DNA of 62,069 nt, counting the filler. It is 6 parts of 6 records of this genome, joined end to end, with 100 filler letters (N's around TTAATTAATTAA, not from the genome) between each part and the next. Parts side by side here need not be neighbours in the genome. Positions count along the whole stretch, not along the records: positions 56,658 to 62,069 come from SRR31147125_3224; 5 more parts are not named here. One strand, 5' to 3'. A program made the translations under genes and the position numbers. Positions 1 to 62,069 of this stretch are shown here, in pieces. The stretch's first letter is position 1. The number at the start of each line of letters is the position of its first letter. The notes below the pieces were generated by a model. It saw only the letters and a list, made by a program, of their open reading frames with translations. It ran no database searches and was not told where the DNA came from.

Positions 1-7
1 GGAAAAA

Positions 8-820
8 ATGTATTTTTATGTTCTAAAGGCAAATGTTTACAAGTATTTTATAACTCTACTTAGAGCCTACCCAATGAGTTTTTTTATTGGAAATCTCTTA
101 AGTATAGTTTATTATCTGACTTTTTCATATTTGCTGTATGAGAGTGTTGCTGGGAGGTCATTAAATGAAAGCTTCATATCAGAGGCAAATACGGCAAACT
201 ATATGGGCTACGTAGTAATTGGAATATTCATATATACTTTTACAGTAAAGACATTACTGAATGTATCTAGGAGCTTAATAACGGAGAAGAGATTAGGAAC
301 ACTTGAAAGTGTAATGTTAGCACCATATAACAGGGGAATGTACTTTTTAGCTTATATGATGGCACAAGTACTTCACACTCTTATGGAAATGGCACTTGCA
401 CTGCCACTATTAATTGTTTTGAAAGTGCAATTTCAGAGTTTTAGTATAGTTGAGTTTGCTATTGTATTTGTATTAATGATTTATTCATTTTTAGGTTTAT
501 CATTATTATTAGCAAATATTATGCTTTATACAACAGACACATATATATCACAAAATACACTATTTACTTTCATGTTTCTCATTTGTGGTGTGAATTTCCC
601 AATATCCTATTTACCTCAATGGGTTCAAAGTATTGCGGATTTTATTCCACTGACACACGTAATTAGTTTGTTTAGAATTGTAATTTTAAAAGGAGAGAGT
701 ATATTTATACACCTCAATGAGGTTTACCTCCTTTTAATAACAGGAACAATATATATAATTATTGGATTTATGATATTAGCACATGTTGAAAAAATAGCAT
801 TGGAAAGAATAGAAGGGTAG
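8..820 (+). CDS. ABC-2 type exporter permease
   Basis: Multi-TM hydrophobic ORF with EKRLGTLE and FPISYLPQWVQ...PLTH motifs typical of ABC-2 membrane subunits; directly upstream of an ABC ATPase. Confidence 0.85.
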   Translation: MYFYVLKANVYKYFITLLRAYPMSFFIGNLLSIVYYLTFSYLLYESVAGRSLNESFISEANTANYMGYVVIGIFIYTFTVKTLLNVSRSLITEKRLGTLESVMLAPYNRGMYFLAYMMAQVLHTLMEMALALPLLIVLKVQFQSFSIVEFAIVFVLMIYSFLGLSLLLANIMLYTTDTYISQNTLFTFMFLICGVNFPISYLPQWVQSIADFIPLTHVISLFRIVILKGESIFIHLNEVYLLLITGTIYIIIGFMILAHVEKIALERIEG

Positions 821-825
821 GGAAA

Positions 826-1617
826 ATGATAGAGATTAGAAATTTATCAAAAACATATAAAACGAAGGAAAGATTGGGCATATTTAAAACAAGGAAAAAA
901 GAGGTTCAGGCTGTAAGAAACTTATCATTGAACATACCTAAGAATAGAATAACTGGGCTTCTTGGAATAAATGGTGCAGGAAAAACGACAACAGTTAAAA
1001 TGTTATCAACATTAATTGAGCCTACAACAGGAGAGATCTTATTTGATGGTATAGACTATCATAAAAACATTAAAACAATCAAGTCAAAAGTTAATATGAT
1101 AGCTGGTGGAGAGAGAATGATATATTGGAGGTTAACAGCTAGAGAAAACTTGATGTATTTCGGACAGATGTATGGGATACCTGTAAAACAACTAAAACAG
1201 AGAATAGATTATCTACTCGCTAAAGTTGGTTTAACTGATAGGGCTGATATTCCAGTTGAAAAATACTCTAAAGGAATGAAACTGAGATTACAGATAGCCA
1301 GAGGTTTAATTAATAACCCAGACTATATATTCCTTGACGAGCCAACACTTGGACTTGATGTACAAATTGCTAAGGAGATGAGAGAGTTTTTCAAAGAGAT
1401 GATAACAGATTCTAATAAAGGAATTTTACTTACAACTCACTATATGCACGAAGTTGAGGAGCTTTGCGATTACATATACATTTTACATAATGGAGAGCTT
1501 ATCCATGAAGGAACACCAAGTGAAATCGTTTCAATTTATGGAGATAAAGAGGGAAATAACCTTGAAAAAGCTATAATCAAATTATCAAAAGATTTATCAG
1601 AGAAAGAATCTATTTAG
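826..1617 (+). CDS. ABC transporter ATP-binding protein (drug/peptide exporter type)
   Basis: Walker A GINGAGKTT, signature YSKGM, Walker B IFLDEPT, H-loop LTTHYM. Confidence 0.95.
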   Translation: MIEIRNLSKTYKTKERLGIFKTRKKEVQAVRNLSLNIPKNRITGLLGINGAGKTTTVKMLSTLIEPTTGEILFDGIDYHKNIKTIKSKVNMIAGGERMIYWRLTARENLMYFGQMYGIPVKQLKQRIDYLLAKVGLTDRADIPVEKYSKGMKLRLQIARGLINNPDYIFLDEPTLGLDVQIAKEMREFFKEMITDSNKGILLTTHYMHEVEELCDYIYILHNGELIHEGTPSEIVSIYGDKEGNNLEKAIIKLSKDLSEKESI

Positions 1618-1620
1618 GAG

Positions 1621-2448
1621 ATGAAAAAAATGAAGTATTTTATTCAGACAGTTTTATGCAATATTAGATTACAACATCAAAACTATTTCTTCAATAAATC
1701 AATATATATGTCTCTCATGATTTGGCCTTTAATCATGTTTATAAACGCTTATTATAGTTATAAGCCATTTTCAACTGAGGTACTGTTTTTAAAAACAGGT
1801 TTGAGAAGTTATGAAGAGTTGTATATATTTCTCTTCATAGGTTTTGTGGCGATGATGTGTTTTGGTTCATTAGTTCAATCAGCATGGCAATCGGCGTATA
1901 TAATTAGGGTTAGCGGAACTTTAGAGTTAATGTATATGACACCAGCAAGTCGAATGGCTACACTTCTTGGCAATGCGATTGCTTCTTTGCTTGGTAGTGT
2001 GTGGATGTTGATAGTGTTTGCTATAATTGTATTTGTGTATTATGCACAATTTTTAAGTTTTCATATTTTGACTTTATCCTTTAGCCTATTGATGTTACTT
2101 GTTTTGGCCATTTGTTGGGGAGTGTTCTTGAACAGTTTATTCTTATTAACAAGGGATGGAGGATTTCTATTTACGATATTAGAGGCCCCTATGGAGATAT
2201 TTTCAGGTGTTAAGCTTCCGTTTAATATGATGCCAATGTGGGCAAAAGCATTTGGGGCAATTTTCCCTTTAACATATATAATGATAATTCTTCGCAAAAG
2301 CATTTTATTTGGAGCTAGTTTTAAGGAACTATTTAATTATATAGCGATATGTTGTATAATGGCCTTAGTTTTGTTAATAGCTTCTTATATAATACTTGCT
2401 AAGGGAGAGAAAGAAGCTAGAATAAACGGAACGGCGACATTATTCTAG
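1621..2448 (+). CDS. ABC-2 type exporter permease
   Basis: Multi-TM ORF with SGTLE and LPFNMMPMWAK...FPLTY motifs; AGGAG RBS. Confidence 0.85.
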   Translation: MKKMKYFIQTVLCNIRLQHQNYFFNKSIYMSLMIWPLIMFINAYYSYKPFSTEVLFLKTGLRSYEELYIFLFIGFVAMMCFGSLVQSAWQSAYIIRVSGTLELMYMTPASRMATLLGNAIASLLGSVWMLIVFAIIVFVYYAQFLSFHILTLSFSLLMLLVLAICWGVFLNSLFLLTRDGGFLFTILEAPMEIFSGVKLPFNMMPMWAKAFGAIFPLTYIMIILRKSILFGASFKELFNYIAICCIMALVLLIASYIILAKGEKEARINGTATLF

Positions 2449-2467
2449 TTAAAGTAAGAGGTGTAAG

Positions 2468-3505
2468 ATGTATTTTTCCTATAACAATCAAGATGGAACC
2501 AAAGTAAGTTTAGTCTATTCTGTTTTTAAAGAGATGATAATGAGTTTGCATGTACTTTCGGATGATACTCATCACAATTGTAGACGTGAATGGAGTACTG
2601 ATATGCTGGCAAAGATGAGTAGAGCGGATGTAGAGAATATAAAAAACTATTGTGTAATGACAAATCGCTGGATTAATTTTTCTGACTTCCTGGATAACAA
2701 AACATATTGGGAAAAAAGTGTTCCTGAAATAATAGAGGCAATGGAGAAAATGAGTGTTTTAGAATTTTATACTATACTTTTTACTGATATTTATCCTCCT
2801 AAAGTAATAGAGAGGGCATTGCTCAGTTTAAATATTGCTCCGGAAATTAGTAAAGAACATAGATATATATTCCTTCAACCTGAAAAGGAGAGAGCGGAGG
2901 TTTTAAAGTTCTTAAATAATTATTACTCTGAATTTTTTGCAGAAGAGATAAAGCAAATTGAGCCCCTGTATTTAAGAAAATTAAAGCATACTTATAAAAT
3001 AGTCAAAGAAAACGATATATTTGAATTTGTACATACACTTCATCCAAGAATTGAAAATACAGATGAAAAATTGAATTTTCATAAATATAAACTATTTGAA
3101 GTTTACAAGGATGATTTAAAGGAACTAGTAATTTTCATAACAAGTTTTGGTATGCCTCATCTTTTTCTTGGGACTTTTGAAGGTGGTATATCAATAACGC
3201 TACCTTTGTACATAACAAATTATGATACAACTGCAATTCCTGAAGATAGGGTCGATGTATTCAAAGCTATAGCAGATAAAACAAGATTACAGATAATCAA
3301 ACTATTGTATGAAAGTCCAAACTCTACTCAGTTATTAGCTGAAAAACTAAAACTTAGTGAAGCTGCTATTTCTAAAAATCTAAAACTACTTTATAAATCT
3401 AATATTGTTTCTAAAGAGCGGGATGGAAATTATGTAAATTATCATTTAAATGTTAATGTAATAGACAGTTTGGTTTATTTGTTATACGAAGTTATAGCAC
3501 CGTAA
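2468..3505 (+). CDS. ArsR/SmtB-family transcriptional regulator with large N-terminal domain
   Basis: C-terminal wHTH FKAIADKTRLQIIKLL...LAEKLKLSEAAISKNLKLL...ERDGNYVNY; GAGGTG RBS. Confidence 0.85.
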   Translation: MYFSYNNQDGTKVSLVYSVFKEMIMSLHVLSDDTHHNCRREWSTDMLAKMSRADVENIKNYCVMTNRWINFSDFLDNKTYWEKSVPEIIEAMEKMSVLEFYTILFTDIYPPKVIERALLSLNIAPEISKEHRYIFLQPEKERAEVLKFLNNYYSEFFAEEIKQIEPLYLRKLKHTYKIVKENDIFEFVHTLHPRIENTDEKLNFHKYKLFEVYKDDLKELVIFITSFGMPHLFLGTFEGGISITLPLYITNYDTTAIPEDRVDVFKAIADKTRLQIIKLLYESPNSTQLLAEKLKLSEAAISKNLKLLYKSNIVSKERDGNYVNYHLNVNVIDSLVYLLYEVIAP

Positions 3506-3520
3506 AATATATAAACGAAT

Positions 3521-3557
3521 AAAGAGTAGAAATGTGCCAGCACTTTCTACTCTTTTT
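3521..3557. terminator. Bidirectional intrinsic terminator
   Basis: AAAGAGTAGAAA...TTTCTACTCTTT inverted repeat with a T tail, between convergent genes. Confidence 0.8.
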
Positions 3558-3565
3558 AAAATTAA

Positions 3566-6500
3566 TTATAAATTTATGAATGATTTTGTATTGATGACGA
3601 CGGTATCACGGCCATTATTTTTAGCTTTATAAACTGCCGAATCAGCCCATCTAATTAAGTCAGATATTTTAATATTTTCATTTGGAATAACTGATGCTAT
3701 ACCTATACTACAGGTAATGTATTTTTTAACAGAAGAAGTTTCATGAATTAAGTTAGCTTCTTTTAAATCAATTTGCAGCTTTTCAGCAAAGTCTTTAGCT
3801 CGTTTTACACTTGAATTAGGCAGTATAATACAGAATTCCTCTCCACCATATCTACAAACTAAATCGGCAGGTTGCTTCTCAACGTCTCGAAGTATTTGAG
3901 CAAATTCCCTCAAGCATTGATCGCCAGCTTGATGTCCATAATGGTCATTATATTTTTTGAAGCAGTCAATATCTAAGAAAATTAATGAAATAGATTTCTT
4001 TTCGTTTTTCATTCTTTTCCATTCCTCTTGAAGTGCTTTGTCAAAATAGCCGCGGTTTGGAATTTGCGTCAATGCATCAATTTTAACTAAATGTTCTAGT
4101 TTTTTGTTTGATTTTTCTAATTCAGCTGTTCGCTCCATTATTAATTTCTCTAGTTTTTTATTATTTCTTTTCAAAAACTTAATTCTATATAAATGAGAAG
4201 TTAATAATAAGGTGATTAAACTGACTACTGCAATAAGTCTAAAGAGATTATGCTCCCACCATGGTGGAGTAATTATTATTTCTACTTGGTCGGGAACTTT
4301 AGTCTTTAAACCATCACTATTTTCACCCTTTACCTTGAAGATATATTTACCAGGCTTGATATTAGTATATCTAACATAATTTCTGTTATGATTATTTATC
4401 CAGTCTTCTTCAAATCCCTCTAGTTTATAAAAAAATCGATTCTTACTTATGTCAGTATAATCAGTTAAAGTAAACTCAAAAGAAAAAAGAACATCTTTAT
4501 ATGAAAGTTTAAGTAGCTTAATTCGATCAATAGATTTTTCAAATTCAAATGATTCTTCAAATTTTTTAAAATTCCTAATAACTATCTTTGGAGCGGTGCT
4601 AGAAGCTTTAATCGAGCTTGGATTAAAGTAAGTAATTCCATTAATACCACCAAAATAAAGGACTCCACTTTTGCTTTTAAAATATACATTTTTATTAAAT
4701 TTATTTTCTTGTAAGCCATCATTCAAATGGAAATTTCTAAAGCTTACTAACTTGGGATTAAATTTTGAAAGACCAAAGTCAGTACTGAGCCAAAGATTTT
4801 CATCATCGTCATTCAAAATACTATATACAAGGTTATTGGATAAGTTGTGTTTAGTATTATATAAAATTGATGATTTGTTCATCTCACTAGCCTTTTTACT
4901 AAGGTCAGCTTTTAAATGATATAATCCTTTTCTCGAACCAAACCATAAACTATGATTATTATCTTCATATATGCAATAAACATAACCTTTTGAAAACTGA
5001 TGGAATGTCTCATTTTTTTCATCATAGAGGTTTAGGCCATTATTTGTTCCAAACCAAATATTATTCAGTGAATCTTTAAAAATAGAGTATACTTCATTTC
5101 CGCTTAAACCACTATGCGAATTATCACTTTTAATATGTTTTGTAATATTTTTACTCTCCATATCAAATATGAAAGCCCCATTACCATAGGTTCCAATAAA
5201 TAAACTACCATTTTTCACTTCTTTAATAGTAAGGAGTATGTTTTTCACTGTATCTTGTGAAGATGAAATTTGGTACGATTCAAAATCATTAATCATAGAG
5301 TTATATTTGTATAATGTACCATTATTACTACCAAACCATAGAGCTCCAGTTTGGTCTAAAAATGAAGATAAAATAATTTTTGAGAGAGCAAGTGTTGTTT
5401 GTTTAGATTTAGGGTTATACATGTATAAACTAGAGCTATTACTTATCCAGAGATTTCCATCTCTATCCTCAATAATAGAATTAGTATTTGAATCTTTTTC
5501 ATAATCAACTAAATAAGAGAAAGTTGATTTGGGATTAAATTTATTTATTCCTCCACCTCTTGTACCTAGCCAAATTAGCCCACTTCTGTCTTTATAAACA
5601 GAACGAATATCAGAAAAATTAGTATTACTAAATTTTGACCCCTTATTTGAGAAAAAATCAATATATTGCTCTTTTTCGCTGTTAAATTTAAACAAGCCCC
5701 TTGATGTACCTACCCATACGATATTATCCTCATCCTCTAAGATTGAGTTTACGGATATTCTTTGAGATGGATTATCAGGAAGCTTTGGAATAAAGTGTTT
5801 AAACTTTCTTTCCTTTGGTAAAAACAGGTTCATTCCATTGTTTGTACCAATCCAGATCTTTCCATTACTCCCTTTATGTAGAGTTCTAATTTGTTTGAAA
5901 CTAGGCCCTTTTTCATCATTACTACTTGGTAAAAATCTAGTGAATTTATCTGTTTTAATATCTAGGACATTAAGCCCATTGCTGGTCCCAACTATGATAT
6001 TGCCTTCATCATCTTCAGTGATTGCCCAAACCCTATTATTACTAAGGGTGTTTTGATTTCCTTCTTCATGTATATATCGCTGTATCTTATTTGTTCTTAA
6101 GTTAAGCTTGTTTAAGCCTCCTTTATATGTACCAATCCACAAATTGCTATTTGCATCCTGATAAAGAGACTGTACTCTATTATCACTTAAACTCTCCCGG
6201 GAGTTAGGATTGTGTAGATAGTGCACGAACTTTTTATTGTCAGAATCGTACATATTTAGTCCGCCACCCCAAGTGCCTATCCAAACGTTTCCTTGTCTAT
6301 CTAAATAGATATTACTAGCCGAATTACTGGATATTGATGAAAGGTTATCATCATCGTGCTCAAAAGTTGTGAATTTATAGCCATCATACATGTTTAATTT
6401 ATCCTCTGTACCAAACCACATAAATCCTTGATGATCCTGAACAATAGAGTAAACAACGTTATTTGACAGCCCATCATCTACAGTATAGGAATCAAATTTT

Positions 6501-6589
6501 ATATTTTCAACCTCTTCAAAATTAACTGAAAAAACCATAATATTCATTAATAAAAAACTATAAAACAATATTAGAAATTTTTTAATCAT
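3566..6589 (-). CDS. Membrane-anchored diguanylate cyclase with beta-propeller (Reg_prop) and YYY sensor domains
   Basis: Signal peptide, many LWIGTxxGL propeller repeats, YTNIKPGKYIFKV (YYY), PPWW + TM, DALTQIPNR, DIDCFKKYNDHYGHQAGD, RYGGEEF. Confidence 0.92.
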   Translation of the reverse strand: MIKKFLILFYSFLLMNIMVFSVNFEEVENIKFDSYTVDDGLSNNVVYSIVQDHQGFMWFGTEDKLNMYDGYKFTTFEHDDDNLSSISSNSASNIYLDRQGNVWIGTWGGGLNMYDSDNKKFVHYLHNPNSRESLSDNRVQSLYQDANSNLWIGTYKGGLNKLNLRTNKIQRYIHEEGNQNTLSNNRVWAITEDDEGNIIVGTSNGLNVLDIKTDKFTRFLPSSNDEKGPSFKQIRTLHKGSNGKIWIGTNNGMNLFLPKERKFKHFIPKLPDNPSQRISVNSILEDEDNIVWVGTSRGLFKFNSEKEQYIDFFSNKGSKFSNTNFSDIRSVYKDRSGLIWLGTRGGGINKFNPKSTFSYLVDYEKDSNTNSIIEDRDGNLWISNSSSLYMYNPKSKQTTLALSKIILSSFLDQTGALWFGSNNGTLYKYNSMINDFESYQISSSQDTVKNILLTIKEVKNGSLFIGTYGNGAFIFDMESKNITKHIKSDNSHSGLSGNEVYSIFKDSLNNIWFGTNNGLNLYDEKNETFHQFSKGYVYCIYEDNNHSLWFGSRKGLYHLKADLSKKASEMNKSSILYNTKHNLSNNLVYSILNDDDENLWLSTDFGLSKFNPKLVSFRNFHLNDGLQENKFNKNVYFKSKSGVLYFGGINGITYFNPSSIKASSTAPKIVIRNFKKFEESFEFEKSIDRIKLLKLSYKDVLFSFEFTLTDYTDISKNRFFYKLEGFEEDWINNHNRNYVRYTNIKPGKYIFKVKGENSDGLKTKVPDQVEIIITPPWWEHNLFRLIAVVSLITLLLTSHLYRIKFLKRNNKKLEKLIMERTAELEKSNKKLEHLVKIDALTQIPNRGYFDKALQEEWKRMKNEKKSISLIFLDIDCFKKYNDHYGHQAGDQCLREFAQILRDVEKQPADLVCRYGGEEFCIILPNSSVKRAKDFAEKLQIDLKEANLIHETSSVKKYITCSIGIASVIPNENIKISDLIRWADSAVYKAKNNGRDTVVINTKSFINL

Positions 6590-6755
6590 AATTATTTACA
6601 CTTCCTTCTATGACACAAAATTCTCTTTAATGTAATTATAGCATCATTGATAAAAAAATGCAAAATCAAAAATTCATCATCGCAATCAATTGAATGAAAA
6701 TATCTAAAATTATATCTTTAATTAATAACATAATATGAATTTAAAGTTAATTAAT

Positions 6756-6786
6756 AAAAAAACAACTCTTTTGTCAAGAGTTGTTT
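6756..6786 (-). terminator. Intrinsic terminator downstream of the HD-like gene
   Basis: AAACAACTCTT-ttgtc-AAGAGTTGTTT with an A tract on + (U tail on -). Confidence 0.7.
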
Positions 6787-6859
6787 AGGTTAGAAATGAT
6801 ATTAAGTTTTTTTGGCAATATTAACGACTATTTTATTACTCTTTCATTTTTAGAGGATT

Positions 6860-7414
6860 TTAGTCCTCGCTAATCTCCAGAAAGATACTTTGAGCAACAT
6901 CCTCTGAAACTTCCCTAGAATATTTCTCTTTCAATTTCAATTCTTCCTTACTTTCTGGTAGATAACATTCGAATTTACCAATGATGTTATTATTAAAATA
7001 GTTAATAGTTTCTTCCAATGTTTGATTTCTGGCAGTTCCCGTAACTAGTGATTTCACTATTTGGAAATAGTTTCCTCCTTCTAAAATATGTGCATCATGT
7101 AGTATTTTCTCTTCTGTTGTTACAGGTGCTAAATCTTTATGCGAAGCTTTAACTATATTGATAATTTGAGTAATAGCAATCCCATCAAAATTTAGCTCGT
7201 GTAATAGCTTACTTATTTTCGCTTCTTCTTCTTTTATCATTCCGTGGAAGTATGCACCATATTCTATTGATTCAAAGTCAACACTGTAAGTACTACTGAT
7301 ATCCTTAGCTTTATTAATAACTCTCTTAATATGCGAGAAGTTATGCATGATATCTTTTTCTGCATAATACGGTGTTACAAACTCAATTATTTTGGCTTTA
7401 TTGTTTTGGCTCAA
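6860..7414 (-). CDS. HD-domain-like putative phosphohydrolase (degenerate motif)
   Basis: HNFSHIKRV, AYFHG in place of HD, ASH, EEKILHDAH; TTG start. Confidence 0.65.
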   Translation of the reverse strand: MSQNNKAKIIEFVTPYYAEKDIMHNFSHIKRVINKAKDISSTYSVDFESIEYGAYFHGMIKEEEAKISKLLHELNFDGIAITQIINIVKASHKDLAPVTTEEKILHDAHILEGGNYFQIVKSLVTGTARNQTLEETINYFNNNIIGKFECYLPESKEELKLKEKYSREVSEDVAQSIFLEISED

Positions 7415-7447
7415 AATTTTCTCACTTTCTAAATTGTTATTTTGTTG

Positions 7448-7603
7448 TTATAATTTTGGAAAATTTTTAGTAAATAAACTTTTTATATTAATACTAAGGT
7501 ATAGGTAGCATGATCTCCACTTAGCGGAGTAAACTCCTCTTTGTAATTCTAATTTACTAAACTCAGACCAAAGTCTCATTCCAGTATCAACTAAGAAAAG
7601 AAA
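7448..7603 (-). pseudogene. Possible tyrosine-recombinase relic (box I fragment)
   Basis: Stop-to-stop minus frame reads FLFLVDTGMRLWSEFSKLE, resembling the LxxTGMRxSE box I; no other integrase motifs. Confidence 0.3.
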
Positions 7604-7634
7604 TTACCCCTTATTTTGATTAATCCAATACATT

Positions 7635-8543
7635 CTAGGCATAGACTTCTACAGCACTATATTTAAGGAATCCATTGTCAACATTTAACTCAATTAAGTT
7701 ACTTTCATAGAGATATTCAATATAAAATCTAAGCATCCTCTCTACAACGATATATTTATTGACTGATTGAATTTTGATACTCCATGTTTTAACAATAATT
7801 TTTAAAATCTCCTCAAAAGTCATTGGGGATTCAATTAATCTAAGCAGATGTTCAGCCCTACCTGTATAATAGGCAATATTATCTTTTATTAGATCACTTA
7901 TATCATCTTTCACTCCCTTATGGGCGATAATATACTTTTCGCTCTGCAAATTATATAGGTTCATTTTACTTTTAAGGTCTTGTTGAAGGTCATATGCATA
8001 TGGTAATTTAGTACCTGTCATAACTTTTTCGGTAATAAGTGCATCACCTAAATATGCAATATTATCAGGTGTAATAATTGAAATGTGACCCAAAGTATGA
8101 CCTGGAGTGTAGAAAATTTTAAACATGATACCATTAATATACACGCTTGTTTGTTCTTTGCTAATTATTATATCTGTTTCGCAAACAAGATGCTCGTAGT
8201 GTTCCTTTACACACGACAAAAAATGTCGATTGTAGTATTCTTTTAGAGATGTTACCGAGCTACAAATATGTGCAGAAAAAGCAGACATTGCAATAACGCA
8301 TCCATGTTTTTCCTTAAAATAAGCATTATTTCCAATATGATCTATGTGGCTATGGCTATTTATGATTCCAACAATCTGAAAATTATTATAATCAAAGAGT
8401 GTATCTAGCTCTTGTTGTTCTCCTTTTGCCCATCCAGAGTCTAATAATATTATTTTTTTATCATCTAGTTTATAAAAAGGTATGTAGGTCATACCAGTAT
8501 CAATACAGAATGTGTTTCCTTTTATATGAATAATTTCGTACAT
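7635..8543 (-). CDS. Metallo-beta-lactamase-fold hydrolase
   Basis: LLDSG, HSHIDHIG (HxHxDH), TPGHT, YLGDA, IAH motifs; AGGAG RBS. Confidence 0.9.
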   Translation of the reverse strand: MYEIIHIKGNTFCIDTGMTYIPFYKLDDKKIILLDSGWAKGEQQELDTLFDYNNFQIVGIINSHSHIDHIGNNAYFKEKHGCVIAMSAFSAHICSSVTSLKEYYNRHFLSCVKEHYEHLVCETDIIISKEQTSVYINGIMFKIFYTPGHTLGHISIITPDNIAYLGDALITEKVMTGTKLPYAYDLQQDLKSKMNLYNLQSEKYIIAHKGVKDDISDLIKDNIAYYTGRAEHLLRLIESPMTFEEILKIIVKTWSIKIQSVNKYIVVERMLRFYIEYLYESNLIELNVDNGFLKYSAVEVYA

Positions 8544-8866
8544 GATTTCACTCCTAATTTTTTATTAATTAATTTATATATACCAAAACATAAACTTAAA
8601 AAAACATAATTATATCAATAGTAAACTAATTAACTTTAATTTCTATTAAAATACTTTTAATAAGCCTAAAATTCTAACGTAGATATTGTTAGTCATTTTA
8701 TTATATCATTTCCTTTCAGGATATCAATATTAAGTTCTTTAAGTACAATTGAATTTAGTTCTTCATATTATATAGTTAAGTCATTTTCATTCATGATTTT
8801 AAAATAATAATTGAGTATAATGTATAGGTAGAATTCATAACAATAAAAGCAAAAGAGGAGGTAGCG

Positions 8867-9997
8867 ATGAAATTAACAAAACTAAAACATTTCATATACA
8901 CTTTAATAATGACAATGTGGACTTTATCATATGGAGATATAAAAACAGGAAGTACAGGAACAAAGCTATCTGTTACTAGATACGGAGAGTTTAACGAACC
9001 TTGGGCTATGACCTTCCTACCTGATGGAAGACTGTTAATTACAGAGAAGAGAGGTAACTTAATACTTTACGATACTGAAGAAAAAACTAAAACTAACGTT
9101 AAGGGAGTTCCGAAAGTTTCATATGCAGGTCAGGGAGGTTTGGGCGATATAATTTTGCATCCTAACTATTCGGAAAATAAGCTAGTTTACTTCTCGTATG
9201 CAGAGGACGAAGGTTTTAGGAAAAGAGGTGCAGTTGTAGCAAGAGCAAAGTTAATTAGAGATGAAGCTAATACAAGGTTAGAAGGAATAGAAATCATATG
9301 GAAGCAATACCCCAAAATGTCTGGTAGCGGGCACTATTCTCATAGATTAGCCTTTGATTCAGATGGATACTTATTCATAGCATCAGGAGAAAGACAAAAG
9401 CAGGAGCCAGCGCAAGATTTTACTGGAAATTTGGGGAAAATAATCAGAGTATATGATGACGGAACGATTCCGCTAGATAACCCGTTCCAAGATAAAGGAA
9501 AAATAGCTAAAACATTTTGGTCAATTGGTCATAGGAATATCCTAGGGATGGATTTTGATGAGCAGGGCAGATTATGGGCTCAAGAGATGGGGCCTCGTCA
9601 TGGCGATGAACTGAACCTGATAATTAGAGGTGATAACTACGGATGGCCACTTGTATCATGGGGAGACCAGTATTCAGGAATTAAAATACCTGACCATGAC
9701 ACTAGACCTGACTTCCATAGCCCAGAGACCTACTGGGTACCTACGATAGCGCCATCTGGACTTGTTATCTATAGAGGTAATATGTTCCCAAAATGGCGAG
9801 GTAACGCGCTAATTGGAGGGCTTAGGTCAGAAGCTTTAATACGTGTGGTGATAGATGGGAATCGTGCATACGAAAAGGAACGGTTTGACATGGGTAAAAG
9901 AATACGTGAGGTAGAAGAAGATTCTAAAGGAGCAATATGGGTACTAGAAGATCAAAAAGGTGCTAGACTCCTAAAACTAACACCTATAGGTAATTAA
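8867..9997 (+). CDS. PQQ-dependent glucose/sorbosone (aldose sugar) dehydrogenase, YliI/Asd-like
   Basis: [53 protein letters not shown] motifs; signal peptide; GAGGAGG RBS. Confidence 0.9.
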
Positions 9998-10009
9998 TTA
10001 AAGGAAAAA

Positions 10010-10109
10010 NNNNNNNNNNNNNNNNNNNNNNNNNNNNNNNNNNNNNNNNNNNNTTAATTAATTAANNNNNNNNNNNNNNNNNNNNNNNNNNNNNNNNNNN
10101 NNNNNNNNN
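10010..10109. other. Artificial contig-joining spacer
   Basis: 44 N + TTAATTAATTAA (stop in all six frames) + 44 N. Confidence 0.98.
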
Positions 10110-11948
10110 AAAAAATCCTGGATATTTGTTGTATTTGATATACTAGCGATTATAGGTACATACTTATTGACATACATGTCACTGGTATTTATTGATTTAT
10201 CAGTGTCTTTTAGTAAATTGTTAGAGATGTTACCGTTTATTGTTATATTACATATACTGATTTATTATATACTAGGGGTTTATAAAAAATTAAATGATTA
10301 TTTTAGTTTTAATGACATGATTAAAATTAGTTTAGGTACATTTTTAACGAATCTAATCATTGTATTGTGGATGTCTATTTTTCAATTGACATTTTTCATG
10401 AGAACAACTTACATCTTTATTTTGTTTGTTGAACTTATATTAGTATCAATACCACGCATTGCAAGACGACTTGTTGCTTATGTCAAGATTAAATGGGAAT
10501 GGGGACAAGCGCTAAGTTTTAGAACAATTATCATTGGTGCAGGTGATGTTGGTGAAATGGTTGTTAGAAAAGTTTATCAAAATAAAGATTTAAATAATAT
10601 GCCTGTAGCTTTTTTAGATGATAACAAAAAGAAAATTGGTGCATATTTATCAGGCATTAAAATTGTTGGTAAAATCGAAGAGTTAGAAAGATATATTAAA
10701 GAATTAGAAATTGAAGAAGTGATTGTTGCGATTAAGGATTATCCTAAGGATAAATTAGAGCAAGTCACTGAAATTGCTAATAAGCATAGAATTAATGTTA
10801 AGTTTTTTAATGGGATGCATGGCATCGATGAAAAAACACAACAACAAAGACCGAAAATTAAAGATATTAAAATTGAAGATTTACTCAATCGAGATGAAAT
10901 TGAATTAAGTGATGAAGAAATATGTAAATTCATTAAAGATGAAGTCGTACTCGTCACTGGTGGTGGTGGATCAATTGGTAGTGAATTGTGTCGACAAATC
11001 GCAAGTTATGATCCTAAACAACTCATTATTTTTGATATATATGAAAATAATGCTTATGAGATTCAACAAGAATTGCTGAGAAAATATAAAAAAGAAAATA
11101 AACCTATTGATCTAAAAGTATGGATAGGTAGTGTTTATAATAAACATCGTGTCAAAGATTTATTTGATACATTTAATCCAACACTTGTTTTTCATGCAGC
11201 AGCATATAAACATGTACCGTTAATGGAAGATAGTGCGATTGAAGCCATTAGAACTAATGTTGTAGGTACATATAATGTAGCAAAAACAGCAAGATCACAT
11301 AAAACTAAGAAATTTGTGATGGTAAGTAGTGATAAAGCCGTGAGATCTACAAATATAATGGGAGCAACTAAACGCTATGCAGAATTAATTGTGCAAGCGC
11401 TACAAAATGATAGTGATTTTACTAAATTTAGTGCGGTAAGATTTGGAAATGTTTTAGGTTCTAATGGATCAGTCATCCCATTGTTTACAAAACAAATAGA
11501 AGATGGTGGGCCACTGACTGTGACACATAAAGAAATCACAAGATACTTTATGACCATTCCTGAAGCTGTAGGACTTATCTTACAAAGTGGAAGTTTTGCA
11601 CATGGTGGTGAAGTTTTTATACTTGATATGGGTGAACCCGTTAAAATTCTAAATTTAGCAGAACGTATGATAAGACTTAAAGGTTTAGTACCTTATGAAG
11701 ATATCGATATTGAAATTACTGGACTTAGACCTGGTGAAAAACTTTATGAAGAATTACTTGTTAATCATGATAATAAATGTAATCTAGAAACAGCACATGA
11801 GAAGATATTTATTGAAAAACAAAGAGCTGTATCATTTGAAGATTTACAATTAGAAAAAGTTTTTGATAAAGTTGATCAATATAACAATGAATCTGTAAAA
11901 GACTTTGTATCAAGTATCATAGAAACATATAAAAGAAATGGTGAATAA
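10110..11948 (+). CDS. CapD/PglF-like nucleoside-diphosphate sugar 4,6-dehydratase (5'-truncated at contig edge)
   Basis: Frame is open from 10110 (KKSWIFVVFD...); N-terminal TMs, IIGAGDVG, LVTGGGGSIGSELCRQ, FHAAAYKHVP, SSDKAV, VRFGNVLGSNGSV, GLRPGEKLYEEL. Confidence 0.93.
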   Translation, partial: KKSWIFVVFDILAIIGTYLLTYMSLVFIDLSVSFSKLLEMLPFIVILHILIYYILGVYKKLNDYFSFNDMIKISLGTFLTNLIIVLWMSIFQLTFFMRTTYIFILFVELILVSIPRIARRLVAYVKIKWEWGQALSFRTIIIGAGDVGEMVVRKVYQNKDLNNMPVAFLDDNKKKIGAYLSGIKIVGKIEELERYIKELEIEEVIVAIKDYPKDKLEQVTEIANKHRINVKFFNGMHGIDEKTQQQRPKIKDIKIEDLLNRDEIELSDEEICKFIKDEVVLVTGGGGSIGSELCRQIASYDPKQLIIFDIYENNAYEIQQELLRKYKKENKPIDLKVWIGSVYNKHRVKDLFDTFNPTLVFHAAAYKHVPLMEDSAIEAIRTNVVGTYNVAKTARSHKTKKFVMVSSDKAVRSTNIMGATKRYAELIVQALQNDSDFTKFSAVRFGNVLGSNGSVIPLFTKQIEDGGPLTVTHKEITRYFMTIPEAVGLILQSGSFAHGGEVFILDMGEPVKILNLAERMIRLKGLVPYEDIDIEITGLRPGEKLYEELLVNHDNKCNLETAHEKIFIEKQRAVSFEDLQLEKVFDKVDQYNNESVKDFVSSIIETYKRNGE

Positions 11949-11973
11949 CTGAGGAGAAATCCTCAGTTTTTTT
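11947..11973 (+). terminator. Intrinsic terminator
   Basis: AACTGAGGA-gaaa-TCCTCAGTT followed by a T tract. Confidence 0.9.
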
Positions 11974-12313
11974 ATAAATATGGAAATTTTTAATGCTAAT
12001 TAATATAAATGCATTTTCATATTAAATGTAACGATATATTTGGGTTGTTCTCCATTATTGGGATCAACCTTTTTTCATGTCCATCAGTTTTCGTCAAATA
12101 TTTACCATAGCTAACTTTACTGGTATTTATTTCTGGCAAAAGAATGTTTCTTACTTGGTTTGTATTTGCAAAGTAGTTGCTGTATTAGTCATCTTGAAAA
12201 GGATAATAAAATAGAATGCATAGTTTAAATGATGATTTTTTTATAATGTACAAGTAATTTCTGAGCTAATGGACTATCATATGATGTAAAAGTATAAAAA
12301 TATTGGAGGACAC

Positions 12314-13255
12314 ATGATAGAAAAACATCCATTAGAAGACTTGCATAAGCAATATTTAAAAGAAACTCACTATTCAAAAGAAACATATCAATTATATGAT
12401 CTAATTTTAAATCAATTTATTTACTATTTGAAAACTAAAAATATCACTTATGCACGAACATTAGATGTTTTAGCGTATCGTCAGCATTTAAGAGATAGAG
12501 GATATTCAACAAATTGGATTTATAATCAAATAGCAGCTATTAAAAGTTTTTATAAATACTTAAGAACAAATTATAAACGTCTTGGTCTTGATGATATATA
12601 TTTATATGACATCATGGCAACGATAAAGAATAGTAAGACAAAAACGTTAATTTCAAAAAATGTGATGACACCACAACAAGCTAAAACAATGATTTTGTGG
12701 ACAAAAGAACATCGAAGTGAAATCTGGGAATATAGAAATTTTGCTATTATATATTTAATGATAACAACTGGACTCAGAAGTATAGAGATTAGAAGAGCGA
12801 AAAAACAAGATCTAATCATAAAAAATAATCTATGGATTCTATATATAAGAGAAAAAGAAAATGACTCTAAATTAAAATATGTAAAAATAACAAAATCAGT
12901 TAAAGAAGCGATTGACGCTTACCTAGATTTAAGAACAGACACTAATCCGTATTTATTTATCTCTCACTCTAGAAAAGCAAACACACCACGCTTATCAAGA
13001 CATATGATTACATGGATGTTCAAAGATATATTAAGTAAGTGTGGACTTGGAGAAAGTGGTCTTACACCTCATGCGCTAAGACATGCTGCAGCAACATTTA
13101 ATCTGATGCGTGGTGGATCTGTTGAATCAACAAAACAATTGTTGAGACATGCACATATAAATACAACACTTATATATGTAGAACATATTGAACGTTTAAA
13201 AGATGATACGGAAAATGAAATTGAATCTTTTATCTTAAATGCTAAAGATATTTAA
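12314..13255 (+). CDS. Tyrosine recombinase/integrase (copy 1)
   Basis: TTGLRSIE (R), TPHALRHAAAT (HxxR), LLRHAHINTTLIY (H, Y); N-terminal SAM-like domain; GGAGG RBS. Confidence 0.93.
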   Translation: MIEKHPLEDLHKQYLKETHYSKETYQLYDLILNQFIYYLKTKNITYARTLDVLAYRQHLRDRGYSTNWIYNQIAAIKSFYKYLRTNYKRLGLDDIYLYDIMATIKNSKTKTLISKNVMTPQQAKTMILWTKEHRSEIWEYRNFAIIYLMITTGLRSIEIRRAKKQDLIIKNNLWILYIREKENDSKLKYVKITKSVKEAIDAYLDLRTDTNPYLFISHSRKANTPRLSRHMITWMFKDILSKCGLGESGLTPHALRHAAATFNLMRGGSVESTKQLLRHAHINTTLIYVEHIERLKDDTENEIESFILNAKDI

Positions 13256-13312
13256 AAGTATTACCGATGATAATTTTACTTTTCATATGAAATATATAAG
13301 GAGATATTTAAC

Positions 13313-14308
13313 ATGAACACACATCCTTTAGAAATTGTATATAAAACATATTTATTAGAAAAAGATATCACAAAAGAATCTAGAAAAGTTTATGCAATTA
13401 TTTTAAGATTATATGTAAATTATTTAAAACAGCATAAGATAGATGTCGCAACAGTAAATGATGCAAACACATATAAAGATCATTTATTTAATAGAGGGAT
13501 ATCTAATAACTGGATATATACACATATGCTTGTTTTAAAAGGTTTCTATAAATATTTAACACGAAACTTTCATAGATTTGATTTACCTGATAATTATCAA
13601 AAACACATATTCGAAACGATTAAAATAAAAAAATTAAAAATAGAAAAAGAAAAAGTGATCATGACACCAGAACAAGCCAAAAAATTGATTGTATGGACAA
13701 AGAATAATCGTAAGAAAATAGAAGACTATAGAGATTATGCTATGATTTATTTAATGATGACCACAGGTCTTAGAAGCATTGAGGTCAGAAGAACTAAACG
13801 AAAAGATTTAGTGCATAAGGAGCATACTTATATTCTATATGTTCATGGCAAAGGAAGATTAGACACTGATGCATATGTAAAGATTGCAAAGGGTGTGGAA
13901 AAAGCAATTTTAGATTATTTAGATAAAAGAATTGATAAAAACCCATATTTATTCATATCACATGACAAAAAAGCGATTTATCCATATTTAGGACCCCTGT
14001 TTATAGGTGAGATGTTAAAAAAAACATTAAAGTTATGTGGCTTAGAACATACAAAAATTACTCCGCATGCATTGAGACATGCTGCAGCTACTTTTAATCT
14101 TATGCGCGGGGGTTCCATGGAATCAACGAGAAAACTACTTAGACATCAAAACTTAAATACGACACTCATTTATACCCACCACATAAGTAGAGAAAGAGAC
14201 GAATCAGAAAAAGAAATTGAAAAGTTTATTTTAAATGAAGAAAACCCCTATTTATATTATGCATTTATTAAGTATTTAGAGATGTCTTTAATAGATAATT
14301 CTCATTAA
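13313..14308 (+). CDS. Tyrosine recombinase/integrase (copy 2, paralog of copy 1)
   Basis: TTGLRSIE, HGKGR, TPHALRHAAAT, LLRHQNLNTTLIY; AAGGAG RBS. Confidence 0.93.
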   Translation: MNTHPLEIVYKTYLLEKDITKESRKVYAIILRLYVNYLKQHKIDVATVNDANTYKDHLFNRGISNNWIYTHMLVLKGFYKYLTRNFHRFDLPDNYQKHIFETIKIKKLKIEKEKVIMTPEQAKKLIVWTKNNRKKIEDYRDYAMIYLMMTTGLRSIEVRRTKRKDLVHKEHTYILYVHGKGRLDTDAYVKIAKGVEKAILDYLDKRIDKNPYLFISHDKKAIYPYLGPLFIGEMLKKTLKLCGLEHTKITPHALRHAAATFNLMRGGSMESTRKLLRHQNLNTTLIYTHHISRERDESEKEIEKFILNEENPYLYYAFIKYLEMSLIDNSH

Positions 14309-14410
14309 GCAATTTAATAGATTGATATATATATATAAAATATACCACCCATCTTTATCAAACTATATGATTTATGGTAAAATATAATAAAAAATTAGGG
14401 ATGGGAAATT

Positions 14411-15667
14411 ATGAAAAAAATATACGTAATGATATTAATAATTTGTGTCATGATATTATCAAGTTGTAGCATAACAGGAGATTACAATGAAGTTGAAAAA
14501 CCACAAACATTAAAAGAAGCTGTAGCTACATATAAAGAAAAATTAGATCATATTCTTGAGGATGATGCTACAACTTTAGCCTCAAGAAATAATAAATACT
14601 ATAATGATACGCCATATGATCCTGATGATATGTTAGAAAAACAAGTATATATGGATGTTTACGAGCAACAAGTGGATCATTCTTTTGAAGTCCATTTAAC
14701 CGATTACCTAAGTATTTACAAAACATTACTTGCTGATATAGACCAAGTATTAAATGACTATGAAATAGAAGAAATAGAAGTTGAAATGGAAATAAAATAT
14801 GATATGAATGAAGGACTAACAGCACAGGTATCGTTTTCTAAAGATTTTGGTGTTGTCATTAAATTCCAAATGCCAAGCATATTTGGAAATGGTATTTATG
14901 AATATGCAATTAAAACTGGTTATGAAGGAGATATTTTCTTTGTTAAAGAATTAAAATCTAGACAAGATTCTAATCATTTTGATTATTTTGAATTTAGAGA
15001 AAACCACTCTTTAATCGATATTTCATATACTGATGAAAAAAGTTATCATTATTCATACATAAATCAAGTCGATGAGACAACATTTGACCTATATATAAGC
15101 GAAAATTCTTATGGTCCAGATGCTTATCGCCTACTGTGGTATAATCCGGAAACAAGAATCATGACGATTTACGGTAATGGTTATGAACCTATTAAATATT
15201 TCGCATTATATAATGATAAAGGTATAGTATTTAATTATACAGACTACTTGGATGAAACAATTAGTCTTTGGTTTCAACTTTTGGAAGCAACCGGGTGGGA
15301 TCATGCTTATTTAGATAGCAATGCACATCGTTATCAGGGTGTATATAAAGATGGACAAATGCTTTTTGAAGAAGAAGAATATAGACAATTCAATGTTGAT
15401 TTATATCCAGCATATAACATAGCTAATGTTAGTGTAACCATAGATCTAGCTAAAAGTGATTTAACAAATGAAATCTTAAACTTAAATGCTTATGATATGA
15501 CATTTAATTATTCTGAGATTACACGAGATTATATTAATCAAACTGTTGATCGTTCGTATGATGAAAGTAAAGAATTAGCCATATATCGAGGTATTGATTT
15601 TTATGGTGCTAACATATATGATCAATTCATTGATGTCATTGATAGTGATTTACTATTTTTAGAGTAA
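14411..15667 (+). CDS. Hypothetical lipoprotein
   Basis: MKK + hydrophobic stretch + LSSC lipobox; acidic, Tyr-rich mature region. Confidence 0.75.
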   Translation: MKKIYVMILIICVMILSSCSITGDYNEVEKPQTLKEAVATYKEKLDHILEDDATTLASRNNKYYNDTPYDPDDMLEKQVYMDVYEQQVDHSFEVHLTDYLSIYKTLLADIDQVLNDYEIEEIEVEMEIKYDMNEGLTAQVSFSKDFGVVIKFQMPSIFGNGIYEYAIKTGYEGDIFFVKELKSRQDSNHFDYFEFRENHSLIDISYTDEKSYHYSYINQVDETTFDLYISENSYGPDAYRLLWYNPETRIMTIYGNGYEPIKYFALYNDKGIVFNYTDYLDETISLWFQLLEATGWDHAYLDSNAHRYQGVYKDGQMLFEEEEYRQFNVDLYPAYNIANVSVTIDLAKSDLTNEILNLNAYDMTFNYSEITRDYINQTVDRSYDESKELAIYRGIDFYGANIYDQFIDVIDSDLLFLE

Positions 15668-15692
15668 ATGATAGTTTAATAGATGATAATAT

Positions 15693-15720
15693 AAAGCCAT
15701 ACATTTTCGTATGGTTTTTT
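15693..15720 (+). terminator. Intrinsic terminator
   Basis: AAAGCCATAC-atttt-CGTATGGTTT with T tail. Confidence 0.7.
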
Positions 15721-15850
15721 GTTTAATCATATACACTTTATATCTAAGACCATAGTGTATTGTTTCCAATGATATATCTGAGTGAAGATATATGATAATA
15801 AAAAAATATCACCTATTTATCTATTTTTAAACGATTTTTACGTATGAAAC

Positions 15851-15879
15851 TTTACAAAAACATATGTGAGTAGTATAAT
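15851..15879 (+). promoter_or_regulatory. Sigma70-type promoter for the AAA ATPase gene
   Basis: TTTACA-17 nt-TATAAT, upstream of the AAGGAG RBS. Confidence 0.6.
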
Positions 15880-15905
15880 GATAAACATAGGAAGGAGATT
15901 TCAAT

Positions 15906-17063
15906 ATGAAAATTCTGAAAATTAAAGTATCTGGTTATAAACTCTTAGAAGATGATTTTGAATTAGATTTTCTAAATAAAGCAAGAGTTAGTGCAAATGA
16001 TAAAGAAGATGAAATTATCGAACTACTGGATAATCTTTATATGCCTACAACAACTGTTTTTACTGGTAAGAATGCAAGTGGTAAATCATCTGTTTTAGCT
16101 TTATTAGAATTTGTTAATGAAATATTTTACAAAGGACGAGTTACTTATAATAAAATGGATTTTAGAAATGAATCGATTAATATTGAACTCTATTTTTTAT
16201 TAAAAGAAACAATATATAGATATAGTGGTACTGTGTCAGCACCTAATATCAATTTTTTAGAGAAAAATAAGTATTGTACATTTTCAAATGAAGTATTATA
16301 TTCAAGAAAATATTCGAAATCAAATGGGAAAAAGATTTTAGATGCAAAATTTGATATTAATGATAACTACAGTTCAAATGTTGCAGATACATCTATACTT
16401 TATAAATTAACAAGTGGTAAACCATATATGATCAATACGAACAGTTGGACTTATAGTTCAAAAATATCAACGATTTTTGATTTATTTGAAATGCTTAATG
16501 TTAATGAGAAGCTTATATTGAAAATTACTAACATATTTGATGATAGTATCAAAGCGTTTAATTATGACAAAAATAGAGAACTCTATAGTATTGAATTAGA
16601 AGGATTAGCATTAAAAAAATATAATGAATCAGAAGTCGCTAAATTGCTTTCTGATGGAACGAAAAAGGGGCTAATCTTGATTGGATTAACAATTGCAATA
16701 CTTAAATATGGAGGAAGTCTCATTATTGATGAAATAGAGAATAGTTTCCATAAAAATTTAGTCGAAAATATCATTATGATTTTTAATGATAAAAGAATTA
16801 ATAAAAATAAGTCTAACTTAATTTTTAGTACACATTATGTTGAAATATTAGATATCTTTAGAAGAAGAGATAACATCTATGTTATGCATAAAGAAAAGTT
16901 TGTTACAAACTGTAACTTATATGAAGATTATGATGAAAGAACTGATTTAAACAAGAGTAATCAGTTTAATAATAATACTTTTAAAACCCTTATCAATTAT
17001 GAGAAACTGATGGATTTGAAGAAAGAATTGATTCGTGAAATATCTCATATTACTAGAGGGTAA
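15906..17063 (+). CDS. ABC/AAA_21-type ATPase (RloA/AbiEii-like)
   Basis: Walker A GKNASGKS, signature LSDGTKKG, Walker B IIDEIENSFH, IFSTH. Confidence 0.85.
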   Translation: MKILKIKVSGYKLLEDDFELDFLNKARVSANDKEDEIIELLDNLYMPTTTVFTGKNASGKSSVLALLEFVNEIFYKGRVTYNKMDFRNESINIELYFLLKETIYRYSGTVSAPNINFLEKNKYCTFSNEVLYSRKYSKSNGKKILDAKFDINDNYSSNVADTSILYKLTSGKPYMINTNSWTYSSKISTIFDLFEMLNVNEKLILKITNIFDDSIKAFNYDKNRELYSIELEGLALKKYNESEVAKLLSDGTKKGLILIGLTIAILKYGGSLIIDEIENSFHKNLVENIIMIFNDKRINKNKSNLIFSTHYVEILDIFRRRDNIYVMHKEKFVTNCNLYEDYDERTDLNKSNQFNNNTFKTLINYEKLMDLKKELIREISHITRG

Positions 17064-17784
17064 TACAGAAAAAGCATTCTTATCAACATATTCAATGAAT
17101 TTTGACTTAGATAATTTTATTTATACTACAGATATAGTTGGTTCTAAAGAGTGGGTTACAGTAATGCAGCCTACAATTGAGGGAGTAGAAATATATTCAA
17201 CAAATCAAGAATCATTGGAATATTTTGTTACATCGGGTGATTATCTAGAAGTTATGTATTCACCGAATTGGTTTTTAGAATCACCAGATTTTTCTTATGA
17301 AATATATAATTCAAACCAGTTTATCTATAGAATGAACAATGATTTGGGAAATATAACTTATCAAATCCCTATGTCTTCAATTGTAGGATGGACAGATGTT
17401 GAATTTACAAATGATTCAAAATGGGGAGATAACGATTTATCATTTAGAGTTAGCAAAGATGGAGTAACCATTATTGAGAACTTAGCTACTGAATCTCAAG
17501 TAGCAACCGAACCAGCATGGATACTGTCACATGATTATAAAGTGTTTTTTGATAATCAAGGTGATCTAGATTATGTTAATGCTTCAAACACAATTATTTT
17601 AAGAATTGATTCAAGAAGCGGATTAGAAGCATTTCTAGGTGCTGAATTAGCATATAGTGAATCAACTGATTTTGAAGAATATTTACGTATAAAGATATAT
17701 ATTGAAAATTATATATTTTTAAATTATCAAGATGATAATGAGAACTTTGATGAGATATTTTCGAAGTTTAATCTATATGAATAG
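17035..17784 (+). CDS. Hypothetical, probably chimeric ORF (TOPRIM-like first 16 aa fused to an unrelated acidic domain)
   Basis: GTG start overlaps the ATPase 3' end; begins MKYLILLEGNTEKAFL, then changes composition. Confidence 0.5.
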   Translation: MKYLILLEGNTEKAFLSTYSMNFDLDNFIYTTDIVGSKEWVTVMQPTIEGVEIYSTNQESLEYFVTSGDYLEVMYSPNWFLESPDFSYEIYNSNQFIYRMNNDLGNITYQIPMSSIVGWTDVEFTNDSKWGDNDLSFRVSKDGVTIIENLATESQVATEPAWILSHDYKVFFDNQGDLDYVNASNTIILRIDSRSGLEAFLGAELAYSESTDFEEYLRIKIYIENYIFLNYQDDNENFDEIFSKFNLYE

Positions 17785-17829
17785 TATAAATTGGATTCAC
17801 TTATTTAATGCATTTAAGAAATCATTTTT

Positions 17830-17858
17830 GGATGCGGTAGTATCATACCGCTCCTTTT
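17830..17858 (+). terminator. Intrinsic terminator
   Basis: GGAtGCGGTA-gtatca-TACCGCTCC + TTTT. Confidence 0.65.
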
Positions 17859-18148
17859 AATATAAATATTATGACGAATAAATCTTTTATTCATTAAAAT
17901 ACATATTATATTGTGGAAAAAACTACAATAGAGTCATTATCTCGAAATGTAATGATGAGTATGTTTCATAATAATTTTTTAATTAGTGGACACAAGGTGT
18001 TTTGGTAAACAGTTGAGGTAATAAGGTTTCTGAACCTAAAAATACAATTATCAAATCTAAAAACATCAAAGAGCGTAAGGAAATCAACAATCAAAAAGCA
18101 TTTAAGAGAATAAATTTTGATAATAAATATTATGTAGGAGGATCAAAA

Positions 18149-19495
18149 ATGGAAAACAATAATATATTGTATTTTATAACATATGAATACAGAACTAAAG
18201 GTTTTCTGATGTTTTCAGATGTTATTTTTGAAGAAAATTATACGGATGCTCAAAGAAACTATGCTTCCATAAATAAAAAATTAAAAGATTACTTTAATAA
18301 AATTAAAGGTGCTAAGAAATTAACTGATGAATATAATGATTTGAATAACTTAGTAAAGTTTAGCGATTACTTAAATAATGTATTTGGTAATTCTTTAAAA
18401 GACAACAAGCAGAATAAAGATAACATATTACTTGAATTAAATAATCTACTAGATTCGAAAGGTGTTACTCATTATGCACATATTACGAGTACTGATAACA
18501 TTGATTATTATGAACCTTACAGTAAATATTCAGAAAAGAATTACATTTATAACATACCAAAATATGTAAAAATAGTTTTGTTTAGAATACTAGAAGCAAA
18601 AACACTGAATAATTACATCTATGATTACATGAAAAAGACTTTTCGTAGTATTCAAATTGAAACATTACAGTATAGCAAGAATGTTGAATTAAGAGTTTAC
18701 AAAGATAGTATACGTAAAACTATTTATTTTGCTAAAAACCTTGAGGATATAAAAATAATTATAAAGGAGTTAGCAACTAATGGTTTTAACGCAAATTATT
18801 TTAGGGGACATTCTCAAATCAACTTTCCATTAGTACCAGGTATATATAGAAGCAAAATAATGGATCACGAAAACGAGTTATCAGAAGCAATAATTAATCA
18901 TCATTATAGAGAATTTAATAGATTGAGATTTTTCCCAGATTATTTATCACTATTACAACATTATGGTACTCCCACAAGATTGTTAGACATTACATCCGAT
19001 TACAAAGTAGCTGCATATTTTGCTTCATTAGGAAATAATAAATTTGGAGAAATATTCCTTTTTCAATTTTCTGATGACAATGTCGTTATCTCTAACGATA
19101 GAACTGCAAATATATTGTCCTCAGTAACACTAATGGATAAAAAAAGCAAACTATCGATTGAAGATAGAAACAAATTTTCTACATTAAACAAAGCTTTTGT
19201 TAAAAGAGGATATCTGAAGTTACCTGATGATATAAGATTTGAGGAATTTCAGGATTACAAAATAATATTGGATAGTTTTTCAAACAATAGAGTCTTTGGA
19301 CAAAAAGGATCATTTATTTTATTTGGTATAAATTTCCCCAAAATATCTATACAAGATCAAGTAACAAAGCGAATAATAATAGTAGATAAATTTAAAATTT
19401 TAGAAGAACTTGAAAATAGAAATATCAATCAACTATACTTGTTTCCAGAACTTGATAAAACCTGTGAATATTTTAAAGCTAAATATTCAAAATAG
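18149..19495 (+). CDS. FRG-domain protein
   Basis: YFRGHS...LVPGIYR, LQHYGTPTRLLDIT, NNRVFGQKGSF, LFPEL; AGGAGG RBS. Confidence 0.88.
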   Translation: MENNNILYFITYEYRTKGFLMFSDVIFEENYTDAQRNYASINKKLKDYFNKIKGAKKLTDEYNDLNNLVKFSDYLNNVFGNSLKDNKQNKDNILLELNNLLDSKGVTHYAHITSTDNIDYYEPYSKYSEKNYIYNIPKYVKIVLFRILEAKTLNNYIYDYMKKTFRSIQIETLQYSKNVELRVYKDSIRKTIYFAKNLEDIKIIIKELATNGFNANYFRGHSQINFPLVPGIYRSKIMDHENELSEAIINHHYREFNRLRFFPDYLSLLQHYGTPTRLLDITSDYKVAAYFASLGNNKFGEIFLFQFSDDNVVISNDRTANILSSVTLMDKKSKLSIEDRNKFSTLNKAFVKRGYLKLPDDIRFEEFQDYKIILDSFSNNRVFGQKGSFILFGINFPKISIQDQVTKRIIIVDKFKILEELENRNINQLYLFPELDKTCEYFKAKYSK

Positions 19496-19870
19496 TATTA
19501 TTTAATCTTCGCGCTAATATATAAGAAATATCTACTATATTTTAAATATAATAAGTCACGATTTGTATATGTGTTAGGACATTTAATCAGATGGTTACAG
19601 AGCATTAGAAACTATAGTGATTACTTGCATAACTTGGTTCGTTTTATTTTATAGATTTCTCTATTCAATGTAAACCATATCATAAATGCTTTATAATCTT
19701 GGTGATGGTATATGAAGCATCTAGTATAGTTCTATTAATCATGTAAAGGTTGGATTATTGTTAAGTTGATAATTCCTATATTTACTGTAGCAATCTATAC
19801 TTAAAAAGTGTAAGAAATTCGTAAATGATAGACAAGCGATTCAATATCTCAAAGAAAAACTAAAAATAAC

Positions 19871-19921
19871 TTGAAAAAAAGACTCTTTTCGTATAAAATA
19901 GTATTATTCAATAACCGAACA
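19871..19921 (+). promoter_or_regulatory. Sigma70-type promoter of the polysaccharide operon with possible operator
   Basis: TTGAAA-17 nt-TAAAAT, then imperfect palindrome TATTCA-N5-CGAACA just before the regulator gene. Confidence 0.45.
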
Positions 19922-19932
19922 AAAAGGCGGGG

Positions 19933-20562
19933 ATGATCTTGACTAATAATTTATTTTTTAAACCAACACCAATCTATAAAGAATACATGATTCTAGACTT
20001 AATAGAAAAAGATGCACATGTAACACAAAGACAGTTATCAGATGCGATTGGTAGTTCAGTTTCAATGATAAATTATTATTTGGATCAGTATGAAGAAAAA
20101 GGGTTAATCAAAAGAAAGAAACACTCTACAAAAAATGTAGAGTATTTTGTTACTAAAAAAGGGATGGATAGAAGGAAACTTCTAAACATTTGGTATTTAA
20201 AATCATCGCATGATATTTACTTATCTGCAAAAGATAATATTATTACATTTTTAAATCAAATTATTAAAAAAGGGTTTAAAAAGATATTATTATATGGTGC
20301 AGGTGAAGTAGCAACAATCATTTTACAAGTGATGCATGATGATCAAGCATTTCCGCTTAAGGTATTAGCGGTTGTTGATGATGATCAACATAAGCAAAAC
20401 CAAAGAATTAATAATATAGATATTATAGATAAAGAACAAATTAACAATTATGATCATGATGGCATCTTAATCGCAAGTTATACACATCATGCGTCTATTC
20501 ATGAAAAGTTAAAAGCAATCAACTACAATAAAAACAAAATTATCAGTTTCTTTGATAATTAA
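19933..20562 (+). CDS. Winged-helix (MarR-like, EPS-associated) regulator with C-terminal Rossmann-like domain
   Basis: TQRQLSDAIGSSVSMINYYL...YFVTKKG wHTH; ILLYGAGEVA nucleotide-binding motif. Confidence 0.8.
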   Translation: MILTNNLFFKPTPIYKEYMILDLIEKDAHVTQRQLSDAIGSSVSMINYYLDQYEEKGLIKRKKHSTKNVEYFVTKKGMDRRKLLNIWYLKSSHDIYLSAKDNIITFLNQIIKKGFKKILLYGAGEVATIILQVMHDDQAFPLKVLAVVDDDQHKQNQRINNIDIIDKEQINNYDHDGILIASYTHHASIHEKLKAINYNKNKIISFFDN

Positions 20563-20577
20563 AGATGAGGTATCGAT

Positions 20578-21201
20578 ATGTTTTATCTTAAATTTAAAAG
20601 ATTTTATGATACACTTGGTGCTTTTATAGGTATCGTATTATTATCACCATTGTTTATTCTAATCATGCTGTTCATTAAAATAGATTCTAAAGGACCTATT
20701 TTATTTAAACAAAAAAGAATAGGTAGACATAAGAAACATTTTAATATTTTAAAATTTAGAACCATGCGAATTGATACACCAAAAGATATGCCAACACATA
20801 TGTTAGAAAATCCAGACCAATGGATTACAAAAATTGGTAAATTTTTAAGAAAAACAAGCTTAGATGAATTACCACAGCTATTCAATATCTTAAAAGGTGA
20901 TATGTCTATCATTGGACCTAGACCTGCATTATGGAATCAATATGATCTTATAGAAGAAAGAGATAAATATAATGTTCATAAACTTTATCCGGGTATTACG
21001 GGTTATGCACAAATCAAAGGTCGAGATACACTACCTATACCGGAAAAAGCAGCATTAGATGGAGAGTATGTTAAAAGAGTAAGTCAATGGTTTGATATTA
21101 AAATCTTTTTTGGAACTATCATTAGTGTATTTAGATCTGATGGTGTTGTAGAAGGTGGAACTGGTACATTAAAGAAAAATGAGAAGCAGGTGGAACAATG
21201 A
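20578..21201 (+). CDS. Initiating sugar-phosphate transferase (bacterial sugar transferase family)
   Basis: FKQKRIG, KFRTM, RKTSLDELPQLFNILKGDMSIIGPRP, PGITGYAQ. Confidence 0.93.
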   Translation: MFYLKFKRFYDTLGAFIGIVLLSPLFILIMLFIKIDSKGPILFKQKRIGRHKKHFNILKFRTMRIDTPKDMPTHMLENPDQWITKIGKFLRKTSLDELPQLFNILKGDMSIIGPRPALWNQYDLIEERDKYNVHKLYPGITGYAQIKGRDTLPIPEKAALDGEYVKRVSQWFDIKIFFGTIISVFRSDGVVEGGTGTLKKNEKQVEQ

Positions 21202-22055
21202 AAAAAGTATTAATTACAGGTGCAAACAGTTATGTTGGCACACATGTAGAAAAATGGTTAATGAAAGAGCCTGATAAATACTATGTTGAAACACTTGATA
21301 TGAAAGATCTAAATTGGAAAGATTTTGATTTTTCTAAATTTGATGTAGTCTTTCATGTCGCAGGGATTGCTCATGTTTCAGCTAAAAAGAAAATGAAAGA
21401 TCTTTATTTCAAAGTGAATAGAGATTTAACAATAGAAACTGCTCTAAAAGCTAAAGCATCTGGGGTAAAACAGTTTATATTCATGAGTAGTATGATTGTT
21501 TATAGTTCTAAGGAAACAATAATCACAAAAGAAACAACACCAAAACCAGATAATTTTTATGGATTAAGCAAGTTAGAAGCAGAAATGGAATTATTAAAAT
21601 TACAGGATAATAATTTCCATGTATGTGTATTAAGACCTCCCATGATTTATGGTCCTGAATCAAGAGGGAATTTTTTAAAATTAATTAATGTAGTGATGAA
21701 AGTTCATTTTTTTCCTAAAATAGACAACTTGAGAAGTATGTTATATATAGGTAATCTATGTGAATTTGTACGTTATATTATATCTAATCAAGATAAAGGA
21801 ATATTTTATCCACAAAATAAAGAATATGTATCTGTTATTAATGTAATTGACAAATATAGCAAATTGAAATCTAAAAAAATTATAATTTCTAGACTATTTA
21901 ATCCTTTTATAAAGATTATGTTACATAGAATATCAGTATTAGAAAAAGTGTTTGGGAATAGAATGTATAGTCAAACAATGAGTTATTATAAACATGATTA
22001 TTATAAATTTGATTTTGAAGATTCACTAAGAATTATTGGAGGTAAAGATGACTGA
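21198..22055 (+). CDS. NAD-dependent epimerase/dehydratase
   Basis: LITGANSYVG, FHVAGIAH, YGLSK (YxxxK), LRPPMIYG. Confidence 0.9.
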   Translation: MKKVLITGANSYVGTHVEKWLMKEPDKYYVETLDMKDLNWKDFDFSKFDVVFHVAGIAHVSAKKKMKDLYFKVNRDLTIETALKAKASGVKQFIFMSSMIVYSSKETIITKETTPKPDNFYGLSKLEAEMELLKLQDNNFHVCVLRPPMIYGPESRGNFLKLINVVMKVHFFPKIDNLRSMLYIGNLCEFVRYIISNQDKGIFYPQNKEYVSVINVIDKYSKLKSKKIIISRLFNPFIKIMLHRISVLEKVFGNRMYSQTMSYYKHDYYKFDFEDSLRIIGGKDD

Positions 22056-22908
22056 TTTGACAGCTATAATATTAACAAAAAATGAACTTTTAAATATTGA
22101 GGAATGTATAAAATCACTAAAAAATATTGCTAAAAGAATAATTGTAGTGGATAGTTTTAGTTCTGATGGCACTGTAGAGTTAGCAAAAAAACTAAACGCT
22201 GATGTGTATAAAAACAAATTTGTTGATTATGCTACACAATTTAATTGGGCCTTAGATGAGGCTAATATCAGCACTAAATGGTGTCTTAGAATTGATGCAG
22301 ATGAAAGATTCACGCCGGAATTGACTGAAGAGATTAAAAAGTTGATAAACATTAATTCAAATACAAATATAAACGGTATTGTTCTAGAAGCGCAAATGTA
22401 TTTTATGGGTAAAAAATTGAATTTTGGTGCAAGTAAAAAACGTAAATTAATGGTTTTTAAGACGAATTTCGGAAGAATCGAAAAAAGAAGAATGGATGAG
22501 CATACTATATTGAGAGAGGGTAAAACTATAATTGCTAAAAATAAATATCTTCATTATGATTATAAAAATATAGATATTTTTGTAAAGAAACTAAATTGGT
22601 ATGCCACAAGAGAAATGCAAGATTTTGTCGAGTATAGTAGAAATAACAAAATTGTAGATTTGCATGATAAAAAAATCAACAAAACCCGATTTAAGAAATT
22701 CAAAATATATTATAAGTTTCCATTATTTTTAAGAACAAAATTACTTTTCTTTTATTTTTATATAGTTAAACTTGGATTTTTAGATGGCAGAGAAGGATAT
22801 ATATATAATTATTTATATACAAGATTTTATAGAATTCTTGTTGACATCAAAATATATGAGCAATATAAATTTCAAAATGAATTTACAGAAACTGGAGATT
22901 TAAAATGA
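22048..22908 (+). CDS. Glycosyltransferase family 2
   Basis: IILTKNE, VVDSFSSDGT, RIDADE; ATG at 22048 follows GGAGGT. Confidence 0.9.
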   Translation: MTDLTAIILTKNELLNIEECIKSLKNIAKRIIVVDSFSSDGTVELAKKLNADVYKNKFVDYATQFNWALDEANISTKWCLRIDADERFTPELTEEIKKLININSNTNINGIVLEAQMYFMGKKLNFGASKKRKLMVFKTNFGRIEKRRMDEHTILREGKTIIAKNKYLHYDYKNIDIFVKKLNWYATREMQDFVEYSRNNKIVDLHDKKINKTRFKKFKIYYKFPLFLRTKLLFFYFYIVKLGFLDGREGYIYNYLYTRFYRILVDIKIYEQYKFQNEFTETGDLK

Positions 22909-24068
22909 AGAAAAAAACTGTTGGGATTATTAGTATGCAAAGAATTGTAAATTATGGTTCATTTTTGCAGGCTTACGCATTTAAAAACATATTGAAAGAG
23001 TACTCAGATGACATCGCATTCATAGATTACAAAATAGAAAAGCCTGTGTTAAATTCTGCGAAAAAACGAGTTAGATATATTAAAAATATTTTACAAAACA
23101 GAATATTTAATGTGATATTAAAGACTAAATTCTTTTGGAGATTTTTACCTAAAGAGTATTTAGAAATAGTAAAGCACACTGCTAAGTATAATAACGAAAT
23201 ATTACCGCTAATAGATGTTTATCATAAGAAAAATTATGATAGTAACAAGGATATAGTTTTCATAGGCAGCGATGAAGTTTTTAACTTTTTACAAGAAAAT
23301 GTAAATGTTGGATTTTCTAAGAATCTGTTTGGTGAAAATTTAAAATCTAGTTGTATTTGTTCATATGCTGCATCTTTTGGCAATACAACAATGTCTAGAA
23401 TTTATGAGAATAATATGACTGAAACAATTGGGAATCTACTTAAAAATTTCTCGCATATTTCCGTGAGAGATGAAAATTCTTATAAAATTGTAGAAGAGTT
23501 AAAGGTGAAAAACGGAGTGATAAATCTAGATCCAGTGTTACTTTATGACTTTACTTCGGAATTATTAGATAATTTTGAAAAAGAAAAATATATAGTTATA
23601 TACGCATATCGAAATAGAATAACAAAGAATGAAGAAGAATCTATAATTGAATATGCAAGTGAACATGGCTATAAAATAATAAGTTTAGGTGGATACCAAT
23701 CGTTTTCGGACAAACATGTTTCATGTTCACCATTTGAGATGTTAACATATTTGAAGAATGCTGAGTGCGTGATAACTGATACATTTCATGGAACAATATA
23801 TTCAATAATATTTAAAAAAAGATTTGCTTCTTTTGTAAGAAAAACCAGTGAATCTAGTTATGGTAATGAAGAAAAAATGCTTTTTTTATTAAATAGATTT
23901 GACCTATTAGATCATGTGATTGGTGATGATAGAAAGATTAAAAACATACTGGAGATTTCTATTGATAAAAATAAGATAAGTGAAATTATTCGAATTGAAA
24001 AAAATAGCACTCGAAAATATTTGAGAAAAGTGTTTGGTATGGAAGGGGCAACTGATGAATACAATTGA
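22905..24068 (+). CDS. Polysaccharide pyruvyl transferase family protein (1)
   Basis: NYGSFLQAYA, IGSDEVFN, SYAASFG, ISVRD, LDPV, ITDTFHGT. Confidence 0.88.
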   Translation: MKKKTVGIISMQRIVNYGSFLQAYAFKNILKEYSDDIAFIDYKIEKPVLNSAKKRVRYIKNILQNRIFNVILKTKFFWRFLPKEYLEIVKHTAKYNNEILPLIDVYHKKNYDSNKDIVFIGSDEVFNFLQENVNVGFSKNLFGENLKSSCICSYAASFGNTTMSRIYENNMTETIGNLLKNFSHISVRDENSYKIVEELKVKNGVINLDPVLLYDFTSELLDNFEKEKYIVIYAYRNRITKNEEESIIEYASEHGYKIISLGGYQSFSDKHVSCSPFEMLTYLKNAECVITDTFHGTIYSIIFKKRFASFVRKTSESSYGNEEKMLFLLNRFDLLDHVIGDDRKIKNILEISIDKNKISEIIRIEKNSTRKYLRKVFGMEGATDEYN

Positions 24069-25074
24069 ACCAATTAAATCATATAAAATTAGATTATTAG
24101 CTAAAAAAATAATATATAAATTTCGATTTTTGAAAATTTCAATTTCTGATTATAAGAGATTTAAAAAAAGTTCATTTGCATTGTCAACCAAATATGATGT
24201 TATTAAATTGGAGGCCAAATTAACTTTACATTACCATTCAATAGAAAAAGGGTTAACCAACAGGGATTTTAGATACGGATTTGGGAAGAGAGCCATTACC
24301 GAACTGACTTATTCTTTAGATCTTTATATAAAAAAAGGGTTCCCATTGAATAATCAAAGAGTCATTAGTTCAATTAGAGTGCTAGAGAATTATGTTAATG
24401 TACACAAAGATAATTTATCAAATGTAAATATAGATTTTGTTGAAAAAAAATTAAGATACTATAAAAAAATGTTATTGAATGATAATGTTTCTTATGTTTA
24501 TAAATCACAAATTATAAATCACTTAAATACTAGAGAACAGTTTAAATTTTCGAAAGAAAATACTAATCGAAGACATAGCGTTAGAGAGTATAAGGAAGAA
24601 ATAGTTCAAAGAAACATTGTTAATGAAATTATTTTTCAAGCGCAATATACCCCTTCCGTTTGTAATAGGCAACCATGGAAGATAATATATATTACAGATA
24701 AAATTAAAATTAATGAAATATTGAAACTTCAAAATGGTATGAATATGTCACGAATCAATAAAGTTAATAATTTATTTGTTATTGGTGTTGATTTGAGATA
24801 CTTCGCAAATGGTTTTGAAAGACATGAACCATATATAGCTGGTGGTATGTATACCATGAATATATTAAATCAAATGCATATGAAAAATTTAGGTGCTTGT
24901 GCATTGAATTCAAGTATGAGTAAAAAGACAGCTGCCAATATTAAAGCAATTCTAAAATTGCACAAGTCAATTGATATAACGAATTTCGTTACGTTTGGTT
25001 ATAAATTGGATAATTATAAAACTCCAGCTTCTGATAGAGATCCAATATCAAAGATATTTACTGTCATAGAATAG
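24055..25074 (+). CDS. Nitroreductase-family flavoprotein (polysaccharide-locus type)
   Basis: HSIEKGL N-domain; RRHSVREY, TPSVCNRQPW, LGACALN. Confidence 0.85.
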   Translation: MNTIEPIKSYKIRLLAKKIIYKFRFLKISISDYKRFKKSSFALSTKYDVIKLEAKLTLHYHSIEKGLTNRDFRYGFGKRAITELTYSLDLYIKKGFPLNNQRVISSIRVLENYVNVHKDNLSNVNIDFVEKKLRYYKKMLLNDNVSYVYKSQIINHLNTREQFKFSKENTNRRHSVREYKEEIVQRNIVNEIIFQAQYTPSVCNRQPWKIIYITDKIKINEILKLQNGMNMSRINKVNNLFVIGVDLRYFANGFERHEPYIAGGMYTMNILNQMHMKNLGACALNSSMSKKTAANIKAILKLHKSIDITNFVTFGYKLDNYKTPASDRDPISKIFTVIE

Positions 25075-25083
25075 GAGTAATAA

Positions 25084-26187
25084 ATGAAAATATTAGTGAC
25101 ATCAGCTGCTTCATATAATTTAAATGGTATAACAAAGTTTATATTAAATTATTACACACATAAAAACCTAGGTGCTATCGAAGTAGATTTTGTATCTATT
25201 CAAGAGATACCTGAAAATGTTGAAATAAGTTTAAATAAAGTTGCTAAAAAAATACACATAATAAAAAATAGAAGTAAAAATCCAATTAAGTATATTATAA
25301 GTCTTTATAAAATATGTAAATCAGGGGACTATGATATAATTCATTCACATGGAAATAGCTATACTCTTGCTTTTGAGATGGTTGCTGCTAAATTCGCAAA
25401 AATACGTATAAGAATAGCACATTTTCATAGTACAACTACAAAATTTAAAATATTCAATCTTTTTATGAAGCCAATATTTTTTCTTACATATAATTATGCG
25501 TTCACTTGCAGTCAAATAGTCGGTAAAAAATATTTTAATCATAAAGAATATACAGTTATTAAGAATGCATTTGACTTAGAAAAGTTTACTTTTGATTTGA
25601 AGGAAAGAGATAGATTGAAAAGTGCTTTTCATTTAAATGATGAATTGGTTATTGGACATATCGGGACTTTTCAAAAAGTTAAAAATCATGATTTTATTAT
25701 CGATATATTTAAAATGATTAATAAAAAAACTAGAGCAAAGTTAATACTAATTGGTTACGGTCCCGAGAAAAAAATAATCATTGAAAAAGTGTCGCAATTA
25801 AATTTGAGCCAAGACGTAATATTTTTGGAAAATAGAAATGACATAGACAAACTCATAAATGTATTTGATTATTTTATTTTCCCATCAACTTACGAAGGAC
25901 TAGGCATTGTTTTATTAGAAACACAATTGAATGGAATTCCCATTTTAACGTCTGATGCTATTTCTAATGAGGTTATTCTATCAAAAAACATTATTCAATT
26001 ATCTCTTGAAAAAGGTCCACTAGTCTGGGCAAATAGTTTATTAGAATTGTCTACAGATAGGGAGAAGAATAATTTACAAATTCTCAAAGAACATGGTTAT
26101 GACATAAATGAACAAACTAAAAATTTGGTTAATATATTTCAAAAATATATAGATGAAAAAATTCTAGGAGAAAAATCATGCAAATAA
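25084..26187 (+). CDS. Glycosyltransferase family 4 (GT-B)
   Basis: YDIIHSHG, GHIGTFQKVKNH, FPSTYEGLGIVLLETQ (EX7E). Confidence 0.9.
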   Translation: MKILVTSAASYNLNGITKFILNYYTHKNLGAIEVDFVSIQEIPENVEISLNKVAKKIHIIKNRSKNPIKYIISLYKICKSGDYDIIHSHGNSYTLAFEMVAAKFAKIRIRIAHFHSTTTKFKIFNLFMKPIFFLTYNYAFTCSQIVGKKYFNHKEYTVIKNAFDLEKFTFDLKERDRLKSAFHLNDELVIGHIGTFQKVKNHDFIIDIFKMINKKTRAKLILIGYGPEKKIIIEKVSQLNLSQDVIFLENRNDIDKLINVFDYFIFPSTYEGLGIVLLETQLNGIPILTSDAISNEVILSKNIIQLSLEKGPLVWANSLLELSTDREKNNLQILKEHGYDINEQTKNLVNIFQKYIDEKILGEKSCK

Positions 26188-27433
26188 CATTTTTTGGAAT
26201 GCTATGGGGATTTTTAATAATTATTGCATTTTTTCAAACAGATATTAAAAATATGGTATTTGTAACTTTGTTTTCCATGATATTCCAATCTAATAATATT
26301 ATAATTATCAATGGAACAGGGATAGGTCCTCAAATAATCACTTCCTTTGTATTTATAGTTAAGTCTTTTTTAGTTGTTCCTTATTTTAAAACTAGATTTA
26401 TTTTTAAAGACAAAGTAAATATAGCATTTTTTATACTCTTATTGGTTTATATATTTTCAAGTTTATACAATGGGCTTTTAAACAATAATTTCCTTCAATT
26501 ATTAATGATTTCAATATATATAATTGCATTTTATAGGTTTTTAATTATTAGAAGTAAATTATCTTTTGATTTTATACACTCTTCTGTGAAATTTATAACT
26601 TATTTCATAATTTTAGTTGGCTTTTTTCAATTACTCTATAATGCACATATATTACCCATAAAAAATATTTTGGGATTGTTAATATACAACGATAATTTGA
26701 ATGGTTCTGTTATTTTTCACACAAAAGATCTATTTAGATTCTATTCAACTTTTATGGAGCCATCTTTTGCTGGAGCTGTACTTGTAGGTTTATTTTATTA
26801 TTTTCTTAGTAAATATAGTATAATGAAAAAATCACCTATTTTTATATTTTTGTTAATCTCCATAGTTTTAACACAGTCTTCAACAGCTTATGGAGCATTG
26901 GTAATAATGTTTGCAATTTGGATTGTCTCTAGCAACTTGCAATTTGATAGAAAAATAATGTTTGTAGTTTTAGGAATAACAATGTTTATTGCACTTTACA
27001 TGTTTACTCCGTTGCTAGATAATGTGATATTCAATAAGTTTTCAACAAGTTCAGCACGTGTAAGAAGTGTGTGGAATTCAAATGCCTTTGAACTTTTTAA
27101 ATACAACAAATTGCTGGGAGTTGGCTATAAAAATAGTCGAGCCAGTAGCTTACTTTTAACGATAATGGCTGAATCGGGATTAATTGGAATGATAATAATT
27201 CTATATATAGTTATTGCATTCTTTACTAAAAGTTTTTCACGGAATGGAAAAAAACAGCAACTTTAATGGTGTTATCAGTTTTTATTGCTCAAATAATTGC
27301 AATTCCTGATTTTGATTTTTCCGGGTTATGGTTAGTCCTATATATATATGCATTAAATAATAAAAAAGATTTTAGAAAAGAGATATATTATGAAGAAAAA
27401 AATAGCTACACTAACATACCACAATGTACTTAA
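26178..27433 (+). CDS. wzy: Wzy-like polysaccharide polymerase, frameshifted near the 3' end
   Basis: Multi-TM protein with RFYSTFMEPS and SSARVR loops; ORF stops at 27266, but adding one A to the A7 run at 27248-27254 continues into two more TM segments ending at 27433. Confidence 0.7.
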
Positions 27434-28475
27434 TTATGGTGCAGTGATTCAAACTTATGCTCTTCAAAGATTTGTCAAAGACAATTTTCAAAATATTGAT
27501 ATTGAAGTATTAGATTATAAATCTGAATTTGTCACTTATTCCTATAGTTACAAACGCTTATTAAAGAATTTTAAGACATTACCTTTACATTTAGTGCTTT
27601 TATTTTTAAAAAAGAAAAAATTTAAGAAATTTATTAAAAAGCATATTACAGTGTCTTCACAAACTTATGTTAAGAATAATATTGCGTCATCAGTTAAACT
27701 TTATGATGGATTCATTGTTGGAAGTGATCAAGTTTGGAATTTTAATCTTAGTGGAAAAGATACTTCTTATTTATTAGATTTTGTAAATTCTAATAAATTG
27801 AAAATATCATATGCAGCATCATTAGGTTCAAAGATATTAGATTCTGAGAGTTTAACTACATTCATGAAGCATCTAAATAGTTTAAATTATATTTCTGTAC
27901 GGGAAAGTACTGGTTCTAGTTTTCTTGCCCAAAATTTAAATAAAAATATATATCAACATGTTGATCCTGCACTACTTTTACCTGCTGAAGAATGGAAGAG
28001 AATATCTGAATCATCAAGGAAAGATAAGAAGTATATTTTAGTATATATGATTAAGTATTCAGAGGAATTATTAAAAGCTGCAGTACGTTTAAGCGTGGAC
28101 AAGCAAATTAAAGTATACTTTATTGGATCACCCAAAAAAGTTAAGGGCGTTAAATATATAATAAATCCAAGAGTTGAAAGATTTATTAATTTATTTGAAA
28201 ATGCAAAATATATAATGACAAATTCTTTTCATGGCACAGTATTTTCAATTTTGTTTCATAAAAAATTTCTAGTACATATGACTTATACAGATGGAAGAAA
28301 CAGAAGAATGATAGATCTTTTAGAAAATTTGAAGATGACAAAACATATTTTTTCTATTGAAACTATTGATCAGATAGAATTAGAAGATGATTGGGACTTT
28401 ATTGATGGTAAGATCAGAGAATCTAGGGAAAAAGCATTAAAATATTTAGAAAAGTCATTTAGTGATATAAAATGA
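27390..28475 (+). CDS. Polysaccharide pyruvyl transferase family protein (2)
   Basis: NYGAVIQTYAL, VGSDQVWN, SYAASLG, ISVRE, VDPALL, TNSFHGT. Confidence 0.88.
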   Translation: MKKKIATLTYHNVLNYGAVIQTYALQRFVKDNFQNIDIEVLDYKSEFVTYSYSYKRLLKNFKTLPLHLVLLFLKKKKFKKFIKKHITVSSQTYVKNNIASSVKLYDGFIVGSDQVWNFNLSGKDTSYLLDFVNSNKLKISYAASLGSKILDSESLTTFMKHLNSLNYISVRESTGSSFLAQNLNKNIYQHVDPALLLPAEEWKRISESSRKDKKYILVYMIKYSEELLKAAVRLSVDKQIKVYFIGSPKKVKGVKYIINPRVERFINLFENAKYIMTNSFHGTVFSILFHKKFLVHMTYTDGRNRRMIDLLENLKMTKHIFSIETIDQIELEDDWDFIDGKIRESREKALKYLEKSFSDIK

Positions 28476-30007
28476 AATTTGATAGAACGTTAAATACACA
28501 AAAAAACGTTTTTACTGGAATTATATATAGAGTCGTATCTTTAATTGTACCTTTTTTTATTAGGACATTAATTATACAAAAACTTGGAATCGAATATCTT
28601 GGACTTTCAAGTTTATTCGTATCAATCTTACAAATTCTTAATCTTGCGGAATTGGGTTTTGGAAGTGCAATAGTATATACAATGTACCAGCCAATTGCGA
28701 GAGATGATATGGATAAAATTGGATCGATTTTGTATTTCTATAAAAGAGTTTACAGATTCTTGGGGGCCATAATATTTATTTTTGGATTGCTTACGTTGCC
28801 TTTTTTAAGATACCTAATAAATGATTTTGATATGCTAGTTTTGGATGTAAACATTCACATAGTTTTTTTAATATATTTAATTAATACTACTGTAAGCTAT
28901 TTTTTCTTTGCATATAAAAAATCTCTTTTGATGGCTTTTCATAAAAACAGTTTGCTAAATTTAACTAATTTATTTTCGCATATTGTTCTTTATTCATTGC
29001 AAATAATGGCAATATTCATTTTTAATAGTTTTTATATATTTGTTATCTTGTTACCAATTTTTACAGTGGTGGACAATCTTATTATTAACTATATAGCAAA
29101 TAAAAAATTTCCAGATATACTAAATTCGAAAAAATTATCTGTAGAAGAAGTACAGCAAATTAAAATTAAAATTAAAGCGCTAGCAGGCCATAAAATCGGT
29201 GCTGTAGTTCTAGTTTCATTTGATAACATAGTTATTTCGGCTTTTTTAAATCTAACTATTTTAACAGTTTATAACAACTATTATTATGTAATAACTGCGC
29301 TTGTTGGCTTCATTAATATAGGATTCAACTCTATATTAGCAGGATTAGGGAACAGTTTGGAAACTGAATCAATGAACAAAAATTATTCTATATTTAAGGA
29401 ATTAAATTATATTAATGCATGGATTGTTAGTTTTTGTACAGTTTCTTTATTAATTCTATATCAACCGTTCATGTTTCTTTGGATGGGTAAAGACTTAATG
29501 TTTAATTTCAAAATAATAATATTACTTGGAATATATTTTTATTTTTGGCAAATTAGAGTTATTGGTTTAGGTTTTAAAGATGCAGCTGGTATGTGGTCTA
29601 AGGACTTTTGGAAACCTTATGTTGGGGTATTTGTTAATTTAGTCATAAATATCATTTTAGTATTATGGATAGGTTTAAGCGGAGTTTTATTGACCACTAT
29701 TTTTGTCATGGTATTTATCTATTTTCCTATTGAGACCTATGTTTTACATAAATGGTTATTTAAAAGAAACTGCAGAGGTTATTTAAAAATTCAATTTTTA
29801 TACCTTGTTATTACTATTATTTCTTCATTAACTTCTATATACATCGCATCGTTTTTTAGTGATAATTCGATTAAAAGTTTTATATTTAAAATATTTATCT
29901 GTTTGGTAATTCCTAATATTATTTTTCTTATTATGTCATTTAAGACTGAAGGTTTTATGCTGGTTTTGAAAAGAATAAAAATTGTTATCAAAAATATAAA
30001 TGTATAA
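28472..30007 (+). CDS. wzx: Wzx-type oligosaccharide flippase
   Basis: ~12-14 TM; LGIEYLGLSSLF, LNLAELGFGSAI motifs of the MOP/PST family. Confidence 0.85.
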   Translation: MKFDRTLNTQKNVFTGIIYRVVSLIVPFFIRTLIIQKLGIEYLGLSSLFVSILQILNLAELGFGSAIVYTMYQPIARDDMDKIGSILYFYKRVYRFLGAIIFIFGLLTLPFLRYLINDFDMLVLDVNIHIVFLIYLINTTVSYFFFAYKKSLLMAFHKNSLLNLTNLFSHIVLYSLQIMAIFIFNSFYIFVILLPIFTVVDNLIINYIANKKFPDILNSKKLSVEEVQQIKIKIKALAGHKIGAVVLVSFDNIVISAFLNLTILTVYNNYYYVITALVGFINIGFNSILAGLGNSLETESMNKNYSIFKELNYINAWIVSFCTVSLLILYQPFMFLWMGKDLMFNFKIIILLGIYFYFWQIRVIGLGFKDAAGMWSKDFWKPYVGVFVNLVINIILVLWIGLSGVLLTTIFVMVFIYFPIETYVLHKWLFKRNCRGYLKIQFLYLVITIISSLTSIYIASFFSDNSIKSFIFKIFICLVIPNIIFLIMSFKTEGFMLVLKRIKIVIKNINV

Positions 30008-30026
30008 CTTGAAATGAGGGGTTAAG

Positions 30027-30697
30027 ATGGAACTTAAACAAAATGTTGATTTAAGTAAATATTCTAAAATAAATATTGGGGGTAGAGCTAATAATTTTTA
30101 CATCCCGGAAAATGAAACGGAGTTAATTGAGCTACTTAAAGAAAAGAAAAGTGAAAAAATATATATTATTGCAAATGGTTCAAATATCTTAATTAATGAT
30201 CAAAAAACATTTGAAACAGTTATATACTTAAAAGAATTTTCAAAAGGAATGGAGTTTTCTGAAAACATTTTAACAGTAGGCGCTTCAGTTTCTTTACAAA
30301 AAGTTTTAAAAACTATTAATTCAAAAGGTTATGGAGGTGTTGAATATTTGTATACTGTACCAGGTACTATTGGTGGTGCAATTTACATGAATGCTGGAAC
30401 AGGACACAGTGAAGGGAAATCAATATCAGATTATATATTGGAAATCAAAACTTTTGATGGTGAAAAAATAAATGTATACAACAAAGATGAAGCGAAGTTT
30501 AGTTATAGATATTCAATATTTAAAACTAATAAAGAAATAGTCCTTTCTGCTAAATTTAAATTCCCTAAATTAGATAAAGAAATTATCGATAATGTCAAAA
30601 CTGATAAGATTGCTTTTGCAAGATCTACTCAAGATATGAGACATCCCAATTTAGGTTCAATATTTGATTATCCAAATGTATATATCATAACCTTTTT
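30027..30697 (+). CDS. MurB-like FAD-dependent enolpyruvyl reductase (3'-truncated at contig edge)
   Basis: IGGRA, IANGSNILI, VPGTIGGAIYMNAG, FSYRYSIF, HPNLGSIF. Confidence 0.85.
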
Positions 30698-30797
30698 NNN
30701 NNNNNNNNNNNNNNNNNNNNNNNNNNNNNNNNNNNNNNNNNTTAATTAATTAANNNNNNNNNNNNNNNNNNNNNNNNNNNNNNNNNNNNNNNNNNNN
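30698..30797. other. Artificial contig-joining spacer
   Basis: 44 N + TTAATTAATTAA + 44 N. Confidence 0.98.
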
Positions 30798-30839
30798 GGT
30801 GTAATAGATACCTTTTGATACAGCCCTCTAGACTTTTCT

Positions 30840-32246
30840 TTAAAATCGAATAGAAAGTGTTCCTATAATCTTGTTATAGGTTTTATCTTCAAGGGTAATT
30901 GCCTGTGTAAGATCATCTGACGTTTCCTGTTCCCAGCTGCCATGTAACAGGCCAACATCAAGCATGACTTGTTTATCCAGCATGATACTGGCTCCGGCAG
31001 TCAGGTATTCTTTGTCCGGTAAGGCATCATTCGTATATCTGTACGGGGATGGATTATTAAAATATCCGGCACGAACTCGGGCGCCTAGTATCGGGAGATA
31101 CATTTCAGCTCCAAGTCGGATTTTAGTGACAGATTGTAAATTTTGCTTTATATTAATATTTACATCAGCCTTGTCTATGCCTGCAATAGGAGGTTCAGTA
31201 GTAAACTTGGCTTGAGCCCAATCCTTAAACTCCATGCTTCCGGATACAAGAAAATTTAAAAAGCGAAAGGAAGCTCCAAAATCGATCCCATAGGGTTCTT
31301 TTATCTTGTATTCAAACTCTCCGCTATCACTCTGATATTCAGGCTCATCAATGACGATGCCACCGTCATACGTTTCCGTGAAATGGTAATTCCATGTTTC
31401 CGTTATCTTGTACGTTGTTGGCGTTATTATAGTAGCACCTATCCTTAGAGCATTATTAAATTTATAAAGGGCTCCAATTTTTAAATTTGTCGCATTAAAT
31501 TTTGACGAAATCAGCTGATCATAATCCCAAAAATCAAGGTCAGAGATAACAGGATTTTCATCAGTGGGTGGGACATTGTAAAAATTCTCTCTATCTTCCT
31601 CACTGAATATCACATTATAATCGTCAGTACCACCGACAAAATTAATGGTTGCACCCACATAGAATCTTTCCTGAACTTCTACGGCGCCGGATAATGAAAA
31701 ATGATTGAGACTTCCCTCTTCAAAAATGGATTCCGCCTGATGTAAATTGCCTAATATGTCAGTCGTATAATCCGGATAAGTAGGAGCAACAATGTCCGCA
31801 AATGCCGCATGATCTGTATTAAATCCTTCTATATCCAGGATGTTGTCGAAATCCCGAACTTTATTATAGCCAATCCCAAATACCAGACTTCCCCGATACG
31901 TTGGTACAGGCATGACAAATCCGATTGAGTTTAATCGTGTAAAGCTTGTCTCTCCTTTAAAGGTATTGCCAAGAAAAGTGGCATCATTATCTATCATGTT
32001 ATGTGAAAATCCGAGATTGAGTTCCATTCTTCTCAATTGACCCAGACCAGCAGGATTCCAGTAAATAGCAGAATAGTCATCAGCTACTCCGACATAGGCA
32101 CCTCCCATGGTAGTAGCTCGTGCTCCGACACCTAATTCTTCTCCAAGAAAAAATATTTCCTCTTGTGCGTTACTGGTACCTGCGATCATTACAAGAGTCA
32201 ATAATCCCAGTACACAGATTTTACCTATATATTCGCTGAATCTCAT
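30840..32246 (-). CDS. FadL/OmpP1-like outer-membrane beta-barrel transport protein
   Basis: Signal peptide, GARATTMGGAYVGVADDYSAIYWNPAGL, C-terminal Phe (LSIRF). Confidence 0.85.
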   Translation of the reverse strand: MRFSEYIGKICVLGLLTLVMIAGTSNAQEEIFFLGEELGVGARATTMGGAYVGVADDYSAIYWNPAGLGQLRRMELNLGFSHNMIDNDATFLGNTFKGETSFTRLNSIGFVMPVPTYRGSLVFGIGYNKVRDFDNILDIEGFNTDHAAFADIVAPTYPDYTTDILGNLHQAESIFEEGSLNHFSLSGAVEVQERFYVGATINFVGGTDDYNVIFSEEDRENFYNVPPTDENPVISDLDFWDYDQLISSKFNATNLKIGALYKFNNALRIGATIITPTTYKITETWNYHFTETYDGGIVIDEPEYQSDSGEFEYKIKEPYGIDFGASFRFLNFLVSGSMEFKDWAQAKFTTEPPIAGIDKADVNINIKQNLQSVTKIRLGAEMYLPILGARVRAGYFNNPSPYRYTNDALPDKEYLTAGASIMLDKQVMLDVGLLHGSWEQETSDDLTQAITLEDKTYNKIIGTLSIRF

Positions 32247-32349
32247 ATCATATTCTCCTATTCTATACAGCGCTTAAAAGCCGCCGCTTAAAACGAAATA
32301 GGTTTAAGCTTTTCTTATTATGCAGTAAACCGGCTTTAAACTAATTCTG

Positions 32350-33435
32350 TTATCTTCTTCGACCGCCAGAGCTGCTTCCGGAGGAGCTTTTTCCGGATGA
32401 ACTACTTCCGGATGAACTACTTCCACTCGAAGAAGATCTACCACTGCTTGATCCTGAGCTACTTCTTGGACGTGTATAACTTCCGGAACTTTTTGAACCA
32501 CTGGAAGACCTTCCTTTCGATACGGAAGATGAACCTCTGGTTGCAGAAGAACCACTACTGCTGGATCTTCTCCTCTTTACAGTCGACTTTTTAGTGGTGC
32601 CGGAAGATTTGGAAGAATCGGACGATTTTTTCCGTATCTGGGAACTTCGTGTGCTTCTCGACCTTGTGCTCTTTTTTACATCTGTGGATTTGCTTTTTCG
32701 TTCAATCGTACCACTCTTTTTAACACCAGAGTTGGAATCCGGAGTATCCGTGCTTCCACTGCGAGTTACCCTGGTTCGCGTTCGTGAACTTGTTGAGACA
32801 TCGCTTCCGGACGTCCTGGCTGATGTTCCGGTTTGAGTAATGGTACGACGTCTTGCGGTTCGTTTTGTAGTGGCATCCATGTCTTGTGTGCCAGCTCCAA
32901 CATTGCCACGTAAGGATGTTCGAACAGGATTTGATGTATACGGTGTCCTGCGTCCAAAATTACGTTGCTTTTGATTGACATAGTCTCTACCACCATAATA
33001 GCCGGAATTACCATGCCAGTAATGATGACCATAATAGGCCCAACCGCCATAATAGGACATACTCGACCAATAATAAGGATCTCCGGCATACCTATCATAA
33101 CCCCACCATGGATCCCAATAATGATGATGTCTCCACCAGCTACCAGTGCGATAAGACCAATAGGGTTCATACCACCAGTTATCAATGTAAGGTGCGTATG
33201 GATAGTCATAGATATAAACATCGCTGCCATAGTCATATATGACAACGTCTTCCTCTACGACTTCTTCGGCCTCTTCATCATAATCCTGAGATGATCGTTC
33301 GGATTCACTGTAATAATCATAGTCGTCGATATCATCAGAGTCCGGACGACCCATCTGAGTGTAACAGCCAACGAATCCGATAGAAATTAAGAAAACCATC
33401 AAGTGTAAAATAAATGTGTTTTTTAATGATAACAT
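32350..33435 (-). CDS. Lipoprotein with Tyr/Trp/Gly-rich core and Ser/Arg/Gly-rich disordered tail
   Basis: FVGC lipobox; SSSGS repeats ending GGRRR; GGAGGAGGTG RBS. Confidence 0.75.
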   Translation of the reverse strand: MLSLKNTFILHLMVFLISIGFVGCYTQMGRPDSDDIDDYDYYSESERSSQDYDEEAEEVVEEDVVIYDYGSDVYIYDYPYAPYIDNWWYEPYWSYRTGSWWRHHHYWDPWWGYDRYAGDPYYWSSMSYYGGWAYYGHHYWHGNSGYYGGRDYVNQKQRNFGRRTPYTSNPVRTSLRGNVGAGTQDMDATTKRTARRRTITQTGTSARTSGSDVSTSSRTRTRVTRSGSTDTPDSNSGVKKSGTIERKSKSTDVKKSTRSRSTRSSQIRKKSSDSSKSSGTTKKSTVKRRRSSSSGSSATRGSSSVSKGRSSSGSKSSGSYTRPRSSSGSSSGRSSSSGSSSSGSSSSGKSSSGSSSGGRRR

Positions 33436-33864
33436 AAGGCACCTCCTCCAATCAAGGGCTCTTGATATTTAAGAAGAGTTTTGGAGTTTAAAAGAACAAT
33501 CCGGTTTTAGTGTTTACAGAATATATAAAGTAATTGTATCAATATCAAACTTAATTATCCTTAATTCTACTCAATTTCAACTCTTGCCACGTTTTTTATC
33601 TATAGTATTTGTAATATTTATCTGCGCTGCTAATATATTGTTTTTCATTTGATTAAGATATTATCCCACTCTCAAGCAAACAAGTAAAACGTCTTTTGAT
33701 TTCTATTTTCTTTAACAATTTCGATCTGACTTATATTTACTCTTTAACCTCCTTTAATGCCATAATTTTTTTAACTTGTTGTACTTGCCTCAGTTATAAT
33801 ACGATTTTTTTCGTGCTTTAGTTCCACAAATTCCATGCATATTTAACAGTTATACTATAAAATT

Positions 33865-33890
33865 AAAAACCCTTACAAATGCAAGGGTTT
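33865..33890 (-). terminator. Intrinsic terminator of the bat operon
   Basis: AAACCCTTaCA-aa-TGcAAGGGTTT just after the batE stop, with an A tract on +. Confidence 0.6.
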
Positions 33891-33897
33891 ATAATTT

Positions 33898-34647
33898 TTA
33901 AATCACTTCTAATGCCGACTGGGGTAACCAGCCAACTTTTCCATCTGGCAGGGAAATCCTGAAATACTGCCCTGACCTTTGATTCACTTTTACTTTCACC
34001 CCCTCATGTAATGCAAATACCTCTGTCGCATCTTCTGCTGGTGAACTGAGCACTTCCACCTTTTCGACCATGACAATTCCCTCTTCATTTGTCTTTTCTT
34101 CATGAATTCGAGCGAGAAGTAAACCAGAAAAAATCAGAAAAATAACGAGTGAGGGTAAAAGTGTATAATGAGCAAATTTCTGGATCGTTTCCTTTTTTAT
34201 CAATAATTTGACAATAAAAACAGAAATTGTTAGCACGTAAAATATTATGGCGAAAACAGCTAACTGATCACTGCTAAAATAATTTTTAATCTGATGCCAT
34301 ATCCGCGTAAAGTAAAATGGTGGCGGTGTAACAATTTTATCCACGACATGAAGTTGGGCTAATTGCAGGTTCACTTTTACATCTTCATCATGTGGAGCGA
34401 GTCTTTTGGCTCTTTCATAATTTAAAATAGAGCGGGCGATATTGTTTAATTTGAAATACGTATTACCAATATTATAATATAATTTTTCACTCTCATAACC
34501 GGACTGTAATGCCAGTTCATACTGTTCGGCAGCCTTCTGATAATCACCTTGTTGATAAAATTCATTTCCCTGCTGAAAAAAAACAGTTGCCTGATCCATT
34601 TCAGCTTGTTGAGCCAGAAAAAGTAGAATGAATGCGATAAATCTCAT
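33898..34647 (-). CDS. batE: BatE (TPR + TM + SH3)
   Basis: N-terminal TPR (LYYNIGNTYFK...ILNYERA), two TMs, C-terminal SH3 (LHEGVKV...DGKVGWL); operon position. Confidence 0.88.
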   Translation of the reverse strand: MRFIAFILLFLAQQAEMDQATVFFQQGNEFYQQGDYQKAAEQYELALQSGYESEKLYYNIGNTYFKLNNIARSILNYERAKRLAPHDEDVKVNLQLAQLHVVDKIVTPPPFYFTRIWHQIKNYFSSDQLAVFAIIFYVLTISVFIVKLLIKKETIQKFAHYTLLPSLVIFLIFSGLLLARIHEEKTNEEGIVMVEKVEVLSSPAEDATEVFALHEGVKVKVNQRSGQYFRISLPDGKVGWLPQSALEVI

Positions 34648-34652
34648 CGTTT

Positions 34653-36500
34653 TTAAATTGCCTTTTCTAATTTAATAATTGCTTCTTTTGCAGAGGTATA
34701 AAAATCTGTCATCTCATTTTTGGAGCCGGTTGTCGCAGCAAATCGCTGATAATCACAAGTTTGTATCAGTGACAAATATTCATTTAAAAGTGCGTCATCC
34801 AGTTTTTTCTGCCTCAGCCGTTTCTCAAGATCTGTGCTGATGATCCCGGCTTCTTCAAGGTCCAGCTTGTCTGCGGCAAATCCCAACAGTGATCGGGATA
34901 CTTCCGCGTAAAACTCTTTTTGAGACTTTTCATTAAGCAAACTTTTTGCTTTACTTAACCTTTTCAGAGCCATTCGATTCGCACGATGACTTCGTGCGTA
35001 AGCTTTGTTTTCACTTAATTGGTTCACATGTTTCTTATACCCCAGAGATCCGGCCAATGCCACCAGGGGCAATATGAGCAAAGCCATAAAAAGAGTGCTG
35101 CTTTTAAAACTTTTTCCGACAGGTTTAAATTGAGGACCACCCAATTTGATAAATCGAATATCCTGACCCAAAATACGAACTTCTTCTTTGCTCAAGCCTG
35201 ATCCGATAGAAATAATTTCATTGTCACCCTTGGCAACATTAATAGCAAATTCAGGCGATGTCAGAGTTCGGTACTGCTTCTTTTGTGTGTCAAAATAAGA
35301 AAAAGAAATGGGTTTAATACGTTGTTGACCGGGAAATCGCGGCACAAGAACATATTCGAACGTTTTACTTCCACTTATACCGCTCTGTTGTCTGTTTATT
35401 GTTTGAGAGATCTTGGGTTCATATTGTTCAAAATCACTCGGAATCGAGACGTTTGGATTGGGTAAAACCTTAATATTACCCTCACCTGATATTTTCACAG
35501 AAAGTGAGATTGCTTCATTTGTTTTCACATTTTCTTTATCAACAGAAACATCGAGTTTGTAGACACCGACACTGCCATTAAAATCAGCAGGTTTGTTTGT
35601 CTCCGGTAATGGCAACACATTGATTTCTACAGGTGCAGAATAAATTGTTTTTTGAACAGTGGGGCTGAAAAAAGGATCATCAAAAAAATTATCAAAAATA
35701 TCCCGACTTCGTCTCCGACTCTGTCTAACCTCACATTCAACGCCAAGAGAGCCAAGAGTCTTTTTCCCGGGTGAGGTGGGAAAAAGAACGATTTTCCGGA
35801 TATCAGCAACGAGATATTTTCGCCCGTTAATGACTTCATTCCGTGTTTGTGGTTGCCCCTTTAGATCAATCTCTTCTACCCAAAAACCAGCTGTTTCTGA
35901 AGATTTCGACATTCTGGCACCTGTCAGCGAAACCCGGGTGTATATCCGATACGTCACAACAACAGGCTCATTTTGATAGACTTTCTTTTTACTCAGCAAT
36001 GCTTTTACATAGAGATCGTCAGTTGCTGTTTGTCCCTGGCTTTGACTTCCCGATTTTTGTGCATTCGGAGCCTGAGAAGGTGCTGCCTTTGTGATCATAA
36101 TGGAAATGGAATTGGATTGATAAACTTTTCCTTTGTGATTCACTTTAACAGGCGGAATTTGATATTGCCCTTCTTTGGTTGCCATATAAAAATAGGTCAG
36201 AGCTTTTTTAACACTCATCTTGCCATTTATAATCTGGATATTCTGCGATGTTCCACCTGAACCCAGAAACGACAGATATCCGGACATATCAGGCAATTCA
36301 GGCGTATCTACCTTTTTAGCATCTTCACCGGACAGGTCCACCGTCAATACCAATTGCTGGTTCACCGCCAACGTTGTTTTATCAACAGATACGCTTACAC
36401 TCAGGGGTTCTGCATGAGCGATATTAGGCAAAAAGATCCCAAAAACACTTAAAGTAAGAATCCATATTCTTCTTGTATACTTTTTTAGGCAATAAAACAT
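34653..36500 (-). CDS. batD: BatD aerotolerance-operon protein
   Basis: QNIQIING, DNFFDDPFF, PADFNGSVG, GEGNIK, GQDIRFIK, C-terminal TM and CDYQRFA. Confidence 0.88.
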   Translation of the reverse strand: MFYCLKKYTRRIWILTLSVFGIFLPNIAHAEPLSVSVSVDKTTLAVNQQLVLTVDLSGEDAKKVDTPELPDMSGYLSFLGSGGTSQNIQIINGKMSVKKALTYFYMATKEGQYQIPPVKVNHKGKVYQSNSISIMITKAAPSQAPNAQKSGSQSQGQTATDDLYVKALLSKKKVYQNEPVVVTYRIYTRVSLTGARMSKSSETAGFWVEEIDLKGQPQTRNEVINGRKYLVADIRKIVLFPTSPGKKTLGSLGVECEVRQSRRRSRDIFDNFFDDPFFSPTVQKTIYSAPVEINVLPLPETNKPADFNGSVGVYKLDVSVDKENVKTNEAISLSVKISGEGNIKVLPNPNVSIPSDFEQYEPKISQTINRQQSGISGSKTFEYVLVPRFPGQQRIKPISFSYFDTQKKQYRTLTSPEFAINVAKGDNEIISIGSGLSKEEVRILGQDIRFIKLGGPQFKPVGKSFKSSTLFMALLILPLVALAGSLGYKKHVNQLSENKAYARSHRANRMALKRLSKAKSLLNEKSQKEFYAEVSRSLLGFAADKLDLEEAGIISTDLEKRLRQKKLDDALLNEYLSLIQTCDYQRFAATTGSKNEMTDFYTSAKEAIIKLEKAI

Positions 36501-36539
36501 AGTTTAATCAAACTCATTCACTTTAATAAATAACCAATA

Positions 36540-37304
36540 TTACCAATCTTTACCAATGGATCTCCCTGCAGGCATTCGTTGTTTACGGGCATCTTTCAGG
36601 TTTTCCTGATCTTCTTCCAGTGCATTCAGGATACGTTCCGCATCTTCCTGTGACATCTCTTCTTCAGATGGCTGCGGCTGTTGTTGTTGCTGTTCCTCTT
36701 GCTCTTGCTCTTCTTCATCACTCTGAGATTGCTGTTCCTGTTGTTCTTGCTGTTGCTCCTGTTGATCCTGCTTGTCCTGTTCATTCTGTTCTTGTTGCTG
36801 TTCCTGCTTCTGCTGTTGTTGTTGCTCCGGATTCTGTTGCTGTTTGTCTGCCTGATCTTTGAGCTGTGCCCGCACAAATTCCAGATTATACTTGGCATCC
36901 TCATCATCCGGATTCAATTCCAGTGATTTTTTATAAGAAAGAATACTTTCAGGCAATTTTCCCGAACGGTATAAGGTATTGCCAATATTATAATATGCTT
37001 TTGCCTGCATATTTACATCATCGTTTGTCAGAGAAGACTCAAATTCTTTTATGGCATCTTCATATTTCTTTTTCTTATAATTCGTATTACCAATATTAAA
37101 TTTGATAACAGGGGATTCCGGAGAATGTACCTGAGCATCGCGGTATTTATTCAGAGCCTCATCGTACTTTTCTTCATTGTACAACTTGTTACCTTCAATA
37201 ACTTTTTCACGTCCGGATTGAGCCAAAATTGTCTTTCCGGGGAAAAACAAAAATAACAGTAAAGCTGACAGGATATTTATAAATAACTTTTTCATAGTTT
37301 TCAT
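36540..37304 (-). CDS. batC: BatC (TPR + Gln/Glu-rich tail)
   Basis: TPRs, DAKYNLE, poly-Q region, EDAERILNAL, C-terminal KDW. Confidence 0.88.
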   Translation of the reverse strand: MKTMKKLFINILSALLLFLFFPGKTILAQSGREKVIEGNKLYNEEKYDEALNKYRDAQVHSPESPVIKFNIGNTNYKKKKYEDAIKEFESSLTNDDVNMQAKAYYNIGNTLYRSGKLPESILSYKKSLELNPDDEDAKYNLEFVRAQLKDQADKQQQNPEQQQQQKQEQQQEQNEQDKQDQQEQQQEQQEQQSQSDEEEQEQEEQQQQQPQPSEEEMSQEDAERILNALEEDQENLKDARKQRMPAGRSIGKDW

Positions 37305-37308
37305 TTTT

Positions 37309-38339
37309 CTACATAAATCGTCCACGCCACTCTCTCTTTACGGATTTTTCTCTGATATTAAAAATTCCACTATCAATAAAATGATAGCAAAAATGATTAT
37401 GTATTGAAAACGGTCCTCAAATTGAGAAAATTGCATGGAACCCAATTCTTTTTTTTCCATTTTTGCAATATCTTCATAGATTCTATCCAACTCCTCCTGA
37501 CCACTCGTGGCCCGGTAGTACTTGCCTCCCGTTTGCAAGGCTATTTTTTCAAGCGTTACTTCATCCAACTTTGTGATAACAACCTGACCTTTTTTGTCCT
37601 TTTTGAATCCACCATTGGATCCGCCACTCTGCGCGGCTGGAATCGGTTCTCCTTTTGGCGAGCCAATGCCGACACAGTATATGACAATGCCCTGTCTTTC
37701 TGCTTCTTCCGCTATCTTTAAGGCCTCACCCTGATGATCTTCACCATCTGTTATTAATACGAGAACTTTGTGTTTTCGTTCCTTTTGATCAAAAGCCTCA
37801 ATGGCCTTGGTAATCGCTTTGCCTAATGCGGTTCCAGGCGTTGGAATGAGTCCCGGATCCATAATATCCAAAAATATTTTTGCCGCATTATAATCAAGCG
37901 TCAAAGGACATTGTACGAACGCATCACCGGAAAAAGCGATAAGCCCAATACGATCTCCTCTAAGACGTTCAATAAAGTTTTCTACCTCATGCTTTGCCTT
38001 TGCTAATCGGCTCGGTTGAATATCCTGTGCCAGCATGGATGCCGAGACATCCATGGCAACAATGACATCGATTCCTTCGCGTTTCACTTCTTCCAACTTT
38101 GTGCCAATTTGCGGGCGTGCAAGGGAATAAACCATAAATAAAACAGCACTTACCAGAATAACGATTTTACTTATCTGTCTTCCCCGGCTATTGTTCTGAC
38201 AAAGCTTCTGCAAAAGCTCCAGATTTCCAAAACGTGCCAGGGCCCGTTTTTTAGCACGGAACACATATAAATAAAAAACAATGAGTAGAGGGACAAGCCA
38301 AAGCAAATGTAAATAATAACTACTAGCAAATCTCAACAT
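37309..38339 (-). CDS. batB: BatB VWA-domain protein (one-base frameshift near the C-terminus)
   Basis: LARPQIG, MIDAS DVSAS, CPLTLD, ITDGEDH; adding one base to the T5 at 37345-37349 extends the end from EKNP* to EKKSVKREWRGRFM* (stop 37309). Confidence 0.85.
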
Positions 38340-38379
38340 ACAACAATATCCTCAAAGAGAAAATTTAACAACTATTCCG

Positions 38380-39372
38380 TTATGGTAACTTGCGAAACCG
38401 AGTGTTCGCTAATACAATTTCCACGATTAATAAACCAAGCGCCAGGAGAAGATAGTTAACAAATAATTCCTTATATCTTGTATACTCCTTTACCTCGATC
38501 TTTGTTTTTTCCAATTCACCAATTTCGGCAAATATTTTTTCAAGGCTGGTTTTATCAGTTGCCCGAAAATATTGCCCTTTGGTAATATTCGCTACATTAC
38601 GCAAAAGGTCTTCATCAATCTGAACAGGCATTGGCACATATCTCTTTCCAAAAATCGGATCATCTATCGGATAAAGTGCATTCCCTTTTTTACCGGCTCC
38701 AATGGCATATATTCTGATACCAAATGCCTGGGCCACTTTGGCGGCTGTAACCGGATCCAATTCACCTTTGTTATTACGACCATCAGTAAGCAGGATTACA
38801 ACCTTGCTTTTGGCTTTACTATCACGTAATCGATTCGTACAGTTTGCGATCGCCATTCCAATAGCTGTACCATCATCGATCATGCCAATTTTTATTTCTT
38901 CCAAAAATCGAAGCAATATGCCATAATCCAGGGTCAATGGACACTGAGTAAAACTCTTGGCTGCAAATACAACCATGCCTATGCGATCATTTGTCCGGCC
39001 TTTGATAAAATCAGCAGCCACAACCTTGGCAGCTTCAAGCCGATTCTTGGGTTTAAAATCCTCAGCCAACATACTGCTGGATATATCCATTGCCAGTATA
39101 ATGTCAATACCTTCTGTAGTTATCTCCTCCTCTGTTCGGCCGGATTGAGGCCTGGCAAAACAGATTATCAATAATCCAATAACCAACATTCTTAATACAA
39201 ACAGCAAATGTCGGTATTTTTTCAGTGGAGATTTTTTAACAGACTTTACAATACCCAGATTCGAATATCTTAATGTGCCCTGAGCTTTATTCTGGCGTTT
39301 GACATACCAGTAAATCAAAAAAGGAATAATTGCAAATAAAATGAGAAATTCCGGATTAGCAAAACGAAACAT
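38380..39372 (-). CDS. batA: BatA VWA-domain protein
   Basis: MFRFANP, FARPQ, MIDAS DISSS, DGTAIGMAI, LLTDGRNN, YFRATD, FRKLP. Confidence 0.9.
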   Translation of the reverse strand: MFRFANPEFLILFAIIPFLIYWYVKRQNKAQGTLRYSNLGIVKSVKKSPLKKYRHLLFVLRMLVIGLLIICFARPQSGRTEEEITTEGIDIILAMDISSSMLAEDFKPKNRLEAAKVVAADFIKGRTNDRIGMVVFAAKSFTQCPLTLDYGILLRFLEEIKIGMIDDGTAIGMAIANCTNRLRDSKAKSKVVILLTDGRNNKGELDPVTAAKVAQAFGIRIYAIGAGKKGNALYPIDDPIFGKRYVPMPVQIDEDLLRNVANITKGQYFRATDKTSLEKIFAEIGELEKTKIEVKEYTRYKELFVNYLLLALGLLIVEIVLANTRFRKLP

Positions 39373-39373
39373 C

Positions 39374-40437
39374 TTACTGATTCTCTCCTTCAAAAGTCTG
39401 AACCAGTTCCTCGTCATCAGAAACAGGTTTTTTATCTTCTTCCTTATCCGAATCTATATCAGAAGCGGTTTCTGTTTCTTCTACAACAACAAGCTTGGTC
39501 GCATTAACAAAATCAAAACCCAATTGGGTGGTTTCACTATTTTCGCTGTCGGTTGGTACGTATTTGGCAAACTTTACCATATCACAGTTGCTTAAAAAAG
39601 CATGTAATACATTTATGTGATCCGAAGGTACCTCTTCATTAATCATACTTTCCATCAATTCAGAGGTGGTTTTTTCAAGAGCAATAATATAATACCGCCC
39701 TTGTACATAATTACGAAGAATGTCAGAAAGTTCAATATAATATTCTTTCACAAGGCCTTTGTCTAACAAATCACTTGTCACCAGTTCTTCAAGTGCTTCC
39801 AAAGCCACCTCATGAGCCGGGCGTGGTGGTTCCTGTCGTTTTGGCAACAGGGATTTCCTTGCTTACGCCGCTTTATATAATAAATCAAAAATACAACCAG
39901 TACGAGCACAAGAAAGCAGACAATAGCGAAAATAATTAACCGGCTGTAATCCTTCAAAGGCTCTATCGGCGGTTTGATATCGCGTATGTCTCCCGCATTA
40001 TCCGGATTCAAACTTTCAACAAGTATTTTAATCGGTTCGGTCTTAATATAATCGAGTGTTGTATCTTCTGCCGTTGTGTAACCGATTTCTATGGAAGGTA
40101 TTTCATATTCGCCAGTGTCAAAAGTAGAAATCAAATAGTCTGTCTGCTCTATAACCTGGTTGTCGTTTTCTTGCGGCTCGAGTACTTTGTAATCACGAAT
40201 TTCAAATTGTCCCAAATTTACAGCGAGCGTTGGTGTTTGTATCTGGACATCAGGATCTCTCGTCATGATAATGGAATAACGAATAACGTCACCAATATTC
40301 ATAGTTGATTGATCGACTTTCGACTCAACAGCAATACGGCCCTGCGCCAGGGCACGTCTTGAAGTAAGACTAAAAACTGTTCCTGTTGTAATCAGAACAG
40401 CAACAACTATAGATAATTTTCTCAATGTGGTATTCAT
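39374..40437 (-). CDS. Bat-operon membrane protein (BatD-like/DUF4381-like), split by frameshift
   Basis: ORFs 39778-40437 and 39374-39847 join by adding one base at T3 39854-39856 (GKSLLPKRQEPPRPAHEVAL); IRDIKPP + TM + DMVKFAKY. Confidence 0.8.
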
Positions 40438-40535
40438 TAATTAGCTTTAATATACTCTGGTTAAAATAGTTTATTATTGAGGCAAACAAAAGATCGCTAT
40501 TTACCTTGCATTTAATCTACCATTAGTACGGCATG

Positions 40536-41477
40536 TTATTGTACTTTGTTTTCAAAAAACTTGACATCTTCAGCCAAAATCATTTTTTCAATCAGAGCCA
40601 GGTAGGCGTCCTGATATTTTTTTCGCGACAGATCCTGGGCAACCTGTTGTTTCACCTCAGATAGTGATTTTTGTCGTTTTATCGTGCCATCTTCATTCTT
40701 TTCAGCATAATTTTCTTTGTTAGCTTCATAATAGAGCTCTAAATCGCTCTCCTCTATATCCACTTTAGCGGCGACACGGTCCTGGAGCAATTTGCGAACC
40801 ATAATCATTTTCTTGGATTGAAAAGCCCCTTCGATAACATCCGGATCTTTGTCAAATCCCGCTCTTTTGGCTGTATCATACAATAATTCCGTTGCCACAT
40901 ACTCTCGCAGGAACTCTAATTTCCTCTCTTTATTTTTAAATTGATCGCGCACACTGGGTGGTAATTGATCAATCTCAAAATCAATATCGCCCTGGGTTAT
41001 GTCACGCTTGCCAATACGGGCGACGACAGCACCAGGTCGTTTCTTTTTGACTTTTTCTTTGTCAAGCTGAACAGCTTCATCTAATGCTTGCTGGGCATCT
41101 TCGGTTTTTTCAAGCCGTTCCAGACAGGCGACAATCCGTTTATTCACTTCATCCATCAAAGTGCTTTCCGGATAAAGATGTTTTATTTTCAAATAATAGG
41201 CTAATGCGTTCTGATAATCTTTTACCCGGTCAAAATATGTATTCGCGATGATATAATTTATATTCGCTCTCTCCCGTGGTTCAATATCATAGTCATTCAA
41301 ATAGTTACTATACTGTTCTATAGCCTGCTGGTAAAGATCACGATTAATTAAATCACCTGCATATTCCCTTACTTTGTCACCATCAGCAGTAAATTTCTTT
41401 TGCTTGTCACATGCAGAGAACGCTAACAGGAACATCAAAGGGGCTGCTACAAGGGATAAGCTTCTCAGTTTGTACAT
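40536..41477 (-). CDS. Lipoprotein with TPR and SurA/PrsA-like chaperone region
   Basis: GGAGG RBS before ATG 41477; FSAC lipobox; TPR helices; VVARIGKRDIT...LLYDTAKRAG...YYEANKENY...LSEVKQQV. Confidence 0.65.
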   Translation of the reverse strand: MYKLRSLSLVAAPLMFLLAFSACDKQKKFTADGDKVREYAGDLINRDLYQQAIEQYSNYLNDYDIEPRERANINYIIANTYFDRVKDYQNALAYYLKIKHLYPESTLMDEVNKRIVACLERLEKTEDAQQALDEAVQLDKEKVKKKRPGAVVARIGKRDITQGDIDFEIDQLPPSVRDQFKNKERKLEFLREYVATELLYDTAKRAGFDKDPDVIEGAFQSKKMIMVRKLLQDRVAAKVDIEESDLELYYEANKENYAEKNEDGTIKRQKSLSEVKQQVAQDLSRKKYQDAYLALIEKMILAEDVKFFENKVQ

Positions 41478-41530
41478 TAATGCCTCCGAATAAAAAATCT
41501 CATATACATAAAAAAGTATCATTGTATTAC

Positions 41531-41566
41531 GTGCAGTGCATCAAATAGGACCATGATGCATTGCAT
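41531..41566. other. Intercistronic stem-loop
   Basis: TGCAgTGCATCA-N10-TGATGCAtTGCA between the DUF58 and TPR genes. Confidence 0.45.
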
Positions 41567-41595
41567 GACAGTTGAATTCGAAAAGTGATGGAATT

Positions 41596-42474
41596 TTATC
41601 TAAATCGTTTTGCACGCATTCGAAAAAATCGAATCAAAGGTTCAATATAGGATCTGTTTGTCATAATATCTATATGATCAACATTCATAGAACGAAACAA
41701 TTTTTCCCGCTCATTGTTTTTTTCAACAGTTTGACTCGAAAAATCGTTACGCAAATCTGCACTCGACGTATCTAACAAAAAGGTTTCGCCGGTCTCGGCA
41801 TCCTCGAGCTCAATAAAGCCAACATTCGGAAGTTTGATTTCTCTGGGATCCGTTACAGTGATGGCAACAATGTCATGTCTTTTATTCGCGATTTGAAGTG
41901 CTTTTTCATAATTTTCACTTATGAAATCAGAAATCAAAAACACAACTGCCCGGCGCCTTGTGACACGAGACAAAAATTCCAAAGCTGTTGAAATATTTGT
42001 TTGTTTGCCTTTGGGTTTATGATAAAGGATTTCTCTCACAACACGCAATACATGTGATTTTCCTTTTTTGGCAGCTACAAATTTTTCAACTTCATCCGAA
42101 AATATAATGAGACCAACTTTATCATTGTTTTTGATAGCAGAAAAGGCTAACAATGCGCAAATTTCCGCGGCAATTTCACCCTTCATACGATCCACTGTAC
42201 CAAACTCACCGGAAGAACTCACATCCACAACGAGCATGACTGTCAGTTCACGCTCTTCCTCAAATATCTTTACATAAGGGTGGCCCATTCGTGCTGTCAC
42301 ATTCCAGTCAATGGTGCGAACATCATCTCCAATTTGATATTCGCGTACTTCAGCAAAATCCATTCCCCGCCCCTTGAATACGGAATGATATTCGCCGGAA
42401 AACACATCGTTTACCAACCCACGTGTTTGTATTTCAATTCGTTTTACTTTTTTTAATATCTCTTTTGGTATCAC
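41596..42474 (-). CDS. DUF58 family protein
   Basis: GEYHSVFKGRGMDFAEVREYQIGDDVRTIDWNVTAR, EEEREL, LISDF. Confidence 0.93.
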   Translation of the reverse strand: MIPKEILKKVKRIEIQTRGLVNDVFSGEYHSVFKGRGMDFAEVREYQIGDDVRTIDWNVTARMGHPYVKIFEEERELTVMLVVDVSSSGEFGTVDRMKGEIAAEICALLAFSAIKNNDKVGLIIFSDEVEKFVAAKKGKSHVLRVVREILYHKPKGKQTNISTALEFLSRVTRRRAVVFLISDFISENYEKALQIANKRHDIVAITVTDPREIKLPNVGFIELEDAETGETFLLDTSSADLRNDFSSQTVEKNNEREKLFRSMNVDHIDIMTNRSYIEPLIRFFRMRAKRFR

Positions 42475-42622
42475 GGTTACCTAATGATCCATTTTATCGG
42501 TTTTGGTTTACAGCTATTTCTGATATCCATAGGATATGCAGGCAGCCATTAAGACAAAATTTTCAACACCTGTATTATTCATTATATCAGCGAGTCAGTC
42601 GCTCAATTCTGATACGACTCTC

Positions 42623-43613
42623 TTAAGGCACTTCGATTTTGTTTAATATTTTCCTGACAACATCTTCAGCACTGATCTCCTCAGCTTCGGCTTCATAGGT
42701 TACGATAACACGATGTCTTAACACATCCATACCAATTGATCTCACATCCTCAGGTGTCACGTATCCGCGACGACGCAAAAAAGCCTGAGCTTTGGCAGCC
42801 ATACTTAAATAAATGGAAGCTCTTGGTGAAGCACCATATGCTATCAAATCTGTCAATTCATCCAGCCCGTATTCTGCCGGTTTTCGGGTAGCAAAAACAA
42901 TATCAACAATATAGTTCTCAATTTTGGGATCAATATAAACTTCATGAACGAGATTTTTTGCTTTAATGATATCATCGGGAGTAATAACAGCGCTGGCTTT
43001 TGGAGTTTCCAATTTGGTCATACGGCGCATGATCTCCAATTCTTCATCCCGATCCGGATATCCTACAGACAATTTCAACATGAAACGATCCACCTGTGCT
43101 TCCGGCAAAGGATATGTACCTTCCTGTTCAATCGGATTCTGTGTCGCTAAAACTAGAAAAGGAGCCGGTAATTTAAAGGTTTTTTCACCAATGGTAACTT
43201 GTCGTTCCTGCATGGCTTCCAACAATGCGGATTGTACCTTGGCCGGAGATCTGTTAATTTCATCCGCTAAGATTAGATTTGAAAAAATCGGTCCCTTTTT
43301 TGGCTGAAAAATCACCGCTTTTTTGATCATAAATCATTGTACCAACGATATCTGCCGGGAGAAGATCCGGAGTAAACTGGATACGCTGAAACATGGTTTT
43401 GAGGACGGATGAAAGTGTCTTTACAGTCATGGTTTTAGCTAAACCAGGGACACCCTCAAGCAAAATATGGCCATCGGATAAAAGCCCGATCAACAAGCGC
43501 TCAACCATGTATTTCTGTCCGACGATAACCTTTCCGATCTCGTCGTTTATCTTTTCAATAAAAGCACTCTCTTTTTGTATCTTTTCATTAATAGCCTGAA
43601 TATCGACATTCAT
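42623..43613 (-). CDS. moxR: MoxR-family AAA+ ATPase, split by frameshift
   Basis: GVPGLAKT, RIQFTPDLLPAD, LADEINR, ATQNPIEQEGTYPLPEAQVDRF, GASPRA; one extra base in the CCCTTTTTT run at 43293-43301. Confidence 0.92.
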
Positions 43614-43641
43614 AGAATCTTAACCTCCCATGGAGCTAGAG

Positions 43642-44616
43642 TTATTCTTTAGTTACATTTTCTTCGTCATCTATAGATTCGAAAAGTTCTCCGCGAAGAC
43701 TCTTTTGCAGATGCGCTTCAAAAAGTGTAAAAGCTCTTTCCAGTTCACTTTTCTCACCACTGCCGCCGGAAAACTTTATTCTATCCGCTGTAGACAGGAT
43801 TTCGTGAGTTTCGTTGATAAATCTGTCATCGGCATTCATGTTATCAAGTTCTGCTAATATCGATTCGGAAGTGACTTCCAAACCGCCAATATTAAACTTT
43901 TCTTTTAAAAAGCGACGGACGAGTTTCGATAGAATTGAAAAGCCCTGCGAAACATCCAGATCTGTATTATTCAACTTTATGGAATTCTTGAGATCGTCAA
44001 GAAAAAATTCTTCCACGGGTATAGCTGCAGCAGCCTCGGCCTCTTTTCGTCGCTGTTTTTCCGCTCGTTTGTTCCTGATTACAAAAAAGGAAACCACAAC
44101 CCCACTCGCAAGAAAAATAATTCCGAACAGCCATAAGATCCAGCTCTTTGAACCTGGTTCTGGCAACGGATCTACCACTTTAACCTCAATTCGGTTGGTA
44201 CTTAGACTAAAATCCTGATCACTGTCCAGATCCGTATATTTCAGGATAACTCCCTCGATATACCCCATACCAAGCGTTGTTGGTTTTAAAGTAAACTGGT
44301 AATCATGAACAGCCGTTTTTCTTCCATCAACGTATGCAACCTTGTTGGAAGAAGCACTTCCTATAATCTCAAAATTTTGCACTATTGGATTATCAAAAGG
44401 ATGGGTTTGATATCGATCCAGATCGCCAAACCATTCCAAACGTATAACCAATGTAGCCGCACGATTTAAAGGAACATTGTTTTGTTCCACAAAAGCAGAC
44501 AATTTAATGCCCGTATCCTGCGGAAATGAATCATCATTACTTGTATTTTGTGCCAGTAACGCATCCGTCAATCCAAGTAGTACCAAGCCAATCGTAAAAC
44601 ATTTCAATAAACGCAT
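43642..44616 (-). CDS. BatD-like single-TM protein
   Basis: Signal peptide, BatD-like Ig domain, TM, C-terminal ADRIKFSG resembling the 39374-40437 protein. Confidence 0.6.
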   Translation of the reverse strand: MRLLKCFTIGLVLLGLTDALLAQNTSNDDSFPQDTGIKLSAFVEQNNVPLNRAATLVIRLEWFGDLDRYQTHPFDNPIVQNFEIIGSASSNKVAYVDGRKTAVHDYQFTLKPTTLGMGYIEGVILKYTDLDSDQDFSLSTNRIEVKVVDPLPEPGSKSWILWLFGIIFLASGVVVSFFVIRNKRAEKQRRKEAEAAAAIPVEEFFLDDLKNSIKLNNTDLDVSQGFSILSKLVRRFLKEKFNIGGLEVTSESILAELDNMNADDRFINETHEILSTADRIKFSGGSGEKSELERAFTLFEAHLQKSLRGELFESIDDEENVTKE

Positions 44617-44783
44617 TCTTTTTCCTGCACCCTTTCACTAAATCGCGTATCGATCAAAATCTCAATTAATTTAGACGACGTTTAGGACTCAAGGTTACCA
44701 AAAATTTCACGAAAAAGCCGATCTCAGTGGTATCTTTTCAAACCAGACACCAGAAACATCGGCTTTTAAAGGCTTATTGTGAC

Positions 44784-44883
44784 NNNNNNNNNNNNNNNNN
44801 NNNNNNNNNNNNNNNNNNNNNNNNNNNTTAATTAATTAANNNNNNNNNNNNNNNNNNNNNNNNNNNNNNNNNNNNNNNNNNNN
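44784..44883. other. Artificial contig-joining spacer
   Basis: 44 N + TTAATTAATTAA + 44 N. Confidence 0.98.
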
Positions 44884-45950
44884 CATGTGAAAGCAACTTC
44901 GTCCATCGAAAGCGTATATTTTTTCTGTGAAGAATCACCTTCAAAAACAAAACCATTTGCCAAAACATCAACCAATGGAGAAAGATCGTTGGTTTGTTTC
45001 AGATGGTTGATTGAATGGAAGGGGCTTTTTATCGGTGCGCCATCTTCGCCAACCAGTCTTTTGGTAAGCACTACAGCGTATGTTTCGGTTTCTTCTAGTG
45101 GCAACAGAGGTCTTATAATGAGTGTGTCCGATTCACGCTCGTAGAAAGAAATGACATCACTCCATTGATCTGTCTTGCCATCGAGCATGTTAGGTTTGTC
45201 AAGCACTCCATCGTCATCGATATCTTCACCAGGATCAAGCTTGCCGTTCCCGTTTACATCTTCGTCATGAGTTTCGAAAAGAAGGTTCGAGCCATCCATG
45301 TGAGGATCTGAGATTGACTGATGCCATTCAATATCACAGTAATCGAAAAATCCTGTATTGAGCGGCTGTTTGGACATGTCCAGAATATCACCATATGGTT
45401 CTTCTACACACATTCTTCTGACTTCAGAGAAGGGATCGCCATGTAGAGGCTGTAACAATAGAGGGAAGTTACCTTGTCCAAGATCAAGAGGAATTGCAGT
45501 TCCGTATTTCGGGCTACCTTCGGTAACATTAATAAGGAAGATTGCATCGTTGTCAGCCTTTAAGTTTGAATCATGATGACGATCAACAATGTTTTGAAGA
45601 TCGAGAGCTTTATCGAATTTGACGGTAATAGACTGGAATACACCAAAACCGCTAAGTTCCAGAATCTTGTCTCTGAGATCGCCTTCCAGATTGGTTGGAG
45701 CCAAAACGCTTACGTTGACTCTTCTTTTGGTAACGCTGGTTTCATCATAGACTGTACCAATATCATTTGGAAACGGAATTTCAGGAAACGGCTTGGCGTC
45801 GAAATCAAAAACGATTTCAGGACCTGATCCGCTATCATCTGCCGGATATAAACCGTCATCGAGATTCTGACAGGACGAAACAATAATGGCAATTGTGAAA
45901 ACCGCTATCCACATAACTTTGTAGATGTTACTAACTCTCATTTTAATCAC
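44884..45950 (-). CDS. Hypothetical lipoprotein with Ig-like region and Ca-binding-like DxDxDG motifs (3'-truncated)
   Basis: VSSC lipobox; PFPND, DVNGNGKLDPGEDIDDDGVLD, LIIRPLLPL...YAVVLT. Confidence 0.7.
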
Positions 45951-46190
45951 CTATGATTTTGGAAGTGCGTATCAGAAACCTTTCAGTCGATCATTATTAG
46001 TATAAACCAATACCATACGACTTACTCTCATTGCAGGTGAACTTATCGCAAATATCCAGAAAAAAAGAGAAAATCCCAAAAAATTTATTTTTTGTTTATT
46101 ATTTGACGTGTTGTCAAGCGCATGCTAGAGAATATTTAGCCCGTAATCTGATTTCCAGAAATATGGTTTGATTAAATTTGGGAGTAAAGC

Positions 46191-48103
46191 ATGAATATTT
46201 CAAATAGAATTGCTGTTTTGCACGCTCTGGTTCTAGCCATCATCATGTTTTCCGTACCCGCATATGCAGCGGATTGGGAATATACCCCGGACATAAAGCC
46301 GGTATCAAGCGATGGAAAAGTTCACTATAGCCCATTTATGGGTGACTATCGCTTCAACTTCATGCATATGGACACATATGATCTTGACGTTGCCGATAAC
46401 ATTGTAAAAAGACCTACTACAATGAGCCCGATGGAAAACTGGGAGAACATAGATTCAGACTCTCTCCCGCTTTCAACTATAAAAAAGTCTACATCAAATT
46501 CGACGTTGCGATTCTGACAGGAAAACTATTCGGAGACAGCGAAAGCTTCGCCACAGGATTTAACAGATACGATATTCGTGACAAAAACTACGGAACAGAC
46601 ATCAGCCAGGTACTTCCAAGAGAAGGTTATGTACAATGGTTGTCCCCTGTAGGTCTTCTTAAAGTCGGTCACATGACCAGTCAGTTCGGCCTTGGAATGG
46701 TGTCAAACAACGGTCTTGACATGGAAAATCGCTATGGCTCAAGTCGTTTCGGCGATGTGGTCGAGAGAGTTCTTTTCGCTTCCACTCCATTTTTGCCGCT
46801 TACAGGTAAAGGCAAATGGGGCGAATATCTGACAATCGCCTTGTCGGGTGATCTTGTTTATCAGGATGAAAACGCAAAACTCCGCGATGGCGATATTGCC
46901 GCCATGTTTACTGCTGGCGTTTTCTATAATCACCCTGATTACAAAAACGGCGTAAGCTTTACCTACCGCTGGCAGGAAGATGATGATGGCGATGAGCTAA
47001 AAGCATACGCAATCAATGTCAATGGTAAAAACCGCTTCAAATTCAGTATTGGTGGCAAACAAGCTGCTGGAAGTGCAGCAGATGCACCGGAAATTGCACC
47101 AGAAGAAACTACAGAAGCTCCTGCCGCTCCGGTAGATCCAAAAACAGAAACGCCAACACCGGATACAACAAATACAGAAGCTCCGGCAGAAACATCTGCT
47201 AAAGCACCAGCCGAACAACCAGAAACTACCGAAAAAACAGAAGCCATTGCAGCACCTGTTGAAAAAGCTGTTGTAGCTCCTGCTATAGTTGAGAAAAAAG
47301 TCGAAGAAGCCCCAGTGGTTGAAAGCAAAGTCGAAGTAGCCACAGAGGCAAGCTCCGGATTTGATATGGCATTATCATTTGAATACGAATTTGCCACATT
47401 GCTAGGTCATACAAACCGCTTGCAGCAGGTCTCGAACATGGATGGACTTGACATTCAGGGTTTCGGTGCTGTTGCAAGACTGATCTACGAGCTTGTTTCA
47501 ATCGGCATGGATATCGAATTCGAGCTTGGTTATGCTTCTGGCGATAATGATCCGTATGACGACAAATCAACAGCATTTTTCTTTGATCCCGATTACAACG
47601 TCGGTATGATTTTCTTTGAGGAAATGCTACCTTTAATCACTGCCAGATCAGTCGAACAGACCATCGAAAAAAACCGCATGACGATAATTCCTAAAGGTCT
47701 TGATATGGTTCCATCGAGAGGCCGTGTAACTAACACTATTTACTACTTGCCTCAACTAAGATTCGAGACTCCAACCGGCCTGAACATGAATGACAGCTTC
47801 AAGGTTTCGGCAGGTGCATTGGTTATCACCACTCCATCATATTTCTCTCATGCATATTACACATTTGAGAATGGTGGAACACCGACAAATCACCTTAAGG
47901 GCAAAACAAACAGTCGATATATCGGTACCGAAATTCTGGCCGGTGCGCAGTTCAAAGTTTGGCCTGTCAACAATCATCTTGGCATGAACATCAAACTTGA
48001 ACAATCATACTTCATGCCGGGAGCGGCACTTGAAGACGCAAACGGCGATCTTCCAAGCGGCGTATGGAAGTTCATGATGACCTTCGGGCTTATGTGGCAA
48101 TAA
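46191..48103 (+). CDS. Outer-membrane beta-barrel protein with low-complexity insert, split by frameshift
   Basis: Signal peptide (AYA-A); adding one A to the A5 at 46406-46410 joins 46191-46517 to 46640-48103; GHMTSQFGLG, ELGYASGD, FDPDYNVGMIFF, aromatic C-terminal strand. Confidence 0.75.
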
Positions 48104-48122
48104 GCAGAAAACCAACAATATC

Positions 48123-48155
48123 AAAAGGCCATCCGAATTCGGGTGGCCTTTTTTT
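48123..48155. terminator. Bidirectional intrinsic terminator
   Basis: AAAAGGCCAtCCGAA/TTCGGgTGGCCTTTT + T tract between convergent genes. Confidence 0.85.
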
Positions 48156-48203
48156 ATTGGGATTCAAATCATCTTGCTATGTGCTTTTTATCTTTGCGCA
48201 GTC

Positions 48204-48488
48204 TTATGAATTGATAATTGGTAGAACTTGCCTGCTGGGTTGAAATTTTGCCAAATCGTAAGCCATTTGTAAATTCATCCAAAATTGCGGCGTGGTACTA
48301 AATGCTTTTGACAAAAACCATGCCGTCTCAGGTGTAATCCCTCTTTTGCCCCTAATTACTTCATTGATCCTTTGAAGTGGGATTCCAATATGTTTAGCCA
48401 AAGCAACTTGTGTAAGTCTTGAAGGTTTTAAGAATTCCTCCAACAATATTTCTCCGGGGTGAGTTGGTGTTCTGTTTTCCGGAATCAT
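48204..48488 (-). CDS. higA: HigA antitoxin (XRE HTH)
   Basis: PTHPGEILLEEFL...RINEVIRGKRGITPETA...FWMNLQ. Confidence 0.95.
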   Translation of the reverse strand: MIPENRTPTHPGEILLEEFLKPSRLTQVALAKHIGIPLQRINEVIRGKRGITPETAWFLSKAFSTTPQFWMNLQMAYDLAKFQPSRQVLPIINS

Positions 48489-48497
48489 AGCTATCTC

Positions 48498-48791
48498 CTA
48501 ACGATGGTAATCCATCAATCTAACGTCCCATGCGGCATCATTTTCCCAACGAAAAACCAACCGCCAACGTTTGTCCACTCTTATACTATAATAACCATAT
48601 AAGTTGCCTTTAAGTGCTTCCAGTCTATTCCCTGGTGGTGACCTTAAATCGTTTAAAAAGACTGCTGCATTCATCATATCAAGTTTACGAATTACAGCTC
48701 TAATTAAATTTGGAGGTAAGCGTTCCAAATCACGATTTTTGTAACCATGAAATACTGCTTGTGTACGTCTGTCACCAAAGGAACATATCAC
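48498..48791 (-). CDS. higB: HigB toxin (RelE/ParE family)
   Basis: DLRSPPGNRLEALKG...YSIRVDKRWRLVFRW...DYH; GTG at 48791 after GGAGGT; toxin upstream of antitoxin. Confidence 0.93.
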   Translation of the reverse strand: MICSFGDRRTQAVFHGYKNRDLERLPPNLIRAVIRKLDMMNAAVFLNDLRSPPGNRLEALKGNLYGYYSIRVDKRWRLVFRWENDAAWDVRLMDYHR

Positions 48792-48808
48792 AACTACCTC
48801 CACTCAAA

Positions 48809-48836
48809 ATTATACGCTTTCCGTGCAATCATGCAA
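48809..48836 (-). promoter_or_regulatory. higBA promoter with overlapping palindromic operator
   Basis: Minus strand TTGCAT-16 nt-TATAAT; ACG-N5-CGT palindrome (48814-48824) in the spacer, touching the -10. Confidence 0.55.
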
Positions 48837-48962
48837 GAAGTTTTTGCTGATACTATAAAGCAAAACTCGTACTCTACTTTCAACAAACTTTTTAGTGACT
48901 AATCGTTTTTATCTTGTATACTACAATTCAATTACTTCTCATGGTCATTATTGGGTTACAAC

Positions 48963-49915
48963 ATGTCATTCATTCGTGCAATCAGAGTACATTTATACGC
49001 CATTGTTCCAGCATTATTATGTCTGTTTGTATACGTCATTACAGCGGCAAAAGGCATTACATGGGGAGATTCGGCTGAAATATCGCAAGCAGTTCATAAT
49101 CTCGGCGTAGCTCATCCTCCCGGATATCCGGTTTATACGCTTTTAAGTAAAATACTTTCAAGCCTGCTCTTTTTTATCGACGATCCGGCATCAAGACTCA
49201 ATTTCGTAGTCGGTTTTTACGGAGCTTTAGCGATTTTCTTTTTCGCAATCGTCATCAAAAACATCACCTATAAATTCAATGATAACAATGACTTCAGTCC
49301 ACTGACAAGCACAATTTCCGCGTCACTTGGCGCGTTTGTTTATGGAGTTTCGCCACTATTTTTAAGTCAGGCAAGAATTGCGGAAGTCTACACATTTCAC
49401 ATTCTTATCGTATCTCTGGCTTTGTATTTTATTGTCGAATTCCAGTTTAAAGGCTGCCGAAAATATTTGGTGCGAACAACAATTGTTCTTGGATTTGGTT
49501 TGGCGCATCATCCGACTATCGTTCATATTTTCATTCCGCTTTTGATCTATGTGATTCTCAAACAAAAGAAATTCTTCTTCTCAAAACACTTTAAATATTC
49601 AATTTTCTGGGGACTTTTGCCTCTTTTGTTTTATACATATCTCCCACTTGCAGATCATTTCTCATCGGCTTTTTCATGGGGCGGAACAAGCAGTTTATCC
49701 GGTTTTTGGTCGCACATTACAGCAGACACATACACAAAATTCTTTGAAATCGATGGCGGCAAAGCGGCTGCGCATTTGGTCCAGCTCGCGGCAACTGTAA
49801 TGATTTCAATAACCTGGCTTGGTATCGCACTGTTTTTGGCTGGTCTGGTTGTGCTTTTCAGGCAATCGAAGCCGTTTTTCATTTTCATAGTCGGCTTTTT
49901 GGCAATCGGACTTTT
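48963..49915 (+). CDS. DUF2723 / TMEM260-like GT-C protein O-mannosyltransferase family (3'-truncated)
   Basis: WGDSAEI, LGVAHPPGYPVY, AEVYT, AHH, YLPL, WG motifs; multi-TM. Confidence 0.85.
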
Positions 49916-50015
49916 NNNNNNNNNNNNNNNNNNNNNNNNNNNNNNNNNNNNNNNNNNNNTTAATTAATTAANNNNNNNNNNNNNNNNNNNNNNNNNNNNN
50001 NNNNNNNNNNNNNNN
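49916..50015. other. Artificial contig-joining spacer
   Basis: 44 N + TTAATTAATTAA + 44 N. Confidence 0.98.
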
Positions 50016-50682
50016 TTCATTTCCCAAGTTGCCTCAAATAGTAATGCTTTCGCCAAAAATGCTTCGGCTGCCCATTTACTAATTTGGCCTTTATCTGCAG
50101 CACCTATATTTTGCTCAATAGGTAAACCTTGAATGGCATCTTCCAAATCAAGTTTTACTTGAGCAAAAACCTCATATCTACTTTTCCTATTACCAACGAG
50201 TTCTTCTGAATTCAAATCCAAAACAGTTGTAACAATAGGTACTCCACCAAAACGCTGTAACAAAAAGAAATGATGGTAAGCTCTAAAAATTTGGCAGTAG
50301 CAACGTATTGGGCAATCTCATTCATATCTTCCTCATATTCAGCTGCCTTTTCAAGCAAAATATTCGTTGATCGGATGTACTTGTATGCTCCGCTCCAGAA
50401 AACATCATTACTTCCCGTTACGATAGTTCCTCGTCCCTGTTCAGTTGTTAATGCAGTTAAATCAGAGCCCCAGTCCATATATTCATATATATTCCTGTCA
50501 TCAATATTTCTCCAACTTAACATCTTATTGTAAAAATCATTTGATGCAGCTTTAAAATGGTCGGGCTGGCTAAAATAGGCTGCTTCGGTAATGGTATCCA
50601 AAGGTTCTAATTCAAGGTACTGATCTTCGCATGCCGTAAACAGCAATAAACTTAGTAGTATAACTGATAATATCTTTTTCAT
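50016..50682 (-). CDS. susD: SusD/RagB-family lipoprotein (frameshifted, 3'-truncated)
   Basis: FTAC lipobox; adding one base to A5 50285-50289 gives AKFFRAYHHFFLLQRFGGVPIV...DLEDAIQGLP...KWAAEAFLAK; follows susC. Confidence 0.88.
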
Positions 50683-50699
50683 TTTCTGTAATTTTTTAA

Positions 50700-53600
50700 T
50701 TAGAAAGTTACGTTTACACCCATCGACCAGGTCCTGTTGAAAGGATATGAGTTTTGGGTACTTTCACCATATTCAGGATCAAAACCATCTTTGATGCTTG
50801 AAAACTCAAAGAGATCATTTCCAGAGAAATAGATTCTTAGTTTATCAATGTTATATTTGTCGATTCTAATATCATCGAACGTATAACCTACCACAAGCGA
50901 TTTCAAACGAATGTATCTGTTATTGACCAACGCAAAATCATTATGCCACCAGTTCCACCTTGCTCTGGGAACATTGGCAGTCATTCTAGGGAAGTCAGCA
51001 CCAGTATTATCTTCAGTCCAGGTATTCCCAATGTAGGCTGCTGTTTGGTTCGTCCAAACATTTAAGAATGGAAACGCCAGGTATCCGCTTCGTTCCAGTT
51101 TCTGCTCCAATACTCCTTGGAAAAATCCGGTCAGATCAAAATTCTTAAAACGTAATCCCAAGTTTATTCCATAATTATAGTGAGGAGTAGCATCACCCAT
51201 ATACTTAACATCACCATTCATTTCATCAATATTACCCGACTCTTCTATCGAATTTGAGCCGTCTAAATCAACTCGTTTAGTATCACCTGGTCTAAGTCTT
51301 TGAAATAAATCTGTAGCACTAGGAACTTGTCCTCCGCTGGAATTTGCAGCATAATAGGCATTTACTTCCTCTTCGGAAGTAAAGAATCCATCGGTTTCGT
51401 ACATAAACCAGGAATTGAGTGGATAGCCTTGCACTGTTGAATTTTTACCTGCGTTATAGGTACTCACACCATCCATCTTTACTAATTCATTTCTGCTGTC
51501 TCCAATATTTATAGAGATATTATACTGAAGCTCCCCGACTTTATTTTTATACCCTAAAACAGCCTCCCAACCATTGGTCTCAAGAATACCGCTATTGGAT
51601 TTTGGAGCATCACCACCCAATAAATCAGGATAGTTAATACTGATTAACATTCCATCGTTCTTTTTGGTATAATAATCGAATGATCCGTACATCTTATTCT
51701 CAAACAAACGAAAATCTATACCATACGTTGTAATACCAACTCGTTCCCAAGTTCTTGTACTACTTGTTAATCCACCAATCCAAGCTGTATTCTGCAATGA
51801 AGCTGCTGTGCCAAATATGGCATTACCAAATGACATAGTTGATAAGTAATCGTAGTTTCCAATCCCTTTCTGATTTCCGGTTTCACCATAACTGGCTCTT
51901 AGTTTAAGAAATGAGATTTGAGAAATTGACTTCATGAAATCTTCTTCGGATAAAACCCAACCAATTGAACCATAACCAAAGTTTGACCATTTATACCCTG
52001 GTGCAAATTTTGAAGAACCATCACGACGTCCGGTCAATTCAATGAGGTATTTATTTTTATAGCTGTAGTTAAAACGTCCCAGGTATGAATATAGCCCCCA
52101 ATTTCCTGATCCACCTGTTGCCTCAACAAGCTCTTCAGTTGATCCCATATTGATATCGTAAACGCCATAATCTTCAAACCCTTTCCGGTACCCATACAAT
52201 TTGCCATCTTCACTTTTTTCGGAAGTTACACCAAGCATCGCTGAAAATTCGTGATCACCTAACGTTTTATTGTAGTTGGCAAAGGCACCGTAATTCTGAT
52301 AGGTAATATTTCTTTTTTCCTGACGGATAGATGAAGTTGAGTTTACAGACTCCGGAGAACGTTCTCCAAACCATGTATATTGAGGAACTGTTACCTGATA
52401 CATCATGTAGTCATAAAAATCCTTGTCTACTGAAGCAGTCGCCCTAAAGCTTAAGTCACTGGTAATGTCTATAGTTGCCGCAAAGTTCAACTTCATTTGA
52501 TCACGCTTTGTTATTTCATTACCACCATCAACAGTAGCTGCTGTAGCATTACGATTACCAGCAATATTAAAATTGGCATACCACTGTCCGTAAGGATTCT
52601 TTGCCGGGAAAAATGGAGGGTCGTATGATATTGAACTTGCGTCAAATCCAGATGATGGGTTGGTTACATTTGTATTAAAATATGAAACCCCAGTCTCAAG
52701 TTTCAACCATTCCGTAACGTCATAATCATAATTGAAACGGATATTGTATTGCTCTTTCCCATCGTAAGCAGTTTGTAACATCCCAACATTCTCTGCATAA
52801 CCACCTGAAATACGATAGTTTGATTTATCAGAAGAACCAGATAAACTAATGTTTTGCTGATTTGAGATAGAAGATCCATACATTTCATCGAATCGAGCAT
52901 AGTTTCCAATAAAGATATCTCCCCAATATTGGGTTGGATAAATTCCTTCTTCTCCTCGCTGCATACGTTCCAGGTTCGCTTTTGATTGCCATCCCCAATA
53001 GTTTGCTTGTGCCCCATCTTGTTCTGCCGCTTCTAACCATACCGTTGCATAATCTTGCATCGTTGGTGTTGGAGGACGAATACCGATAGCATTAACACGG
53101 AAGTTACTGGTCAATTCTACTTTCATATCTCCTTTACCTTTTTTGGTAGTTACCAAGATAACACCATTGGCAGCACGTGAACCATAAATAGCAGCTGAGC
53201 CATCTTTTAAAACACTTATAGACTCAATATCGTCCGGATTCATACTATAAAAAGCCTCTGTATTTATTACAGGTGAACCATCAATAACAATTAGCGGTTC
53301 CCCTCCATTTACTGAAGTTGCTCCACGAATTTGAAAATCAATCCCTTCTTTTCCTGGACGGGCAGAAGAACGTGTTACCACCAAACCTGGAGTTTGTCCT
53401 TGTAATGCCAAGGCCGGGCTAGTTACCGCCCTATCTTTAAATGTTTCAGTTGAAATAGTTTCTACAGAACCGGTTAAAGTTGCCTTCTTCTGCACACCAT
53501 AACCAACCGCAACAACTTCCTCAATTCCAATGGCATCAGGAGTCATTACAATACTGAAAAAAGACTGATCCCCAACAGACATTTCCTGGGTTTTCATTCC

Positions 53601-53852
53601 AATAAACGAAAAAACTAAAGTTTGCCCTTCAGAAACATTCGACAAATTGAAAATACCATCAATATCGGTAATTGCACCTTTTGAGGTACCTTTAATAAAA
53701 ACAGTTACCCCTGGAAGAGGTGATCCATCGTTATCAATTATCTTTCCTGATACAGTTTTTTGCTGTGCAAAAGCATCAGCACCAACTGCAACAAAAAAGA
53801 AACATAGCATTAAAAAGCTTATTGCTTTTATAATTCCATTTTTGTTTTTCAT
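50700..53852 (-). CDS. susC: SusC/RagA TonB-dependent transporter
   Basis: [48 protein letters not shown], TWE, C-terminal NVTF. Confidence 0.96.
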   Translation of the reverse strand: [1050 protein letters not shown]

Positions 53853-53899
53853 AAAAATTTAGTTTTAGATAAGAAAATTAAATAAATACTTTAATGATT

Positions 53900-55078
53900 T
53901 CACAGTTTTGAGGTCTTGATATTATTAATTAGTGATTCTAGAAAATAATAATCAGCGTAAACCAAAGGCACATCTATTTCAGATTGATGAGGCATAGAAC
54001 CTGTAGAATGTTTCAAAAGGAAACCCGCATTCTCTCCAGTTGACGCTAAAAATTCCGTAGAGGATAATGTTGATAAGAGTTTTTGTGCCACATTTAAATA
54101 TTCTTTGTTATTGGAGAATCCATATAACTCGAATAAGGCCGATGAAATAATTGCACCAGCAGAGGCATCAAAGGGTTCGTTGGGAATATCTGGCGCATTA
54201 AAATCCCAATAGGGAATTTTTCCTGATTTTATATCTTTCTGATTTATAATGTAATTGGCAATATTTTGGGCATGAACCAGAAATTCGTCCATCTTCGTTT
54301 CTCTATACATCATTGTAAAACCATACAATCCCCAGGCCTGCCCTCTTGCCCATGAGCTTTCATCAGAAAATCCCTGATGCGTTTTACGATCTACCACTTC
54401 GCCTGTATCGGGGTTGTAATCAACAACATGATAAGATGAATAATCATCACGAAAATGATTCATCATGGTCATTCGTGCATGCTGAATGGCTATATCCCTA
54501 AACTTTTCATTTCCCGTAGCTTTTGCTGCCCATAACAACAACTCAAGGTTCATCATATTATCAATAATCACAGGATATTTCCATTTATCCTCAAATTCGT
54601 CCCATGACCTGATACAACCTACAGCAGGATTAAAACGGGAAGATAACGTCTTAGCTGATTGAATTAAAATATCTCTATACTCAGAATTGTCAGTATGCTT
54701 TATAGCCTTTCCGAAACTACAATACATCTTAAATCCCATATCATGCGTACGGTTATTCCACTTCTCAGGCTCAAGCTGCAAAGTATATTTCAAAGCTTTC
54801 TCTTTCCAATCATCATCCCCCGTTAGTTCATACATCATCCATAAATTCCCAGGAAAGAAGCCACTGGTCCAATCGTTTCCAGGGACTAATTTTATTACTT
54901 CATTTTCTATCGTACGTGGTACTATAAGACTTTCGTTCTGTAATGATTCAATATTCTGAATTGCATATTCAAGTTGAGACTCAGCTTTACTTATTACAAT
55001 ATCATGCTGGTCATTGGTTTGTTGGATACTACATCCAACGAGTAGAACTACCATAAAAAAAACAATAGGCTTATACAT
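53900..55078 (-). CDS. GH88 unsaturated glucuronyl hydrolase (lipoprotein)
   Basis: WTSGFFPG, HDMGF, IIDNMMNLE, SWARGQAW, DASA, YADYYFLE. Confidence 0.92.
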   Translation of the reverse strand: MYKPIVFFMVVLLVGCSIQQTNDQHDIVISKAESQLEYAIQNIESLQNESLIVPRTIENEVIKLVPGNDWTSGFFPGNLWMMYELTGDDDWKEKALKYTLQLEPEKWNNRTHDMGFKMYCSFGKAIKHTDNSEYRDILIQSAKTLSSRFNPAVGCIRSWDEFEDKWKYPVIIDNMMNLELLLWAAKATGNEKFRDIAIQHARMTMMNHFRDDYSSYHVVDYNPDTGEVVDRKTHQGFSDESSWARGQAWGLYGFTMMYRETKMDEFLVHAQNIANYIINQKDIKSGKIPYWDFNAPDIPNEPFDASAGAIISSALFELYGFSNNKEYLNVAQKLLSTLSSTEFLASTGENAGFLLKHSTGSMPHQSEIDVPLVYADYYFLESLINNIKTSKL

Positions 55079-55207
55079 AAGACTTAAGTAAAATTAGTTT
55101 TGAGTGATCAATTCGTTTTATGAAATAATCATCTTGCACTTAAAATTTATTTATGCAGATTATTACAAAACGAATTTAGAGGAATTGAAAAGCCAAAATC
55201 CACAGAT

Positions 55208-55266
55208 TTGTTGCAATTTCTTGAAACATTGTTGCATTCTAGTACTATTGTTGCACTGTTGCAACA
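55208..55266. promoter_or_regulatory. Direct-repeat operator candidates (TTGTTGCA) between GH88 and the hybrid two-component sensor
   Basis: TTGTTGCA at 55208, 55229, 55248 and TGTTGCA at 55257. Confidence 0.6.
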
Positions 55267-55319
55267 TATGTGCTAGTGTATAATTTTAACATTGTCTATT
55301 TTTGAAAAAAGAAATTTAA

Positions 55320-56557
55320 ATGAAGCTTCAATATTTCCTTCTATTATTGTTTTATTTGAGTGCTTTAGAATTGCACTCACAAAACGATGATATTACATTT
55401 AGAAAAGTATCTCCCCCAGGCGGTTTTAGTTTTCAAGCCGTTCATTCTTTTAATCAGGATAAATTTGGATATATCTGGATGGGAAGTTTTGATGGTATTA
55501 TCCGATACAATTCAAAAGAAATAGTACGATTCACTCATAATCATGAGGAAACAAATGGTCTTCCGAGTAACAACATTACGTCATTAGTAATAGACAACCA
55601 AAATAACATCTGGGTAAGCACAAACAAAGGACTTTGTTTGTTTAATCATAAGTTACAACAATTCGAACAGTTCCATTACAATTATGAAGACGGGAAACCT
55701 GCCAGCAATAAATTGTTTTCTTCGGAACTTGATGGAAATGGTACATTATGGATTTCTGATGAAACATTCTTTGGATATCTTGATATAGAGAAAAAACAAC
55801 TAATTAGACTAACTGAAGAACTCAACAGTTCTCCTCGTTTACTTTATAATGACGAAACAAACAACCTTTGGCTTGGTACAATAGATGGAACTGTCTATTC
55901 AATTGATTCAAATAAAAAGAAAATACGAAAGAAAATTGATGGTCCTGGTTCATTAGTCCGAACCATTTGCACCACGAACGATGATATATGGGTAGGTTAC
56001 GAAGCTCATGGAGCACGTTTATATGATTTGAATGGAAATTTAAAGAAGCATATCACCTATCGGAAAGATCCTGAATTTGATATTGAATCAGCAAGTGTTC
56101 GTAAAATATTGAGAGATACTAAGGGTCAAATATGGATAGGCACTTACCACGGACTATTTGTTCACACCGGAAAAGAATTGATTCACTATAATCATGAAGA
56201 TTATGAAGGATTACCTCACAATTCAATATATGGAATATTCGAAGATATTCAAGGAGGTTTGTGGATTGGTACTTGGGCAGGAGGGGTGTCCTATTTACAT
56301 CATGCCGATAACAAGTTCAATAACTTCCGACATAGCCAAGCACCTGCCTCAATTTCAGATAATATGGTAAGTTCCTTTGCTCAAACTGCAAATGGCGAAG
56401 TTTTTGTTGGTACTGAACAGGACGGTTTAAATAAGTTTGATCTAAAAAACTCAAGCTTTAAGAAAGTTGCAGAACTAGAGAACGAGGGAGTTTTAAATAT
56501 AAAAGCACTATGTGTTGATCAAAATGATGGACTTTGGGCAGCCTGTGCTTTTAAGGG
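55320..56557 (+). CDS. Hybrid two-component sensor/regulator, N-terminal propeller part (3'-truncated)
   Basis: Signal peptide and repeated Reg_prop motifs (QDKFGYIWMG, LPSNNI, GGLWIGTWAGG); divergent from the PUL. Confidence 0.85.
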
Positions 56558-56657
56558 NNNNNNNNNNNNNNNNNNNNNNNNNNNNNNNNNNNNNNNNNNN
56601 NTTAATTAATTAANNNNNNNNNNNNNNNNNNNNNNNNNNNNNNNNNNNNNNNNNNNN
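56558..56657. other. Artificial contig-joining spacer
   Basis: 44 N + TTAATTAATTAA + 44 N. Confidence 0.98.
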
Positions 56658-57280
56658 TAGGCTATACACCTTACATCTTCAATATCTTCACAAATTTCAA
56701 GGGTTTTCAGAAAATAGGGCAAGCCTAGTTCTTCACTGTCCCCTAAGCGGGTAGCATGAATCAAACCAATATTTAATGAGGCGTATGCAATTCCTTTTTG
56801 ATTTTCAAGCTCCTCAGCCATCTTCAACGACTCAATAAAATTAAAGTGCGCCAAATCAAAATCGCCACTCGAGCGAAACATGTTCCCTTTATTATTATAA
56901 GCCCACATTAAGCCTTCTTTGTCTTCAATTTCCTGATAAATGCCTATCCCCAAATCATAACTTTCTTCTGCTTCTTTATAGCGATTTGTATTTGAATAAT
57001 AGTTTCCCATATTTAATTCGGCACGTCCCCATCCCGATTTATAGTCAATTTTTTCAGCAAGTAATTTTGCTTCATTGGCATAATAAAAAGAGGTATCGGG
57101 AATTTGATGTTCATACACCTTCGATAGCTGGTTCAGAAGATCAACTTTATTCGTTCCGCTAACATTTGCCAGCTCCAACTGGAGACTATCGGCTGGAGTT
57201 TGCCCCCAACTATGATTCATAAAAACAGAACCCAATATAAAATAGAAAAACAAAAAAAGAGACCTTCCTATCATTCTCAT
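56658..57280 (-). CDS. TPR-repeat sensor protein (likely a signalling protein N-terminus; 3'-truncated)
   Basis: Signal peptide, ADSLQ...KVDLLNQLS, TPRs AYNNKGNMF, ASLNIGLIH. Confidence 0.8.
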
Positions 57281-57360
57281 CAGTCGATTATTAGTTATGA
57301 GTCACTAAGTTACGCATGATATCTATTTCCTACAAGCAAATATTGCAACATCATTAAGTG

Positions 57361-57486
57361 TAAAGCCCAAAGCAGTGGTTGTATTGCTAACCCCGGATTA
57401 ATCACAGAGAGCCGTGTTAATATCAGTAATCCCCGGATTAATCCGAGGGTTACTAGAATTCAACGTCAGAAGGGGCTTTAGCCCTT
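57361..57486. repeat. REP/REPIN-like palindromic element
   Basis: TAAAGCCC (57361) ... GGGCTTTA (57473) inverted ends; CCCCGGATTAATC twice (57391, 57431); hairpin AGTAATCCC-CGGATTAATCCG-AGGGTTACT; GGGCTTTAGCCC. Confidence 0.55.
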
Positions 57487-57889
57487 AATTAATTGTTTCC
57501 CAAAAAAAATGACCAATGAATCATATGCATCAATAATCATTTCCTCAATTCTATATAACATAAAAATGCTAAATAATCAAGTTCATCTAAAAAAACAGGG
57601 GGTTCTCCAAAAATTTGGGGGTGTTTAAATAATTGAACTTCGATTGCTTACTATTTAGTTCAACAAAACTTAACTTGTATGCTCGTTAGAATATCCACCC
57701 TATCAATTAAGAAAACAATTTTCGATAGTGATTCTGATGATTTTCCGATCTGCTCACATGCTGCAGCGACAGTGTGTATGAAGGGTTTTTCCCGGAAGTA
57801 AAGAGGCCGCCTGCGCCGGCAAAGCAAACAGGCAGCCCAACAGTTAACAACGATTTTAATCGTTATTACCAACGCCAAAATTAATAATA

Positions 57890-58213
57890 ATGGCAACTTT
57901 AAATGAAAAAGAAAGTCGTGATTTTGTACAACAAGTAATTGTTATCGTCAACCAGAATGCCAGTTTGCTTACTGATGCCGGATTTGATCCAACCTCCCGA
58001 ACTGGGGAATTGCAAACCAAACTGCAAACTGCCGACGATTCAGAAGGAGAACAGCAAAAGATTCAAGCTGCTGCACTCGACGCTACAAAGCAAGCCACCG
58101 CTACACTTAAGTTGGCTTACGATGATGCATCGTCTTTTGTAAGCCTAATTGAAGGTTTGCTCGGAAAGGACAATAGCCTGGTACATAAATTGCGCCAGCT
58201 ACGGAAAAAGTAA
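57890..58213 (+). CDS. Hypothetical 107-aa helical protein
   Basis: Clean ORF with an AT-rich leader, amphipathic helical composition, followed by a strong terminator. Confidence 0.8.
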   Translation: MATLNEKESRDFVQQVIVIVNQNASLLTDAGFDPTSRTGELQTKLQTADDSEGEQQKIQAAALDATKQATATLKLAYDDASSFVSLIEGLLGKDNSLVHKLRQLRKK

Positions 58214-58222
58214 GTCCGTGTT

Positions 58223-58260
58223 AAAAAAATTCCACCTTTTCTCTGAGGTGGGATTTTTTT
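58223..58260. terminator. Bidirectional intrinsic terminator
   Basis: AAAAAAATtCCACCT-N7-AGGTGGgATTTTTTT. Confidence 0.85.
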
Positions 58261-58294
58261 GGTTTTCCTACCCCTGAACCGCTACCTGAAAAAC

Positions 58295-58567
58295 CATAAG
58301 ATCATCATAATCGGATACCCGATAGCCTTTCTACCCAACAAGATCGTCATCATCTTTCATAAGATCATCGCCATCTTACATCAGATGATCATTCGCTGAC
58401 GGAAGATCAAGACTATCTTGTATAAGATAACGTTGCTACCCCATAAGATCGCCTTCATCTTGTATCAGATAATGCCTGTCGGGTGGAAGATGATCATTCT
58501 CTTGTATAAGATAAAGGCCGTCTGGCACCAGATGATCGTCCTCTTACGCATAATGATCAATTCATCG
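58295..58567. repeat. Degenerate tandem array, 13 x 21 bp, approximate consensus YATMAGAT-N7-ATCTTN
   Basis: AGAT at unit positions 5-8 in 11 of 13 units, exact 21-bp register without indels; stops in all six frames. Confidence 0.85.
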
Positions 58568-58742
58568 CGAGCACAAAACCTGCCACAACCCCTATAAATA
58601 AAGGATAACAGGCTCATCAAATGAAGACTGGAAGAAAAATCGTCTTAAGCTAGTGCGCGATTATATTACGTTTGTTTTAGTACTTACTTTGCTGTTTGTT
58701 CCAAAAGGATAGAATTGTGCAGCAAAGAGAGTGTTAATCACA

Positions 58743-59124
58743 TTAAAATTCAATTGGTGATATTTTCTCACTTTCAGTAGCATTCCAAAACTCCTTAATT
58801 TTAACAGCTATCCACATAAAGAAACGATAAATTATCCATAAGAATAAAACGACACCTGCAATACGAAAAGCCCATACCAATATATCCCGAAAAAAACGAC
58901 CAACAAAAAAAGCAATGTTAACAATAATTGATTTCCAAAACCAGATTTGTCCACTTAAGATACCTTCTTATACTGACAGCTCCTTTATTTAGAATTTTTA
59001 AAATGAATGAACCCAAAAATGTCTTAAATGCATCAATGTGTTTTCCAACAAAAGAGGATTGAATTGCTTTTTGTACTGCAGGTTGACCAAGCAATTCATT
59101 TATAGAACCAAAAATATTATCCAT
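58743..59124 (-). CDS. Hypothetical small membrane protein, split by frameshift
   Basis: ORF 58918-59124 continues after a one-base shift near 58969 as EGILSGQIWFWKSIIVNIAFFVGRFFRDILVWAFRIAGVVLFLWIIYRFFMWIAVKIKEFWNATESEKISPIEF*. Confidence 0.45.
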
Positions 59125-59273
59125 TCATTTTTCAATTATAATCCAAAGTACATAATAACAACAGTAATAATAAAATCTGCAGAAAGATTAAAACTATCAG
59201 GACAAACTTTACTGTATTTTCTTTCAATTGATGGCATTAATGTTTCTCAAAAAAGATTTGGAACTATTTCAAG

Positions 59274-60449
59274 TTAACTTTTCTGTCTTTCGCAAACAAA
59301 ATTTACGAATTTATCCAATGTCCAAATCTCATTATGATGCTCTTTTGGAAAACATTTTAAATAAGGTTGAGGAACCACTAATGTAACGCCTAAATCTTTC
59401 ATCTCCTTAAGTTGATTCATTGAAATGCCTTGTTGAAGCGTGAAAAGATGTTTGTGTGGTATTCGATCTGCTTCACTTACTATTTGCCTCCATCTATCTT
59501 TGCACGTTGTTTTTGCACCGAGAAATACCAAGTTATTACTACCTATTGACTCTTCAAAATATCTCTCAATACTCGGGAATATGAAATCAGGTTTTTTATT
59601 TGATTCTGTAGTTGCTTGAGATGTGTAATTAATATTCCAAACATCAAATATTCTAGACAAGTGATGTTCAAGTGATTTACCAGCACGAGATTTTCTTCGG
59701 TTAAGAACTGTATTGGCAATTCTAACTAATTCATCAACAGTCTGTATAGGCTCAGTAATAATATTGCTATATCTATCATTCTCAATCGCTTTAAACAAAT
59801 TGAACTCGGTTGAAATCCAATTTAACAATTCTCTATCTGGTCTTCGTAGAACTGACTCTAAAGTGAGTCCATAAGCTTCAAAAAATAATTCTCTTGCTCC
59901 ATTTGCTAAATCAATTGTTGGAGGAAAATCAACTGTTAATCTTTCAATGAAAATCTTGAATAATTTATGAAGTTTTTCTTCAGAAGAAAGAATACTTGAC
60001 TTAGGAAGAATCCCATTAGTTTCTGTAGGCGAAATTCCAAAAGCATTAAAGAAACCTTCAATGTCTAAATCATCAGATAATACAAAAGCTTCATAGTACT
60101 TATCATCTTTCTTTGCAATAACAATTAAATCTCCAGTATTATCTTCATTTAGGAATGGAAATCCTCTTCCAAAACGTGTTAAACGATATTCATTTCGCGT
60201 CCCAACACCGTAATATGTAAACCGACTATCTGTCTCAAAATCATCCTGCCATTTAATTCTTATGAAAACATCTTTATTAGCCCCTTTTACACCAGGACTA
60301 TCAAAGAACAATGACCAAGAATGTTTATGAATATGAAAACCTGCTTGGTGCCCACCAGTAGCTCCAGTATCATTGGCAGTAATAAATTTACTGAATGCAA
60401 TTGAACTATTATTACATGATTCAATTGCTAAGGATAAAAGATTATTCAT
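59274..60449 (-). CDS. Type IIE restriction endonuclease, EcoRII-like
   Basis: N-terminal effector domain KFITANDTGATGGHQAG; NRRKSRAGKSLE, KPDFIFP, GAKTTCKDRWRQ, HLFTLQQG. Confidence 0.92.
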   Translation of the reverse strand: MNNLLSLAIESCNNSSIAFSKFITANDTGATGGHQAGFHIHKHSWSLFFDSPGVKGANKDVFIRIKWQDDFETDSRFTYYGVGTRNEYRLTRFGRGFPFLNEDNTGDLIVIAKKDDKYYEAFVLSDDLDIEGFFNAFGISPTETNGILPKSSILSSEEKLHKLFKIFIERLTVDFPPTIDLANGARELFFEAYGLTLESVLRRPDRELLNWISTEFNLFKAIENDRYSNIITEPIQTVDELVRIANTVLNRRKSRAGKSLEHHLSRIFDVWNINYTSQATTESNKKPDFIFPSIERYFEESIGSNNLVFLGAKTTCKDRWRQIVSEADRIPHKHLFTLQQGISMNQLKEMKDLGVTLVVPQPYLKCFPKEHHNEIWTLDKFVNFVCERQKS

Positions 60450-61631
60450 AACTTTTATTTAAGATCTTGGCAATTTGTTTTGCAACCTCTTCCATTAAAG
60501 GCACTACAACGGAGTTGCCAAATTGCTTATATGCCTGATTATCTGACACAGGTATTTTGAATCCTTCAGGATATCCCTGTAATCTAGCACACTCTCGAGG
60601 CGTCAATCTTCTAGGATTTCTACCATATTGAGGTACTAATACCTCAGCACCGTCTTTATAATATCTTGCAGATAAAGTTCTACTAATACCATCAAGTTCG
60701 GTCAACCCAAATCCAAATCCATTTCCTTTAGCTTTATGTTTTTTTGCATAATTCTGTAAGTAAATCCATAGTCTATCAGATAGAGTATATTTAGGATCGG
60801 GATTTGCATCTAATATATCTTCAAAAACCATATTGAGTTTTGGCATATCTGGAAAAGAGAATTGTTCATTCCCATTAAATCGTACCTTATCAAACCCAAT
60901 AATTAGAATTCTTTCTCGATGTTGAGGGACAAAATGCTGGCCATCCAATATCTGAATATGAAGATTATAGTTTAGCTTTTCAAGGGTCTTTTTATAACCT
61001 TTAAGGTGCGACCTTTATCATGTGATCTCAAATTTTTTACATTTTCAAGCATAAAGGCCTTTGGTCTTCTTTCTTCAATAATTCGAGCTACATCAAAAAA
61101 TAACGTTCCTTGTGTTTCATCTAAAAACCCATGATTTCTTCCTAAACTATTTTTTTTAGATACACCTGCAATCGAAAAAGGTTGACACGGAAAACCTCCA
61201 ACCAAAACATCATGCTCAGGTATAAACTTTTCATTAATTCTAGTAATATCACCAAAAGGGACTTCGCCAAAGTTTGCCTCATAAGTAATTCTGGCAAACT
61301 TATCCCACTCAGATGAGAATATACATTTCCCTCCAGCGTTTTGATGCGCAATTCTCATCCCCCCAATTCCTGCGAACAAATCAATGAACTTATATTCTGC
61401 ATTTTCAGGTGGAGGAAAGGGAACATCAAATTTTAAGGGAAGAGCAAAATTAAATTCTTCTACTACATCCAATGCATCCGATTCAATAAAATCTAATATC
61501 CCATTATTATAATTGGATAATGAAAAAGCATCTGGACTTTGCAAATAATGAGTGAAAAATGCATGTTCTTCATTAAAATATCTTACAGTATCCAGCCCAA
61601 GTTTTTTCCTAACTACAGTATATTTTGCCAT
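60442..61631 (-). CDS. dcm: DNA (cytosine-5) methyltransferase, Dcm/M.EcoRII-like, split by frameshift
   Basis: [43 protein letters not shown]; adding one base to T5 60989-60993 joins the two ORFs. Confidence 0.92.
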
Positions 61632-61632
61632 T

Positions 61633-61851
61633 CTATTCGAAAATCGTTGAATTGAAAAACTCTGGAACAGGTAGTTCCAAAGCTTTAATTATTTTATCCA
61701 TATTTTTTGCTGAAACATTCCTTTTCCCTGTTTCAACACCTGTCATGTATGTTCTATCAATACCTGCTTTATAGGCAAGTGACTCTTGACTAATACCAAG
61801 TTTGAGGCGTAATTCCTTTACTCTCAAACCAAATTGAACTTGAAAATCCAT
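61633..61851 (-). CDS. XRE-family controller (C) protein of the R-M system
   Basis: [41 protein letters not shown], typical C-protein HTH; C-box upstream. Confidence 0.85.
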
Positions 61852-61870
61852 AAGATAAAACTATGTAGAG

Positions 61871-61901
61871 GTTACTTATAAGTCAACGGACTATAAGTAA
61901 C
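61871..61901 (-). promoter_or_regulatory. C-box double operator
   Basis: Minus strand tACT-TAT-AGTC-cgtt-GACT-TAT-AAGT matches the GACT-N3-AGTC-N4-GACT-N3-AGTC C-box layout, about 20 nt upstream of the C gene start. Confidence 0.8.
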
Positions 61902-62069
61902 ACAAGAAGGGTGTTAATAAGTAAAATCGGTAGTAATTCTATTTGAATTGATGAATCAGTTGGTTCAAGTAATTGTCCCTGATTTTTGAGTTCAGTTCAC
62001 ATTCCCAAATGGTGATAACTTTCCATCCCAAAACATTTAAAGCAAGCTCAGCTTCTTTATCGCGTTTTT

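What the first reader, a model, noticed from the sequence alone, without database searches (positions are those of the whole stretch)
58295..58567. Unexplained 13 x 21-bp quasi-palindromic array with a 105-bp higher-order period
Seen: from 58295 the units are cataagatcatcataatcgga / tacccgatagcctttctaccc / aacaagatcgtcatcatcttt / cataagatcatcgccatctta / catcagatgatcattcgctga / cggaagatcaagactatcttg / tataagataacgttgctaccc / cataagatcgccttcatcttg / tatcagataatgcctgtcggg / tggaagatgatcattctcttg / tataagataaaggccgtctgg / caccagatgatcgtcctctta / cgcataatgatcaattcatcg. The 21-bp register (two helical turns) has no indels despite heavy substitution. Units contain AAGAT-N7-ATCTT around a variable 7-mer. 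Junctions form ATCTT-N4-AAGAT hairpins, two with compensatory changes (ATCGG-atac-CCGAT, gTCTG-gcac-CAGAt). Units 2-6 resemble units 7-11 (shared ends CTACCC, AAGATCGyCwTCATCTT, AGATGATCATTC), giving a 5-unit super-period. All six frames contain stops, and it is not CRISPR-like (7-nt variable part, no cas). Inference: a phased protein-binding array or a structured RNA under selection for period and symmetry. Alternative: a decayed heptad-repeat ORF, since one + frame (HKIIIIG YPIAFLP NKIVIIF...) has only one TGA, at 58397.
Basis: partly seen in the sequence, partly recalled or inferred. Interest (0 to 1): 0.8.

Follow-up and report, generated by a model that had tools for sequence, protein, structure and literature searches.

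The report
Small-protein gene with 21-bp repeat array
The 13 x 21-bp array is real and non-coding, and it is one copy of an undescribed element in which a small coiled-coil protein gene is almost always followed by its own strictly 21-bp-spaced repeat array, most likely a row of binding sites for that protein.

Summary
Window 58295-58567 is a 13-unit, indel-free 21-bp array with stops in all six frames.

It is not an isolated oddity. Of 44 homolog loci of the upstream 107-aa ORF with enough flank:
- 40 carry a 21-bp-period array just after the gene's terminator;
- 1 carries it upstream;
- 3 have none.

The period is constant, but the repeated motif differs between paralogs. It is often a 5+4+5 palindrome. 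Up to 7 paralogs occur per genome. Extra "orphan" arrays of the same motif types lie elsewhere in the same genomes.

Between orthologs, the two 5-nt arms diverge at 5%. The spacers diverge at 17-24%, and 4-fold codon sites at 22%. Indels are mostly whole units.

Three lines argue against a coding remnant or a structured RNA:
- there is no conserved ORF;
- codon periodicity appears only in the window's motif type;
- there is no base-pair covariation, and only 57% of arm positions pair.

The protein matches no known family and is predicted to form a symmetric antiparallel coiled-coil dimer.

Best reading (about 0.45): a phased double-stranded-DNA binding-site array for the adjacent protein. No binding or transcription data exist. 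The module looks new.

The parts
57735..57889 (+). Conserved 5' region of the module. It holds a promoter-like block and a leader with hairpins. The best-supported hairpin (P3) lies at about 57805-57837, and a further hairpin lies just before the start codon.
   Evidence: Upstream regions of 15 loci align. The P3 hairpin is kept in all 15, and 3 of its 7 pairs show changes on both sides. No Rfam family matches.
57890..58213 (+). 107-aa ORF, a small all-helical protein of no known family. It is the only gene conserved next to the arrays.
   Evidence: ORF. Homologs: 65 proteins and 183 representative clusters. Codon-position identity of about 0.95-0.99, 0.97-0.99 and 0.78-0.93 between close orthologs shows protein-level selection. 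No Pfam, NCBIfam or PADLOC hit; one PHROG of unknown function at E 0.06. AlphaFold2 pLDDT 89, with helices 6-22, 24-29, 35-91 and 96-106.
58223..58261 (.). Terminator hairpin between the gene and the array. An A-run precedes it and a T-run follows it, so it could act in both directions.
   Evidence: Read from the sequence. An equivalent hairpin plus T-run follows the gene in the homologous loci printed.
58295..58567 (.). The array: 13 units of 21 bp. Each junction carries a degenerate ATCTT-N4-AAGAT core, separated by 7 variable bases. Two more degenerate units may lie at 58253-58294.
58572..58615 (-). Candidate minus-strand terminator-like hairpin abutting the right end of the array.
   Evidence: My own hairpin plus T-run scan (dG -12.1). 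Clear minus-strand equivalents exist in L003, L004 and L009, and weaker ones in L026, L010 and L032. It is not universal.

Best explanation
The array is the cis element of a self-contained module of about 1.1 kb, built as conserved leader, 107-aa gene, terminator, then a 21-bp array.

I read the array as double-stranded DNA carrying a row of degenerate two-armed sites (5 nt, 4 nt, 5 nt, then a 7-nt spacer). The sites are spaced exactly two helical turns apart, so all face the same side of the helix. Symmetric dimers of the adjacent coiled-coil protein would bind them cooperatively and form a nucleoprotein filament.

Each paralog of the protein has its own arm sequence. It would also act in trans on 'orphan' arrays of the same type elsewhere in the chromosome.

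Shown:
- the gene-array linkage;
- the constant period;
- paralog-specific motifs;
- selection on arms and period;
- absence of coding or RNA-pairing signatures;
- orphan copies.

Inferred:
- that the protein is the binder;
- that the target is DNA rather than RNA;
- what the complex does (organising, insulating or titrating).
For: 1. Linkage. Distinct full-length loci with at least 400 bp of flank:
- window plus L001-L013: 14 of 14 have an array (L006 displaced about 1.6 kb by an insertion);
- new paralogs L021-L026: 6 of 6;
- metagenome: 3 of 4;
- two distant homologs: one downstream, one upstream;
- a fresh set of 18: 16 have an array.
In the fresh set the upstream control reached lag-21 of 0.46 or more in 1 of 20 loci. 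The gene is the only ORF shared by all loci.

2. Period. The best lag is 21 or 42 in 22 of 22 arrays. Each exceeds the highest value among its own 300 shuffles at either lag 21 or lag 42, and 20 of the 22 do so at lag 21 itself (the two that do so only at lag 42 are L002 and L005, on the numbers).

3. Motifs differ per paralog, including 6 types in one genome, and are mostly 5+4+5 palindromes.

4. Selection. In three ortholog pairs the arms diverge at 22/413, the 7-nt spacer at 48/282 and the 4-nt spacer at 40/165. The gene's 4-fold sites in the same pairs diverge at 30/136. Indels are mostly 21, 42 or 63 bp.

5. A position upstream of the gene in L036, and orphan arrays in either orientation, fit a DNA site that works irrespective of transcript context.

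6. L003 and L004 have two-way terminators on both sides of the array.

7. Homodimer prediction: score 0.66, best of 3 controls 0.00. That mark was reached by 21 of 30 proteins solved as pairs of one chain and by 0 of 23 solved as single chains. The runs agree in at least 92% of contacts and pLDDT is at least 90. The contacts imply an antiparallel two-fold dimer centred near residue 60. The model supports pairing; it does not show it.
Against: - No binding data of any kind exist.
- The protein is mildly acidic overall by my count (13 basic, 15 acidic residues). It has no recognisable DNA-binding fold.
- Its most conserved part, the basic C-terminal helix, is the same in paralogs with different motifs. 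No obvious specificity-determining segment stands out.
- Two arrays (L013, L021) are not palindromic.
- Some arrays mix two arm types without pairing them.
- Some orphan arrays start about 20 nt after a stop codon and would be transcribed as 3' UTR.
- Motif differences tracking protein phylogeny are also what common descent of a duplicated module would give.
- 3 of 44 loci have the gene without a nearby array: L034 is a 35%-identity homolog, L042 has an in-frame TGA, and L055 is followed by an IS-like ORF.
Confidence: 0.45

Rival explanations
1. RNA-level partner. The array is transcribed, either by read-through of the gene's terminator or as a 3' UTR. The repeat RNA would bind, sequester or be processed by the protein, as repeat RNAs do in type III toxin-antitoxin pairs or protein-sponge RNAs.
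For: - The arrangement of gene, terminator, then repeats resembles a type III toxin-antitoxin locus with the order reversed. The abstract starts listed (PMC8860590, PMC13682666) describe a protein toxin plus an antitoxin made of RNA repeats.
- 5-bp arms around 4 nt could form small hairpins.
- Some orphan arrays begin right after a stop codon with no terminator between (L067).
- The module has a structured RNA leader.
Against: - Only 642 of 1125 arm positions are Watson-Crick.
- 342 of the 483 exceptions are neither G-U nor its complement, and G-U shows no excess on the gene strand (52 against 89).
- No covariation among 103 distinct units.
- In some arrays the palindrome can be read with as little as a 2-nt centre, which is too small for an RNA hairpin loop (my reading of the units printed; the 5+4+5 reading fits the same arrays).
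- There is no room for a promoter between terminator and array.
- Arrays occur in both orientations and once upstream of the gene.
- No purine bias.
- No ToxN-like or PADLOC family hit.
Confidence: 0.2
2. Self-propagating dispersed repeat. The arrays spread in the genome for their own sake, as REP/REPIN elements do with their linked RAYT gene. The small protein would be the factor that maintains or spreads them, with no benefit to the host.
For: - Orphan arrays of the same motif type occur in the genomes that hold the matching gene. For the AAGAT type there are 5 extra clusters in G001 and 2 in G002, against none in G003.
- For the ATGGA and CAAC/GTTG types there are extra copies in G001.
- Homology between orphans and modules stops at the array edges.
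- Orphans lie in varied intergenic sites, often at the 3' ends of genes.
- Distribution is patchy: 22 of 121 family genomes and 2 of 300 other class genomes.
- Clusters of the AAGAT type appear in only 3 of 121 genomes, all three gene-positive.
Against: - The protein has no nuclease, recombinase or HUH motif detectable by Pfam, and 107 helical residues are unlikely to catalyse transposition.
- No target duplications or terminal structures were seen.
- Orthologous arrays sit at syntenic places over about 25% flank divergence (L006 against L007), so movement is rare.
- This rival also needs the protein to recognise the arrays, so it overlaps with the best explanation.
Confidence: 0.15
3. Decayed heptad-repeat coding sequence.
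For: - 21 bp equals 7 codons.
- Lag-3 identity is raised in the AAGAT-type arrays (z 2.1-4.8).
- One + frame in the window has a single stop.
- A few arrays have an open frame (L007, L009, L013; L068 and L064).
- One look-alike 21-bp repeat in G001 truly codes for STKVE-type heptads inside a 670-aa ORF.
Against: - Stops occur in all six frames in 19 of the 22 arrays tabulated.
- The frame with codon-like composition carries TAA at a conserved unit position.
- Lag-3 periodicity is absent in 13 of the 14 arrays of other motif types.
- Substitutions by unit position sum to 33/33/44 over the three phases (my arithmetic).
- Decay would not keep arms at 5% divergence or keep arrays in 40 of 44 loci.
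Confidence: 0.02
4. Neutral slippage satellite with no function.
For: - Higher-order duplications of 2 to 7 units are common.
- Unit number varies from 9 to about 24.
Against: - The same 21-bp period holds across unrelated motifs.
- The position next to one gene family is fixed.
- The arms evolve several times slower than the spacers and than 4-fold sites.
Confidence: 0.02

Closest known systems
Plasmid centromere arrays with their binding-protein gene (F sopB-sopC, R1 or pSK41 parR-parC). Recalled from general knowledge, not from a call.
   Same: A tandem array of units at a fixed, helical-turn-commensurate period lies next to the gene of a small protein thought to coat it. The units contain an inverted repeat, and the array can lie downstream of the gene.
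   Different: - No partition NTPase gene is nearby.
- No ribbon-helix-helix or helix-turn-helix fold was found.
- The module is chromosomal.
- Up to 7 diverged paralogs occur per genome.
- Orphan arrays exist.
Iteron arrays that titrate an initiator (for example P1 incA downstream of repA). Recalled.
   Same: Direct repeats spaced about two helical turns apart lie downstream of the gene whose product binds them.
   Different: - No Rep-type protein is present.
- No origin features were seen.
- The units are dyad-symmetric and far more degenerate.
REP/REPIN elements with their RAYT gene. Recalled.
   Same: One gene is physically linked to a copy of its cognate repeat. Further copies are dispersed in intergenic 3' regions. 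Different paralogs in one genome each have their own repeat type.
   Different: - The protein is not a Y1/HUH transposase.
- The repeats are phased tandem arrays, not single or paired hairpins.
- Arm pairing is not conserved.
Type III toxin-antitoxin loci (ToxIN, CptIN, TenpIN). Abstract starts seen in the listing; the rest is recalled.
   Same: A protein gene and a tandem nucleic-acid repeat are separated by a terminator, and the repeat type is specific to the protein.
   Different: - Here the repeats follow the gene instead of preceding it.
- The unit is 21 nt, against about 36 nt or more.
- There is no endoribonuclease family hit.
- There is no RNA-structure signal.
CRISPR arrays
   Same: A conserved core alternates with a variable stretch, and both gene-linked and orphan arrays exist.
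   Different: - The variable part is 7 nt and is conserved between orthologs at about the neutral rate.
- No conserved neighbour gene of any kind besides the 107-aa ORF.
- The repeats themselves are degenerate.

Membership tests
CRISPR array | Near-identical repeats of 23 bp or more, separated by unique spacers of similar or greater length | tested here: not met
   The unit is 21 bp in total, with a 14-bp degenerate core and a 7-bp spacer. Units are about 50% alike.
CRISPR array | cas genes adjacent | tested here: not met
   The only ORF cluster shared by all loci is the 107-aa gene. Window neighbours are EcoRII, Dcm and an unassigned ORF.
Type III toxin-antitoxin | Repeat array upstream of the toxin gene, with a terminator between them | tested here: not met
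   The order is gene, terminator, array in 40 loci. The single upstream case (L036) lies about 220 bp before the gene.
Type III toxin-antitoxin | Toxin of a ToxN, CptN or TenpN endoribonuclease family | tested here: not met
   No Pfam hit at E up to 0.1 and no PADLOC hit at E up to 1.
Type III toxin-antitoxin | Repeat RNA is made and cut into units that bind the toxin | not testable with these tools
   No RNA data could be obtained. This needs RNA-seq and biochemistry.
Partition centromere plus centromere-binding protein | Tandem repeats next to the gene of the small binding protein | tested here: met
   40 of 44 loci have the array downstream and 1 has it upstream.
Partition centromere plus centromere-binding protein | ParA, ParM or TubZ-type NTPase gene in the same operon | tested here: not met
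   No second ORF is conserved among the loci.
Partition centromere plus centromere-binding protein | Binding protein with a ribbon-helix-helix or helix-turn-helix fold | tested here: inconclusive
   The model is all-helical with a 57-residue helix. Fold searches gave only generic helical matches.
Iteron / Rep origin | Adjacent Rep initiator gene and origin features | tested here: not met
   The adjacent protein has 107 aa and no Rep family hit. It is multi-copy on chromosomes.
REP/REPIN-RAYT | Dispersed copies of the repeat, plus a copy linked to the gene | tested here: met
   Orphan arrays of three motif types occur in G001 and of one in G002. Homology is limited to the array.
REP/REPIN-RAYT | Linked gene encodes a Y1/HUH transposase | tested here: not met
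   No such Pfam or NCBIfam hit.
REP/REPIN-RAYT | Repeat forms a conserved hairpin | tested here: not met
   57% of arm positions pair and there is no covariation.
Any Rfam RNA family | Covariance-model match at or near the gathering score | tested here: not met
   The best hits were 29 bits against a threshold of 50 (window) and 34 against 55 (loci). Both fall on terminator-like hairpins.
Heptad-repeat protein-coding gene or pseudogene | An open frame in relatives, and codon-patterned composition and substitution | tested here: not met

The most novel reading that the evidence does not exclude
A chromosomal 'address-tag' system. Each paralogous antiparallel coiled-coil dimer would act as a ruler about as long as one 21-bp period. 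It would polymerise end to end on its private set of arrays, both gene-linked and orphan. Neighbouring dimer ends would meet on each two-armed core. The result would be several orthogonal, sequence-addressed nucleoprotein filaments that pair, anchor or insulate chosen chromosomal sites.

The arrays would spread like REPINs. Because 21 bp equals 7 codons, they could occasionally be taken into genes as heptad linkers.
Probability: 0.15. Interest if true: 0.9.

Novelty: categorically new. Interest (0 to 1): 0.8.

Why it matters
If the reading is right, this is a previously undescribed class of protein/cis-element pair in Bacteroidota (family Prolixibacteraceae and a few relatives). It combines several unusual properties:
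- a period fixed at exactly two helical turns, whatever the sequence;
- private recognition motifs for each paralog within one cell;
- gene-linked plus dispersed target arrays.

This gives a natural set of mutually orthogonal DNA-address/protein pairs. It is also a clean case for studying how a binding protein and its sites diversify together, and it is directly testable in cultured, harmless marine bacteria.

Even if the function proves to be selfish or RNA-based, three things are new and unannotated: the protein family, the arrays and the conserved structured leader.

Tried and rejected
- **Whole-genome access.** No genome is held for the window, so all comparison went through related loci.
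- **Earlier findings.** Nothing was returned.
- **Rfam.** No family for the array or the leader.
- **Protein families.** Pfam, NCBIfam, PADLOC and PHROGs give nothing for the 107-aa protein or for 10 distant relatives, beyond sub-threshold noise. A PDB sequence-profile search gave only E 0.19.
- **Fold searches.** Foldseek against the PDB found no match at E of 0.001 or better. VIA-align gave a best Z of 7.3 on generic long-helix proteins, within the tool's stated noise range for helical models. This shows neither a new fold nor a known one.
- **Protein atlas.** Only unnamed Bacteroidota clusters; the named leads scored 0.86 and 0.78, both under the 0.9 the tool asks for.
- **Viral contigs.** No relative found.
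- **Sequencing runs.** No RNA holder is listed, and the three DNA rows hold only small shares of the query words. I did not lay reads.
- **Literature.** Four full-text searches found nothing on such arrays (and, for type III systems, 44). I saw listings and abstract starts only and read no paper. Supplements are closed and could hold relevant tables.
- **Gene 3' end duplicated after the array.** This idea was rejected by tblastn: no hit better than E 0.018, and none collinear.
- **An operator copy of the motif upstream of the gene.** Not seen by eye.
- **Consistent left/right arm asymmetry relative to the gene.** It holds in the AAGAT type, but only 5 of 9 other arrays agree.
- **A special meaning for the 105-bp super-period.** A 5-unit period is the commonest higher-order period (6 of 18 arrays with one, plus the window and L054 by eye). 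However, periods of 2, 3, 4, 6 and 7 units also occur, so I treat it as segmental duplication.
- **AAGAT pattern census over 121 genomes.** Scattered single hits make the background too noisy for a clean table against gene presence.

Full report
**What is in the window**

Self-identity is 0.49 at lag 21, 0.55 at lag 42 and 0.58 at lag 105. In 1000 shuffles the best lag had a mean of 0.34 and never exceeded 0.42. The three-arm pattern AAGAT-N7-ATCTT-N4-AAGAT, with up to 2 mismatches, occurs 6 times here against 0.9 expected in the whole window. All six frames carry stops.

The array lies in a gap between two features:
- To the left is a 107-aa ORF (57890-58213, + strand), followed by a hairpin with an A-run before it and a T-run after it (58223-58261).
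- To the right are three overlapping minus-strand ORF pieces (58743-59124) that look like one frameshifted small membrane-protein gene.

Further right is an EcoRII-type endonuclease gene, a C5-methylase gene split by a frameshift, and a probable Vsr-type gene by my recognition of its end sequence, which I did not test. No whole genome is held for the window.

The 107-aa protein has relatives in Draconibacterium, Sunxiuqinia, Mangrovibacterium, Carboxylicivirga and unnamed Prolixibacteraceae. In all 13 genome loci, a 21-bp-period array follows the gene's terminator hairpin. In L006 it is pushed about 1.6 kb away by an insertion.

Searching five of those genomes found up to 7 copies of the gene per genome. 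The six new full-length paralogs each have an array, and a gene fragment (L027) keeps a short remnant array.

From metagenomes, three of the four loci with enough flank have an array. The exception is a 35%-identity homolog from a high-GC organism.

In an even sample of the class, 2 of 300 other genomes had the gene. One has the array downstream. The other has it about 220 bp upstream of the gene.

In the family, 22 of 121 genomes had the gene. I fetched 20 further loci as a fresh test:
- One lies on the same contig as L010, and one has only 117 bp of flank, which leaves 18.
- 16 of the 18 have an array. Of these, 13 reach lag-21 identity of at least 0.46 in a 168-bp window, 2 are dominated by a 42-bp period, and 1 is weak and was judged by eye.
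- 2 of the 18 have none. One of those genes carries an in-frame TGA, and the other is followed by an IS-like ORF.
- The same scan upstream of the genes reached 0.46 in 1 of 20 loci.

Altogether, of 44 distinct loci, 40 have the array downstream, 1 has it upstream and 3 have none. No other ORF is shared by the loci. Two paralogs in one genome share a block of about 1.1 kb, running from about 250 bp before the start codon to about 95 bp past the array.

**What is constant and what varies**

The period is constant. The best lag is 21 or 42 in 22 of 22 arrays measured. Every one exceeds the highest value among its own 300 shuffles at either lag 21 or lag 42, and 20 of the 22 do so at lag 21 itself. 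Arrays have 9 to about 24 units. Single-base slips exist but are rare (L028, L029, L037).

The sequence is not constant. The window's type (arms ATCTT and AAGAT) is shared by proteins at least 76% identical to the window's. Other paralogs have other arms, such as CTGAC/GTCAG, AAC/GTT, AAAAA/TTTTT, ATGGA/TCCAT, ATCAAC/GTTGAT, GTAC/GTAC, CCC/GGG and TATTC/GAATA. Most are arranged as 5 nt, 4 nt, 5 nt, then a 7-nt spacer. Two arrays show no dyad symmetry. One genome holds six different types.

**Coding or not**

- Most arrays have stops in all six frames, and no frame is open across loci.
- Lag-3 periodicity is raised in the AAGAT-type arrays (z 2.1-4.8) and in one other type, but not in the remaining 13. 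It is therefore a property of that motif, not of the element.
- Substitutions between orthologous arrays sum to 33, 33 and 44 over the three phases (my arithmetic).

The decayed-ORF alternative is rejected.

One look-alike 21-bp repeat in G001 is truly coding. It gives STKVE-type heptads in the linker of a 670-aa protein. I record this as an aside.

**RNA structure or not**

- Over 103 distinct AAGAT-type units, the two arms do not covary. All strong mutual information is between neighbouring bases.
- Over 17 arrays, only 642 of 1125 arm positions are Watson-Crick. Of the 483 exceptions, 342 are neither G-U nor its complement, and G-U is not enriched on the gene strand (52 against 89).
- In some arrays the palindrome can also be read with a centre of only 2 nt.
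- Rfam has no match.
- There is no strand bias in purines.

**Selection**

Three ortholog pairs were compared. The arm pentamers differ at 22 of 413 aligned positions (5.3%), the 7-nt spacer at 48 of 282 (17%) and the 4-nt spacer at 40 of 165 (24%). Four-fold degenerate sites of the adjacent gene in the same pairs differ at 30 of 136 (22%). The spacers therefore drift at about the neutral rate while the arms are held. This includes the non-consensus arm words, which are conserved at orthologous positions. Length differences between orthologs are mostly 21, 42 or 63 bp.

**Orphan arrays**

A pattern search of three genomes gave the following:
- AAGAT-type clusters occur at five further places in G001 and two in G002. 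G003 has none beyond its module. The control pattern gave 0-1 hits per strand.
- The extra arrays have 10-14 units of the same unit types and lie in unrelated intergenic regions: after an ECF sigma gene, gltD, a sulfatase gene and tsf.
- Their similarity to module loci stops at the array edges, and one is inverted.
- A second ATGGA-type array and further CAAC/GTTG-type arrays exist in G001.
- In a 121-genome scan, clusters of the AAGAT type were seen in three genomes only, all gene-positive. Scattered single hits make the background noisy.

**The protein**

It belongs to no Pfam, NCBIfam or PADLOC family. The family has 183 representative clusters, some of them tandem fusions. None was found in viral contigs.

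AlphaFold2 (pLDDT 89, pTM 0.53) gives helices 6-22, 24-29, 35-91 and 96-106.

The homodimer test scored 0.66 against 0.00 for the best of three controls. That mark was reached by 21 of 30 proteins solved as pairs of one chain and by 0 of 23 solved as single chains. The runs agree in at least 92% of contacts and pLDDT is at least 90. The contacts (48 with 76, 51 with 69, 13 with 80) imply an antiparallel two-fold dimer. This supports pairing but does not show it.

A 57-residue helix is about 85 Å long, and 21 bp of B-DNA is about 71 Å. This is my arithmetic. It is suggestive only.

**A conserved leader**

About 150 nt before the start codon there is a promoter-like block and several hairpins, conserved even between paralogs with different arrays. 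One GC-rich hairpin is kept in 15 of 15 aligned loci, with changes on both sides in 3 of its 7 pairs. It matches no Rfam family.

**Reading**

The data fit a cis-acting, non-coding element whose arms and spacing are read sequence-specifically. The obvious reader is the only linked gene product, a predicted symmetric dimer.

Several points favour duplex DNA over RNA:
- two-armed sites sit two helical turns apart;
- the spacers are neutral;
- the position before or after the gene, and the strand, do not matter;
- two-way terminators flank the array in some loci.

I put this at about 0.45. An RNA partner is at about 0.2, and a mainly selfish dispersed repeat is at about 0.15. The selfish-repeat reading overlaps with the first, since it also needs recognition.

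What the complex would do (organise, insulate, titrate or pair loci) is open. The main weaknesses are listed in the Against line. There is no binding or expression data, the protein is acidic with no known DNA-binding fold, and its conserved basic tail does not vary with the motif.

**Comparison with known systems**

It works most like centromere or iteron arrays placed beside the gene of their binding protein. Its population structure is most like REP/REPIN-RAYT. It fails a defining feature of each:
- no NTPase;
- no Rep protein;
- no HUH transposase;
- no conserved hairpin;
- no endoribonuclease, and the wrong gene order for type III toxin-antitoxin;
- no cas genes, and repeats that are too short and degenerate for CRISPR.

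The resemblances to F sopC, parC, P1 incA and REPINs are recalled from general knowledge, not drawn from a call. Four literature searches found no description (listings only). I therefore rate it as a new kind of element, with the function still to be shown.

Noticed in passing
window 57735-57889, and the same region in L001-L008, L011, L012, L022, L023, L025, L026: A conserved structured 5' leader lies ahead of the 107-aa gene, made of a promoter-like block plus several hairpins. One GC-rich hairpin is kept in 15 of 15 loci with covarying pairs. No Rfam family matches. It may be a new cis-regulatory RNA.
   Followed up: partly
window 60442-61631 (- strand): The C5 cytosine methylase gene next to an intact EcoRII-type endonuclease gene (59274-60449) is split into two ORFs by a frameshift near 60950-60972. 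This is either an assembly error or a broken methylase beside a whole nuclease.
   Followed up: partly
window 58743-59124 (- strand): Three overlapping ORF pieces (68, 40 and 45 aa) look like one frameshifted small membrane-protein gene running toward the array. The 68-aa piece has no Pfam hit.
   Followed up: no
window 58295-58567: GATC occurs 9 times in the 273-bp array. The window average of 3.1 per kb predicts about 0.8. Related arrays of the same motif type have 1-4, so the excess is peculiar to this copy.
   Followed up: partly
L066 1702-2031 (G001:C1, about 160.5 kb): A 21-bp repeat with the same CAACC..GGTTG core as one array type lies inside a 670-aa ORF. It encodes about 11 STKVE-type heptads in the linker before a beta-propeller-like domain. 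This may be chance likeness, or an array taken into a gene.
   Followed up: partly
window array, plus L004, L011, L026, L040, L058, L060 and L054: A five-unit (105-bp) higher-order repeat recurs in several arrays of different motif types. It is the commonest higher-order period, but periods of 2, 3, 4, 6 and 7 units also occur.
   Followed up: partly
L006 about 6400-7930: In Draconibacterium orientale, the space between the gene's terminator and the array holds an insertion of about 1.5 kb. It looks like two tandem copies of a segment of about 920 bp, each with a small minus-strand ORF and GC-rich hairpins.
   Followed up: no
L041 1646-1890, and L013: Some arrays alternate two different arm types (CCCC/GGGG and GTAC) and also combine them in hybrid cores. 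This gives a 42-bp super-unit.
   Followed up: no
proteins P0066-P0068, P0071, P0072, P0074: Some family members are tandem fusions of two copies of the domain (about 211-265 aa). Their genomic context could not be seen.
   Followed up: no
window 10010-10109, 30698-30797, 44784-44883, 49916-50015, 56558-56657: There are five paired blocks of 44 N separated by 12 bases. These are masked stretches that interrupt ORFs, for example at 56558-56657 between the ORFs ending at 56609 and 56606.
   Followed up: no
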